Positions 1 to 40,295 of a DNA stretch of 40,295 nucleotides are shown here, piece by piece; the stretch's first letter is position 1; the number at the start of each line of letters is the position of its first letter. The stretch spans positions 1-40,295 of the IMG/VR virus record IMGVR_UViG_3300038530_001416. One strand, given 5' to 3'. This DNA is from a virus (lineage: Duplodnaviria; Caudoviricetes). Both the position numbers and the translations under genes were made by a program. The notes under the pieces are model-generated. The model did no database searches and was not told the origin of the DNA. It saw nothing but the letters and a program-made list of their open reading frames with translations.

Positions 1-42
1 GAGAGTGGATTCATCCATCCCGAATAGGATTTCACTAACCAT
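1..42 (-). CDS. 5' end of a hypothetical protein (runs off the window)
   Basis: ATG at 42-40, 5 nt after the stop of 48..485; open frame MVSEILFGMDESTL to the window edge. Confidence 0.55.
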   Translation of the reverse strand, partial: MVSEILFGMDESTL

Positions 43-47
43 TGTAA

Positions 48-485
48 TCACTCATTGAACCCTGTCAGGAATGTAGGACTGACTGTTGTTGGTTCTGAGT
101 TCTGAGGTAGGTTGGGCATCACACTGTCACCATATACCGTAGAGCCACCTAGAGGGATGCCAAACTGTTGCTGAAAGTTTCTCATTGATTCTCTAACTCT
201 CTTTCTGTTATCCTCATCCCTTGCCTTTCTATTCCAGTAGGAGTTGATTTGCCTTTGAAGTAGGAAGTCCTCTATGTAATCATTTAGTATTAAATCGAAC
301 AATGCTTTCAATATCATTATTCCACCTACTGTCAACACTCCGAATATTATCGCTACTGGATAAGGGCCGTATGCATTAACGAAGGTTGTACCATATTGTG
401 AGAAGAAATAAACGTTGATTCCACTGACTGCTCCAACAAAAAGAACAGTCATAATTAGTCGGGTATCTGTATCTATGCTTGGCAT
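48..485 (-). CDS. Membrane protein with two transmembrane helices (unknown function, possibly lysis related)
   Basis: Two hydrophobic segments (LIMTVLFVGAVSGINVYFF; VAIIFGVLTVGGIMIL); GAGGTG RBS upstream. Confidence 0.75.
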   Translation of the reverse strand: MPSIDTDTRLIMTVLFVGAVSGINVYFFSQYGTTFVNAYGPYPVAIIFGVLTVGGIMILKALFDLILNDYIEDFLLQRQINSYWNRKARDEDNRKRVRESMRNFQQQFGIPLGGSTVYGDSVMPNLPQNSEPTTVSPTFLTGFNE

Positions 486-494
486 CTGAACACC

Positions 495-794
495 TCAAGC
501 AAAGTTAACTGAAACAGTTCCAGTTCCTGTCGCTATCTGTGCATAGATGCCATTAGCGACTAGAACACCATGTAGGTCTTGCTCAATGGTCTGAGCAGTT
601 CCACCTGCATGTAGTTGCAGTCTTGCTACCTCCTTCTTCCCGCTAGTTGTTGAGTTGTCACTGTCCCAAATCTTGACAGTAAATAGTGCGTTTGCAGTTG
701 ATGTTGCATGAACGCTCATTATCTTGCAGTGATGTTTTGCTACCACTGTTGAAGATGATAGGACTCCACTGCTATTACAGGTTGGGGAAGCCAT
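495..794 (-). CDS. Small beta-rich putative virion protein
   Basis: Translationally coupled to the upstream gene; S/T/V/A-rich; located downstream of the MCP. Confidence 0.7.
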   Translation of the reverse strand: MASPTCNSSGVLSSSTVVAKHHCKIMSVHATSTANALFTVKIWDSDNSTTSGKKEVARLQLHAGGTAQTIEQDLHGVLVANGIYAQIATGTGTVSVNFA

Positions 795-1291
795 TACTCA
801 GCCCCCGTCATCCTCTCTACCAAATCGGCTTTTTTTCCCTCAGTTGATAGTCCCTTTTCCTCAAGCATTTCTTTCAGTTGCTTTACTGTGTATTTTGAAT
901 AGTCGATAGTCTCCTCCTCAGATTCTTCGACTGTTGGCTCTTCAACCACTACCTCTTGCTTTGGTGTTGGTGTGACAGCCTCTACTGCTTTAGCAGCCAG
1001 TGATTTTTTCTTAGGGAACATACTAGCCTGTATAGCCTTTACATCCCCTTCTAAGCCAAACTCCTTTCTGAGTAAATCTAGTGTGTATTCGTTGGCAGTT
1101 AGTAACTCTGCCTCATCACTAGCCGTAAACTCAACAATCAATCCACTATCACCTAGCATTCCCACTGCTATTCCTAGCGGAACTTTTGTTTCCTCTTGTG
1201 CTGTTAGAGCGTAGGTCGCACCTGCTCTTCTCAAAAGAAGCGGCCCACTTACTCTGTGTTGTTTTAGTTTAACATTCGCCATTTTAATCAC
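794..1291 (-). CDS. Protein with C-terminal SAP/HeH DNA-binding domain
   Basis: C-terminal YSKYTVKQLKEMLEEKGLSTEGKKADLVERM fits the SAP motif, preceded by an acidic linker; likely start ATG at 1282 with AGGTGA RBS. Confidence 0.8.
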   Translation of the reverse strand: MIKMANVKLKQHRVSGPLLLRRAGATYALTAQEETKVPLGIAVGMLGDSGLIVEFTASDEAELLTANEYTLDLLRKEFGLEGDVKAIQASMFPKKKSLAAKAVEAVTPTPKQEVVVEEPTVEESEEETIDYSKYTVKQLKEMLEEKGLSTEGKKADLVERMTGAE

Positions 1292-1305
1292 CTTATTTTT
1301 TGTTG

Positions 1306-1343
1306 GTAGTAACCCCTGCCCTATTACGGGCAGAGGCTACTAC
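1306..1343 (-). terminator. Stem-loop downstream of the MCP and decoration genes
   Basis: Imperfect inverted repeat gtagtaacccctgccc...gggcagaggctactac in the intergenic gap. Confidence 0.55.
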
Positions 1344-1371
1344 TTTACGTTATCACTTAATCATTGTGATA

Positions 1372-1725
1372 TCAGAGATTACCGTATACACGGACTCTAA
1401 CAGAACCGCCGTTAGCATCGTTAGACAACGTAGCATTAGTTCCGTCTAATGCAGTGAACATGAGAGCAAAGGATGTTCCACTCTCATAAGCACCTGCGGC
1501 ACTAATCTCTACTGATGGCAACACTGCGTTGGCGTTATCGCTACCTGTGATTGATACACTATGAATAGATGATAGGCCAAGAGCCGAAGCAGGTATTACT
1601 GACCCTGCTGCGACTATTGACGTTACATCTATCAAAGCATCGACTACATACTCGTCACCTGAGACCTTTGGGGCAGTTACGCCCTTATGGTCAGCAAGCA
1701 AAGTAACTGTGTATGCTAATGCCAT
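1372..1725 (-). CDS. Putative capsid decoration / minor head protein
   Basis: Immediately downstream of the MCP with GAGGTGA RBS; 117 aa, rich in A/S/G/V. Confidence 0.65.
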   Translation of the reverse strand: MALAYTVTLLADHKGVTAPKVSGDEYVVDALIDVTSIVAAGSVIPASALGLSSIHSVSITGSDNANAVLPSVEISAAGAYESGTSFALMFTALDGTNATLSNDANGGSVRVRVYGNL

Positions 1726-1736
1726 TCTTAATCACC

Positions 1737-3098
1737 TCACGCACTCTTTAGGTTGGTTATCTTTCCTTGACCCTTGAAGAACGAACATCCGGTTTCACCC
1801 ATTGTTCGGTACATTCCTTGGTTTCCGAGTTTACCAACACCGAATGGGTTTCCGCTAGTGATACCATCCTCAAAGTATTGGGTAGGCTTCATCACTGATA
1901 GCCACAGATGGTCTGTGTCTAGTATCAGTATGTCGCTCAGAGTGTTGGTCGTGTTTGCACCAGTCGAGGGCATGTCCTTGCTTGGGATTATTGGGATGTC
2001 ATAGTATGTTGCAACTCTGAATCCAGCCTCTTGTCCCTTAACTCCACGAACTCCGTTGTGGGTTGGAACAATCTCCTTCCTGTCCATGAACCTCTCCTGA
2101 CTTTGTAGTAAGTCAGCAATGTGCTGGATAGTATCGTATCCTGTTAGGATAACCTTTGGGTTTCCGCCGTTCTGCCTGATTCTGCGAATCATGTCATTGA
2201 GCAGAGTTAGTGTTAGAACCCTAGCATCACCAGCAGCGTATCCGTCACCGAAGTCAACCTCTGCATCCAAGAAGGAAGCAGTTCCAGTTGCAGCGTTGCT
2301 GGATATTGAGACAGTTCGGGAAGTACCGAATAGTCTTACAACATCAGCGACTACTGCGGAGTTGTCTCCGTTGTTAGCACCAGTGTCCAATAGGTTTGCG
2401 TTATACATAGCAGCAATCTCACCAGCAGATGCAACAATCTTTAGTAGAGAAGTGTAGTTTCTCTCAATGTTTGTTGATGTTCCATCATCGTACCTCTCAA
2501 GAGGCATTAGTAGCATCTTGCTCTGTGTCTCTGCGTGGTGCTTACCCATGTCCTCACGGATAATTGCTCTGATGTCACCGACACCATCATCAATGGAAGC
2601 AAGTTCCATACCAAGTTCTGAGAACTCAAACAAGTGAGCAACAGTCTTTGGGCTGATGTATAGTTTCTCATACTCAGGAGCGATTGCTGGAATATCGTTT
2701 CCAGTTCCTAGAGATGCGTTCTCACCAACGCCACCTATGCTGTCTGCTCTTGGTGAAGCAGAACCAGTTGCGCCAGTTCCTACTGCGAATGCAGATGCTG
2801 AACCACCTTGAGGTCGGCTCTTTAGAACTCTCCAACCACTAGATGTGTATGGTCTCTTGGATAGCATAGCAAGAGCGTTAACCTCTTGGTTTAGCATAGA
2901 CCATACTTTCTGTCCGTAAAGAACATTGTATAGGTCTCCCAATCCACTAGCAGCAGAAAACGGGTTGCTTGCTGCATCGTGGGGCGTTCCGAAACCACCA
3001 ACAACGCCAGCAGCCTTTAGCAGAGCATTGCCCTGTGCGCCAGCATAGCCGTAGGTGGCTGCTTCTAAGTCTTTCAATGTGTTAATGTATCCACTCAT
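1737..3098 (-). CDS. Major capsid protein (HK97 fold)
   Basis: 453 aa, directly after the protease/scaffold gene; C-terminal pattern (YDIPIIPSKDMP...ILILDT...QGKITNL) typical of HK97-type MCPs. Confidence 0.9.
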   Translation of the reverse strand: MSGYINTLKDLEAATYGYAGAQGNALLKAAGVVGGFGTPHDAASNPFSAASGLGDLYNVLYGQKVWSMLNQEVNALAMLSKRPYTSSGWRVLKSRPQGGSASAFAVGTGATGSASPRADSIGGVGENASLGTGNDIPAIAPEYEKLYISPKTVAHLFEFSELGMELASIDDGVGDIRAIIREDMGKHHAETQSKMLLMPLERYDDGTSTNIERNYTSLLKIVASAGEIAAMYNANLLDTGANNGDNSAVVADVVRLFGTSRTVSISSNAATGTASFLDAEVDFGDGYAAGDARVLTLTLLNDMIRRIRQNGGNPKVILTGYDTIQHIADLLQSQERFMDRKEIVPTHNGVRGVKGQEAGFRVATYYDIPIIPSKDMPSTGANTTNTLSDILILDTDHLWLSVMKPTQYFEDGITSGNPFGVGKLGNQGMYRTMGETGCSFFKGQGKITNLKSA

Positions 3099-4355
3099 TC
3101 AGTTCACTCTCCTTGCAAGATTATGGATATCTCCCCAAGACATCTCAGCAACTGCTTCAGCAGTGGTTGGGAAACCTTCAGGTAGTTCCATTGCTACCTC
3201 AGTAGCCTTGCGAATTTCATCTTTCTCTGCGGTTAGAGCCTTGCGTAGTTCTGCAAACTCTTCTTTGAGAGCAGACACTTCTGAGTGTGCATCATACTCT
3301 GCTTTCTCTGCTAGAGACTTCTTCATTTCCATCTCTTCAGCGAGCCTAGCCTCAAACTGCTTTGAGAGGTTGTCGTATGCCAACTTCTCAAGTTGTTCAG
3401 CACGATACTGCTCGTATGCTTTCTCAACGTTCTCAGGTGACAAGTCGAGAGTAGTGAAGTCTGCTGAGTCAAGACCCTTGCTTATTGGGCCTAGTTGTCT
3501 TGGCGCAGCGAGAGGTCTTCCGCCACTGACGACTTCTTCGCCAGCACCGTAGTCCCTAGTGGAATCCTCGTCAAGTGCTTTCATCTCATCATCTCCTTTG
3601 TAAGACATCTTGCTCTCGTCATCGTCATCCATCTTCTCGTCAGCCATCATTTTGTCCTCAGACATCATTTTGTCTTCCTCGTCATCCATCTTTTCTTCTT
3701 CCATCATTTCCATTTCTTCCTTTACAACATTTTCTGTTTTTGCACCAGTTGCTTCCTGAACCTGCTTTAGCAGACCATTCAACTCCTCTAGTGCGCTTTC
3801 TAGTTTTTCTGACAAATTATCACCTCCATTTTCGTGTTTTAATATGTCGAATTTTGCTTCGGGGTTTATTCCTTTTTCACATATGGTAACTTCATGCAAC
3901 TCCAAGTTGTCAATCTCGTTGTACTCCCCGTATTCCTCCGATTTTCTTTGTTTCTTTGATATTGCTTGTCCACCAATACTGAATGAGCGTAATGTTCCTT
4001 TTCTAATACCTCTTGCTATTTCCTTAGCCTTTTCTATGTCATCTCTCATTTTGATAACTACATAGAACCCAACGTTGTCAACACCTGTCTTGTGTAATAC
4101 CCCGTTAGTATCTCGATATTGCTCTATTACCTCCCCGACCTGAACATTTGAATGGTTTGACATTACATTTCGATAAGACTTTCTTTCCATGAATTCTGCT
4201 ACTGCTTTTTCCAGTGCTTCAAGAGTAATCAAGTCATTCTGCTTGTCTACTACTTCTATTGATGCATAACCACCGATTGTCAATTCTTCTGACTTTAGTA
4301 TGGTAAATCCATCACTAGATTCCTGTCTAATCAAAACCTCCTGCGGTGCAAACAC
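3099..4355 (-). CDS. Prohead (maturation) protease with C-terminal scaffold domain
   Basis: GYASIEVVDKQND, H in MSNHSN, and LRSFSIGG...LHEVTICEKGINPEA match the HK97/XkdF-type protease; acidic coiled-coil C-terminal half. Confidence 0.9.
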   Translation of the reverse strand: MFAPQEVLIRQESSDGFTILKSEELTIGGYASIEVVDKQNDLITLEALEKAVAEFMERKSYRNVMSNHSNVQVGEVIEQYRDTNGVLHKTGVDNVGFYVVIKMRDDIEKAKEIARGIRKGTLRSFSIGGQAISKKQRKSEEYGEYNEIDNLELHEVTICEKGINPEAKFDILKHENGGDNLSEKLESALEELNGLLKQVQEATGAKTENVVKEEMEMMEEEKMDDEEDKMMSEDKMMADEKMDDDDESKMSYKGDDEMKALDEDSTRDYGAGEEVVSGGRPLAAPRQLGPISKGLDSADFTTLDLSPENVEKAYEQYRAEQLEKLAYDNLSKQFEARLAEEMEMKKSLAEKAEYDAHSEVSALKEEFAELRKALTAEKDEIRKATEVAMELPEGFPTTAEAVAEMSWGDIHNLARRVN

Positions 4356-4394
4356 TACAAAAGGAATTATCTTTTACTATATGAACTACACGAT

Positions 4395-6980
4395 TTACTC
4401 ATCTTCAGGCGAAGAGGCTTCAGGAAGTTCCAAATTACTGTATTTATCATCGCTAATGTTGATTATTCCCTCATTTGAGTCATCATCTAACATCTTCTGT
4501 TGTTTACCTGTGAATACTATCCAAGACTTCTTTTCATTCAACGGAACTACTCTAAAGTGTATTCTAGATTGGAACTTGTCTCCTTCCATTCTATATTCAT
4601 GATATCCATGTTTCTGAACACCAAATATTAGTTCACCACTATCTAGAACCTTAGTGCTATCTATTTTCTCAGAAACCATAGCCGGATACTTTCCTGACTT
4701 TCCAAACAGTTCGTAGATATCTGTTGGTTCATCTATGTCAATTAACCAAGCCATTCTATCTTTCTCAGTTTCTATGATGAAGTCTATGTTCCCATCATCT
4801 CTCTGTCTGACTTCAAACTTACCAGCCATTTCAGAATCCTCTTTGTCTTTCTGTATAACCTCCGGCGAGTTATCGAACTTGCTGTTTGGTAGTTCGATGA
4901 AACTATCCTGTCTTTTCATCCAGTTCATTAGTTCTCTAGGTTGTAGGCTGAATATCTCATCATATGAGTCAGACTCCTCTGCTCTTAGTTTCTCCTCGAT
5001 ATCATCAAAGGACATTGGAGAATCATTTTCCTCTATCATCTCCCTTATAGTGACTCTCAACTTTGATTTTCTAGATTTGATGAACTTCGATAACTGGTCT
5101 CTCATTTCATCCATATTGACCATCGCATTCTTCTCCATCAGTTTGTCTCCCTTCAAACCATAGATGGTGAAGCCATCAACATCGCCCTTGAATATTATTT
5201 CTGCTTCTCCATGAACATAATCTGTGACTATGTACTTACTCACTTTCTTGGAATCCTTTGCCTGTAACTCTGCTACCACTGCTAGTGGGTTGATTAAACT
5301 CTTAGGTGTAGCAATGGGTTCTACTAATCCTGAGAGTGATTTCTTAGTCTTGGATGACAACTGCTCTAAAGTCTTGATTTTGTCCGGCTCATCTACTTCA
5401 GGAAGTTCAATGAGTTTTGCTGAATAAAGACTGAATCCCTCTTTCTTCTTATTCACCTCATCTACCTTAACTCGTATTATGCTACCAACACTGACCTCTA
5501 TCTTGGTATTCAACGCTTTACCAACCGGAGCGTAATCCTTACCTTCGTACTCAACAGATTTCATGTCTCTCTTTTCTTCCGCAGACAATGGCCCTGCACC
5601 CATTGTATAGGAAAACATGCCACTAGCAGTTTTCTTCATGTCTAAGACAATGACATCTAAATCAACAAACTTCTTCCATTTAATCCACTTAGGATTCTTT
5701 CTTTTTCCTATGTAGTATGTGGATTCTATGTCCTTTATCACTACCCCTTCTGCTGTTGGCATTTCCATTATCTTCTCAGCATATTCCCCAACTTCTTTCA
5801 TTGAATCTGCTATTCTAGTATCTTTCTTAGATGGGAATGCTAGTTCCTCTGAGGAGTGTTGTGAAAACTGGTACAGTAGGATGTTTATTCTCTCACGAAG
5901 AGGCTCATCGACTAAATCTCTTCCCTCATGCCTCATTATATCAAAAACATGTAGTCTTAGTTTTCCACCATCTAGTTTCTTCTTGAAGACATGTGTGATT
6001 GTATCTGCTCTGTGTAAAGCCTCATCATCCTTGAACAGCATCAGTTCTCCATCTAGTATGCAATCTCCAAATGCCTTGTTTTCCATTTTTTCAACTTGCT
6101 CAGGACATTTATCTGTGATATCCTTTTCATTGTATGAGAAAATTTTGACTTTGTTGTTGAACTTGTGAATCTGAACTCTCATCCCATCGTACTTCTCTTG
6201 AACCACATACTCCCCACTGAGACCTAGTATCTCCTTCATGTCATCGAGTTCAAAGATTCTATACATTGGCTTGTTAGGTATTAGAAAATCTACGTCAGCC
6301 TTCTCCTCATCAGATTTGGCGATATCCAAGTCTTTCAGATTATTCCATCTCTCTTCCGAGTATTGGCTCTGATAGACCTCCTTAAGTAAAGCAAGAGCCT
6401 TGTTGAACTTTCCTTCGACTCTCTTAGTATCTTTATCATCACCATAATGTTCGATGATATACAGTGGAATGTCCTTAACTTCGATATCCAACCCAATTGA
6501 GTTTTGAGTTATCTCGTCAGGTTTTAGGTTGGCTTCTTCCCATGCTTTCTTTGGCAATGTATTGGCATGGCTTCTGAGAGCATAGTGTATGAATGCAGCA
6601 AATACCGCTTCGTCATCCATCAGGGTTTCTAGTACCTTATTGCCTAATTGTTTTGAGAATGGGTCACTTATTTCTGAGGTTTCAAACCTCATTCTCTTTA
6701 CATCTTCGTATACTTTTCTTGCAACGTTAGACTCAGCATCCGTTGCTTTTTCATCGAAGAGTTCCTTTTCATTTATCTTATCTTTTAGAAGTTCAGAAAA
6801 TTTTCCAAGACCGTCAAAGTTCTCCCTGATGCTCTTCACTGTGTTTTTCCACTTCTTTCCATATTCCTTTGGGTTTTCCTTAGCAGAAAGATAAGCGTAT
6901 CTTACTCTTTCAAAAAAGTCTAACACTCTTTTCGTAAGAGCCTCAGTTTCCTTCTCAAAAGATACGCCCGAAGATTTCAT
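4395..6980 (-). CDS. lig: ATP-dependent DNA ligase with N- and C-terminal extensions
   Basis: Motif I QEKYDGMR, III ILDGEL, IIIa HVFDIM, IV EGVVIK, V WIKWK, then an OB-like domain. Confidence 0.9.
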   Translation of the reverse strand: MKSSGVSFEKETEALTKRVLDFFERVRYAYLSAKENPKEYGKKWKNTVKSIRENFDGLGKFSELLKDKINEKELFDEKATDAESNVARKVYEDVKRMRFETSEISDPFSKQLGNKVLETLMDDEAVFAAFIHYALRSHANTLPKKAWEEANLKPDEITQNSIGLDIEVKDIPLYIIEHYGDDKDTKRVEGKFNKALALLKEVYQSQYSEERWNNLKDLDIAKSDEEKADVDFLIPNKPMYRIFELDDMKEILGLSGEYVVQEKYDGMRVQIHKFNNKVKIFSYNEKDITDKCPEQVEKMENKAFGDCILDGELMLFKDDEALHRADTITHVFKKKLDGGKLRLHVFDIMRHEGRDLVDEPLRERINILLYQFSQHSSEELAFPSKKDTRIADSMKEVGEYAEKIMEMPTAEGVVIKDIESTYYIGKRKNPKWIKWKKFVDLDVIVLDMKKTASGMFSYTMGAGPLSAEEKRDMKSVEYEGKDYAPVGKALNTKIEVSVGSIIRVKVDEVNKKKEGFSLYSAKLIELPEVDEPDKIKTLEQLSSKTKKSLSGLVEPIATPKSLINPLAVVAELQAKDSKKVSKYIVTDYVHGEAEIIFKGDVDGFTIYGLKGDKLMEKNAMVNMDEMRDQLSKFIKSRKSKLRVTIREMIEENDSPMSFDDIEEKLRAEESDSYDEIFSLQPRELMNWMKRQDSFIELPNSKFDNSPEVIQKDKEDSEMAGKFEVRQRDDGNIDFIIETEKDRMAWLIDIDEPTDIYELFGKSGKYPAMVSEKIDSTKVLDSGELIFGVQKHGYHEYRMEGDKFQSRIHFRVVPLNEKKSWIVFTGKQQKMLDDDSNEGIINISDDKYSNLELPEASSPEDE

Positions 6981-7000
6981 TATACATCAAAACCTTCTCT

Positions 7001-7222
7001 CTATCCTTCGTTTACCAAATCTGCATTACCCTCAATATTACTAGTCTTAGGTAGTTTCTCTTCAGGCGGGTTCTTCTGTGGCTTCTTTACCTTCACTTCT
7101 TCACCCATAACATCCTCATCTAAACCAATCTGACCTAGATGTGCTTGCTCCTGTATCACTTCTTTGGCTTTCTCAATAGCCAACTCCACAATCTTCTCTT
7201 CCCTAGTCACTTTTTCCGGCAT
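7001..7222 (-). CDS. Hypothetical protein
   Basis: Coupled TAATG junction; viral codon usage. Confidence 0.7.
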   Translation of the reverse strand: MPEKVTREEKIVELAIEKAKEVIQEQAHLGQIGLDEDVMGEEVKVKKPQKNPPEEKLPKTSNIEGNADLVNEG

Positions 7223-7452
7223 TACCTTCCCTCCATTTTCTCCGTCATCTTACGAATTTCATCCCAAGACATATTACCACCATCAGGAACTTCAACACTA
7301 CCCATAGAGGGTCTTGGCGACTCACGAACCACAAATCCTGATTTCATCAATAGGTTATCCTTATGGTAAACTGCTTTCTCTAAGGCGTTAACCTTGTCTA
7401 CTAGTTCTTTCATCAATAACAACATCTCATTTTCTTCTTCTTTCTTGCTCAT
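7222..7452 (-). CDS. Hypothetical coiled-coil protein; C-terminus resembles the scaffold C-terminus
   Basis: ATGA overlap; ends MSWDEIRKM, compare scaffold MSWGDIHNL. Confidence 0.7.
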   Translation of the reverse strand: MSKKEEENEMLLLMKELVDKVNALEKAVYHKDNLLMKSGFVVRESPRPSMGSVEVPDGGNMSWDEIRKMTEKMEGR

Positions 7453-7760
7453 ACTCTTCCCTCTCCTTCTAATTTGAATATCAATTTTCCATCAGTCGTA
7501 AATATCAGGTTGTATCCCATATCTGCATACAAGTCCTCTGCTACATCTACCGCTCTTCTTGGTGACATTAGTAGGTCAGAAAGTTCAATACTTGCATATG
7601 TTGATTTTTTCTTTCCTTCTCTCTGTATGATTGGGTCTACCCTCTCTTGGAATAATTCAACGTACTCAGACCTTGATAAATTATCATTAGTGTTATCCTT
7701 GAACTCTGCCTCTCTAGGATTCCTTATTGGCGGTGCTTTTAGTATATCTTCCCAACTCAT
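7449..7760 (-). CDS. Hypothetical protein with W-tag (MSWEDILK)
   Basis: GGGTGA RBS before ATG at 7760. Confidence 0.7.
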   Translation of the reverse strand: MSWEDILKAPPIRNPREAEFKDNTNDNLSRSEYVELFQERVDPIIQREGKKKSTYASIELSDLLMSPRRAVDVAEDLYADMGYNLIFTTDGKLIFKLEGEGRV

Positions 7761-7765
7761 CTTAA

Positions 7766-7987
7766 TCACCCATGCACCCATTCTACAAGTTTCTCAACAG
7801 GTTCGTTTGCCTTCTCTCTAGCAGCCTTGTTTCGCTCCCGTATCATAGCCAGTAGTTTTGCCTCTTTATCCTCAGTCCTCTTAGCCGCTTCTTCATCCTG
7901 TCCAGTGGATGCTGTTGTAGTAACTCTTGCCATTTCATCTGACTTCTCTGTGCCACAACTTCCCTTTAGCGTTTCAAACCAAGTCAT
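7766..7987 (-). CDS. Hypothetical protein with W-tag (MTWFETLK)
   Basis: AGGTGA RBS; operon context. Confidence 0.7.
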   Translation of the reverse strand: MTWFETLKGSCGTEKSDEMARVTTTASTGQDEEAAKRTEDKEAKLLAMIRERNKAAREKANEPVEKLVEWVHG

Positions 7988-8054
7988 TCTTCATCACCTA
8001 ACATTGGAAGCCTCATCCCTCTGTGCCATTCAATTTCTTGAACGACTCTGAGTT

Positions 8055-8393
8055 TCACTTCTTCGCCCCCTTCGGGTATGCCACGCTTTTGATTTGGTCA
8101 TAAAGCGTTTGATAGTCCTTGCGTAGTTCCGCAGCACTTGCGAGTAAGTCTAGATTCTTTTCACGAAATGACTTCATTTTCTTTGTGAGTATCTTATCTG
8201 TCTTAACTAAATCAAGTTCCTCTAATTCTGCAATGACATCTTCTAATTTAGTCATCTCATCTCCCATGTTCTTTGTGGGTTGTGTTATTTGCAGAAGTTT
8301 CTTGATTTTCTTCTTCTGTTTGGGTTCTAGTTTCTCTAGAAAGTCAGACGCTTTCAGTATCTCCTGCCACGCCATCATGTCCTCTCCTACCAT
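8055..8393 (-). CDS. Hypothetical coiled-coil protein with W-tag (MAWQEILK)
   Basis: ORF track; operon context. Confidence 0.7.
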   Translation of the reverse strand: MVGEDMMAWQEILKASDFLEKLEPKQKKKIKKLLQITQPTKNMGDEMTKLEDVIAELEELDLVKTDKILTKKMKSFREKNLDLLASAAELRKDYQTLYDQIKSVAYPKGAKK

Positions 8394-8413
8394 ACCTCAG
8401 TTTAATGTTATTT

Positions 8414-10048
8414 TCATTGTTGACTAGAATACTCTATATTTTTTCCTTTACCTCTGATACTGACTTTCATCTTAGAGCCATCAGGAAGAGAATAGACATG
8501 ACCATCAAAGTCATTCGTAAGTCTGTCCATTTTTGTTAGAGTTTGTTTCAAGTCTCTTATTTCTTCGTCAGTTCCTTGTTTCATACTTAGGTATGGTAGA
8601 GAAGGGTCTATATTGATGCCTTCAGAATCAATTTCTTCCATACTTGATTGTGCTTTAGACAAGACGTTTCTGACATAGGTATACGCTTTATCTATGAACC
8701 TAAGTGCCGTGTTCACATCTCCTGAAAAGGATGTATATGCGTATGAAGCATTATCACCATAGAATGCATCAGCACTATCTGCTTCCATCAAGTCATCTTC
8801 TTCATCCTTGAAGTTAGATAAATCAACAGATACTTCATAGAAAGTTTTTATCATTTGCTCCTTTACTTTAGAGAAATCGTCATAATCAAATTTTTTGTTT
8901 CTCAAATTATCTGATAGTGCTTTATCGATTTCCTTCAAGTCCAAAGCATTGTCCCTTATCTCCCGCATTAAATTGTATACACTCTGATATTTCTGTCTAG
9001 TCATGGTTCCGCCTGAAGCAGATAGACCGGGTATCTTTTTGATTATGTCCAAGTATAACTTATCGGCATCCTGTCCCTTGTATTGCCTGATTCTATAAAC
9101 TGGCTGTTTGGTTCTTGGGTTTATCTCGGCTACCATTTCGCCCTCCTTATTTCTAGTCATAGATACTTCAACAAATGCAGGAAATAGTCTGCCTCCATAC
9201 TTTTGTTCCATTCTTTCGGGCTTGACTTTACCTGATGCACCTCTAAGGCTTCTGACTAGCACAGTGACATCATTTATGTTACTCTCGTAGATATCTAGAA
9301 AGTCCTCTAACTTAGCGTCAATTATTGGATTCTCTATATCCTTGTCTTCTTCAGTAGCATAAGTATTCAACAGGTCGATTAGAGGTTTTACCCTTTCCTC
9401 AACCTTCTCCTTGTCCAAGTCTAGTTTGTGTAGCATGTACGACTTCTTAACATCACTGTCGAGATAAGCATCAGCGATTATTTTACCAACTTTCTCACCG
9501 ACTTCTATATCGCTTGGATAATGACTACCCAGTTGTATTCTAGATAGTGATATTCTATCTGCTAAATCTTTCAACTCTTTTCTCTTGTTCGGATACTTCT
9601 CTCCGAATATTCGTGCTAATGCATGAGCCTCTATCGCATGACCACTAGGAAATGCAGGACTATCATCAGTGTCTGTTGACGATTCTATTTCCTCACTTAT
9701 CTCAAATGGTCTAGGTCTAGCATATTTCATTTTGAGGCGTATTGTGTATATGTCTATGTCCTTGATTAACTCAATCCAGTCATTTCTTTTCTGTCCTACG
9801 ACCTCTAACATCAAATCATTGTTGTTCTTGTCCAAGTCTTCCATCTCACTATCAGGAATCTTCTTCTCCTTCATTATTCTGATAACTTCAGGTATCTCTT
9901 CCTTGCTATCAGGAAAGGAATACTCAGGAAACTCAACATCAAAGGATGGTGTCGAATCCAGTAGTTTCTTCTTTCCATCACTTAGATTGTTACGGGTAAA
10001 CCTAGACTCCTTCTTCTTGCGAAGTATGTCCATGAATGACCCATCCAT
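8414..10048 (-). CDS. PAP2 / acid phosphatase-superfamily domain protein with long C-terminal extension
   Basis: Three PAP2 motifs: KMKYARPRP, AFPSGH, SRIQLGSHYPSD. Confidence 0.85.
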   Translation of the reverse strand: MDGSFMDILRKKKESRFTRNNLSDGKKKLLDSTPSFDVEFPEYSFPDSKEEIPEVIRIMKEKKIPDSEMEDLDKNNNDLMLEVVGQKRNDWIELIKDIDIYTIRLKMKYARPRPFEISEEIESSTDTDDSPAFPSGHAIEAHALARIFGEKYPNKRKELKDLADRISLSRIQLGSHYPSDIEVGEKVGKIIADAYLDSDVKKSYMLHKLDLDKEKVEERVKPLIDLLNTYATEEDKDIENPIIDAKLEDFLDIYESNINDVTVLVRSLRGASGKVKPERMEQKYGGRLFPAFVEVSMTRNKEGEMVAEINPRTKQPVYRIRQYKGQDADKLYLDIIKKIPGLSASGGTMTRQKYQSVYNLMREIRDNALDLKEIDKALSDNLRNKKFDYDDFSKVKEQMIKTFYEVSVDLSNFKDEEDDLMEADSADAFYGDNASYAYTSFSGDVNTALRFIDKAYTYVRNVLSKAQSSMEEIDSEGINIDPSLPYLSMKQGTDEEIRDLKQTLTKMDRLTNDFDGHVYSLPDGSKMKVSIRGKGKNIEYSSQQ

Positions 10049-10053
10049 CTAAA

Positions 10054-10287
10054 TCATCCCCAAGGATTGTTTGGTGTTCTAGGCTTCTTTCTCTTCGGAA
10101 GTAGGATAGCATCAGGAATATCTGAACTATCAGGTGATTTCTTCTCAACGGTGGTTTGCTTGTCTACTCCACCGACTGAGTAATCCCTGTTCTTAGTAGC
10201 ACTCCTACTATGATGAGCATACTGCTCTGCTCTTGCATTCGCCAATTCTTTCTCCAACTCTCTTACTCCTTTCTTTTCTTCTGTCAT
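10054..10287 (-). CDS. Hypothetical protein
   Basis: ATGA overlap; GGAGG RBS. Confidence 0.7.
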   Translation of the reverse strand: MTEEKKGVRELEKELANARAEQYAHHSRSATKNRDYSVGGVDKQTTVEKKSPDSSDIPDAILLPKRKKPRTPNNPWG

Positions 10288-10403
10288 TTCTTTTCCTCCC
10301 TTAATTGTTTGAAATCTTCTGCATCAATGTCTCCATCTTTGTCCTTGTCAAGTTTTTTCTGTCCACCAATCAATTTTTTTCTCAATGTGTCTCTCCAATT
10401 CAT
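10284..10403 (-). CDS. 39-aa EF-hand-loop peptide with W-tag (not in the ORF track)
   Basis: Manual translation MNWRDTLRKKLIGGQKKLDKDKDGDIDAEDFKQLREEKK; DxDxDG loop; fills the gap exactly. Confidence 0.75.
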   Translation of the reverse strand: MNWRDTLRKKLIGGQKKLDKDKDGDIDAEDFKQLREEKK

Positions 10404-10408
10404 CTATT

Positions 10409-10711
10409 TCACCACTTTACTTTATCTGCCCAATATGCAGCAGAGGTCTTCCCACGCTTGATGTTCTTAGCATGACGAGCCTTGAACGAAGCCCTTTTCT
10501 TTTTTCTCTTTCCCTTTGGGTTTTTCTCAGTTACTGTATCAGCACCTTGTTGCCCAAATCTAATTGTTTTAACTTTCTTACCATCTCTAACAACCACTAC
10601 ATGTGATTTAGTAGGATGCTTAGGTGTCCTCTTTGGTTTGCTGAAACCACTCACACCTACTCTCTTCAAAGCAGGATGCTTTTCTCTCTTTAGAGCGTCA
10701 AACCAATTCAT
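10409..10711 (-). CDS. Highly basic protein with W-tag (MNWFDALK)
   Basis: K/R-rich; KTIRFGQQG...SFKARH...SAAYWA motif; GAGGT RBS. Confidence 0.75.
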   Translation of the reverse strand: MNWFDALKREKHPALKRVGVSGFSKPKRTPKHPTKSHVVVVRDGKKVKTIRFGQQGADTVTEKNPKGKRKKKRASFKARHAKNIKRGKTSAAYWADKVKW

Positions 10712-10716
10712 TTACC

Positions 10717-11430
10717 TCACCTATTCCTTATTCTAGACATAAGTAACTGTCTGATTTCATCCTTGTAAAACTCCTTTGCTTCCTCAAGAGCATCTCTAAA
10801 ATCATTCACTTTTTTATCAACATCAAAATCCTTGTAGTTTGTATGGTCTATTATTTTGCTATGACCATATATTCCTGAGTTCTTAGCAGCCCTTTCATAC
10901 ACCTTTCTAAAGACTCTACCAGTAGCAGTAGTTGTTCCTAAATCAGTTATCTTATTCAGTGGCTTGTAATCATCTACTCCAAAACCGTCTACATACTTGA
11001 GAAATTCCTGTATGACTACATTTCTCTTGTTCATGAATTCATCCTTTACTTTTTTTGCCTCTTCTTTCAATGGTCTTAAGGCTCTTCTTTCTTCTCTTCT
11101 TCTTCTGCTAATTTCTGTATTTAATTTAGAGAGTCTTCTTTTGAGAGTATTATATTCTTTTGTGGCGTTTTCAATTTCACGCATTCTATCCTTGCCATCA
11201 CTAACGGTAAACCTAAAGTTCATTCTTTCTATTTCACGCATTCTATTTTCTATTTGTCTAATCTCTGATTCGGTGTCATCAATTTTCAAAGTATCAAACC
11301 AATCCATTGACTTCTTGTAGCCTGAAGCATAAGCGGCGGCTGCTTGTCTCTCAGCATCCTTGCGGTTGCGATAGACCTTGCCCTTCTTGCCCCACTTGTA
11401 TCCTCCTTTGACTCTACGAATTGGCATCAT
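10717..11430 (-). CDS. Basic N-terminal module, internal W-tag and coiled-coil protein
   Basis: Basic peptide MPIRRVKGGYKWG... followed by KSMDWFDTLK. Confidence 0.75.
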   Translation of the reverse strand: MMPIRRVKGGYKWGKKGKVYRNRKDAERQAAAAYASGYKKSMDWFDTLKIDDTESEIRQIENRMREIERMNFRFTVSDGKDRMREIENATKEYNTLKRRLSKLNTEISRRRREERRALRPLKEEAKKVKDEFMNKRNVVIQEFLKYVDGFGVDDYKPLNKITDLGTTTATGRVFRKVYERAAKNSGIYGHSKIIDHTNYKDFDVDKKVNDFRDALEEAKEFYKDEIRQLLMSRIRNR

Positions 11431-11726
11431 AATCCCTCTACTCTTTGGTAGACCTTTTTTCCTGCTTTTGTTCTAGGAACATGTTGCTTACCTTTCTTTC
11501 TACCTTCTCTTTTCTTTCTGTTTTCTGCGGCTCTTTGTTTGGGGGTTAGTGACTCAGCGACTGCTCTAGGTGCATATCTTCCTTTCTTGCCTTTTCCTCC
11601 CATGTCTACCCAATCTTCATCTCCCCATTCTACAAGAGCCTGTTGACCACGCTTCAGATTTTTCTTTTTTTTCCTACGCCTAAGTTTTTTCTTATTGGCC
11701 TTAAGCAAGTCGAACCAATTAGTCAC
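11427..11726 (-). CDS. Highly basic protein with W-tag (MTNWFDLLK)
   Basis: Probable GTG start at 11726 with AGGTGG RBS; K/R-rich. Confidence 0.7.
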   Translation of the reverse strand: MTNWFDLLKANKKKLRRRKKKKNLKRGQQALVEWGDEDWVDMGGKGKKGRYAPRAVAESLTPKQRAAENRKKREGRKKGKQHVPRTKAGKKVYQRVEGL

Positions 11727-11943
11727 GGTATCCACCACCTGCTTTCTTGTATCTTGCAGCAAGCAACTGTGCTTTTCTTGCAGACCATTGACCTTTTCTA
11801 CCGCCTTTGCTACCTGCTTTAATTCTCTGAAACATCCTCTTTCTCATACCGGGTTTGGTATAGTTACCTGCGGCATTGACGTTTGACTTCTTTCTTTTCT
11901 TACGAGCCTTCTTCTTTCTCTTCAGAACATCCTGCCAAGTCAT
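11719..11943 (-). CDS. Highly basic protein with W-tag (MTWQDVLK)
   Basis: K/R-rich; NYTKP...GQWSARKAQ...YKKAGGGY. Confidence 0.75.
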   Translation of the reverse strand: MTWQDVLKRKKKARKKRKKSNVNAAGNYTKPGMRKRMFQRIKAGSKGGRKGQWSARKAQLLAARYKKAGGGYRD

Positions 11944-12044
11944 TTCTCTCCCTCCAAGTATTTCCGTAGTCTTTCATCTGTTTCTGCATTGAGTCTGTCT
12001 ATCTCTTCCTTCCACTTTCTGACAAACTCAAGTATGTCGCTCAA
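11940..12044 (-). CDS. 34-aa helical peptide (not in the ORF track)
   Basis: TTG start overlapping the portal stop; MSDILEFVRKWKEEIDRLNAETDERLRKYLEGEK; stop overlaps the next ATG. Confidence 0.55.
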   Translation of the reverse strand: MSDILEFVRKWKEEIDRLNAETDERLRKYLEGEK

Positions 12045-13720
12045 CCTACTCTCCTCTCTGTTCTTGAATCAACATTCTGATTACCTGCTTCTTGTGGTAA
12101 TCCTGTAAATCTCTTATCAGGGCCAGTTTCCATAGATGGTTTGTTCCTAGTTGCAGGTGGGTTTTCTTGCGGTTTGCTTCCGCCTAGTAGTTGTTGTTCT
12201 TGTAACTGCCCTAATTGACTAGCATCAATATCCGTACCTGCGAATGGGTCAGTCTCCACCTTTTCCTCTCCCTCTTTCTTTGGCCCTTGTTGTTCAGGTT
12301 TTGGCTCAGGCTTCTTGAAAGTGAATCTACCTTTGTCATCCATGTCAACTTCAAAACCAAGATTCTTGATTGACGCTGCTACATTAACTTCAATCTCTCT
12401 CTTTCTCAGTTTGGCAATCTCATCCTCTTCCTCTGAGGGTGGCAATACCAACTTCCAATCGGTAATGCCAAATTCTTCAGTCATGAATGGGAAGACATAG
12501 TTGTTCCAAATCGTCTGAGCCATTTCAACTGCTCTGTTGGTTACGAGTATCTGCATACCCTCGTTGTTCAAACCACCACTTGCAGAGTTGTCTGCCATGA
12601 AGATTTTACTTACTCCGTAGAATGCAGCGATTCTATCTCTCAAGTCTTCCTTGACTTGTATGTAATCCATCTCCTTGATACTATCCATGAAGTTGACCCA
12701 CTCAACAGAACCCTTTCCACCTTCAGACTCTATACCCATAACTGGTATGAAGTGAGGGTCTTGTTCCATCTTCTCCTTGACACCTCGCCAAAATGACTTC
12801 ATGGATTCCATGTTTCTCGTTTGAACTGCAAGTATTCCTCTTGGCTTCCTAGCCTTTGTGTATGCAGAATTGACATAGTTCTCCATTGCTATCAGAGTAG
12901 TTATGTGATTCCACATTGTCATGACAGGAGACCTGCCATACAATCTAGAGGGGGAGTATTTACTGAAGTGCAGTACCTCTCCCTCAATGAAAGCCTGTTC
13001 CTTTCCGTTTGCTCTGTTTACATAATGTACTGGATGTAGGTCAGAACCACACAAGTCACAAACTGCCGATGGGTCTTTCGTGATTTGGTCACGATGAGTT
13101 AAGCATGTATATCCTTCATGCCCTCTCTCCCCATTGTCATCTGCATATATGTGCATACTAACAGGGTCTCCACGATAGACTTCCTTGATTCGATGCATAC
13201 GAATATCTCCGTTTCCATCTACATAGTATTCCTTGACCATTACTAGATATGCATCATCCATAATGTTCAGGTCATCTTCAAGTTCCTTGAGAACGTCAAT
13301 GAATAATTGTTCTGACTTATTGACATAGCCATCTAGTAAGTCATGAATATACTTTAGTTGGTTTCGGTCAGGTTTTACCAAGTTAGTGCTTCCACATTCT
13401 ACACACTCTAATGTTGGTTGTTGATGTTCCCTACCACAATCCCCGCACTTCGCTGTGAACTTTTCTTCCCAAGTATAGCCTCTTCTGAATACCTCGTTCT
13501 TCAATTGGGTTATACACGTTCTAGTTATCACAGACTGGTATGCTATGTGATATACAATAGGGCCAGTTATGAGATAGGCTGTATCTTTCTCTTGTATCCC
13601 CGGATTGTATATTGTTCTGTCTTCAGGCTTTGGTGTCGTTCTTCGTGTCAACCTATTGAATGGGTTAACTCGTTGGAACAAGGTGACTCTTTTTTCTTCT
13701 ACCATTTTACTCATCCTCAT
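12041..13720 (-). CDS. Portal protein with zinc-ribbon insertions
   Basis: Portal pattern EVLHF...LYGRSPV...PRGIL...RIAAFYGVS; position between TerL and the protease; CxxC pairs. Confidence 0.9.
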   Translation of the reverse strand: MRMSKMVEEKRVTLFQRVNPFNRLTRRTTPKPEDRTIYNPGIQEKDTAYLITGPIVYHIAYQSVITRTCITQLKNEVFRRGYTWEEKFTAKCGDCGREHQQPTLECVECGSTNLVKPDRNQLKYIHDLLDGYVNKSEQLFIDVLKELEDDLNIMDDAYLVMVKEYYVDGNGDIRMHRIKEVYRGDPVSMHIYADDNGERGHEGYTCLTHRDQITKDPSAVCDLCGSDLHPVHYVNRANGKEQAFIEGEVLHFSKYSPSRLYGRSPVMTMWNHITTLIAMENYVNSAYTKARKPRGILAVQTRNMESMKSFWRGVKEKMEQDPHFIPVMGIESEGGKGSVEWVNFMDSIKEMDYIQVKEDLRDRIAAFYGVSKIFMADNSASGGLNNEGMQILVTNRAVEMAQTIWNNYVFPFMTEEFGITDWKLVLPPSEEEDEIAKLRKREIEVNVAASIKNLGFEVDMDDKGRFTFKKPEPKPEQQGPKKEGEEKVETDPFAGTDIDASQLGQLQEQQLLGGSKPQENPPATRNKPSMETGPDKRFTGLPQEAGNQNVDSRTERRVG

Positions 13721-15044
13721 TCTTTGCTATGGATTCTAATTTATCCATCTCGCTAGTCTTGTTATTGTCATAGTATTTCGCAACAGTGTCTATGTCTATT
13801 TCGTATTTACCGAAATCATAGTTCTTATCGTCTTTGTGGTTTTCGTATTTCATGAGTTTGAACAACTCTACTTTCCTAGCATTATACCAAGATGCCTTCT
13901 TATGGCTCTTCTTCATTCTCATCAATTCTAATAATATGTCTGCGTTTCTTTTCTTCAGTTTGAAATGAGGCAGACACTTCGTTAGAAGTTCTGTCACTTC
14001 AGCCTGTGAGTAAAAATTGAGCCTGTTAATTGGTTTAGTGTCCTGTGGAGATTTTTGGTCTAGATGTAGTCTTCCAATACCTAGAGACTTTTTCATCTCC
14101 AACATAAATGCCTTTCCTCTGTCTCCGGTTGCGACTAGTCCTACTCTTGGGTTGTGGTTCTTATCCATTGTAATATAGCCATCCGAGTCAATGAATGCAG
14201 CAGTATATGCATAGATATCTTTCTTGATATCATCACTCATCTTGTATAATGCCCCATTGACATTTGTTATGTTCTCAGATTTAGCCAACTTTGAGATTAT
14301 GGTAGGGGAGGTTTTTCTCGCCAAGTTCTTTGGTAGTCTGTCATGGATTTGTCGTGGGGAGACACCTTGCTCTTCACAAACTAAACGTGTTATGTGTCTC
14401 TTCAGTATCTCTTTTGGCCCAATATTAACCATGTACTTGTTTACTATATCTCCGAACTCTCTCTTGCTAACAGACATTTCTTTGGTTAACTTTGCATATT
14501 CTTCATTGAAGGGCATACCGCTTCTCTCAAGTTTACTTTCCCAATACTTGCAGAGTGAATCTATGATATTTCTTCGTACATCTTCTTCGTATACCATTGA
14601 GAGTTTGATTAACTTCTCCTCATCGTAACTCATATCTTTTAGTGCAGGTTTGTACTTTCTTAGCCAGTAGATTTTATCTATGCTTTTATCCAAATGGTCT
14701 GAATAAGACTCAATCAAGTTTGATATTGATTTCGTTACTGCTATCTTTTCCTCTCCCTTGAGAGACCTTCTGTATTCCCTAAGTTCCTTGATTAGCAAAG
14801 GAATGTCCTTTCCCTCTATCTCATATTTCTTCAGATTAGTAGACAGGTGTTTCTGAGCATCGCTCAGTGTTAGTCTATGTTCCTCTGCGAACTTCTTCTC
14901 AATATCAGTATGACTAGCGATTGGCTGCTCTGATAGCCAAGACCTCTTCAGTTCATCAGTGATTCTTTTTCTCTGTTCTTGGAGTGCTTCCTCTTGGTCA
15001 GCAAGTTCTGCTGCTTCCCTGAGTTTGTCTCCTTTTTCACCCAT
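13707..15044 (-). CDS. LAGLIDADG endonuclease-domain protein with long helical/wHTH N-terminal region
   Basis: YTAAFIDSDGYI motif and downstream LLTKCLPHFKLKK, typical of a single LAGLIDADG domain. Confidence 0.8.
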   Translation of the reverse strand: MGEKGDKLREAAELADQEEALQEQRKRITDELKRSWLSEQPIASHTDIEKKFAEEHRLTLSDAQKHLSTNLKKYEIEGKDIPLLIKELREYRRSLKGEEKIAVTKSISNLIESYSDHLDKSIDKIYWLRKYKPALKDMSYDEEKLIKLSMVYEEDVRRNIIDSLCKYWESKLERSGMPFNEEYAKLTKEMSVSKREFGDIVNKYMVNIGPKEILKRHITRLVCEEQGVSPRQIHDRLPKNLARKTSPTIISKLAKSENITNVNGALYKMSDDIKKDIYAYTAAFIDSDGYITMDKNHNPRVGLVATGDRGKAFMLEMKKSLGIGRLHLDQKSPQDTKPINRLNFYSQAEVTELLTKCLPHFKLKKRNADILLELMRMKKSHKKASWYNARKVELFKLMKYENHKDDKNYDFGKYEIDIDTVAKYYDNNKTSEMDKLESIAKNEDE

Positions 15045-15053
15045 GTCTAAACC

Positions 15054-16487
15054 TCAAAAATTCAAGCCGAGTATCCCCGGCATACTACTCCGAATAGTAG
15101 AGGGTTCATCAAAGATGTCCAAATCATCTAGCAGAATGAACTGTTCTCCTGTTCCTTGTGAAGCCGCATTAGCGAGGGCCAAACTCATCACTAAATCGTC
15201 ATGTGCGCCAACTCCCTCAAACTTGCCACTAGCAGTGATTGAGAACATCGATAGTTCTTCTATCAGCGCATTAGTAAGTCTTCTACTTGCATTGTCACCA
15301 TACGGCATGATTATCTTCTGATTCTCTATATTCATTTGGAGATTTAGAATTATCTCCTGTTTCTTCTTTCTAGTTGTATTGAAATCCCTGACATTCAAAT
15401 CTGTCATATTCTTCAATTCTTGTGTGAATGCCTTTGCGAAGGTGTTGGTCTCAAACAAGATTTCCTCCGGTTCAAACACCTTACCAATCAGTCGTATCTT
15501 CTCTATGTTTTCTCTGAACTCGATGTTCTTTGCCCTATCGACATGAACGATTGCCTTATTTTGCTCATCATCTACTTCTAGAACGGTGATGACATTGTAA
15601 TCGCCATCAGTAGAAATAGCAGGGTCAACACCGACATAGTATCTGTATCCCTTGTCTTTTCTGTTCCCCAACTTCAAAACAAATTCTTTGTTCTTGCACT
15701 TCTCTATGAACTCAGGATTGAATAGTGCAGTGCCTGTTGATATCGGTACACAAAGATACTCTCTTGTAAACTTGAGAGAACCTATCTCAGCCTTCCTCTG
15801 CATGAGTGCATCGAAATCCCAACGTTCCGGCCAAAGGGGTTCATTCAATGCATTCAGACATGGATACTTTGTTACAGTATATGCTTCATTCTCCTCTAAT
15901 TGTGCAAAGATGTCAGTGTAAGTAAACGGCGTTCCAATCATTCTCAACTTAGATGTGTGATGTAGAGTTGGAATCATATCTCCAAAGAACCAATCGGTTA
16001 CTCTCTGAATACCAGCGAGACTGAACTCCTTCAAGGGGTCGTCAATGATAATCTCCTGCGGGTGAAGACCACGAATCTGAGAACCAACGGAACGCTCTAA
16101 AATCGCATTACCGTTGGTTAGTTGAATATTACCGATTGCCCATCCACGACTAGGCTTGTATTTTTTCAGTGCTGGATGGTTGAAGTATCTATCAATCTCC
16201 CTCATGTGAACCAATGTCTGTTTTTGGTTAGAGGAGATGTAAAGCATCTGATATGGAGGTTCTTGAAAGATTAGATTCCAAACTACCCAACAATGCATGA
16301 AAACTGATTTTCCGTGGTCTCTTGAACAAATGATAACAGTTCTATCCGTCTTCTCCATTCCATCTAACCATTCTTCCATATATGGTGGAAACATCATTCC
16401 CAATACATTCTTGAAGAAGTATGGAAAGGAGTTCTTTGATAACTCCATATCCATAGAAGACATGAAATCTAGATTATCTACTTCCAT
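15054..16487 (-). CDS. terL: Terminase large subunit
   Basis: Walker A SRDHGKS, Walker B IIIDD, GTP coupling motif, RNase H-like nuclease VGVDPA...HDDLVMSLALA; likely start at MEVDN. Confidence 0.93.
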   Translation of the reverse strand: MEVDNLDFMSSMDMELSKNSFPYFFKNVLGMMFPPYMEEWLDGMEKTDRTVIICSRDHGKSVFMHCWVVWNLIFQEPPYQMLYISSNQKQTLVHMREIDRYFNHPALKKYKPSRGWAIGNIQLTNGNAILERSVGSQIRGLHPQEIIIDDPLKEFSLAGIQRVTDWFFGDMIPTLHHTSKLRMIGTPFTYTDIFAQLEENEAYTVTKYPCLNALNEPLWPERWDFDALMQRKAEIGSLKFTREYLCVPISTGTALFNPEFIEKCKNKEFVLKLGNRKDKGYRYYVGVDPAISTDGDYNVITVLEVDDEQNKAIVHVDRAKNIEFRENIEKIRLIGKVFEPEEILFETNTFAKAFTQELKNMTDLNVRDFNTTRKKKQEIILNLQMNIENQKIIMPYGDNASRRLTNALIEELSMFSITASGKFEGVGAHDDLVMSLALANAASQGTGEQFILLDDLDIFDEPSTIRSSMPGILGLNF

Positions 16488-17050
16488 GAGAAATCCCCCT
16501 TGTATAGTATAGACCAAGCCTTCGCCATAGGTTTAGAGCCAATAGGGAGTAGCATCCAATTGTCTCCATATCTTTTTCTATGGTATTCTAAGACCTCAGA
16601 AGGAATAGCAAGTTTATCCTCTTCGCTAATCTCTGAGTCTTCGGGTGAGTCAATCCAACCAGTTCTTGTCCACTTGCTCTTCCAGTCTCCTGAACCCATT
16701 GACTTAGTATTGACAGCAACTAATGCTGGTTTGTTCATTGAGGAATACTTATCATTCCTCTTTGTGATGAGTCTGTTCGCTACTCCTTTTCTGCGATAGT
16801 CTTGGTGGACACTCATTCCTGCACTTACTATGAACTTACCATTATCTTCAAAACCGCCAAAGGCTATTGGTTTATCACCATCAAAAGCAACGTAGTATAG
16901 AGGATTATTGCTAGAGTATTTGTTACCTCCCCAATCCCTTCTAGGTCTGAAGCCGTTCTTTCTAGGCCAATCCCTAGCATCACCATGAAACTCTCTCATC
17001 AGGTCTAGCATCTCGTCTTCAGAATACAACCTTGAGGAAATAGTTACCAT
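16478..17050 (-). CDS. GNAT-family acetyltransferase
   Basis: Acetyl-CoA binding motif VHQDYRRKGVANRL; YYVAFDGDKPIAFG. Confidence 0.85.
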   Translation of the reverse strand: MVTISSRLYSEDEMLDLMREFHGDARDWPRKNGFRPRRDWGGNKYSSNNPLYYVAFDGDKPIAFGGFEDNGKFIVSAGMSVHQDYRRKGVANRLITKRNDKYSSMNKPALVAVNTKSMGSGDWKSKWTRTGWIDSPEDSEISEEDKLAIPSEVLEYHRKRYGDNWMLLPIGSKPMAKAWSILYKGDFSWK

Positions 17051-17054
17051 TCTA

Positions 17055-19679
17055 TCACCTGTGTATTGCTTTGAGGTAATAGACCCCCTCTGTTGATATT
17101 CCGTACTTGCTACTGAGATTCTGCATTGAATCTATCTCAGAGACAATCCCCTCCACTTCCATAGCAGTCAAATCAGTGTTGAACTTTGACTTCATGATTG
17201 AGATGGTCTCCTGCATATCATCAAAATCATTGACGGAACTTATTCCATAGTATAGGGGCTTTTTCATCATCTTCCTTATAGTGTCATGAGCATGTAGATA
17301 CTTTACCTCCATCTCACTCTTGATGATGTCCAGTTTATCCTCTATTCTTTTCATTCTAGAGATGAGTGAAGGATATTGACCTCCGTATTGTCTGTATAGA
17401 TTCTCGTTTAGTAGTATGTGATAATACAACGCTGCGAATGGATAGATAGTGCTGGATGATTTATCGTATTCATCCTTCCAGAATTTTAGTTTCTTTTTCT
17501 CTCCTATCCCAAATTCTATGTCTGTACTGATACTGTTCCTACTTAGGATACTATATCCTAGATTTCCAAACTCTATACTTACTGCTCTACTATCATCGCC
17601 TTTGAAAACCTCATCGACTGCCAATGCGGTATTTCGCAATAGTCGCATAAAGGAATCAACGTTTTGTGAGGATACTGGTTTTGATAGTGCTTGTAGAACA
17701 GTGACAACACTACCCATGCTAGACTCATCTAATAGTATTCCATCTATGTTTGACCTCTGTAAACTTAGCATTGTCAGGAAGGCATTGCTATTCTTTCTTC
17801 TTGAACCCAAGATAGTTAGAGTGGTGGTATCCATCCATTCAAATCTTCGTGCTAATGGTCTTGAGTCTGAGGTAGCGGGTTGAACAAAGTAATCATTGAT
17901 TTTATCTAGCAAGTTCTCATAGACCTTTTGGAGATTGTAATTCACTACTTTCTCAGTTTTCTTACCATCTTCTTCAGTCGTTTCAGTTATTTTTACATCG
18001 GCATTTAGTTTGTCCAACTGACTTCTCATTCTTCCTTTCGATGGTAAAGCCACTCCTGTTTCTTTCGCACCCGGAAGAGCGACTCCCTCAACTACTTCTC
18101 TTTGACGGACACCTATACCTGTGCCTCTTTCAGCCTCCTGTCCGGCAGAGATGAATTTTGAAATATTATCCAAGTATTTCCGTATTGCATTTGTTTTGCT
18201 TTTCGGCGGGTCTTTATCGAACCTTATTCTACCTATCAATTCCTCTTGGTAAGGTAGGAAGAAATCTCCATCCGAGATTACTGTCTTCATTTTGATATCC
18301 TTCATGTACCTATCCAACTCTCTCAGAGCAGAGTTACTTAGTTCTAGCATGATAGCGGTTTTCTTGACACGATTCGTTAGTCTCTGCAAGTCTCCTTTCA
18401 TGGCAGGGGTTATCTTGAACCCTGCACTTCCTGTTTCATATGCGTAGGCGTAGAGTGGGTCTAGTTTGATATCAAGTATGTTAGATTCAATCAGGTCACG
18501 AAATCTTTCTATCTTATTTACAGTGACTATGTTTTCTTGACCAACAGCACTATCCATCTCACCTGTAAATGAGACAGCCCCAGTTTCCTTATCTCTTTTA
18601 GGCGCAGCCGTTTGACCAGTGGATGATTCTTCTGTTTGAGAAAAGCCACTAGATGTGGTATACCTCTCAGGAGGTGCTTCTCTTATGGCATCCAAGAAGT
18701 TGTCCAATGCCTCTAACGACTTGTCCTTACTGTCGATGGTGGTGCTTTTTACCGATTCATACTTGAATACATATTTGAGGTCAGAAGGATTCGCACTCTC
18801 AAAGGCATTAATGTATTTGATTAACTCACTAGGAGTCTCAGGTTTCTTCCTGTCTTCCTCGGTGAATGCTTGGCTCAATCCTTCCTTGAATTGATTGTGC
18901 GCTGTGACAAAAGCCTCATACTTTTCATTTATTCCTTCCCAATACTTGTATATCTTCTGTCTGTTTACGGTGAATCTCAAATCCCCCTTTGAAATGAACT
19001 CCTGTAAAACATCACTTGGCTGAGTTATTCTTGAACCACTTACAAGTGACCTCTCAAGCATTGCCACTAGAGGAGATAGTTTTTGACTTTCTGAGTGTTC
19101 CTTGAAGAACTCTATCGCCTTCTTCCTATCCAACTCAGGTGCGTCTGAATCTAGTATGAGGTTTCTACCATCTATCGATGCTGAACTCAAAGCAGATAGT
19201 GTCAAATCCCTTCCAGTTTTCCTGTTTGAGAACAGACCCAAATATTCAGCCATAAGCCTTCTCTCACCAGTAGAACCCTCTTCAGCACGACTCTGAGTTG
19301 GCTTAGTCATCTTCAAGCCATACTTCTCTATCAGTTTCTGAACCATTTGTCCTCTGATTGTCGATGGTATGGTGCTGAATCCCGGATATTTGATTTGCAA
19401 CCTTTCGACTATCTCCTTACCTGCTGCGACATTGCTTAGTGTCGAGATGTAAGTTTGCAGTTTTATGGAGTTATCAACATCATCCCTAGTTAAGAGAGGC
19501 GATGTCAAAACTTTTGATTTGGGGTCTTTCGTTCCAATCATCTCACCAACGTCATTCTGTTCAAGATAGTTAACCAAGAGATTAGGGTCATTGATTGTCT
19601 TAACAAACTCCCTAGCAGTTCTCCTATCACTGAAAGCCTTAATCCCATTTTCTAAGAAGTTACCAAATTCCTCGCTCAT
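17055..19679 (-). CDS. Large hypothetical protein (874 aa), possible internal virion/ejection protein
   Basis: Long ORF with GAGGT RBS; no recognisable motif. Confidence 0.8.
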   Translation of the reverse strand: MSEEFGNFLENGIKAFSDRRTAREFVKTINDPNLLVNYLEQNDVGEMIGTKDPKSKVLTSPLLTRDDVDNSIKLQTYISTLSNVAAGKEIVERLQIKYPGFSTIPSTIRGQMVQKLIEKYGLKMTKPTQSRAEEGSTGERRLMAEYLGLFSNRKTGRDLTLSALSSASIDGRNLILDSDAPELDRKKAIEFFKEHSESQKLSPLVAMLERSLVSGSRITQPSDVLQEFISKGDLRFTVNRQKIYKYWEGINEKYEAFVTAHNQFKEGLSQAFTEEDRKKPETPSELIKYINAFESANPSDLKYVFKYESVKSTTIDSKDKSLEALDNFLDAIREAPPERYTTSSGFSQTEESSTGQTAAPKRDKETGAVSFTGEMDSAVGQENIVTVNKIERFRDLIESNILDIKLDPLYAYAYETGSAGFKITPAMKGDLQRLTNRVKKTAIMLELSNSALRELDRYMKDIKMKTVISDGDFFLPYQEELIGRIRFDKDPPKSKTNAIRKYLDNISKFISAGQEAERGTGIGVRQREVVEGVALPGAKETGVALPSKGRMRSQLDKLNADVKITETTEEDGKKTEKVVNYNLQKVYENLLDKINDYFVQPATSDSRPLARRFEWMDTTTLTILGSRRKNSNAFLTMLSLQRSNIDGILLDESSMGSVVTVLQALSKPVSSQNVDSFMRLLRNTALAVDEVFKGDDSRAVSIEFGNLGYSILSRNSISTDIEFGIGEKKKLKFWKDEYDKSSSTIYPFAALYYHILLNENLYRQYGGQYPSLISRMKRIEDKLDIIKSEMEVKYLHAHDTIRKMMKKPLYYGISSVNDFDDMQETISIMKSKFNTDLTAMEVEGIVSEIDSMQNLSSKYGISTEGVYYLKAIHR

Positions 19680-19688
19680 TTCAATACC

Positions 19689-21557
19689 TCATGTTTCTAT
19701 TTGCAATGCTCCAAGTAAGTAGAAGTATGGCTCAAGAAATTCAAATGTAGAAACTACGCTATCCCTAGTGGCTACTACTCTTCCTTCAGCATCTCTCCTA
19801 GTCACAATTCTTCCTATGTTTCCTTCAGCATCTCTCTTCGCTGCTCTATCGAAACCTACACCTAGTTTCCTGCCCTCTTTGAGAACCATCTTCATAGTGT
19901 TCTTGATTCTATCCATCAATGCCTTCCTAGTCTTGGCATAATCATCTCTGACTTCATCTAGGAACTTGTCTCTCCTTTCCCTCTCTGCTCTTACTTTCAA
20001 CTTAGCAATATCTGCATCTGCCCCTTCTTCTACTTTTACGAATCTAGTCAAGTCGGTAGTTTTCTCTGCATTTTCTATTTCCTCTAAGTCCTCAAAGTAT
20101 TGCTCTATCTCATCAACAGTGAATCCACCGCCAACCATGTTAGACGCTAGTTGCAGCGCAATGACTATATCAGCAGGAGTAGCACCTATGCCTAGTTTCT
20201 TACTCATGATTTTTCTTCTAGTGAAATCTTCTGACAGGAATGGATGCTCCTCATCCATAGCCTCAACCTCAGCGAAAGTCGCTTTATCTGCTTCGTCTGC
20301 ATTGCCCTCAATCACCCTTCGTAGTTTCTCAGTGAGTTCCTTCTTCTTGCTAGACAGTTCACTGGCGGTCATCTTTGTTCCCAAAGCGTCATTGACGAAA
20401 TCAAGAGACTCCTCTTCTATGTCCTCTAACAGTTCCCTGTATGCCTGACCTGATTCAACTTGTCCTGATTTCTCTTTTTGATAATCCAAGAAATCCTGTC
20501 GAAACTTCTCCATCTCTTCGGGATAGTATTCCTCTAACTTTCTCTTCAAGGCACTCTCGCCTTTCTTCTTCGCCTCTTTCAACGCTCTCAGTTTATCTGC
20601 ATCACCAGCAGTAAAATCTGCTCTTTGCTCATAGGCTTGACGAAGTATGTCAGGTATGGGAACTTCACCCTTCTTCTTACCTCTTAGACTGCTCATCAGT
20701 TTCTCATCAATAAAAGAAGACCTCATCCTCTTTCCCTTAACCATCGCACTTGTGTTGAAACTCTCATTCTCCAAAAGAAACTCAAGAGCAGGATTCAATC
20801 CTCTACCCGAATAGAAGAGTCTAGTCATTGACATTTTACCTGTACTTTTCTCATCAATGAAACTCGTTTTCTGTGCTGGCGTTGCTTTGACTTTGTTAAG
20901 TAGATGTGCGACATACTTCTTAGCAGCGTCATCTGAAATATCACGGTCATAGTCTATGCTAATGAAACTCTCTTGGTCTTTGTTCAGAAGTATAGAGTAA
21001 TCATTGGCATATTCCGAGTCCCTTGTCTCATCATAGATTTTCTTCCTAAGTGGAGAGTCACCAATTATCATTTGCTTGAATCTGCTTTTGGATTTTGGAA
21101 CTGAAAGAACTTGTAGAAGTTCTCCCCATTTCTTATCTGCGATTAATGTGTTGAAAGTCTTCTCTGTGCTTTCCCTGATATTTCCTGAACTAGTCTTCTT
21201 TGCTTTACCTAGAAGTTCTAGTCTCTTAGCCATTTGAGTTGCTCTTGACCCTAACATATCTTTTAGGGATTTGAAAGTGTTTCCTCTTCTATTGGTGATA
21301 GTGTCTTCGGTAAGAAGTCTTCTTATGAATTCTATATCTTGAATAAAACTCTGATTCTTCTTCTCTATCAATTCCTTAACATCGGGGTCTTCCCTGTACC
21401 TCTCAAGAGCCTCATCTGTTGTCACTGCATCGAGTATTTCCTTTCTACGACTGGTTTGCCATCTAGAGGTATTCATCACCTTGTCACGAAAATTAGGAAT
21501 CTCCTCCCTTCTAGGTTCAGGAGTGTCATCTTCCTTCAGAACTTGAAACCAACTCAT
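19689..21557 (-). CDS. Large helical hypothetical protein with W-tag (MSWFQVLK)
   Basis: Start revised to ATG 21557, which overlaps the upstream stop and has a GGAGG RBS. Confidence 0.8.
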   Translation of the reverse strand: MSWFQVLKEDDTPEPRREEIPNFRDKVMNTSRWQTSRRKEILDAVTTDEALERYREDPDVKELIEKKNQSFIQDIEFIRRLLTEDTITNRRGNTFKSLKDMLGSRATQMAKRLELLGKAKKTSSGNIRESTEKTFNTLIADKKWGELLQVLSVPKSKSRFKQMIIGDSPLRKKIYDETRDSEYANDYSILLNKDQESFISIDYDRDISDDAAKKYVAHLLNKVKATPAQKTSFIDEKSTGKMSMTRLFYSGRGLNPALEFLLENESFNTSAMVKGKRMRSSFIDEKLMSSLRGKKKGEVPIPDILRQAYEQRADFTAGDADKLRALKEAKKKGESALKRKLEEYYPEEMEKFRQDFLDYQKEKSGQVESGQAYRELLEDIEEESLDFVNDALGTKMTASELSSKKKELTEKLRRVIEGNADEADKATFAEVEAMDEEHPFLSEDFTRRKIMSKKLGIGATPADIVIALQLASNMVGGGFTVDEIEQYFEDLEEIENAEKTTDLTRFVKVEEGADADIAKLKVRAERERRDKFLDEVRDDYAKTRKALMDRIKNTMKMVLKEGRKLGVGFDRAAKRDAEGNIGRIVTRRDAEGRVVATRDSVVSTFEFLEPYFYLLGALQIET

Positions 21558-22210
21558 TGCAACTTCTCCTCCATCTTGCTTCTGACATCCAACCAAACAT
21601 CAGGATGGTTCTGTGCTAGAACCTCCTTGATGACCTGCATCTGATGAACGATGATAGTGTCTTGCCTCTTATGTACCAATTTGCCCTTGAACTCTAGCAA
21701 ATACTTCAGAGACTCACGAACCTCCTTAGCCAACTTGGTCAACGAGTCGATATATTTCGGGTCAGTGGAGTCTTCACCGAATAAAGTATCAATTTTTTGC
21801 TCCAATCTCTGCACGTTTGCACTCAAAGTCTCAATCTCATCGATTTCCTTCTTTGCAATCATGTTCGCAGCAGATTTCTGCACAATTGGCTTAAGATGTT
21901 TATCCACATGACGAACAACTTGGTCTTCTGTGCATTCAACTATGCGTGAAGCAGTCAAGGGACTCATCTCCCCACTGTGAATCTGCTCTTCCAACTCTGC
22001 TCTCATGGGATGTGAACACATTTTGCAACTTGGATTGGCAGAATCGACATATGCTCCCATGTGATTCCTCTGATGTCGTGCTGTCGTGCCACTTTTCCAG
22101 TTCATCTGTTGGTCTAAAGCGTCTGCCGAGTAACTCATGGCTTCCAAATCAGCCTCAAGTTGACTCCTATCCTCATGCATACAGAGAGGACAACGCTTTC
22201 TCGTAATCAT
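21554..22210 (-). CDS. Tandem zinc-finger/HTH plus coiled-coil protein; terminase small subunit candidate
   Basis: Two repeats of CxxCxH...RHxxxH followed by an oligomerisation-like coiled coil; upstream of terL. Confidence 0.6.
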   Translation of the reverse strand: MITRKRCPLCMHEDRSQLEADLEAMSYSADALDQQMNWKSGTTARHQRNHMGAYVDSANPSCKMCSHPMRAELEEQIHSGEMSPLTASRIVECTEDQVVRHVDKHLKPIVQKSAANMIAKKEIDEIETLSANVQRLEQKIDTLFGEDSTDPKYIDSLTKLAKEVRESLKYLLEFKGKLVHKRQDTIIVHQMQVIKEVLAQNHPDVWLDVRSKMEEKLQ

Positions 22211-22218
22211 ATCCTCAC

Positions 22219-22413
22219 CTAGAAATTGAATCCCATTCTTTTCTTATATTGCTCAAGAGATTCTCCTTCTCTGAATGCTTCAGCAGTTCCTTCTACACTT
22301 TGCCTAAGTCTCTGTTCAGCCTTAGACTGTTCTGCTAGTCTCTTCATGTACTTCTTTCTCTCTTCTTCAGTCATTTCTTCTTTCAGAATCTCTTTCCAAC
22401 TCATCTCATTCAC
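22219..22413 (-). CDS. Hypothetical protein with W-tag (MSWKEILK)
   Basis: AGGTGA RBS. Confidence 0.7.
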   Translation of the reverse strand: MNEMSWKEILKEEMTEEERKKYMKRLAEQSKAEQRLRQSVEGTAEAFREGESLEQYKKRMGFNF

Positions 22414-22496
22414 CTACAATTAGTGTAGCAGTACGGGCAAATGCAACCAACTGCCATGTTATCTTCATCTACGCCATCTAATCCTCTGCACTTCAC
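22410..22496 (-). CDS. 28-aa Cys-rich peptide (not in the ORF track)
   Basis: GTG start overlapping the upstream stop; MKCRGLDGVDEDNMAVGCICPYCYTNCR. Confidence 0.4.
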   Translation of the reverse strand: MKCRGLDGVDEDNMAVGCICPYCYTNCR

Positions 22497-23632
22497 GTTC
22501 TCACCTTCATGATTTCCTTCCAACTTAGAGAAACAGGGGATTTCTCTTGTGATTTTTTGACTCTATCTTTAGAAACATTAGATTTCTCTACTTTCTTTCC
22601 ATAGCCCTTTATTTTGTACTCAGGCAGCATCTTGGCAGCGTGTTCCATCTGTCTCCAATTGACATCCAAGAACAAACCACTCAAGTCGTAGTTGTATTTA
22701 GCATCAAGAAATTCCATAAATGCGTCTGATTGTGCATCAGTAAGTGGATATGGAGTTGGATTCTTCCTCTGCATATTCATTGCCCTCTTCGGTCTGTATT
22801 TTCCATTGGGCAATTGGTATTGGTCAGTGTCGTTCACAGTGTCTAAGACAAACTTCCTGAAACCCGGAACGTTGTTCATCAGGAACTCGGCAGTTCCGTT
22901 TCCCCCTACCTTTAGTGGGCTTTCTCTCTCAGGCTTGAATGGTAGTTCCTCCAATTCCTGCTCCTCAAATTCAGTGCATAGTTCTAGGAGGCTCTTCGAC
23001 CCGAACCAATCTGTTCCCTTAGTTCCCCAAAGTGCTTGATAGACTGGTGGATTTGCCTTGCCTTTACCTTCAAACGAATACCAGTCAGTAGGAATGGTAG
23101 GGACATCTCCGTTTTTGTATCTGTTTCTGAATCTTCTGTACTTTGGAACTCTGTAATCACCAAATACCTGCTTCCAATCAGTAGCGACTCCTTCACCATC
23201 TTCGTTCTCTTCATAATCATCTATGGCATTGAAACTTATGTTCTGTGGATTTATTTCGCTAGTAGCATTATCATTGTCCTCAAGATACTTCTTTAGTTTA
23301 CTAACTGCCGAAAACTGTTCATCTGACAGATTCTTCTCCTTTCCAATAGCATCAGCCAATGTAAGATATTCAGGAATCGTTGTTATTTTTGGAGGGAAGT
23401 TATCCTCATCTCCCTTACTTGACCTACCTTTCTTTCGACCTATATCTCCCATGTTGTCAATCCATGCTAGAACAGTAGGCGCACCTGAGCCTTCAGGAAG
23501 TGGCTTAGTTGCAGCACTTTTCCATTCTTCTAAAAACTCAGACCAAGGCGTAACTCCTTCCTCAGAGTAAATCGCCATACCGCCGGGTAGAGTGACTTTG
23601 ATTCTTCTTTTCTTCAGAGTCTTCCTCGTCAT
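22493..23632 (-). CDS. Hypothetical protein with C-terminal W-tag (LSWKEIMK)
   Basis: 379-aa ORF; true start may be the internal ATG (MAIYSE). Confidence 0.75.
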   Translation of the reverse strand: MTRKTLKKRRIKVTLPGGMAIYSEEGVTPWSEFLEEWKSAATKPLPEGSGAPTVLAWIDNMGDIGRKKGRSSKGDEDNFPPKITTIPEYLTLADAIGKEKNLSDEQFSAVSKLKKYLEDNDNATSEINPQNISFNAIDDYEENEDGEGVATDWKQVFGDYRVPKYRRFRNRYKNGDVPTIPTDWYSFEGKGKANPPVYQALWGTKGTDWFGSKSLLELCTEFEEQELEELPFKPERESPLKVGGNGTAEFLMNNVPGFRKFVLDTVNDTDQYQLPNGKYRPKRAMNMQRKNPTPYPLTDAQSDAFMEFLDAKYNYDLSGLFLDVNWRQMEHAAKMLPEYKIKGYGKKVEKSNVSKDRVKKSQEKSPVSLSWKEIMKVRT

Positions 23633-23756
23633 CCTTCTTCCTCTTCTTTGGTGAGTATCTTACATTGAACAATGCCTTTGTTCCGGGGGAGGTTGAGGTA
23701 ACTGCGCCCTCCGCTCGCAGGATATTAAACCAAGAAGATTCGTATGGTGATGACAC
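23562..23756 (-). CDS. Hypothetical protein with W-tag (SSWFNILR)
   Basis: GGAGG upstream; carries the tag. Confidence 0.6.
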   Translation of the reverse strand: MSSPYESSWFNILRAEGAVTSTSPGTKALFNVRYSPKKRKKDDEEDSEEKKNQSHSTRRYGDLL

Positions 23757-23808
23757 AACCTGAACCTCCTGAATACACTTTGGACTAAAGACATTTCCGA
23801 AAACTCAA

Positions 23809-24021
23809 TCACTTCTTTGGTTCATGTGTGTAGATGTCTCCATCCTTGTGCATGAATATCTTACCTTCCTTCTCCATGCTAGATAGAACTTCTTTCAACT
23901 TATCCTCATCAGCAAACTGCTTCAGATTCTTCATTCCCAAAGCACCACCTTCTTTCTCAATCTCCCCTAGAATCTTCGACTCAAGAGAATCCTCCTTTAG
24001 AATATCTTTCCAACTCATCAT
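23809..24021 (-). CDS. Small winged-helix-like protein with W-tag (MSWKDILK)
   Basis: ILGEIEKEGGAL...LKEVLSSMEKEGKIFMHKDG resembles a wHTH. Confidence 0.65.
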   Translation of the reverse strand: MMSWKDILKEDSLESKILGEIEKEGGALGMKNLKQFADEDKLKEVLSSMEKEGKIFMHKDGDIYTHEPKK

Positions 24022-24257
24022 ATCGCCGCCGCCGGATTGTCTGCTGCCGTATCGAATCCTCTTTTCTTACAGACTTCGCAAATCTTCTGTCCCTTTGAAT
24101 TGACACTTCCTCTCATGAATCTGCTTTTCCCACAGATAGCACAAACTTCTTCTGAAACTTGAGGCTTGACTTGTGAAGTTCCCATCCTCTCTCTCATACG
24201 CATAGCCTCTTCCATAGGATTCTTCTTGAGAATATCGAACCAACTCATCTTAATCAA
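24018..24257 (-). CDS. Zinc-finger protein with W-tag (MSWFDILK)
   Basis: CAIC...CEVC. Confidence 0.7.
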   Translation of the reverse strand: MIKMSWFDILKKNPMEEAMRMRERMGTSQVKPQVSEEVCAICGKSRFMRGSVNSKGQKICEVCKKRGFDTAADNPAAAI

Positions 24258-24793
24258 GCCTTGAAGTTCGTGTTATGCACTCTATTGTGCATTTCTAGTT
24301 GCGCCTTTACTGCTCTTGCAAGACGCTGTGCTTGTCGTGGATTATTTCTTGCTTGGTTTATGTAGTCCTTCATCATCAGACCAAAGAACTTTCCACCTTC
24401 CTTCTCTAACTCAGGAATCATGTCTTCGACATTATTGAAAAACTCATCCAAATCACCTAGTTCCTCTGCATTTTCATCTCTAAATGATTCCTTGTCTCTT
24501 TCTTCTTCGTCTGCTTCCATACTTTCGTTGTAGGCAGTACGCATTGCATCTTCCAAACTTTCAAAATTCGCATCCAAGAAGAATCGCCCGATATCAGTTT
24601 TGAGCAATTTTTCTGCTTCATCATCAACATCGCCATTATCTAGGTTGGCTGCTACGTCTCTGATGTCTTCAAGCATGTTCATAAATTTCTCTTCTGCGTT
24701 TACTAACTCAACATCAAACTCTTTGATAAGTTTCATAACATTATCAATTTCCTTTTCCATATAGTCGTTTTTTAGTATATTCTGCCACTTCAT
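24254..24793 (-). CDS. Acidic helical protein with W-tag (MKWQNILK)
   Basis: ORF track; RBS. Confidence 0.75.
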   Translation of the reverse strand: MKWQNILKNDYMEKEIDNVMKLIKEFDVELVNAEEKFMNMLEDIRDVAANLDNGDVDDEAEKLLKTDIGRFFLDANFESLEDAMRTAYNESMEADEEERDKESFRDENAEELGDLDEFFNNVEDMIPELEKEGGKFFGLMMKDYINQARNNPRQAQRLARAVKAQLEMHNRVHNTNFKA

Positions 24794-24802
24794 TTTAATT
24801 CC

Positions 24803-25078
24803 TCAATCCAACCTTTGAAGCGCATCAATCAACGCTTCTAGTTCGGGCAATGCGTCAATAGGTCTGCCTGATGCATTATCTAAATCGTTAGCGGCTTGTC
24901 TAACTGATTCATAATATTTTGACTCGTAAAGGTCTTCTAGCACACTCATGATGTCAAGGGGCATCTCTTCCTCAACATACCTTATTCTCTCTTCTAATTT
25001 CTCAAATCTTTCAATTAGTTCAAACAAACCAATTTGTTTCTTGATTTCTGACTTCTTGAGTGTGTCTGACCACGACAT
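24803..25078 (-). CDS. Hypothetical protein with W-tag (MSWSDTLK)
   Basis: ORF track. Confidence 0.7.
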   Translation of the reverse strand: MSWSDTLKKSEIKKQIGLFELIERFEKLEERIRYVEEEMPLDIMSVLEDLYESKYYESVRQAANDLDNASGRPIDALPELEALIDALQRLD

Positions 25079-25101
25079 GCTACATCCGAGATAGTGTCGT
25101 T

Positions 25102-25386
25102 CTATGAAGATTTTCTTTTTCGCCCTTTCTTGGGTGTCAGTATGTTCCTAGCAGTTTGACAACAGTAGCGAATCTTCTGAGTTGACTCCAACTTCCAAAA
25201 AGAATCTCTCTCTAAACCGAACTTGTCTTCAATATGACAACACAACTCATACCTGCTCATTGCAGCGAAGTCATCATCAATCTCCAAACCTAGAACTGGC
25301 CCTTCAGGATGGTCTAGTTTCTTATCCAACCAAACATAGGTATGACCCATGAAGGAAATCAACTTTCTAATCAGCCACTGTTTCAT
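25102..25386 (-). CDS. Hypothetical protein
   Basis: ATGA coupling; GGAGG RBS. Confidence 0.7.
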   Translation of the reverse strand: MKQWLIRKLISFMGHTYVWLDKKLDHPEGPVLGLEIDDDFAAMSRYELCCHIEDKFGLERDSFWKLESTQKIRYCCQTARNILTPKKGRKRKSS

Positions 25387-25697
25387 TTCTTAGCCTCCGT
25401 CTTCTTCTTCTGCTGCTCGATGAACTTCCTGTATATGGCTGCCTCCTTAGTCTTACCCATTTCTCTTGCTCTTTGCTCCATTGCTATTGCAGCCTGAGTC
25501 TTATGTGCGTGGCTTCTATCGCTTCTTCTTATCTTGGCTACTGATTTTCTAGATGTCTCCTCATCCTTGAATCCTAATCCGTGAATAGTTCCCTTTGGAT
25601 TCTCATCAGTATACAAATCAGAATGCTTTTTTGAGTTTCTTCTTTGTCCTTTCTTTCTTGGGATACGAGGTGCTTTCACAGTGTCGAACCAACTCAT
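25383..25697 (-). CDS. Basic protein with W-tag (MSWFDTVK)
   Basis: K/R-rich; HSDLYTDENPKGTIHGLGFKD. Confidence 0.75.
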   Translation of the reverse strand: MSWFDTVKAPRIPRKKGQRRNSKKHSDLYTDENPKGTIHGLGFKDEETSRKSVAKIRRSDRSHAHKTQAAIAMEQRAREMGKTKEAAIYRKFIEQQKKKTEAKK

Positions 25698-25795
25698 ACA
25701 TACTCACCGCACGACTGACAGAAGCAACCCTGTCTTGACCATTCGATAGTAGTTATCCACTCGCATATCAAACATACTCCAACAAAGGGCTTCAT
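25694..25795 (-). CDS. 33-aa zinc-ribbon peptide (not in the ORF track)
   Basis: MKPFVGVCLICEWITTIEWSRQGCFCQSCGEYV; ATGA overlap with the next gene. Confidence 0.55.
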   Translation of the reverse strand: MKPFVGVCLICEWITTIEWSRQGCFCQSCGEYV

Positions 25796-25908
25796 GGTCT
25801 GAATCTACTCCAACACCAAAGACCGTGACACAGTTCCCATATAATCATTCATCATCCCATTCTTTGAACATCTCTTCCAAGCACCTTAGAAACATTGCAC
25901 TATTACTC

Positions 25909-26052
25909 TTACTCATTATATTTCACCCCCCACTTCAGATAGACTATACCGCCTAACGTGATTAGTAGAAATCCCAATGCCAAAGGCATCAGACTAATCT
26001 CAACTTCAGCATCAAGTATGTGCTGTATCAGATTATCATCAACTAGAATCAT
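25909..26052 (-). CDS. 47-aa single-pass membrane peptide (not in the ORF track)
   Basis: MILVDDNLIQHILDAEVEISLMPLALGFLLITLGGIVYLKWGVKYNE. Confidence 0.5.
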   Translation of the reverse strand: MILVDDNLIQHILDAEVEISLMPLALGFLLITLGGIVYLKWGVKYNE

Positions 26053-26195
26053 TCCTCATCTCCCCAATTCCTACAATAGAAACACAACTCACCTATTTCA
26101 CTTGTCCAACCATTACACCCTGCTACTCTACACATAATATCTCTCTCCCTGATTATAATCAATGGAAAAGTCAAGAGTAGTGTGATAGTTCTGCA

Positions 26196-26681
26196 TCAAT
26201 CACACCTCCAAAGTTCTTCTTGCTCTATCAAATCATACTCATTCAAATCCATGATGTCACAAACATCGTCATAGGACTCTACTTTCGCATAATTCAACGT
26301 TTTCAAAAATGTAGTGAGTTCATTCAGGCATGTTTCCTCTATTGGTCTGAGTATTGCAATCTTAGGATAGTGACCTAACCTCTGATTTCGCCTCGTAACC
26401 ATCTCCTTCAGGATTCCATTCTTTCTATGGACTGGCTTGACGTAGTTATTGCCAATGAAATACCACCTACCCATATCAGAGAACGAAGTGTGGGCTATAA
26501 TCTCGTCACCACTGAATTTCGCTATCATGTAGAGGTTCTCACACACATGTTCGGGATATCCCTTGGACACTGTGGACTGAAAATTGACACCCCATCTATC
26601 AGCAACTTCAGACTCTTTGAGAAATCCTGAGAACCACTCGCCATTTTCGTTAACTAACTCAGGCAACATATATTTCTCCAT
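26196..26681 (-). CDS. Second GNAT-like acetyltransferase
   Basis: YVKPVHRKNGIL motif A; shares the ...RN...K.P(A/K)...I/V pattern with 16478..17050. Confidence 0.7.
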   Translation of the reverse strand: MEKYMLPELVNENGEWFSGFLKESEVADRWGVNFQSTVSKGYPEHVCENLYMIAKFSGDEIIAHTSFSDMGRWYFIGNNYVKPVHRKNGILKEMVTRRNQRLGHYPKIAILRPIEETCLNELTTFLKTLNYAKVESYDDVCDIMDLNEYDLIEQEELWRCD

Positions 26682-26689
26682 TTACTTTT

Positions 26690-26995
26690 TCAAAAATTGG
26701 ACTGGAATTTTTTTGGCACTAGCAAAATTTTTTTTAGTTGTTTTTTACTATTCCCAAGATAAAAATCAAGGCTGTTTATTTCTAGATGCAAGTTTGTTTT
26801 CCTGCTGTTCAGTTGTATCTCAAAGGAAGTATTTGAGGGCGATTTTTTCACCGCATTCTTTTCCGTAGAAACTGACATGTAGAACACGGAAATACTGTCG
26901 GTTTATAGTAGTGTAGATTCTACACCGTCTAAAACAACAAAAAATTTCTTTTTTTAGAAAAGTGAGCGACAACAAAAAAATGAAAAAAAAATTTG
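26690..26995. other. A/T-tract-rich non-coding region at the boundary between the late module and the cassette array
   Basis: Multiple A5-A9/T5-T9 tracts; inverted repeat gtgtagattctacac at 26911-26925. Confidence 0.5.
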
Positions 26996-27027
26996 CATAT
27001 GGTTGTAGATTTTTTTACAATCATATG

Positions 27028-27141
27028 GTAGGAGTGGCGACAGGCTATACACATAATCGAAGAGTCTCACTCTTCATCATCGTAGTAGTAAAGCACTGTT
27101 GTCACCTCCTAACCCCGACAGGTTATACCAACTAGTTGACA
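27028..27141 (+). ncRNA. Structured non-coding element, copy 1
   Basis: Outer stems taggag/ctccta and tggcgacag/ctgttgtca (G-U pairs on the + strand), inner hairpin gaagagt-ctc-actcttc, then aacc-ccgaca-ggtt. Confidence 0.65.
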
Positions 27142-27170
27142 ACCATATGGTAAGAACGGCTTTGCCAGTG

Positions 27171-27189
27171 AAAAAACCCCGAAGGTAGG
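27171..27189 (-). terminator. UUCG hairpin plus U6 tract ending cassette A
   Basis: Minus strand reads ACC-UUCG-GGG-UUUUUU. Confidence 0.6.
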
Positions 27190-27326
27190 AGAAAGGAAGC
27201 GTGTGATAGTCGGGGCGGGGCTTCCTTCCTCCATTCTTTACTTATTAATCAGGCTGAACGCATATTTCGTATTATTCGGCCCATTTTTTCATAATAAGCA
27301 TGGGTTGAGTTGCTTAACATTCATCA

Positions 27327-27590
27327 TCAAAGAACATTATATTCACCTCCGACCACTTTTTCCCTTATATCTTGAATCGAAGGCTCATTCAAGAACTGAA
27401 GCAGATAAAAGTTAGTCGTTTGGCTGAACATGTCCCAATATGGGTTATACAAGGTTATTTCATCGCCTTTTATAGTTGCAACCTTTGAATTATATGAATA
27501 AAAGTGCTTTCCCTCTTCGTCATATACTTCAATTTGGTTCTTTGCGGGGTTTCCCCCCTTAGTTATCATGTGTTGAAACCTTAGTGTCAT
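27327..27590 (-). CDS. Hypothetical early-type protein (cassette A)
   Basis: FYSYNSKVA...S.TT..YL..FL pattern seen in small phage proteins; promoter at fixed spacing. Confidence 0.8.
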   Translation of the reverse strand: MTLRFQHMITKGGNPAKNQIEVYDEEGKHFYSYNSKVATIKGDEITLYNPYWDMFSQTTNFYLLQFLNEPSIQDIREKVVGGEYNVL

Positions 27591-27620
27591 ATCCTTATTC
27601 CCATTTCACAGTTATAGGGA
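27591..27620 (-). promoter_or_regulatory. Leaderless promoter A
   Basis: CCTATAACTGTGAAATG + 11 nt + ATG. Confidence 0.75.
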
Positions 27621-27664
27621 TGTCTGACAAAGTCGCCTACCATATGGTAAGGCACTTTGTTGCT

Positions 27665-27685
27665 CTGACCCCGTAGGGGAGTCAG
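27665..27685 (-). terminator. UACG hairpin ending cassette B
   Basis: Minus strand CUGA(CUC)CCC-UACG-GGGUCAG. Confidence 0.55.
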
Positions 27686-27847
27686 GACAGGGACAGTTGT
27701 TGCATAAGACTTGCATTCATATCCGATTCATTGCGTAGAGTATATTCCGGCTTCATCTACGGCTGATTACGCTGTGCGAAGTAGTTATGTCGAACTAACT
27801 GTTTGTCCATCATCCCCAATTACTCCCTCAAGGGTAGGAGTTTACGT

Positions 27848-28597
27848 TCACTCTTCTTCTGAAGAGGCTTGTCTCTTTGCTTCTCTGAGCATGTCGATTA
27901 CTGCTGGCTTACATTCTGACGAATGATGAGACCGAACATCGAACATACAGGAGATAGTTGGCTCTTCTAAGGTCTTATCGAAGGTTTCCGACTCAAAGAT
28001 GCTCTCAAAGATAGCCTGTATCTTGCCCATCAGTGGTGTAGGCAAATCTACGAGTTTCTCTTGTAGAATAGCATCCTTCTGAACCTTATCTGTATCCCAC
28101 TCAACGGTAAACTTGAGTGTAGAGCGGTAAGAGTAGGCTGTGAAGTCAATCTTCATCCTAACATCTGCTTCACCTTCATCATTGTAGGAGATAATCTGAT
28201 ACTTGTCAGAGTATGACCCTAAATGAAAGTCTGAATCAGTGTAAATGATAGTGCTACCACGCCAATCTGCTTCAACTTCCTTTGTAATGGTTGTAGTTAC
28301 CTTCTCAATAGGCTTAGTCTCAATCATCATTACCTCAAACTGGTCAATTACATCCTGTGCCTTGTATTTGTAGTCAAACGTTAGTTGAACTTCCGTATCA
28401 TCGACAACGAAGTTGACGAGATAAGTATCAGATGAAGTTGTTTCTTCTTTGACACCATATTCCGGTAGTTCTGTATCCCATGAATCCAAGTCTGCTATGT
28501 TGTGTTGGCCTAAAACATGGTGGAGAAGTTGCTTCTCACTTTCACTAAACCCGAAATCATAGTCAATGGAGACTGTTCTTGTGTGGGTATGACTCAT
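27848..28597 (-). CDS. Hypothetical acidic protein (cassette B)
   Basis: 249-aa ORF coupled to the upstream gene. Confidence 0.8.
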   Translation of the reverse strand: MSHTHTRTVSIDYDFGFSESEKQLLHHVLGQHNIADLDSWDTELPEYGVKEETTSSDTYLVNFVVDDTEVQLTFDYKYKAQDVIDQFEVMMIETKPIEKVTTTITKEVEADWRGSTIIYTDSDFHLGSYSDKYQIISYNDEGEADVRMKIDFTAYSYRSTLKFTVEWDTDKVQKDAILQEKLVDLPTPLMGKIQAIFESIFESETFDKTLEEPTISCMFDVRSHHSSECKPAVIDMLREAKRQASSEEE

Positions 28598-28791
28598 TGT
28601 GTGAAACCCCCATCTACGAATATCTCCTTGACTGACTCAAGACATGCCTCAAGTTGTGCAACGACATCTGCTAAGTTGTCATCACGAACTTTGAGGGACT
28701 TGAGAATCAAAACATGGTGTGAACCTTGTTTTGCGTGTCCGACTTCTACTTCATACTGGTATTGCTTGTTTAGTATCGCTTCCGATTCCAT
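28594..28791 (-). CDS. Hypothetical protein (cassette B)
   Basis: Starts at the fixed distance from promoter B. Confidence 0.75.
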   Translation of the reverse strand: MESEAILNKQYQYEVEVGHAKQGSHHVLILKSLKVRDDNLADVVAQLEACLESVKEIFVDGGFTQ

Positions 28792-28820
28792 GTCCTAACC
28801 TTCATTTCACATATATGAGG
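28792..28820 (-). promoter_or_regulatory. Leaderless promoter B
   Basis: CCTCATATATGTGAAATG + 11 nt + ATG. Confidence 0.75.
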
Positions 28821-28880
28821 TTCAGTAGCAAAGCACCTTACCATATGGTAGTAGCGACTTTGTCAGTGGCGACCCCGAAA

Positions 28881-28896
28881 TGACCCCGAAGGGTCA
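28881..28896 (-). terminator. Perfect cUUCGg hairpin ending cassette C
   Basis: Minus strand UGACCC-UUCG-GGGUCA. Confidence 0.65.
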
Positions 28897-28929
28897 AATC
28901 AGGTGTCTGAGGAGGTCAGGAGGTCAGAC

Positions 28930-29439
28930 TTATTCAGACCTCGCAATTTTCACACTGGCGATGTAATTCGACAATGTGTTTTCGTAAAATCCAGCACTTA
29001 GAGCGTGTAGGTTGTCGTTCCAACCAGTGTCCTTGACTGCTGAACCGTCATCGTTGTTTCTTCCGTTGTACTTGGTGAAGAGTGCGTGTGCATCAGGGGC
29101 CATAACCATAGTTAGAGTACCATCCTCATCAACTGAGACCTGAATTGGGTTTGCCTTCGCTTCATCATCAGTCAGAGTGAAGGATTCTCTCTTTCCTTGG
29201 TTAGATACAAACGGGGTTGGTACTCCGTGTATCCTCATCATGCTTGCCATCTTCGCCTTGATGTTCTTCGTTATCGAGTTTTGTCGGGATTTCAATCGGT
29301 CTCCTTCGCTCAGGTAATCCTGAAACTCCAAAACCGAAAACTCTCCGATTACCTCGGCGTTCTTCTCACAGTATTCTACTACTGTGGCCTTATCTTCTTT
29401 CCATGTCATGCTTCCATTACTTTTTGCCATTTTTTTCAC
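28930..29439 (-). CDS. Hypothetical protein (cassette C)
   Basis: 169-aa ORF; likely ATG at 29430. Confidence 0.8.
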   Translation of the reverse strand: MKKMAKSNGSMTWKEDKATVVEYCEKNAEVIGEFSVLEFQDYLSEGDRLKSRQNSITKNIKAKMASMMRIHGVPTPFVSNQGKRESFTLTDDEAKANPIQVSVDEDGTLTMVMAPDAHALFTKYNGRNNDDGSAVKDTGWNDNLHALSAGFYENTLSNYIASVKIARSE

Positions 29440-29469
29440 TTCCTGTTAGTCTGTTTGACCTCCTCAGAC

Positions 29470-29500
29470 GCTCTTACTCGCATTTCACCTATATAGGGGG
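29470..29500 (-). promoter_or_regulatory. Promoter C (leadered transcript)
   Basis: CCCTATATAGGTGAAATG + 11 nt + GTCTGAGG. Confidence 0.7.
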
Positions 29501-29527
29501 TTTGCTGACAAAGTCGCTTACCATATG

Positions 29528-29643
29528 GTAGGAGAGTGACGACAAGTTACACGCATAAAAAGAGTAATCTCAATTACTCATCATCGTCAAAGAACACTTG
29601 CGTCACCTCCTAACCCCGACAGGTTGCACCAATTTTATTGACA
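29528..29643 (+). ncRNA. Structured non-coding element, copy 2
   Basis: Stems taggag/ctccta, gtgacg/cgtcac and caagt/acttg; inner hairpin gagtaat-ctca-attactc; then aaccccgacaggtt. Confidence 0.65.
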
Positions 29644-29676
29644 ACCATATGGTATGGTAATGCTTTGCTATTAGCA

Positions 29677-29690
29677 CACCCCGAAGGGTG
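29677..29690 (-). terminator. Perfect cUUCGg hairpin ending cassette D
   Basis: Minus strand CACCC-UUCG-GGGUG, 4 nt after the stop codon. Confidence 0.65.
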
Positions 29691-29694
29691 GCAT

Positions 29695-29898
29695 TTAGTC
29701 CCAAAGCATGTCTATGAACTTCAACTCATAGGAACGATAGCCTTCTTTGTTGCAATTGTTACATACGATTCTGAAATCAACGTAGTCTTCATTGAAGTCC
29801 TCAATCTTTACAATTGACCATTCCTCGCAATCACATTCAGGCTCATACTCTAACTCCGGTTGAGGTAGGGCTACCATGTGATTCTCTATATCTCTCAT
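29695..29898 (-). CDS. Small zinc-binding protein (cassette D)
   Basis: CDC...CNNC. Confidence 0.7.
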   Translation of the reverse strand: MRDIENHMVALPQPELEYEPECDCEEWSIVKIEDFNEDYVDFRIVCNNCNKEGYRSYELKFIDMLWD

Positions 29899-30122
29899 TG
29901 CATAGCCCTCCTCAATCTCTCAGGTAGAACAACATCATTCTGACACTTATCACAACATCTGCCAACTACAACTGGTTCTGCATTATGACCATTCGCCCAG
30001 TAGGGAGTTCCATCTTCCTTGTAGTGAATGTCAATGGGTTCACCACAAATATCACATGTCTGAGTCTCAATCTTCAAGGTTCTCACCATTCCATCCACAT
30101 TCTTCACACCATGCATCTGCAA
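29895..30122 (-). CDS. Zinc-finger protein (cassette D); true start probably further downstream
   Basis: CDICG...GHNAEPV..GRCCDKC...V.P.R motif of small phage zinc proteins. Confidence 0.7.
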   Translation of the reverse strand: MQMHGVKNVDGMVRTLKIETQTCDICGEPIDIHYKEDGTPYWANGHNAEPVVVGRCCDKCQNDVVLPERLRRAMQ

Positions 30123-30192
30123 GCACTCCTATGTATGCACCTGTGATTGTCAGTCTCTTTTCACATCCTTCACAATTCATTTCGTATTCCAT
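30067..30192 (-). CDS. 41-aa zinc-ribbon peptide (not in the ORF track)
   Basis: MEYEMNCEGCEKRLTITGAYIGVLADAWCEECGWNGENLED; GAGGAGG RBS. Confidence 0.65.
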   Translation of the reverse strand: MEYEMNCEGCEKRLTITGAYIGVLADAWCEECGWNGENLED

Positions 30193-30326
30193 TATTCTTC
30201 CTCCTCTTTTCTCAGTTCAGGGTGGTAGGAATATGCGTAAGCCCTCAGCAATTCAAGGTCAGCATGAGGACTCACGATGGCCTTACAAAGAACGAATAAC
30301 TCATTCTCATGATTGCGCTTAGTCAT
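30192..30326 (-). CDS. 44-aa hypothetical peptide (not in the ORF track)
   Basis: MTKRNHENELFVLCK...KEEEE; abuts both neighbours. Confidence 0.6.
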   Translation of the reverse strand: MTKRNHENELFVLCKAIVSPHADLELLRAYAYSYHPELRKEEEE

Positions 30327-30455
30327 TCACTCTTCCTCCATTTCTGATAACCATTCATCAACATCCTGTGCAATGTGATTAGGTATATCCACCATTATGT
30401 ATTCCTTATCGTTTTCATCCCACACTGTCAATCTCCACGCTATTACTTTCTTCAT
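30327..30455 (-). CDS. 42-aa hypothetical peptide (not in the ORF track)
   Basis: MKKVIAWRLTVWDENDKEY...MEEE; TAATG coupling. Confidence 0.6.
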   Translation of the reverse strand: MKKVIAWRLTVWDENDKEYIMVDIPNHIAQDVDEWLSEMEEE

Positions 30456-30616
30456 TATTCTTCCTCCTCTATTGACATATACAAATCCCAAAATTGCATC
30501 CAACCGATACCCATCATTTCTTCTAAGCGTTCATCAGGAGTATTCATCCATTCGCTCAAATTTCTTATTACCTGCTTCATTATTGAAATTGCTACTTCTT
30601 CACTATATTTACTCAT
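30455..30616 (-). CDS. 53-aa hypothetical peptide (not in the ORF track)
   Basis: MSKYSEEVAISIMKQV...IEEEE; ATGA overlap; GAGGTGA RBS. Confidence 0.6.
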   Translation of the reverse strand: MSKYSEEVAISIMKQVIRNLSEWMNTPDERLEEMMGIGWMQFWDLYMSIEEEE

Positions 30617-31011
30617 TCTTCTTCACCTCTTTTTTGCATCTTTCTCTCAAACGCATTGAACTCCATCTCCTGAAGTCTGACTAACCAGTTCTTGTATTCC
30701 GTGTTAAACTTCCTCTTGTCGTATGTCGTAACGTTACATGACCAATCAGCATCTCTCAATCTCTCGCAGAACTCAAGAGTCATGGTGCGGTAGAACATTC
30801 CCATATCGTATATTGGGTTGGCGAAGTTGCAGAGTAGCATTCTACGCCTGAACTCTTCAGGAGTGATTTTCACTCCCCCATATCTAACACTCATACTTCC
30901 AACTCCTGCATTCTGTGCTAACAGACCAAATCCTAATCCATTAACCAAGTTAATCTCAGTTTCATGGAAGCCTTTCTCTATTCCGTTTACTATTCCTACT
31001 ATTAGTGGCAT
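30613..31011 (-). CDS. Hypothetical protein, first gene of cassette D
   Basis: Starts at the fixed distance from promoter D. Confidence 0.8.
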   Translation of the reverse strand: MPLIVGIVNGIEKGFHETEINLVNGLGFGLLAQNAGVGSMSVRYGGVKITPEEFRRRMLLCNFANPIYDMGMFYRTMTLEFCERLRDADWSCNVTTYDKRKFNTEYKNWLVRLQEMEFNAFERKMQKRGEEE

Positions 31012-31040
31012 ACCCCTATTTCCATTTCACCCCTATGAGG
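31012..31040 (-). promoter_or_regulatory. Leaderless promoter D
   Basis: CCTCATAGGGGTGAAATG + 11 nt + ATG. Confidence 0.7.
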
Positions 31041-31117
31041 TTGGATAGCAAAGCATCCTACCATATGGTAAAAGGTTTGGAACGGAAGTTTCCTGAGCCG
31101 ACACTAGGGGTGGTCAG

Positions 31118-31148
31118 CCCCTTATATATGTGAAACGGAATAAGGGGT
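31118..31148 (+). promoter_or_regulatory. Divergent copy of the same promoter with no ORF behind it
   Basis: CCTTATATATGTGAAACG-GAATAAGGGGT-ATT. Confidence 0.65.
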
Positions 31149-31239
31149 ATTCCGAGAATCAGTTGCGTATTCAGGGTTTGAGTCCTTTTTGCACAACTGT
31201 TTCCTAGACTACTTTTAACAAAACGGTTTGATTTGGTAG

Positions 31240-31620
31240 TAATTTGTATCTACCTCAATATGATATCGTTTTGATTATGACAAAAGGTGTCTCCTATATG
31301 TATGACATATATCATATATGTATATACATATGACATGTGATATTTTTCATATGTAATATCATAGTTGTTCACCTTTTTCGGATTGTTTTGGTATTTTTCA
31401 CTATTTTTCAGTCAGGGTGAAAAATCAAAAAGTGGTCTAAAGGGTGTAGAATCATTGATTTTAATGAATATTTTAATATTTCATATATTTCACTATCTTA
31501 TACTACTACTATATGTCATCATACCTACTACTACCCCTTCTCTCAGAGAGGGGTGAAAAATATGAAAAATTGAAAAATAAAACAAAAACGCTTCACTGCG
31601 CTAATATTCAATTTTACATG
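31240..31620. other. AT-rich region at the strand switch; candidate replication origin or genome end
   Basis: Very low GC; CATAT/ATATG-rich palindromic stretch at 31295-31345; repeated GGTGAAAAAT / TTTTTCAC. Confidence 0.45.
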
Positions 31621-31634
31621 ATGGTGAAATATTA

Positions 31635-32033
31635 GTGGAAAACAAAAACATGATGAAGTTAAGACAAATCGGAGAGAATAGTATGACAGACGGATTTAGT
31701 AAAGCCAACACTAACAAAACAAGAACGACAGAAGTAATGAAGAAGCACAATGAAGCGATTCAAACTAGTATGGTTCAGCATCAGAAACTGATTGCAGAAT
31801 TATTTGATGAGATGAAGTCATTGGTTCTTCAGAAGAACAACCAGTATGGTGATTCGGTCTTAGACCCGAAGAGATATTTCTCTACTGCACCAACTGACGA
31901 ACAAATCAAAGTCAGAATCGATGACAAGTTGAACAGGCTTGTTCTCGGTAATGACTCACTAGAATCAGATGATGATATAATCAAGGACTTGATTGGTTAT
32001 CTGACTCTATTACTCGTTTACAGAAGAAAGTAA
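31635..32033 (+). CDS. DUF1599 / nucleotide-modification-associated domain 1-like protein
   Basis: KNNQYGDS...IKVRIDDKLNRL...DDIIKDLIGY. Confidence 0.75.
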   Translation: MENKNMMKLRQIGENSMTDGFSKANTNKTRTTEVMKKHNEAIQTSMVQHQKLIAELFDEMKSLVLQKNNQYGDSVLDPKRYFSTAPTDEQIKVRIDDKLNRLVLGNDSLESDDDIIKDLIGYLTLLLVYRRK

Positions 32034-32039
32034 ACGTAT

Positions 32040-32830
32040 CACACTCACATATGACTTAGGGAGTCTTTACCGCTCAGGAGTAGGCAGAATTTAGTTTCCC
32101 CTCCTTTGAACGGTCATGGTTTAGCGGCCATGACGGTGAGAGTTTGTAAAGTCAAGTCGTGGGACAGAGGGTTTAGTAATAATAAGGATTGAAGATATAG
32201 GAGCAGACTGGCTATGGTTCACTGCACTCATGACTCAGGCAATGCGGGATTACGCATTTAAGTCCTACATGGGAAGTGGTGTGTAAAATCCATAACAAAC
32301 TTGTTCGCACTTACAAGGAACGTGAGTAGCGGCTTCCCGGTATAAAATATGAAGCAGGATAACAAGGGTCGTAAGTAACATCGAGGCAACTTTCCCGGTT
32401 GCAGTTCCCTACTCCGAATGATGGGCATAGCACCTATCCTTTCCCTCATCAACTCAACAGCAGGTTTACTGTGGTAAAAATGCAGAATCAATAACAGTAG
32501 TGTTAACGTTGTATGCCAACAACTCACTTCAACATTGCATTCTCCTGCTATCCTACTCGCAAGAGCAAGGTGTTCGATTGCGTAAGTCCTGACGAGGCAA
32601 TATGAACTTAAAGAAGACGAAACCAGTTGCGGTGCGAAGTCTTCGCCTTGCTATCCAACTCACTTGTAGTAATGACTACAAACCTACCCCGACAGGGTTT
32701 GAGTAGAGTTTTGTCGTGAAATAAAAAAGGTCGTGCGTAGCATATTGTTTGGATAACAAACCATACTGGGTTTTAGTTTGTGTTCTCCTAGCGACAGAGA
32801 CTGTGGTGGTCTCGACCTTTCTCTACTATT
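32040..32830 (+). ncRNA. Large hairpin-dense non-coding region, candidate structured RNA(s)
   Basis: No credible ORF across ~830 nt; more than ten stems, several with + strand G-U pairs. Confidence 0.55.
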
Positions 32831-32870
32831 ACATTCCTAATAATGAAAATAAGAATAAGGAGAAATAAAA

Positions 32871-33299
32871 ATGAAAATGACAAGAAGATGTGAATATATA
32901 TTGGAAGACGGACATAAGTGCAATGCGGTTTATACTAGTCGTAATAGCCAGCAGAAGTATTGTGACAACCACATAGGTAACACTCAGAGGAACAGTCACC
33001 TAGAGGGTCACACTCCACTGGTGAAAAGCACGAACAGGTATGCTCAAGGTGGCAATAATGACAGTATGCGACAATGGGTAATGCATAAGATGAACATGGA
33101 AAATATCGAGAAGAAGAGGATTGCAGACTTGGAAGCAAAGGTCGCTAGACTTGAGAAGATAATAGATAACATCTCTTCTAACAAGAAGGTATTGATAGGT
33201 GTCTTGAAGGAAGAAATGAGAACTGATTTCTTCAAGCAGAGAGTCGATGCTATCGTGGTTAAGAGATTACAGAAGAGTTTCAGAGGTGAGGAAGAATGA
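32871..33299 (+). CDS. Zinc-finger plus coiled-coil protein
   Basis: C..C...YC..H motif; AAGGAG RBS. Confidence 0.75.
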   Translation: MKMTRRCEYILEDGHKCNAVYTSRNSQQKYCDNHIGNTQRNSHLEGHTPLVKSTNRYAQGGNNDSMRQWVMHKMNMENIEKKRIADLEAKVARLEKIIDNISSNKKVLIGVLKEEMRTDFFKQRVDAIVVKRLQKSFRGEEE

Positions 33300-33484
33300 A
33301 TAAGGAGGCATTGTACTCTGTGATAGCGGAGAGAGTAGAAGAGTTAGAACAAAAGGCATGGCAGATATACATGGAAAATACAGAATTTGACTTTGTGCTT
33401 GATATGCTTGACGAGGATGAAAGAAAAGAGTATGAGGCATTGAATGTCATATTGATTATTGGTGAAAGAGGTGAGGAAGAATGA
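33296..33484 (+). CDS. Hypothetical protein
   Basis: GAGGTGA RBS; ATGA coupling. Confidence 0.7.
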   Translation: MNKEALYSVIAERVEELEQKAWQIYMENTEFDFVLDMLDEDERKEYEALNVILIIGERGEEE

Positions 33485-34074
33485 ATATTTTCGCATTAGA
33501 TATGAGTCCCAAGACATCAGCACAGATGATGTTGGACCAGCATGTTGTGAAGATGCCAACTGAGAGTATGCAGATGATGTCAACTATCGCTACTCATCTT
33601 GGTATCGAGGATGCACCTTACAAGCCTGTGATGTTGAATCATCCTTGCACTATTTGGGCGAGGCAGACTTCACAGAACTATCAGTGGTTGAGAAAGCACT
33701 GCTACTTCTTGTGCAAGGAATATACTGCTAGGTATGGTCGCAAACACAAGGTCGAAGAGACACTTGAGGAGTATGCGAATGTCTTCAACCAAGTTGAGGA
33801 TGTTTTACCTGCAACTGGTCTTACCCCCTTTGGTATCGCTATGGCAGACAAGTATCGCATCGCAAGAGAATCAAATGAGGATGGATTCGATTTCGCAATT
33901 CGTTCTTACAGACATTACTACTTGCAAGGCAAGTGGCAGATTTCATCTTGGAAGACAAAAGAGCCTGATTGGTGGCCGGAAGACCATTATCTCAGGATGT
34001 CTTTTGAGGTTGAACAAGACAACAAAATGTTCCAAGATAGATTGGATAAAGTATTGCAGGAGATGAGAATATGA
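33481..34074 (+). CDS. Pyrimidine-dimer DNA glycosylase (DenV/Pyr_excise-like family)
   Basis: MNIF.LD...A..M.D.HVVKM..E..QMMST...YKP...NHPCTIWAR...NY.WL...EYT.RYG..H. Confidence 0.8.
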   Translation: MNIFALDMSPKTSAQMMLDQHVVKMPTESMQMMSTIATHLGIEDAPYKPVMLNHPCTIWARQTSQNYQWLRKHCYFLCKEYTARYGRKHKVEETLEEYANVFNQVEDVLPATGLTPFGIAMADKYRIARESNEDGFDFAIRSYRHYYLQGKWQISSWKTKEPDWWPEDHYLRMSFEVEQDNKMFQDRLDKVLQEMRI

Positions 34075-34502
34075 AGTGCAGTGTATGTGACGGAACGGGA
34101 ACGGCAGTTCTATTTACCGCAGATGGTGAGAAAGAGCCGGAACAGTGCCTGTGTGTTTTGGAGGAGGATTATCTTTCCTTCTTAGAGAGACACGGTATTC
34201 CCGAAGAAGAAGGAGAAATAGAGATGAAAGGTTATGTCAGATTTCAGAATGGCATAGTCGCAGTTTCTCAGATTGAGGGTTTCTCTTGGAAGAGGTTGAA
34301 GCCCGGAGACCCACTATTAGATATGTGGGAAAGACAGAACTACACACAGGATGTGTATAGTGTGGTTGTATTCCTGAAAGGAAGTAACAAGTTTATGACA
34401 ACTACAACACAGAAGAACCTAGACCAAATGATTGCTAGGTTCAAAATTTGGAATGATGGAGATGAAAATAAATATGATGAAAAAGAAGAACTTCTACTCT
34501 AA
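34071..34502 (+). CDS. Hypothetical protein with N-terminal zinc motif
   Basis: CSVCDGTG...CLC. Confidence 0.7.
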   Translation: MKCSVCDGTGTAVLFTADGEKEPEQCLCVLEEDYLSFLERHGIPEEEGEIEMKGYVRFQNGIVAVSQIEGFSWKRLKPGDPLLDMWERQNYTQDVYSVVVFLKGSNKFMTTTTQKNLDQMIARFKIWNDGDENKYDEKEELLL

Positions 34503-34743
34503 TGTAGATTGGAATCAATGGCATGAATATGCTTTAGTTAATTTCCCAAGAGACCCTGAAGGTGAAGGTTGGGAAGAGTTACTGGATATGTGTGCCGAAT
34601 ATGATTTATGGCAGATAGAAAGAAACGAAGAGAAGTATAACAAGAAACATTTCAGGACTAGTTTGTTAATGAGACTGGTCAAGTTTTTGCTATCATGGAT
34701 TCCTAAAGATGAATTTGATGGAGCGTATAAGAAATGGAAATAA
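34432..34743 (+). CDS. Hypothetical protein (true start probably near 34462-34476)
   Basis: ORF track; operon context. Confidence 0.6.
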   Translation: MLGSKFGMMEMKINMMKKKNFYSNVDWNQWHEYALVNFPRDPEGEGWEELLDMCAEYDLWQIERNEEKYNKKHFRTSLLMRLVKFLLSWIPKDEFDGAYKKWK

Positions 34744-34764
34744 GAATGAATGGAGGTATAAATT

Positions 34765-35025
34765 ATGAAACAAGAAACAACAGTTGAGTTTCGACTTGTG
34801 GATGATGGACAACTACCACCGATTATGATAACGATGGGAGACGAAGATGGAGTGAAGGTTGTATTGAACAACCAGCACAAGATTTGGATGTCTCTACATC
34901 GTAAGACAATCGGTGGATGTGCAGAGGCTTTGTTTGAGAAAATAAATGAACTTCTGTATGGTCATCTCTTGGAGATAAGAAGAGATGAATTGTTCGACAT
35001 GGAAGCGAGTGAGGAACATGAGTAA
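34765..35025 (+). CDS. Hypothetical protein
   Basis: GGAGGT RBS. Confidence 0.75.
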   Translation: MKQETTVEFRLVDDGQLPPIMITMGDEDGVKVVLNNQHKIWMSLHRKTIGGCAEALFEKINELLYGHLLEIRRDELFDMEASEEHE

Positions 35026-35137
35026 AGAAGTTGGCCGATGTGCTAACTGTAACAAGATGGGAGTCTTGTGGAAGTCTTACACTGGTAAGGGAATCTTCTG
35101 CAAGGCTTGTAGTAAGAAAACGTATGTAGGTGAATAA
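35018..35137 (+). CDS. 39-aa zinc-finger peptide (not in the ORF track)
   Basis: MSKEVGRCANCNKMGVLWKSYTGKGIFCKACSKKTYVGE. Confidence 0.6.
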   Translation: MSKEVGRCANCNKMGVLWKSYTGKGIFCKACSKKTYVGE

Positions 35138-36269
35138 GAATATGAATGATGATGTAGAATATGTAATGAAGAATGCTAAGAGAACTCTTGGTGAAGGAAG
35201 GTGGGATAAAATCCTGAAGAGGGAGATGGTTGCACTTTCAGTCGCTGATAACTATGATGAGGCAAAGTATGAGTGGAAGGCAACAGGAGAAGTTTGGTGG
35301 CAGGGTATTGGAACTCCAAGACCTGCTTGGGCTTCAGAGCATCCCAATAAGTGCCTTTGCTCTCACTCGATTGTCTATCACTTTGAGATAGAGAACACAG
35401 AGACAGGACACAGGGATTGTGTTGGTTCAGACCACATCAATTCCTACATGGTTCTTCGTGCTATCAAGGATGAGATGGGCATTGATGAGAATGCTATCAC
35501 TGAAGAGATGATTGAGGAATGGATTAAGACTAAGGTTAGTTCCATGATGGCAACCGCTTGGTGGAACGAGAATGGTGAAGAGTTTGAAGAGATGTTCAAT
35601 GAAATCAAGGAACTTGACCTTAGAATCAACGTGCATTATACTGGAAAGTATGTGTATGATTCCAAGTTAGGTGTGAGTGTGCCTGAGACCAAGATTCGTA
35701 AGAAAGGCTCAGGTATGTTTGGTGATGAGGACTACAAGATGAGTTCTATCGTTTGGCGATGGAATCATCCTGATAATCCAAAGGCTCAGATACACACAAA
35801 GGGATATCCTAATGAGAAACTCATGATGGATTTGACTGATTTCTCTGTCAAGATAAACCGACACAAGGCTAAAGTCCTAGAAGAAGACAAGATAATTGAG
35901 GATAAAGTCAAGAGAAAACTCGCATGGGAAGAGCAACAGGAAATCAGGAAGGCTGTTTATGAGGAGCAAAGACAAGCAGAACTGAAGGATGGTTGTGATT
36001 ATTACGACATACCTCTGTTCAATAAGGAAATGGCTTCTAATGAATGGGAGAGCCGATTCCTGTTTGATATGGAAGTGCGTGTTCGTGGCCGAAAAGAACT
36101 AACAGAGAGACAATTAGAGAGTTTGATGAAGATAATCCATCGCTATAATGATAAGCCAACTGAACGTCAGGTGAATTACCTGCGGGCTTTGGGCTACGAT
36201 GGAGAAATTGAATCTTTAACGAGAGGAAAAGTATCGAAGTTGATAGACGAATTAAAGGAGGAAAAATAA
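35130..36269 (+). CDS. Hypothetical protein with zinc motif and a short C-terminal helical domain
   Basis: CLCSH.I...VGSDHI; C-terminal PTERQVNYLRALG...LTRGKVSKLID. Confidence 0.8.
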   Translation: MNKNMNDDVEYVMKNAKRTLGEGRWDKILKREMVALSVADNYDEAKYEWKATGEVWWQGIGTPRPAWASEHPNKCLCSHSIVYHFEIENTETGHRDCVGSDHINSYMVLRAIKDEMGIDENAITEEMIEEWIKTKVSSMMATAWWNENGEEFEEMFNEIKELDLRINVHYTGKYVYDSKLGVSVPETKIRKKGSGMFGDEDYKMSSIVWRWNHPDNPKAQIHTKGYPNEKLMMDLTDFSVKINRHKAKVLEEDKIIEDKVKRKLAWEEQQEIRKAVYEEQRQAELKDGCDYYDIPLFNKEMASNEWESRFLFDMEVRVRGRKELTERQLESLMKIIHRYNDKPTERQVNYLRALGYDGEIESLTRGKVSKLIDELKEEK

Positions 36270-36478
36270 TGACAAAAAAAGAAACGAAAAAGACCGAGAA
36301 GAAAGTGGATGAGAAGGATGCCCGCATCGCTGAACTTGAGCAATTGCTTGTTCAGAACAATGCGAACATTCAGACTCTAGTGAACACTGCGAACAATTAT
36401 ATCGCATTGTGCCAGCACTATGAGCAGACCATCAACATACTGACTGGTCGGATTCAAGAACTGACGAAGAAAGAATAA
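36269..36478 (+). CDS. Small coiled-coil protein
   Basis: AGGAGG RBS; heptad pattern. Confidence 0.75.
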   Translation: MTKKETKKTEKKVDEKDARIAELEQLLVQNNANIQTLVNTANNYIALCQHYEQTINILTGRIQELTKKE

Positions 36479-36496
36479 AAATTGGAGGAATAAAAA

Positions 36497-36700
36497 ATGA
36501 AATTGGTAATAGTAAATGAAACAGGACACACAGACATGACAGTGACACAAGTAGAGGTGATTGACCAAATCAATGACCACCCTACACATTGGATATTTGT
36601 AGATGGAGACATGGTAATCCGTGAGAACATCTCAGATGTCAGTTGGGAAACTGTCGATGAAGTAAGACTTGTGCCAGCAGTAGTTGGCGGCAGGTTCTGA
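36497..36700 (+). CDS. Ubiquitin-like beta-grasp (SAMP/ThiS/MoaD-like) protein
   Basis: IFVDG...DEVRLVPAVVGG-RF; 67 aa. Confidence 0.7.
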   Translation: MKLVIVNETGHTDMTVTQVEVIDQINDHPTHWIFVDGDMVIRENISDVSWETVDEVRLVPAVVGGRF

Positions 36701-36782
36701 TTAACGTAGCCCAAGTCTTAGCAGGGGTAGATTGACTGCCAAGTAGGTGCGAAGCCTACGTCTAAACTAAGGAGGACACAAA

Positions 36783-38672
36783 ATGGAATTACAACAAGAA
36801 ATAATGTCGGATATCACTGTTCACATGAAGTATGCAAAATATGATGCAGAGAAGATGAGAAGAGAGTCATGGGCAGAGATATGTCAGAGAAACAGAGACA
36901 TGCATCTGAACCATGTAGATAATCTAGACATTACAGATGAAAACAAAGAGAAACTAAAGGAAGAGATAGAGAATGTTTACACTAACTTCGTCTATCCAAA
37001 GAAAGTATTGCCTTCAATGAGGTCAATGCAGTTTGCAGGTAAGCCTGTTGAACTCTCACCTAACAGAGTTTACAACTGTGCTTACATGCCTATCGATTCA
37101 TACCTGTCATTCTCAGAGGCAATGTTCTTGCTTCTTGGCGGGACAGGAGTAGGTTATTCAGTTCAAAGACATCATGTAGAGAAACTACCTGAGATTAGAC
37201 TGCCTAACCCTAAGAGAACTTACAGACATCTGATTGCAGATTCTATCGAAGGATGGGCAGATGCAGTCAAGGTATTGTTTGAGTCTTACATTGGTAAGAG
37301 GTCAACAACCGTCAGGTTCGACTACTCAGATATCAGACCGAAAGGTGCTTTGTTGAAGACTAGTGGTGGTAAAGCACCCGGCCCTCAACCACTTAGAGAG
37401 TGTCTAGTTAAGGTCGAGGGTATTCTTTCTAACAAGAACAATGGAGATTATCTAACTACACTTGAAGCACATGACATTGTTTGTCATATTGCAGATGCAG
37501 TATTAGCAGGTGGTATTCGTAGAGCAGCACTAATCAGTCTGTTCAGTGCTGATGATGATGACATGATTACTGCAAAGTCAGGACACTTTTGGGAGAAGAA
37601 CCCACAAAGAGCAAGAGCAAACAACTCAGTTGTATTGCTACGACATAGAATCAAGAAAGACTTCTTCAACAATCTATGGAAGAGAGTTCAGGAGTCAGGA
37701 ACAGGAGAACCCGGATTCTACTTCACGAATGACAAGGATTGGGGAACTAACCCTTGTTGTGAGATAGCACTTCGACCATATCAGTTCTGCAACTTGACTG
37801 AGGTTAATGCCTCTGATGTCAAAGACCAAATGGATTTGCATGAGAGGGTAGAAGTCGCAACCATACTAGGAACACTACAAGCATCCTACACTGACTTTCA
37901 CTATCTAAGGGAGGTTTGGAAGAAGACCTCAGAGAAAGACGCATTACTTGGGGTATCGATGACTGGTATCGCAAGTAACAGAGTCTTGAATCTAGACTTG
38001 GAGAAAGCAGCGAACCATGCTAGAAGAACAAATGAGAGAATAGCAGGTCTTCTTGGAATCAAGAAATCTGCAAGGATAACTTGTGTGAAACCTGCTGGAA
38101 CTACTAGCCTAGTGCTAGGTTCTTCTTCAGGAATACATGCTTGGTTCGACAAGTATTACATCAGGAGAATCAGGGTTCTAAAGACAGAACCAATCTACGA
38201 TTATCTTGTGACTAAGTTTCCTAACTTGGTCGAGGATGATTACTTCAATCCCAATCAAGGTATTATCTCAATACCACAGAAGACACCGAAAGGTGATGTG
38301 ATAACTAGAGATGAGTCAGCGTTGGAGATGCTTGAGAGAGTCAAGCGTTTCTCAGTTGATTGGGTAATGAGTGGACACAATAGAGGTGTTAACACTCACA
38401 ATGTTTCTGCAACTGTCAACATCCGTGATGATGAATGGGATGATGTCAGAAACTGGATGTGGAAGAACAGAGACTTCTACAATGGTCTATCCGTATTGCC
38501 TTATGATGGTGGTATCTACAAGCAAGCACCATTTGAGGCAACGGACAAGAAGACCTTCGACTTGATGTTCAAGGAACTCAAGGAATTAGACTTGACTGAG
38601 ATAGTCGAGACTATGGACAACACTAACCTACAAGGCGAACTTGCTTGTGCTGGTGGAGTCTGTGAAATATGA
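36783..38672 (+). CDS. nrdJ: Class II (adenosylcobalamin-dependent) ribonucleotide reductase, monomeric RTPR type
   Basis: LPSMR, YNCAY, GGIRRAA, TNPCCEI, FCNLTE, TCVKPAGT, C-terminal CAGGVCEI; no nrdB nearby. Confidence 0.9.
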   Translation: MELQQEIMSDITVHMKYAKYDAEKMRRESWAEICQRNRDMHLNHVDNLDITDENKEKLKEEIENVYTNFVYPKKVLPSMRSMQFAGKPVELSPNRVYNCAYMPIDSYLSFSEAMFLLLGGTGVGYSVQRHHVEKLPEIRLPNPKRTYRHLIADSIEGWADAVKVLFESYIGKRSTTVRFDYSDIRPKGALLKTSGGKAPGPQPLRECLVKVEGILSNKNNGDYLTTLEAHDIVCHIADAVLAGGIRRAALISLFSADDDDMITAKSGHFWEKNPQRARANNSVVLLRHRIKKDFFNNLWKRVQESGTGEPGFYFTNDKDWGTNPCCEIALRPYQFCNLTEVNASDVKDQMDLHERVEVATILGTLQASYTDFHYLREVWKKTSEKDALLGVSMTGIASNRVLNLDLEKAANHARRTNERIAGLLGIKKSARITCVKPAGTTSLVLGSSSGIHAWFDKYYIRRIRVLKTEPIYDYLVTKFPNLVEDDYFNPNQGIISIPQKTPKGDVITRDESALEMLERVKRFSVDWVMSGHNRGVNTHNVSATVNIRDDEWDDVRNWMWKNRDFYNGLSVLPYDGGIYKQAPFEATDKKTFDLMFKELKELDLTEIVETMDNTNLQGELACAGGVCEI

Positions 38673-38977
38673 GAATGACAAAACATCAACTGTTTACAAT
38701 CGAGGGAGAAATCCTAGATTCTATGAAAACTCCTGCAAGCAAGGAGACCATAAGGAAACTGTACGTTGCGTTGGGAAATGCATCAGGTCAATGGGATGCA
38801 ATCAGCCCGAAGTATTTTTTGCAAAGATTGGAGTATCTCATAAGAATGGGACATTCTAGTATTGAAAATATAGATAAAGTAAAAGAAATGTATGATTTTA
38901 AATTGTACTATGAAAAAAATAAAGATGAAATGAGTGATTATTATGAAAATAAAAATGTTAATACCAACACCCGATGA
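38669..38977 (+). CDS. Hypothetical protein
   Basis: ATGA coupling to nrdJ. Confidence 0.65.
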   Translation: MRMTKHQLFTIEGEILDSMKTPASKETIRKLYVALGNASGQWDAISPKYFLQRLEYLIRMGHSSIENIDKVKEMYDFKLYYEKNKDEMSDYYENKNVNTNTR

Positions 38978-40175
38978 TAGAAGAGAAACTATCAATTCTA
39001 GTTTCCTATATCGAACAACTAGACAGACAAGGTATTCGATGAATTCTTATGAGTTCAATAAAAATCGAAACATGAACCACTTTGGAGAATATAGTATTCG
39101 CATAGCAAGACCTGAAATAAACAACAGAAGAACCAAGAAAGGATATGACCCCATCTTGGAGTCTATCAAAAATAGAGTATCTGCTTTGTTCTTGAGTCCT
39201 AAACGTGGATATTCAGAGTATGACGATGATTGGATATCCTATTTCGGTTGGAAATACGATGGGGAAACTGTATTGTTGTCATTGACTAAAACCAATGGCT
39301 CTTTTTTCCTCAATAACGTAAAGAAGAACAAGGAGGATTGTAGTTCGGCGTTAGCGAAGATTATTTTCTATGGTACAACAAATCGCTCTGCTGATAGACT
39401 CAGAGACTACATCAGGAAGAATGTGAATTACTCGCAGAACATAATCTATGCCTTGGAAAATAGAACACCTTATTGGTTCTTCAAAGACGGCGCAAAGGTT
39501 GATTGTAGAATTAACATGCAATTGATTGATGAAGATGAGATAGCGTTGGAAATATCTGATGGTATTTGGGGTAGCATGAAAGTTAAAGATGCTAACATCT
39601 TCATCAACTCTTACAGAAGTAATAGCACTCGTTCAAAGAAATGGTCTAATCTAAGTCCTAGAAAACTTTGGAAGGCGGTCATGAAGCGTGAGCCATCCGA
39701 ATCTGAGTTGAATCTGATGATTGCATGGCTCATGCAGAACAGGACATCTAAGATGGTAGAAGATAGAGCAATGGTTCTATTGAAAGAAATGTCTGAAAAG
39801 TATGATGATGTTTACCTTCTTGACGCTAGAAAAAGCAAAGAATACCTCGGTATAGCCTGTGCAGATTCATATCCATATGCCATGTTAGTCAGGGGAAGTA
39901 TAGGAGACTGGATTATTTATGCAAACACTAGTTCCTCAAGATATCAGAAAGTCAGTGCAGTCTTTGCTAAGGGATATAAGAAATATGATGGCCCATTTTG
40001 TATAGATAATATGCACGATAATTCAAGCATTGGAGACCAAATTGCTTCAAGGGCTATGATTTTGAAGAATGACAAACAGGCACAGAGTATGATTAACACG
40101 ATTGCTAGAGTCGAGAAGACCGATTATCGTGTGAGAGATTACAATTTAACTGATGTAATGGTGGGTTCACAATGA
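38934..40175 (+). CDS. Hypothetical protein (413 aa)
   Basis: Long ORF; no recognised motif. Confidence 0.8.
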   Translation: MIIMKIKMLIPTPDDRRETINSSFLYRTTRQTRYSMNSYEFNKNRNMNHFGEYSIRIARPEINNRRTKKGYDPILESIKNRVSALFLSPKRGYSEYDDDWISYFGWKYDGETVLLSLTKTNGSFFLNNVKKNKEDCSSALAKIIFYGTTNRSADRLRDYIRKNVNYSQNIIYALENRTPYWFFKDGAKVDCRINMQLIDEDEIALEISDGIWGSMKVKDANIFINSYRSNSTRSKKWSNLSPRKLWKAVMKREPSESELNLMIAWLMQNRTSKMVEDRAMVLLKEMSEKYDDVYLLDARKSKEYLGIACADSYPYAMLVRGSIGDWIIYANTSSSRYQKVSAVFAKGYKKYDGPFCIDNMHDNSSIGDQIASRAMILKNDKQAQSMINTIARVEKTDYRVRDYNLTDVMVGSQ

Positions 40176-40295
40176 GTCAGGTATGTGTAGAATGTAGTTG
40201 TACTTCTTCTACGTTTGATGAAAGACTAGGAGAGATTGTATGTGATGACTGTGGTTTAGTTCAAGTCGTCAGACCATTTGAGGAAACTGTATCTT
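40172..40295 (+). CDS. TFIIB/TFB-type zinc-ribbon protein, 5' fragment
   Basis: MSQVCVECSCTSSTFDERLGEIVCDDCGLV matches the CxxC...D...GExVCxxCGxV TFIIB ribbon. Confidence 0.75.
   Translation, partial: MSQVCVECSCTSSTFDERLGEIVCDDCGLVQVVRPFEETVS

Follow-up and report, generated by a model that had tools for sequence, protein, structure and literature searches.

The window analysed here, a stretch of 40,295 nt, holds a cassette array at about 26994-31069 with a divergent promoter beyond its right end (Table 1). By its gene content the source of the array is a group B magrovirus, and the host that we infer for this ocean virus is likely an archaeon. Compared with the group B genomes in the available text of PMC5434244, the array viruses have in common a second ATP-dependent ligase in the structural module, a ribonucleotide reductase and a halovirus-like capsid; their relatives also share GroEL and, in a subset, a split DNA polymerase (polB). 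Magrovirus hosts are among the most abundant surface-ocean archaea, and neither virus nor host is described as cultured in that text (PMC5434244). The magrovirus papers searched by term gave no mention of palindromes, and "cassette" was absent where sought (supplementary tables could mention repeats); the cassette-array system was not found in the literature searched. Rfam returned three chance-level matches on the window and ARAGORN no tRNA, and the tRNA genes in 60 array loci all lay outside the core ranges wherever coordinates were compared.

Table 1. Features of the cassette array and its right flank (window coordinates).
Feature	Position	Strand	Details
Left terminal core, degenerate	26994..27003	.	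CATATG at 26996; follows A/T tract
Empty unit	27004..27019	.	short inverted repeat between two cores; folding z -6.4
Core 2	27020..27029	.	CATATG at 27022
Small structured unit	27030..27141	-	Shine-Dalgarno; micro-ORF MLYYYDDEE (27067-27096); without CTTTG boxes
Core 3	27142..27151	.	CATATG at 27144
Unit A	27152..27638	-	box arm, hairpin, 87-aa ORF 27327-27590, promoter box 27602-27609, box arm
Core 4	27639..27648	.	CATATG at 27641
Unit B	27649..28839	-	ORFs 28594-28791 and 27848-28597; hairpin 27668-27679; promoter box 28803-28810; family P1
Core 5	28840..28849	.	CATATG at 28842
Unit C	28850..29519	-	166-aa ORF 28930-29430; hairpin 28883-28894; promoter box 29481-29488; 14-bp matched arms; family P0
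Core 6	29520..29529	.	CATATG at 29522
Small structured unit	29530..29643	-	Shine-Dalgarno; micro-ORF MFFDDDE (29574-29597)
Core 7	29644..29653	.	CATATG at 29646
Unit D	29654..31059	-	small-ORF operon (30613-31011 to 29695-29898); hairpin 29678-29689; promoter box 31023-31030; 12-bp matched arms
Right terminal core	31060..31069	.	CATATG at 31062; without outward box
Divergent promoter, same type	31122..31137	+	TATA-like run and GTGAAACG; faces replication-side genes; outside array

The eight CATATG palindromes of the original prediction were all confirmed. Seven of them match TACCATATGGTA with at most two mismatches, the eighth, at 26994, being the degenerate TGCATATGGT; at this threshold the whole window holds 10 matches against 1.13 expected, a number reached in none of 100 shuffles. 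All but one of 125 doubly boxed sites had CATATG intact (124), and the exception lay outside the array. A simple 6-bp restriction site was rejected as an explanation, since beyond the array nine further copies of the hexamer lie elsewhere in the window. The left terminal core is likely the fixed platform end of the array, and many relatives show a similar left end made of an A-tract and GCCATATGGT.

Long units share one layout: a half-core, a variable spacer of 3-10 nt, an inward-facing CTTTG box, a hairpin or promoter, the gene or genes, and the mirror end. Both inner boxes were found in 169 of 194 long units, and an outer box is rare at the array ends (2/23 left, 6/48 right). Spacers and boxes move together with their unit, and the outer half-core is part of the neighbour; no outward box stands at terminal cores. 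The expected UNCG-type hairpins and four GTGAAATG boxes were present, and in units A, B and D an ATG follows exactly 11 nt past the box. Promoter blocks of 70 nt are shared between units (61-76% alike). A search pattern tied to GTGAAATG found nothing in viral contigs, so this box is not general.

In each of the four window promoters the distance between core and promoter box is 28-30 nt when measured from the 12-mer, close to the 29-31 nt originally claimed. This would befit cores that are plain transcription-factor operators, lying upstream of early promoters and playing no part in movement; a conserved palindrome-binding fold, apparently non-catalytic, encoded in 22 of 22 near-complete relatives also favours such operators. 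However, the spacing between core and box differs widely among relatives, no core lies at the corresponding distance from the promoter outside the array, and a perfect core with both boxes was kept at all four convergent, promoter-free junctions (about three independent events). Cores at such junctions, together with the inward CTTTG boxes, make a plain operator unlikely, and the breakpoints and the inversion described below map into the core. We therefore consider this reading highly improbable: operator function as the sole role of the core is largely refuted, and a dual role, operator plus movement, is possible.

The arms of a unit had been proposed to match across it. Those of C are indeed identical over 14 bp and those of D over 12 bp, but the pairs are not private to their units: the terminator-side arm of C equals the promoter-side arm of A over 13 bp, and that of D matches the promoter-side arm of B over 10 bp. 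The near matches claimed within A and within B came down to the shared 5-bp box, less than the 7 bp that these arms share with other units. The arms covaried significantly yet weakly: the observed value was 624, whereas permutation within arrays gave 516 +/- 17. Of 44 double changes only 8 were compensatory, as against 101 changes that were one-sided. Arm matching is thus a modest tendency and no private lock, and from the weak covariation and the one-sided changes an obligatory fold-back of private arms does not follow.

The two units first taken as non-coding each hold a strong Shine-Dalgarno site and a minus-strand micro-ORF for an acidic peptide, and these micro-ORFs form a conserved class. 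A C/D-box RNA was rejected as their identity: a D box is missing from the window's units, and the reading frame persists through synonymous changes. An assembly joint between 29535 and 27059 reflects the similarity of the two small units. The "empty" unit was borne out by its hairpin fold, and relatives have similar ones. All four RNA runs had contigs in unit C, always within its arms, and two of the four had contigs inside unit A; none of the RNA contigs listed crossed a core, which is weak evidence.

Arrays occupied the same place in 45 of 45 relative loci that were anchored by a neighbouring protein and had at least 8 kb visible; this count leaves out 35 of 80 loci with less than 8 kb upstream, and a widely spaced chance cluster (L058) and 37 bacterial loci with a single site were removed before counting. 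The 467 units fell into 391 DNA families. Family P0, to which unit C belongs, is near-universal: 47 of 49 arrays contain it, and it occurs in either orientation.

Comparison of the relatives supported whole-unit gain, loss, reordering and inversion at the palindrome; the contrary pattern of fixed order, breakpoints unrelated to the palindromes and no arm covariation was not found. At 68 unit ends with unrelated neighbours, identity was 0.94 at position +1 inside the 10-bp core and fell to 0.44 at -1 and 0.31 at -2 outside it. Core mismatches at these ends, counted by eye, affected 10 of 68 at positions 1-2, on the neighbour side, and none at positions 9-10. Units thus change neighbours inside the core. 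One clean core-to-core inversion was observed between loci L286 and L268 (584/604 nt identical, flanks collinear). In the genome frame, 148 units lie on the minus and 78 on the plus strand, and 8 of 134 homologous unit pairs are in opposite orientation. Six of 24 array pairs were reordered; these rows are not independent, L028 appearing in five of the six. Alignment ends fell within 25 nt of a core in 31 of 71 cases (12% expected) and away from cores in the other 40, and in a close strain the arms of unit C are retained around a different 503-nt interior; exchange within units therefore also occurs. The interior of unit D likewise is not the same between close strains, in which unit order is stable. 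Whole cassettes were seen reordered among relatives, and no circular intermediate, in the form of a self-joined unit, was seen among the relative loci examined or the contigs; nor did the joints listed for four DNA runs, as assembled contigs only, include any at cores. The apparent circularity of L300 was an internal 140-nt duplication.

Together, our results favour, with a probability of roughly 0.58, a reading in which the units are exchanged, reordered and inverted whole, with the exchange point inside CATATG, by a dedicated, rare-acting cut-and-rejoin enzyme, which is likely unlike the known recombinases searched for. Such an enzyme would recognise the unit ends (half-core plus box) and make a symmetric staggered cut within CATATG, so that any end could join any other in either orientation. 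Reinsertion of an excised intermediate would give reordering, and recombination between the two cores of one unit would give inversion. The partial arm match may be the footprint of ends brought together, as a fold-back or a circular junction followed by occasional copying, and would be no required private key. Most units have their own promoter and terminator, so expression would depend little on position; the use of the array would lie in slowly turning over early host-interaction genes rather than in phase variation.

The original prediction had seen no recombinase in the window, and none was recovered from the viral records searched. PF00589 (tyrosine recombinase) was absent from 5 of 5 records and from all of a further 24, of which 22 were at least 90% complete (controls positive in 14/14); PF00239 was absent from five records, and PF01797 gave one match below the cut-off in five. 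The variation in spacer length is itself a poor fit to a rigid dimeric recombinase. The best-placed candidate for a binder is a single-domain LAGLIDADG-fold protein that lacks its catalytic acid and supplies the palindrome-binding fold mentioned above; a LAGLIDADG homologue has been recorded in group B magrovirus genomes (PMC5434244, available text). The unit C protein is not supported as a recombinase: no residue is invariant across 67 sequences, neither Pfam nor PDB gave a match, and the fold matches were all generic three-helix bundles (best Z 7.9). A conserved 379-aa neighbour (35130-36269; model of 48 sequences, 18 rows of the first list dropped) matched no family, PDB entry or fold (best Z 4.2), and the conserved 413-aa and 445-aa proteins gave no useful PDB sequence match.

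The lack of a recombinase in the viral records also suits an explanation without a dedicated enzyme, in which core and boxes persist because they act in regulation or DNA structure, while the virus's general machinery joins units at their sole shared micro-homology, the 10-bp core, much as may happen at the promoter-stem-loop elements (PeSLs) of T4-type phages. An ERCC4/Hef nuclease, a Cas4-like exonuclease and two ATP-dependent ligases, all conserved in four genomes, could provide this machinery, with template switching at fold-backs. Because the variable spacers interrupt homology to either side, crossovers would seem to fall in the core in any case; exchange within units occurs, and the same question is left open for PeSLs in the available text of PMC2839356. 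Nonetheless, 10 bases make a very short substrate for homologous exchange, crossovers should then be drawn to the promoter blocks, where units are alike over a longer stretch, and both the invariant hexamer at promoter-free junctions and the inward-only boxes are left unexplained. We regard this by-product explanation as unlikely, though as the strongest competitor of the dedicated enzyme.

In the systems of the telomere resolvases ResT and TelK (PF16684) and in Xer/pdif modules, exchange takes place in a central zone of 6 bp flanked by binding boxes, and short sites bound the modules; Borrelia ResT can fuse hairpin ends back end to end by the reverse reaction. The array also has a 6-bp central zone, boxes and modules bounded by short sites, and a 6-nt staggered cut at CATATG could cap units as hairpins, the reverse reaction fusing them; the self-complementary zone, any-to-any joining and both orientations would follow. 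Yet PF16684 was found in none of five near-complete records at E up to 10, PF00589 is lacking in the viral records, box spacing is variable, and in 708 sites symmetry reached at most 4 bp past the core, unlike replicated hairpin ends (assembly may purge such junctions). Such a telomere route thus has very little probability. A host Xer/dif system would have the same site on the host chromosome, with XerA acting on it; the full, doubly boxed site gave 39 stretches in the genome collection, and the title of none of them names a marine archaeon.

In integrons, the attC R- and L-box motifs are RYYYAAC and GTTRRRY, with the crossover in the R box. At the array cores an attC-type hairpin or R-box motif is absent: RYYYAAC did not occur within 70-80 nt of the eight cores, where there was one stray GTTRRRY, and two of four internal junctions folded without a significant hairpin. 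The array is not an integron. The integron-like character originally proposed held only as a working analogy: as described in the available text of PMC8946536 and, for phage-borne integrons, PMC9892861, both have very diverse short units at one fixed locus, and these change order whole, through a short conserved crossover. Array unit ends also tend to match, and one array end resembles a fixed platform site. The analogy failed in that neither IntI, whose gene lies on the platform of integrons, nor another tyrosine recombinase was found in the 29 viral records, and in that the units have their own promoter and terminator, with a promoter box in all four long window units; most integron cassettes lack promoters, share one orientation and rely on Pc for expression. 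Strand selectivity of attC fixes cassette orientation (PMC8946536, available text), whereas the array site is symmetric and both orientations occur.

PeSLs, as far as the available text of PMC2839356 and PMC4122927 goes, resemble the array in carrying early accessory genes with their own promoter and stem-loop terminator, and in shuffling of a variable region in a lytic tailed virus with no recombinase named. A PeSL-like motif is reported for halovirus HGTV-1 in the corresponding text of PMC3950731, and the array has a PeSL-type layout, with ACCY-TATA on the promoter side and an ACCC hairpin on the terminator side. In contrast, the sigma-70-like -35/-10 promoter of PeSLs is not at the array's unit promoters (13 such sites against 13.0 expected, none at the four promoters). 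In the text of PMC2839356 available, PeSL crossovers were mapped to various points in long direct repeats, from the -10 box through the Shine-Dalgarno to the ATG, and mini-circles were demonstrated by PCR; array exchange maps to one invariant 6-bp palindrome, with mirror ends and inversion.

A bolder form of the dedicated-enzyme reading, which we advance tentatively and at clearly less than even odds, would make the array an integron-equivalent built on undescribed recombinase chemistry. A viral protein without a recognised recombinase fold would cut the 6-bp palindrome and read the flexibly spaced CTTTG boxes on folded-back ends, capturing, inverting and reordering protein and tiny peptide/RNA genes, a domesticated LAGLIDADG dimer and a viral ligase perhaps helping. 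An enzyme that recombines through a symmetric exchange zone of 6 bp, with flexible spacing at the ends, would represent a new class and might serve as a tool for assembly. The array also offers a sharp test of the PeSL question of 2010, a dedicated enzyme or general recombination for phage accessory modules. Finally, it marks fast-turnover genes in every relative examined at the locus, and thus gives a list of candidates for host interaction that includes one near-universal expressed protein and a class of acidic peptides of 6-9 residues.

All eight cores (10-bp CATATG-centred palindromes), the hairpins and the four promoter boxes were recovered in the window, as were the perfect arm matches of 14 bp in unit C and 12 bp in unit D. 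The arms, which are the unit ends next to the cores, had been described as matching across each unit, with near matches in A and B; we found instead two arm types, common to A/C and B/D, and the own arms of A and B matched each other no better than they matched other partners. The two small units, taken earlier as non-coding, each have a Shine-Dalgarno site and a micro-ORF. Of 165 distinct small units, 20 carried a micro-ORF of an M-aromatic-acidic class, compared with 0.16 in shuffles; a ribosome site preceded 19 of these 20, and synonymous changes were seen in the class. We infer that the micro-ORFs would be translated. Some arrays reach 23-24 cores (L072, L055, L070, L465, L474, L477 and L483) and consist mostly of 110-220 nt units with neither box nor micro-ORF, several of them with short motifs in common; these box-less units are possibly small-RNA cassettes.

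Long units follow the order half-core, 3-10 nt spacer, R-CTTTG (the inward-facing box), 4-12 nt, ACC[CT] and then a TATA-like run on the promoter side or a GC hairpin on the terminator side. Both boxes were present in 169 of 194 long units and an outward box at terminal cores in only 2/23 left and 6/48 right ends; the boxes therefore belong to the units. An A-tract and a degenerate core are common to many left array ends, that of the window included, and the array appears to have a fixed platform end. Of 125 doubly boxed sites, counted with up to three mismatches allowed, 124 keep the whole CATATG hexamer. A perfect core with both boxes was found at 14/14 divergent and 4/4 convergent junctions (about 3 of the latter independent), and a perfect core at 55/56 tandem junctions. 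The convergent junctions have no promoter, so plain transcription-factor operators are an unlikely reading of the palindromes.

The core-plus-box pattern matched at least 181 viral and at least 199 metagenome stretches. For an unbiased sample we used 80 loci anchored on the neighbouring 379-aa gene (41-85% identity), and the array was present in all 45 that had at least 8 kb upstream, with a few viruses counted twice. Of the 24 whole records, 23 contain the exact 10-mer, in a cluster wherever positions were listed; the remaining record stops 3.3 kb from the anchor. The 39 stretches from the prokaryote genome collection were 37 isolated sites and one 14.8-kb contig (L233-L234) with a full array, filed in a bacterial genome bin and probably mis-binned magrovirus DNA. 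Unit content was highly diverse (391 DNA families among 467 units), and the unit C protein family appeared in 47 of 49 arrays, in both orientations. In three relatives a protein resembling this family by eye lies just beyond the replication-side end of the array, perhaps a fixed paralogue.

As the original prediction proposed, units are reordered or inverted as wholes at the palindrome. Among 24 array pairs with two or more units in common, 17 kept the same order, 6 were reordered and 1 had an inversion. Between loci L028 and L029 the flanks are collinear and the units permuted, with cores as the unit limits; between L286 and L268 a clean inversion of 604 nt runs from core to core with 584 nt identical, and the inverted repeat at its ends, of only about 10-12 bp, should not be long enough to cause a misassembly. 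We compared 68 unit ends whose neighbours are unrelated: identity was 0.94 at the first position inside the core and fell to 0.44 and 0.31 at the first two positions beyond it. In 10 of these 68 rows, counted by eye, core variants at positions 1-2 followed the neighbour, and positions 9-10 had no variants, which places the exchange in CATATG. Two results complicate this picture: of 71 alignment ends, 40 were not near a core, and in a close strain the unit C arms enclose a different interior. The window order is kept in close strains (L304, about 95%; four DNA runs). Neither circles nor core joints were seen among the joints listed for contigs of the four DNA runs or in the loci compared, so such exchanges either happen rarely or do not show in contigs. 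One related locus, L300, has a duplicated junction whose left side resembles a tRNA 3' half uncalled by ARAGORN.

Covariation of the two arms, also predicted, held in part. With controls that each take out one bias only, genome or family, own-arm pairing averaged -10.1 against -8.8 and -8.5 kcal/mol for alternatives, the own partner was best in 35/182 units (17.7 expected), and identity around the box was 624 against 516 +/- 17 within arrays and 508 against 398 +/- 15 within families. However, among close homologue pairs (85 usable of 95) the match was kept in only 8 of 44 double changes, and 101 changes were one-sided. We interpret the match as what may be a decaying footprint of ends meeting, rather than a required key. 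RNA contigs of unit C, found in 4/4 runs from two studies, all stay inside the arms, and no listed RNA contig of any kind crosses a core; at contig level this is a weak hint, in agreement with the original prediction, that pairing of both arms would act on DNA.

A search of 29 records for tyrosine recombinases was negative, as were searches of 5 records for telomere resolvases and for serine recombinases; Y1 gave one sub-threshold match across 5 records, and the unit C and 379-aa proteins, both folded, gave no telling match. A 131-aa single-domain LAGLIDADG-fold protein matching I-PnoMI (E 2.7e-16) is encoded in 22/22 near-complete records and absent from the window. Its gene immediately follows the replication-module ligase in the near-complete relative G001, and a hydrophobic residue occupies its aligned catalytic-acid position. 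Single LAGLIDADG domains bind palindromes as dimers, which makes this protein a candidate reader of the core. In magrovirus papers, PMC5434244 among them, the protein is already recorded as a homologue of homing endonucleases. Exchange of units by a dedicated enzyme is the most likely reading, with a probability of about 0.58. Its main rival, in which general recombination moves the units, draws on an ERCC4/Hef nuclease and two ligases that are conserved too; we regard it as less likely.

The 40,295 bases of the record, all covered by the window, code for a prohead protease, a portal, a terminase and a capsid protein whose nearest counterparts are in haloviruses HVTV-1 and HCTV, for an ATP-dependent ligase that sits among the structural genes, and for a ribonucleotide reductase of class II. 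To these the closest near-complete relative adds one more ligase and a split polymerase of family B, and a further relative has GroEL. Such features are listed as marks of group B magroviruses in the available text of PMC5434244. By gene content the window virus would be a group B magrovirus and its host, by the same match, a marine group II archaeon, in line with the predicted archaeal virus. The array lies where structural and replication gene blocks diverge. Its AT-rich flanks are a possible origin or packaging region. Many arrays have a tRNA-Leu(TAA) 1-2 kb past the replication-side end, often accompanied by Arg, Lys or Met tRNAs. A window region with neither long ORF nor Rfam or tRNA match gave the deepest RNA contigs, reaching a depth of about 200, in 3/4 RNA runs and is likely an undescribed viral non-coding RNA.

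Positions of features in the window and in related loci
Feature	Sequence	Position	Remark
Array flanks, AT-rich	window	26690-26995; 31200-31630	A-tract repeats
21-nt imperfect inverted pair	window	26916-26936 / 31433-31453	spans array
Unit C RNA contigs	window	28902-29445
AT-alternating tract	window	31296-31360
Putative non-coding RNA	window	32053-32414
Strain-variable segment	window	32220-32298	inside the preceding
LAGLIDADG-fold gene	L189 (G001)	12719-13114
tRNA-Leu(TAA)	L028	9118	many others
tRNA-Leu(TAA)	L029	8723
Unit-C-like protein	L195	2706-3164
Unit-C-like protein	L199	16085-16618
Unit-C-like protein	L204	14495-14962
Duplicated junction	L300	1-140; 1596-1735

We found no account of the array in the open main texts on magroviruses, integrons and archaeal viruses, and term searches inside the main texts of magrovirus papers gave no description of it. 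The likeness to integrons stood as regards the way the array works, but not as regards the properties that define them in the available text of PMC8946536 and, for phage-borne integrons, PMC9892861. Similarly, it works like the PeSL arrays of T4-type phages (promoter plus stem-loop units between accessory early genes), yet differs in their defining properties as far as PMC2839356 and, for the PeSL-like motif of halovirus HGTV-1, PMC3950731 present them in the text available. The cassette system is real and clade-wide, with a precise exchange site.

What the first reader, a model, noticed from the sequence alone, without database searches (positions are those of the whole stretch)
32040..32830. 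~800-nt ORF-free, hairpin-dense region: candidate large viral ncRNA
The rest of the genome is tightly packed, but this gap contains many stems. Local ones include gtcatggt/gccatgac (~32113-32134), tgcg/cgca, gcaact/ggttgc, taaca/tgtta, gttg/caac, ctc-GCAA-gag (GNRA), gaagac/gtcttc nested in aggc/gcct, tgtagt/actaca, ttgtt/aacaa and gagac/gtctc. Long-range pairs include gcagga/tcctgc (32353/32543) and aaaggtcg/cgaccttt (32726/32813). The size is comparable to large phage ncRNAs such as GOLLD and ROOL, but I cannot assign it to a family.
Basis: partly seen in the sequence, partly recalled or inferred. Interest (0 to 1): 0.7.

Follow-up and report, generated by a model that had tools for sequence, protein, structure and literature searches.

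The report
Modular pseudoknot RNA array, archaeal virus
An ocean virus, likely of Marine Group II archaea, fills this gene-free gap with a row of four conserved, swappable RNA modules that share one knotted fold found in none of Rfam's families; they are likely cut from one transcript and are predicted to act, beside viral tRNAs, as decoys against the host.

Summary
The gap 32034-32870 is real and non-coding, but hairpin density is not the evidence: it folds no better than shuffles (z -0.25). Homologues are. About 50 viral loci keep the region, and paired bases change together. It is not one 800-nt RNA but an array split by short C/A-rich linkers: unit A (32047-32447, a two-hairpin arm plus an ornate domain), D (32459-32549), E (32564-32652) and F (32702-32827). 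All share a core: closing stem, short side hairpin whose loop forms a pseudoknot with an inner segment, second stem. Modules are gained, lost and moved between viruses, and in relatives tRNA genes sit in the same array. RNA-library contigs from four studies cover unit A and stop near its linkers (a weak hint). No Rfam match; none in 61 and 151 sampled host-order genomes. Best reading: a polycistronic viral RNA operon processed into stable, protein-binding decoys (function about 0.35). The scan saw a like array on other DNA before (e1-5868795).

The parts
31635..32033 (+). 132-aa ORF of unknown function (phrog_1485) that precedes the array in most relatives; absent at this place in L042/L044/L046/L063/L068, so not required
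32038..32046 (+). Linker 1, C/A-rich, the same motif that separates modules and follows tRNA genes in relatives; RNA contigs begin at 32044-32060
32047..32160 (+). Unit A, 5' arm: closing stem 32051-57/32154-60 and hairpin 32113-20/32127-34 with a near-invariant six-base loop (32121-26); missing in L091/L093/L097/L101/L104
   Evidence: stem paired 0.77 own vs 0.50 permuted, 0 of 5000, 29 distinct pairs from 42 of 49 loci (three rows mis-picked, kept in the count); z -2.34
32167..32447 (+). Unit A, ornate domain: P1 32167-71/32443-47; side loop 32172-83; P2 32184-89/32436-41; P3 32200-03/32412-15; P4 32300-05/32361-66; hairpin 32332-36/32351-55 with invariant A-rich loop; hairpin 32386-91/32397-402; invariant 3' motif 32424-30; pseudoknot target 32416-23 (weak in this clade, strong in relatives)
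   Evidence: 48 homologues aligned; P4 and P1 covary; P3, P4, loop stem; pseudoknot swap test 1 of 5000; RNA contigs
32230..32269 (+). About 38-nt insertion of the window's lineage that extends a hairpin tip; read through by an RNA-library contig (X2, 32050-32358, no differences)
32448..32455 (+). Linker 2; RNA contigs end at 32441 and 32444
32459..32549 (+). Module D: P1 32459-64/32544-49; pseudoknot 32466-72/32494-500; P2 32479-85/32535-41
   Evidence: 27 homologues; pseudoknot swap test 0 of 5000 on 15 distinct pairs; descriptor
32550..32558 (+). Linker 3
32564..32652 (+). Module E, mobile and 90% conserved: P1 32564-70/32646-52; side stem 32572-75/32604-07; loop-loop pairing 32578-81/32634-37; P2 32613-18/32639-44. 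Absent here in L002/L003/L004/L013; on the other genome arm in L004
   Evidence: 3 of 26 pairs with change on both sides, 98.7% paired
32653..32700 (+). Linker 4 (32653-61) and two small hairpins (32664-81, 32688-97)
   Evidence: z -2.68
32702..32827 (+). Module F: P1 32702-08/32821-27; pseudoknot 32712-17/32791-96; P2 32726-33/32813-20; inner hairpin 32798-812
   Evidence: 13 of 26 pairs change on both sides, 0 of 500 shuffles; swap test 0 of 5000; model R1
32828..32836 (+). Linker 5, closing the array
32871..33299 (+). 142-aa ORF with an N-terminal Cys/His cluster, often but not always next downstream
   Evidence: no family above cut-off

Best explanation
The gap is an array of four conserved RNA modules sharing one pseudoknotted core, likely transcribed together from the upstream divergent promoter region, likely cut apart at the C/A-rich linkers, and predicted to act in trans as stable protein-binding decoys that help the virus against its archaeal host. 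Shown: conservation above synonymous sites, covarying stems and pseudoknots, plus-strand polarity, independent gain, loss and transposition of modules, tRNA genes in the same arrays of relatives, and presence of unit A in RNA libraries. Inferred: co-transcription; cleavage at the linkers; protection of both ends by the closing stem and knot. Predicted, untested: the shared core is the handle (for processing, stability or one partner protein), and each module's own invariant loops bind or mimic a host RNA-handling factor, such as a defence ribonuclease or translation factor, as phage tRNAs and pseudo-ToxI do in bacteria. Confidence: architecture about 0.9, processing about 0.6, decoy function about 0.35.
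For: Identity of unit A's ornate domain to L002-L004 is 0.85-0.94 against 0.67-0.82 at third codon positions of the flanking genes. F: 13 of 26 pairs change on both sides, sliding controls collapse. Side-loop/target swap tests: A 1/5000, D 0/5000, F 0/5000. A core descriptor hits 27 times on the sense strand of 22 arrays, 2 on the antisense, 0-7 (mean 2.8) in 10 shuffled sets, with many different pseudoknot sequences (the arrays were chosen by me and the descriptor drawn from them). The F model also picks up D-type and other module types, four in one genome. tRNA-Leu, -Lys, -Glu genes lie in the same arrays, one followed by the same linker. In L042/L044/L046/L063/L068 the array follows the promoter region directly. 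RNA contigs of three studies begin at 32044-32055 and of two studies end at 32441/32444, while contigs of run X20 (library type not on record) cross both linkers: a weak hint of discrete ends. Precedents: pseudo-ToxI arrays of phage PhiTE (PMC3475682, abstract) and phage tRNAs that counter tRNA-cutting defences (PMC11555353, PMC11464382, listing only).
Against: No partner protein, target or host defence was identified; the decoy step rests on analogy. The window itself encodes no tRNA. Contigs cannot show strand, ends or level, RNA libraries may hold DNA, and the runs were chosen for holding this stretch. In the window's own clade the pseudoknot of unit A is weak (2-3 bp). Folding energy is unremarkable. 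The linker motif with one mismatch is barely above chance genome-wide (41 vs 30 +/- 5), so it is a signal only in context. Modules are non-identical and 65-296 nt, unlike antitoxin repeats.
Confidence: 0.4

Rival explanations
1. RNA-only assemblies like GOLLD and ROOL: each module's side-loop pairing is made between copies rather than within one molecule, building oligomers or cages.
For: Each module has its own, mutually different pseudoknot pair; GOLLD and ROOL lie near phage tRNA islands and use covarying kissing loops as bridges between chains (bioRxiv 2024.12.08.627333, passages); the 5'-arm loop and a complementary loop in unit A's domain are both present in 43 loci and both absent in 5.
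Against: No GOLLD/ROOL model match; modules are small, separable and mobile; the middle base of the proposed loop-loop pair varies without compensation.
Confidence: 0.22
2. Catalytic RNAs or relics of them: unit A a cut-down RNase P-like or permuted group-I-like core, E a small self-cleaving ribozyme that frees the modules.
For: One clade's unit A has an arm that resembles the host RNase P's double-T-loop region (host profile hits L233/L085 at E 1.3 and 8.4); short motifs recalled from RNase P region IV and the group I S element occur in unit A; E is 90% identical with invariant loops across viruses whose unit A has diverged.
Against: No Rfam ribozyme hit even at E 5-10; the RNase P-like arm is missing in the window's clade and the P4 pairing is not there (by eye); hosts have a normal RNase P (4 of 5 genomes); a hammerhead core G is A in 4 of 12 E copies.
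Confidence: 0.15
3. Selfish or near-neutral mobile RNA cassettes that insert at the linker and are tolerated.
For: E moves between array positions and genome arms; a contig of run X20 joins the upstream gene straight to E; a protein gene interrupts the array in L084.
Against: Strong purifying selection on unit A and D; no transposase, reverse transcriptase or nuclease nearby; tRNAs share the arrays.
Confidence: 0.1
4. A cis-acting DNA or leader element: replication origin, internal promoter (the A-rich loop at 32337-50 read as a TATA box) or long regulatory 5' leader of the 142-aa gene.
For: GC skew changes sign near 31000-32000; the array lies just inside the rightward transcription unit.
Against: G-U-tolerant, strand-specific pairing; the stem around the A-rich loop is fully paired in 6 distinct variants from 38 loci and RNA contigs read through it; the downstream gene differs between viruses.
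Confidence: 0.08

Closest known systems
GOLLD and ROOL RNAs (Rfam; cryo-EM in bioRxiv 2024.12.08.627333)
   Same: Ornate, pseudoknotted, virus-encoded non-coding RNA of unknown function, near tRNA genes in relatives.
   Different: No model match; archaeal virus; an array of separable 65-400-nt modules with a shared terminal core instead of one 600-800-nt chain.
Type III antitoxin arrays and phage pseudo-ToxI (PMC3475682)
   Same: Tandem pseudoknotted RNA units with a repeated linker; viral RNA array as possible counter-defence.
   Different: Units are non-identical and far longer than the short near-identical repeats (recalled, about 36 nt); no adjacent toxin or nuclease gene found.
Viral tRNA operons (group B magroviruses encode tRNA-Leu and tRNA-Arg, PMC5434244)
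   Same: Polycistronic RNA cluster; tRNAs sit in the same arrays of relatives and can be followed by the same linker.
   Different: The modules are not tRNAs (ARAGORN and Rfam negative in the window).
Archaeal RNase P RNA (RF00373)
   Same: Similar size to unit A; a double-T-loop-like arm in one clade.
   Different: No P4 or catalytic core, no model match, arm dispensable; knot joins the 5' junction strand to the interior, the mirror of RNase P's (recalled).
SRP Alu domain and purine riboswitch aptamer (recalled topology)
   Same: Three-way junction with loop-loop pairing, clearest in E.
   Different: No Rfam match; hosts keep a normal SRP RNA (2 of 5 genomes); no ligand pocket tested.

Membership tests
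GOLLD / ROOL | Match to the Rfam covariance model | tested here: not met
   0 hits at gathering score in the window, none at E<=10 in 31000-33500, only tRNAs in 14 related loci at E<=5
GOLLD / ROOL | One continuous RNA of 600-800 nt | tested here: not met
   modules gained, lost and moved independently; RNA contigs stop at linker 2 (weak)
GOLLD / ROOL | Located near viral tRNA islands | tested here: inconclusive
   met in L031, L100, L101, L103, L104, L250, L251; no tRNA in the window
GOLLD / ROOL | RNA-only nanocage | not testable with these tools
   needs cryo-EM
Archaeal RNase P RNA | Model match and P4 pseudoknot of conserved regions I and V | tested here: not met
   no Rfam hit; host profile gives only E>=1.3 and unit A profile finds nothing in host RNase P; pairing not seen in alignment
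Archaeal RNase P RNA | Double T-loop of regions II and III | tested here: inconclusive
   look-alike arm in the L083/L085/L233 clade only, absent from the window
Hammerhead ribozyme (module E) | Invariant core residues and stems I-III | tested here: not met
   core G replaced by A in 4 of 12 copies, stem I cannot close (by eye); no Rfam hit
Group I intron | P3-P7 core in normal order, guanosine site, interrupted exon | tested here: not met
   S-like motif lies 5' of its would-be partner, no host gene interrupted, no Rfam hit; permuted model not testable
H/ACA guide RNA | ACA box after the stem and two-sided pocket | tested here: not met
   linkers 2, 3 and 4 of the window lack the triplet; the junction has 0-2 nt on the 3' side
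H/ACA guide RNA | K-turn or K-loop | not tested
   no scan was completed
Type III antitoxin / pseudo-ToxI array | Short near-identical tandem repeats | tested here: not met
   units 65-296 nt and unlike each other inside
Type III antitoxin / pseudo-ToxI array | Units fold as pseudoknots | tested here: met
Type III antitoxin / pseudo-ToxI array | Cognate ribonuclease that cuts the linker and is inhibited | not testable with these tools
   flanking genes match no nuclease toxin family
Host-derived RNA | Homologue in Poseidoniales genomes | tested here: not met
   F model 0 of 61, BLAST of the region 0 of 151; sampled, incomplete genomes, no positive control among them

The most novel reading that the evidence does not exclude
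Marine archaeal viruses carry a whole superfamily of RNAs built on one portable pseudoknot chassis into which different functional domains are plugged, arrayed with tRNAs, cut out at a shared linker and swapped between viruses like cassettes: a modular RNA arsenal against archaeal hosts, possibly with new ribozymes (E, unit A) among its cargo.
Probability: 0.35. Interest if true: 0.9.

Novelty: categorically new. Interest (0 to 1): 0.78.

Why it matters
[quoted passage not shown] A shared knotted core carrying exchangeable domains, in tRNA-containing arrays, has no counterpart in Rfam or in the papers I could search. The modules are small enough to transcribe, probe, test for cleavage and image now, without a cultured host. 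The label is for architecture; the function is not shown, and some modules may sit unnamed among the Fremin 2023 candidates that I could not read.

Tried and rejected
Folding energy as support: rejected. Rfam at gathering and loose thresholds: nothing real. BLAST of the gap against 50,697 GenBank phage records: no match. No second copy in the window's own record. D, E and F had no cover in the 7 RNA runs laid; contigs drop short or rare RNAs, so this shows nothing; their expression is open. Depth figures were not used to rank genes. My automatic registers for unit A's P1, P2 and P3 were partly wrong and chosen by best match, so I lean and on the hand-read P3 pairs, not on those permutation figures. 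A covariance model of unit A was too large to calibrate, so hosts were searched for it by BLAST only. L221 (not captured) and L196 (misaligned) were left out of the unit A alignment. A loop-loop pair between the 5' arm and the A-rich loop is left as a lead: co-presence fits, base variation does not. An anti-Shine-Dalgarno role for D's inner strand or the linker was considered; D's strand has a covarying partner inside D, so not adopted. The Atlas look-ups of the two flanking proteins did not complete. Paper searches found no description of this array; two magrovirus papers have no passage on non-coding or intergenic RNA. In Fremin 2023 six contig ids were not found in the three supplements searched; the two alignment archives and three large files could not be read, and I saw 4 of the rows that name archaeal hosts.

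Full report
Setting. The window is a 40,295-base linear virus record, about 42% complete, with capsid, prohead protease, portal, terminase, ATP-dependent ligase and class II ribonucleotide reductase genes. Archaeal-type ribosome-binding sites (by eye) and relatives with tRNA-Leu (group B magroviruses encode one, PMC5434244, passages) make it likely a magrovirus of Marine Group II; I built no tree. Genes diverge from an AT-rich region at about 31250-31630, and the gap is the second element of the rightward unit.

Observation. The gap (32034-32870) has no conserved ORF. It does not fold better than shuffles, and Rfam and ARAGORN find nothing.

Homologues. The window's modules were found in 35, 80, 37, 24 and 51 locus records (5' arm, unit A domain, D, E, F); 48 copies of unit A's domain were aligned. 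That domain is 0.85-0.94 identical to L002-L004 where third codon positions of the neighbours are 0.67-0.82.

It is an array. E is present here in the window and L001, absent here in L002, L003, L004 and L013, and lies on the other genome arm in L004. Other viruses carry other modules, a protein gene (L084) or tRNA-Leu, -Lys and -Glu genes (L031, L100, L101, L103, L104, L250, L251) in the same array. Modules begin and end at a short C/A-rich linker (window 32038-46, 32448-55, 32550-58, 32653-61, 32828-36), which also follows the tRNA in L103. Genome-wide the linker is only slightly above chance.

One shared core. Unit A's domain, D, E and F all have a closing stem P1; a short U/A-rich side hairpin on the 5' strand; a second stem P2; zero to two bases; and the 3' strand of P1. 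RNAalifold on 22 F copies found that the side loop pairs with a segment inside P2's loop, with 8-10 of 22 sequences changed on both sides at four pairs. With the knot written in, 13 of 26 pairs change on both sides, none of 500 shuffles reaches the score, and slid partners collapse (related sequences can beat such shuffles, the slide control is the firmer one). Swapping loops and targets between viruses lowers pairing for D (0 of 5000), F (0 of 5000) and unit A (1 of 5000), though in the window's clade unit A's knot is only 2-3 bp. E is too conserved for much signal: 3 of 26 pairs, one in the loop-loop helix. A descriptor of the core hits 27 times on the sense strand of 22 hand-picked arrays, twice on the antisense and 0-7 times in shuffles; it misses 3 of the 22 arrays and, in this strict form, all but D in the window (a looser form finds D and F). 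The F model also finds D-type and unrelated-cargo modules, four in one genome (4 of 5 records). Inside unit A, P4 and a hairpin covary, P3 shows six different four-base pairings across clades, and the 5'-arm hairpin keeps its six-base loop on 29 different stems.

Transcripts. Of 23 runs listed I laid 8: seven RNA runs from four studies and one of unrecorded type. All seven hold pieces of 32044-32444, some from L004-like relatives. Pieces begin at 32044, 32044, 32049, 32050 (one study), 32053 and 32055 (two more), and end at 32441 and 32444 (two studies, the latter at an adapter); X20 crosses both linkers. These are contigs: no strand, no true ends, no level, and the runs were chosen for this stretch. 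It is a weak hint that unit A is a discrete RNA of about 400 nt. D, E and F are untested.

Host. Genomes reached through a Poseidoniales-titled contig have normal RNase P (4 of 5) and SRP RNA (2 of 5). No homologue of F in 61, or of the region in 151, sampled genomes of that order.

Mechanism. Shown: conserved knotted modules, modularity, company of tRNAs, transcript presence for unit A. Inferred: one early transcript, cut at the linkers, each product clamped at both ends by P1 and the knot. Predicted: the products work in trans as protein-binding decoys or mimics that blunt host RNA-level defence or steer translation, by analogy with pseudo-ToxI (PMC3475682, abstract) and counter-defence tRNAs (PMC10264068, PMC11555353, PMC11464382; search listing only). 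I put that last step at about 0.35; RNA-only cages (bioRxiv 2024.12.08.627333, passages) and catalytic RNA are the main rivals. Resemblances to RNase P, group I introns, hammerheads, H/ACA RNAs and the SRP Alu domain are recalled from memory; each failed or could not pass its membership test.

Novelty. Not in Rfam 15; not found in six paper searches or in passages of PMC5434244 and PMC11706807. Fremin 2023 (PMC10690425; passages and part of the supplements) screened IMG/VR intergenic regions, and its unreadable alignment files may hold single modules. An earlier agent of this scan reported a like array of three pseudoknotted domains on other DNA (e1-5868795), seen after my own analysis; it is not independent support. 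This report adds the shared core across module types, the linker, the mobile module E, the tRNA link and transcript ends. Interest 0.78.

Noticed in passing
window 31506-31600: Strong hairpin in the divergent promoter region (z -3.78); an RNA-library contig of X3 covers 31506-31666. Possibly a leader or another small RNA.
   Followed up: partly
window about 29640-29690, 28830-28900, 27630-27690, 27140-27200 (minus strand): Repeated cassette heads with a hairpin and a ten-base palindrome before small leftward genes; same kind as earlier notes e1-6093638 and e1-6093650.
   Followed up: no
L012 about 4460-4545; also L031, L043, L068, L084, L101, L103: A further highly conserved module of about 85 nt, absent from the window, usually just before F.
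   Followed up: no
L103 about 2840-2935; L101 and L104 after tRNA-Leu: A compact module directly after tRNA-Leu whose hairpin loop can pair with a downstream segment; two copies in L101. Ribozyme-like by eye, no Rfam hit.
   Followed up: no
L031 1437-1732 and 2398-2732: One virus with four core-bearing modules in two arrays plus tRNA-Leu, but without unit A at this place.
   Followed up: partly
L004 1290-1400 (minus strand): Module E inserted among the small leftward genes, outside the main array.
   Followed up: partly
run X20, window 32023 to 32555: A contig joins the upstream gene directly to module E, suggesting a virus variant lacking unit A and D.
   Followed up: no
L001 about 3130-3150: The upstream 132-aa gene lacks 47 bases in this contig, while near-identical L213 has the full gene: a broken allele or an assembly error.
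   Followed up: no
window 8414-10048, 16478-17050, 794-1291, 33481-34074: PAP2-family protein, GNAT acetyltransferase, SAP-domain protein and pyrimidine-dimer glycosylase-like gene.
   Followed up: no
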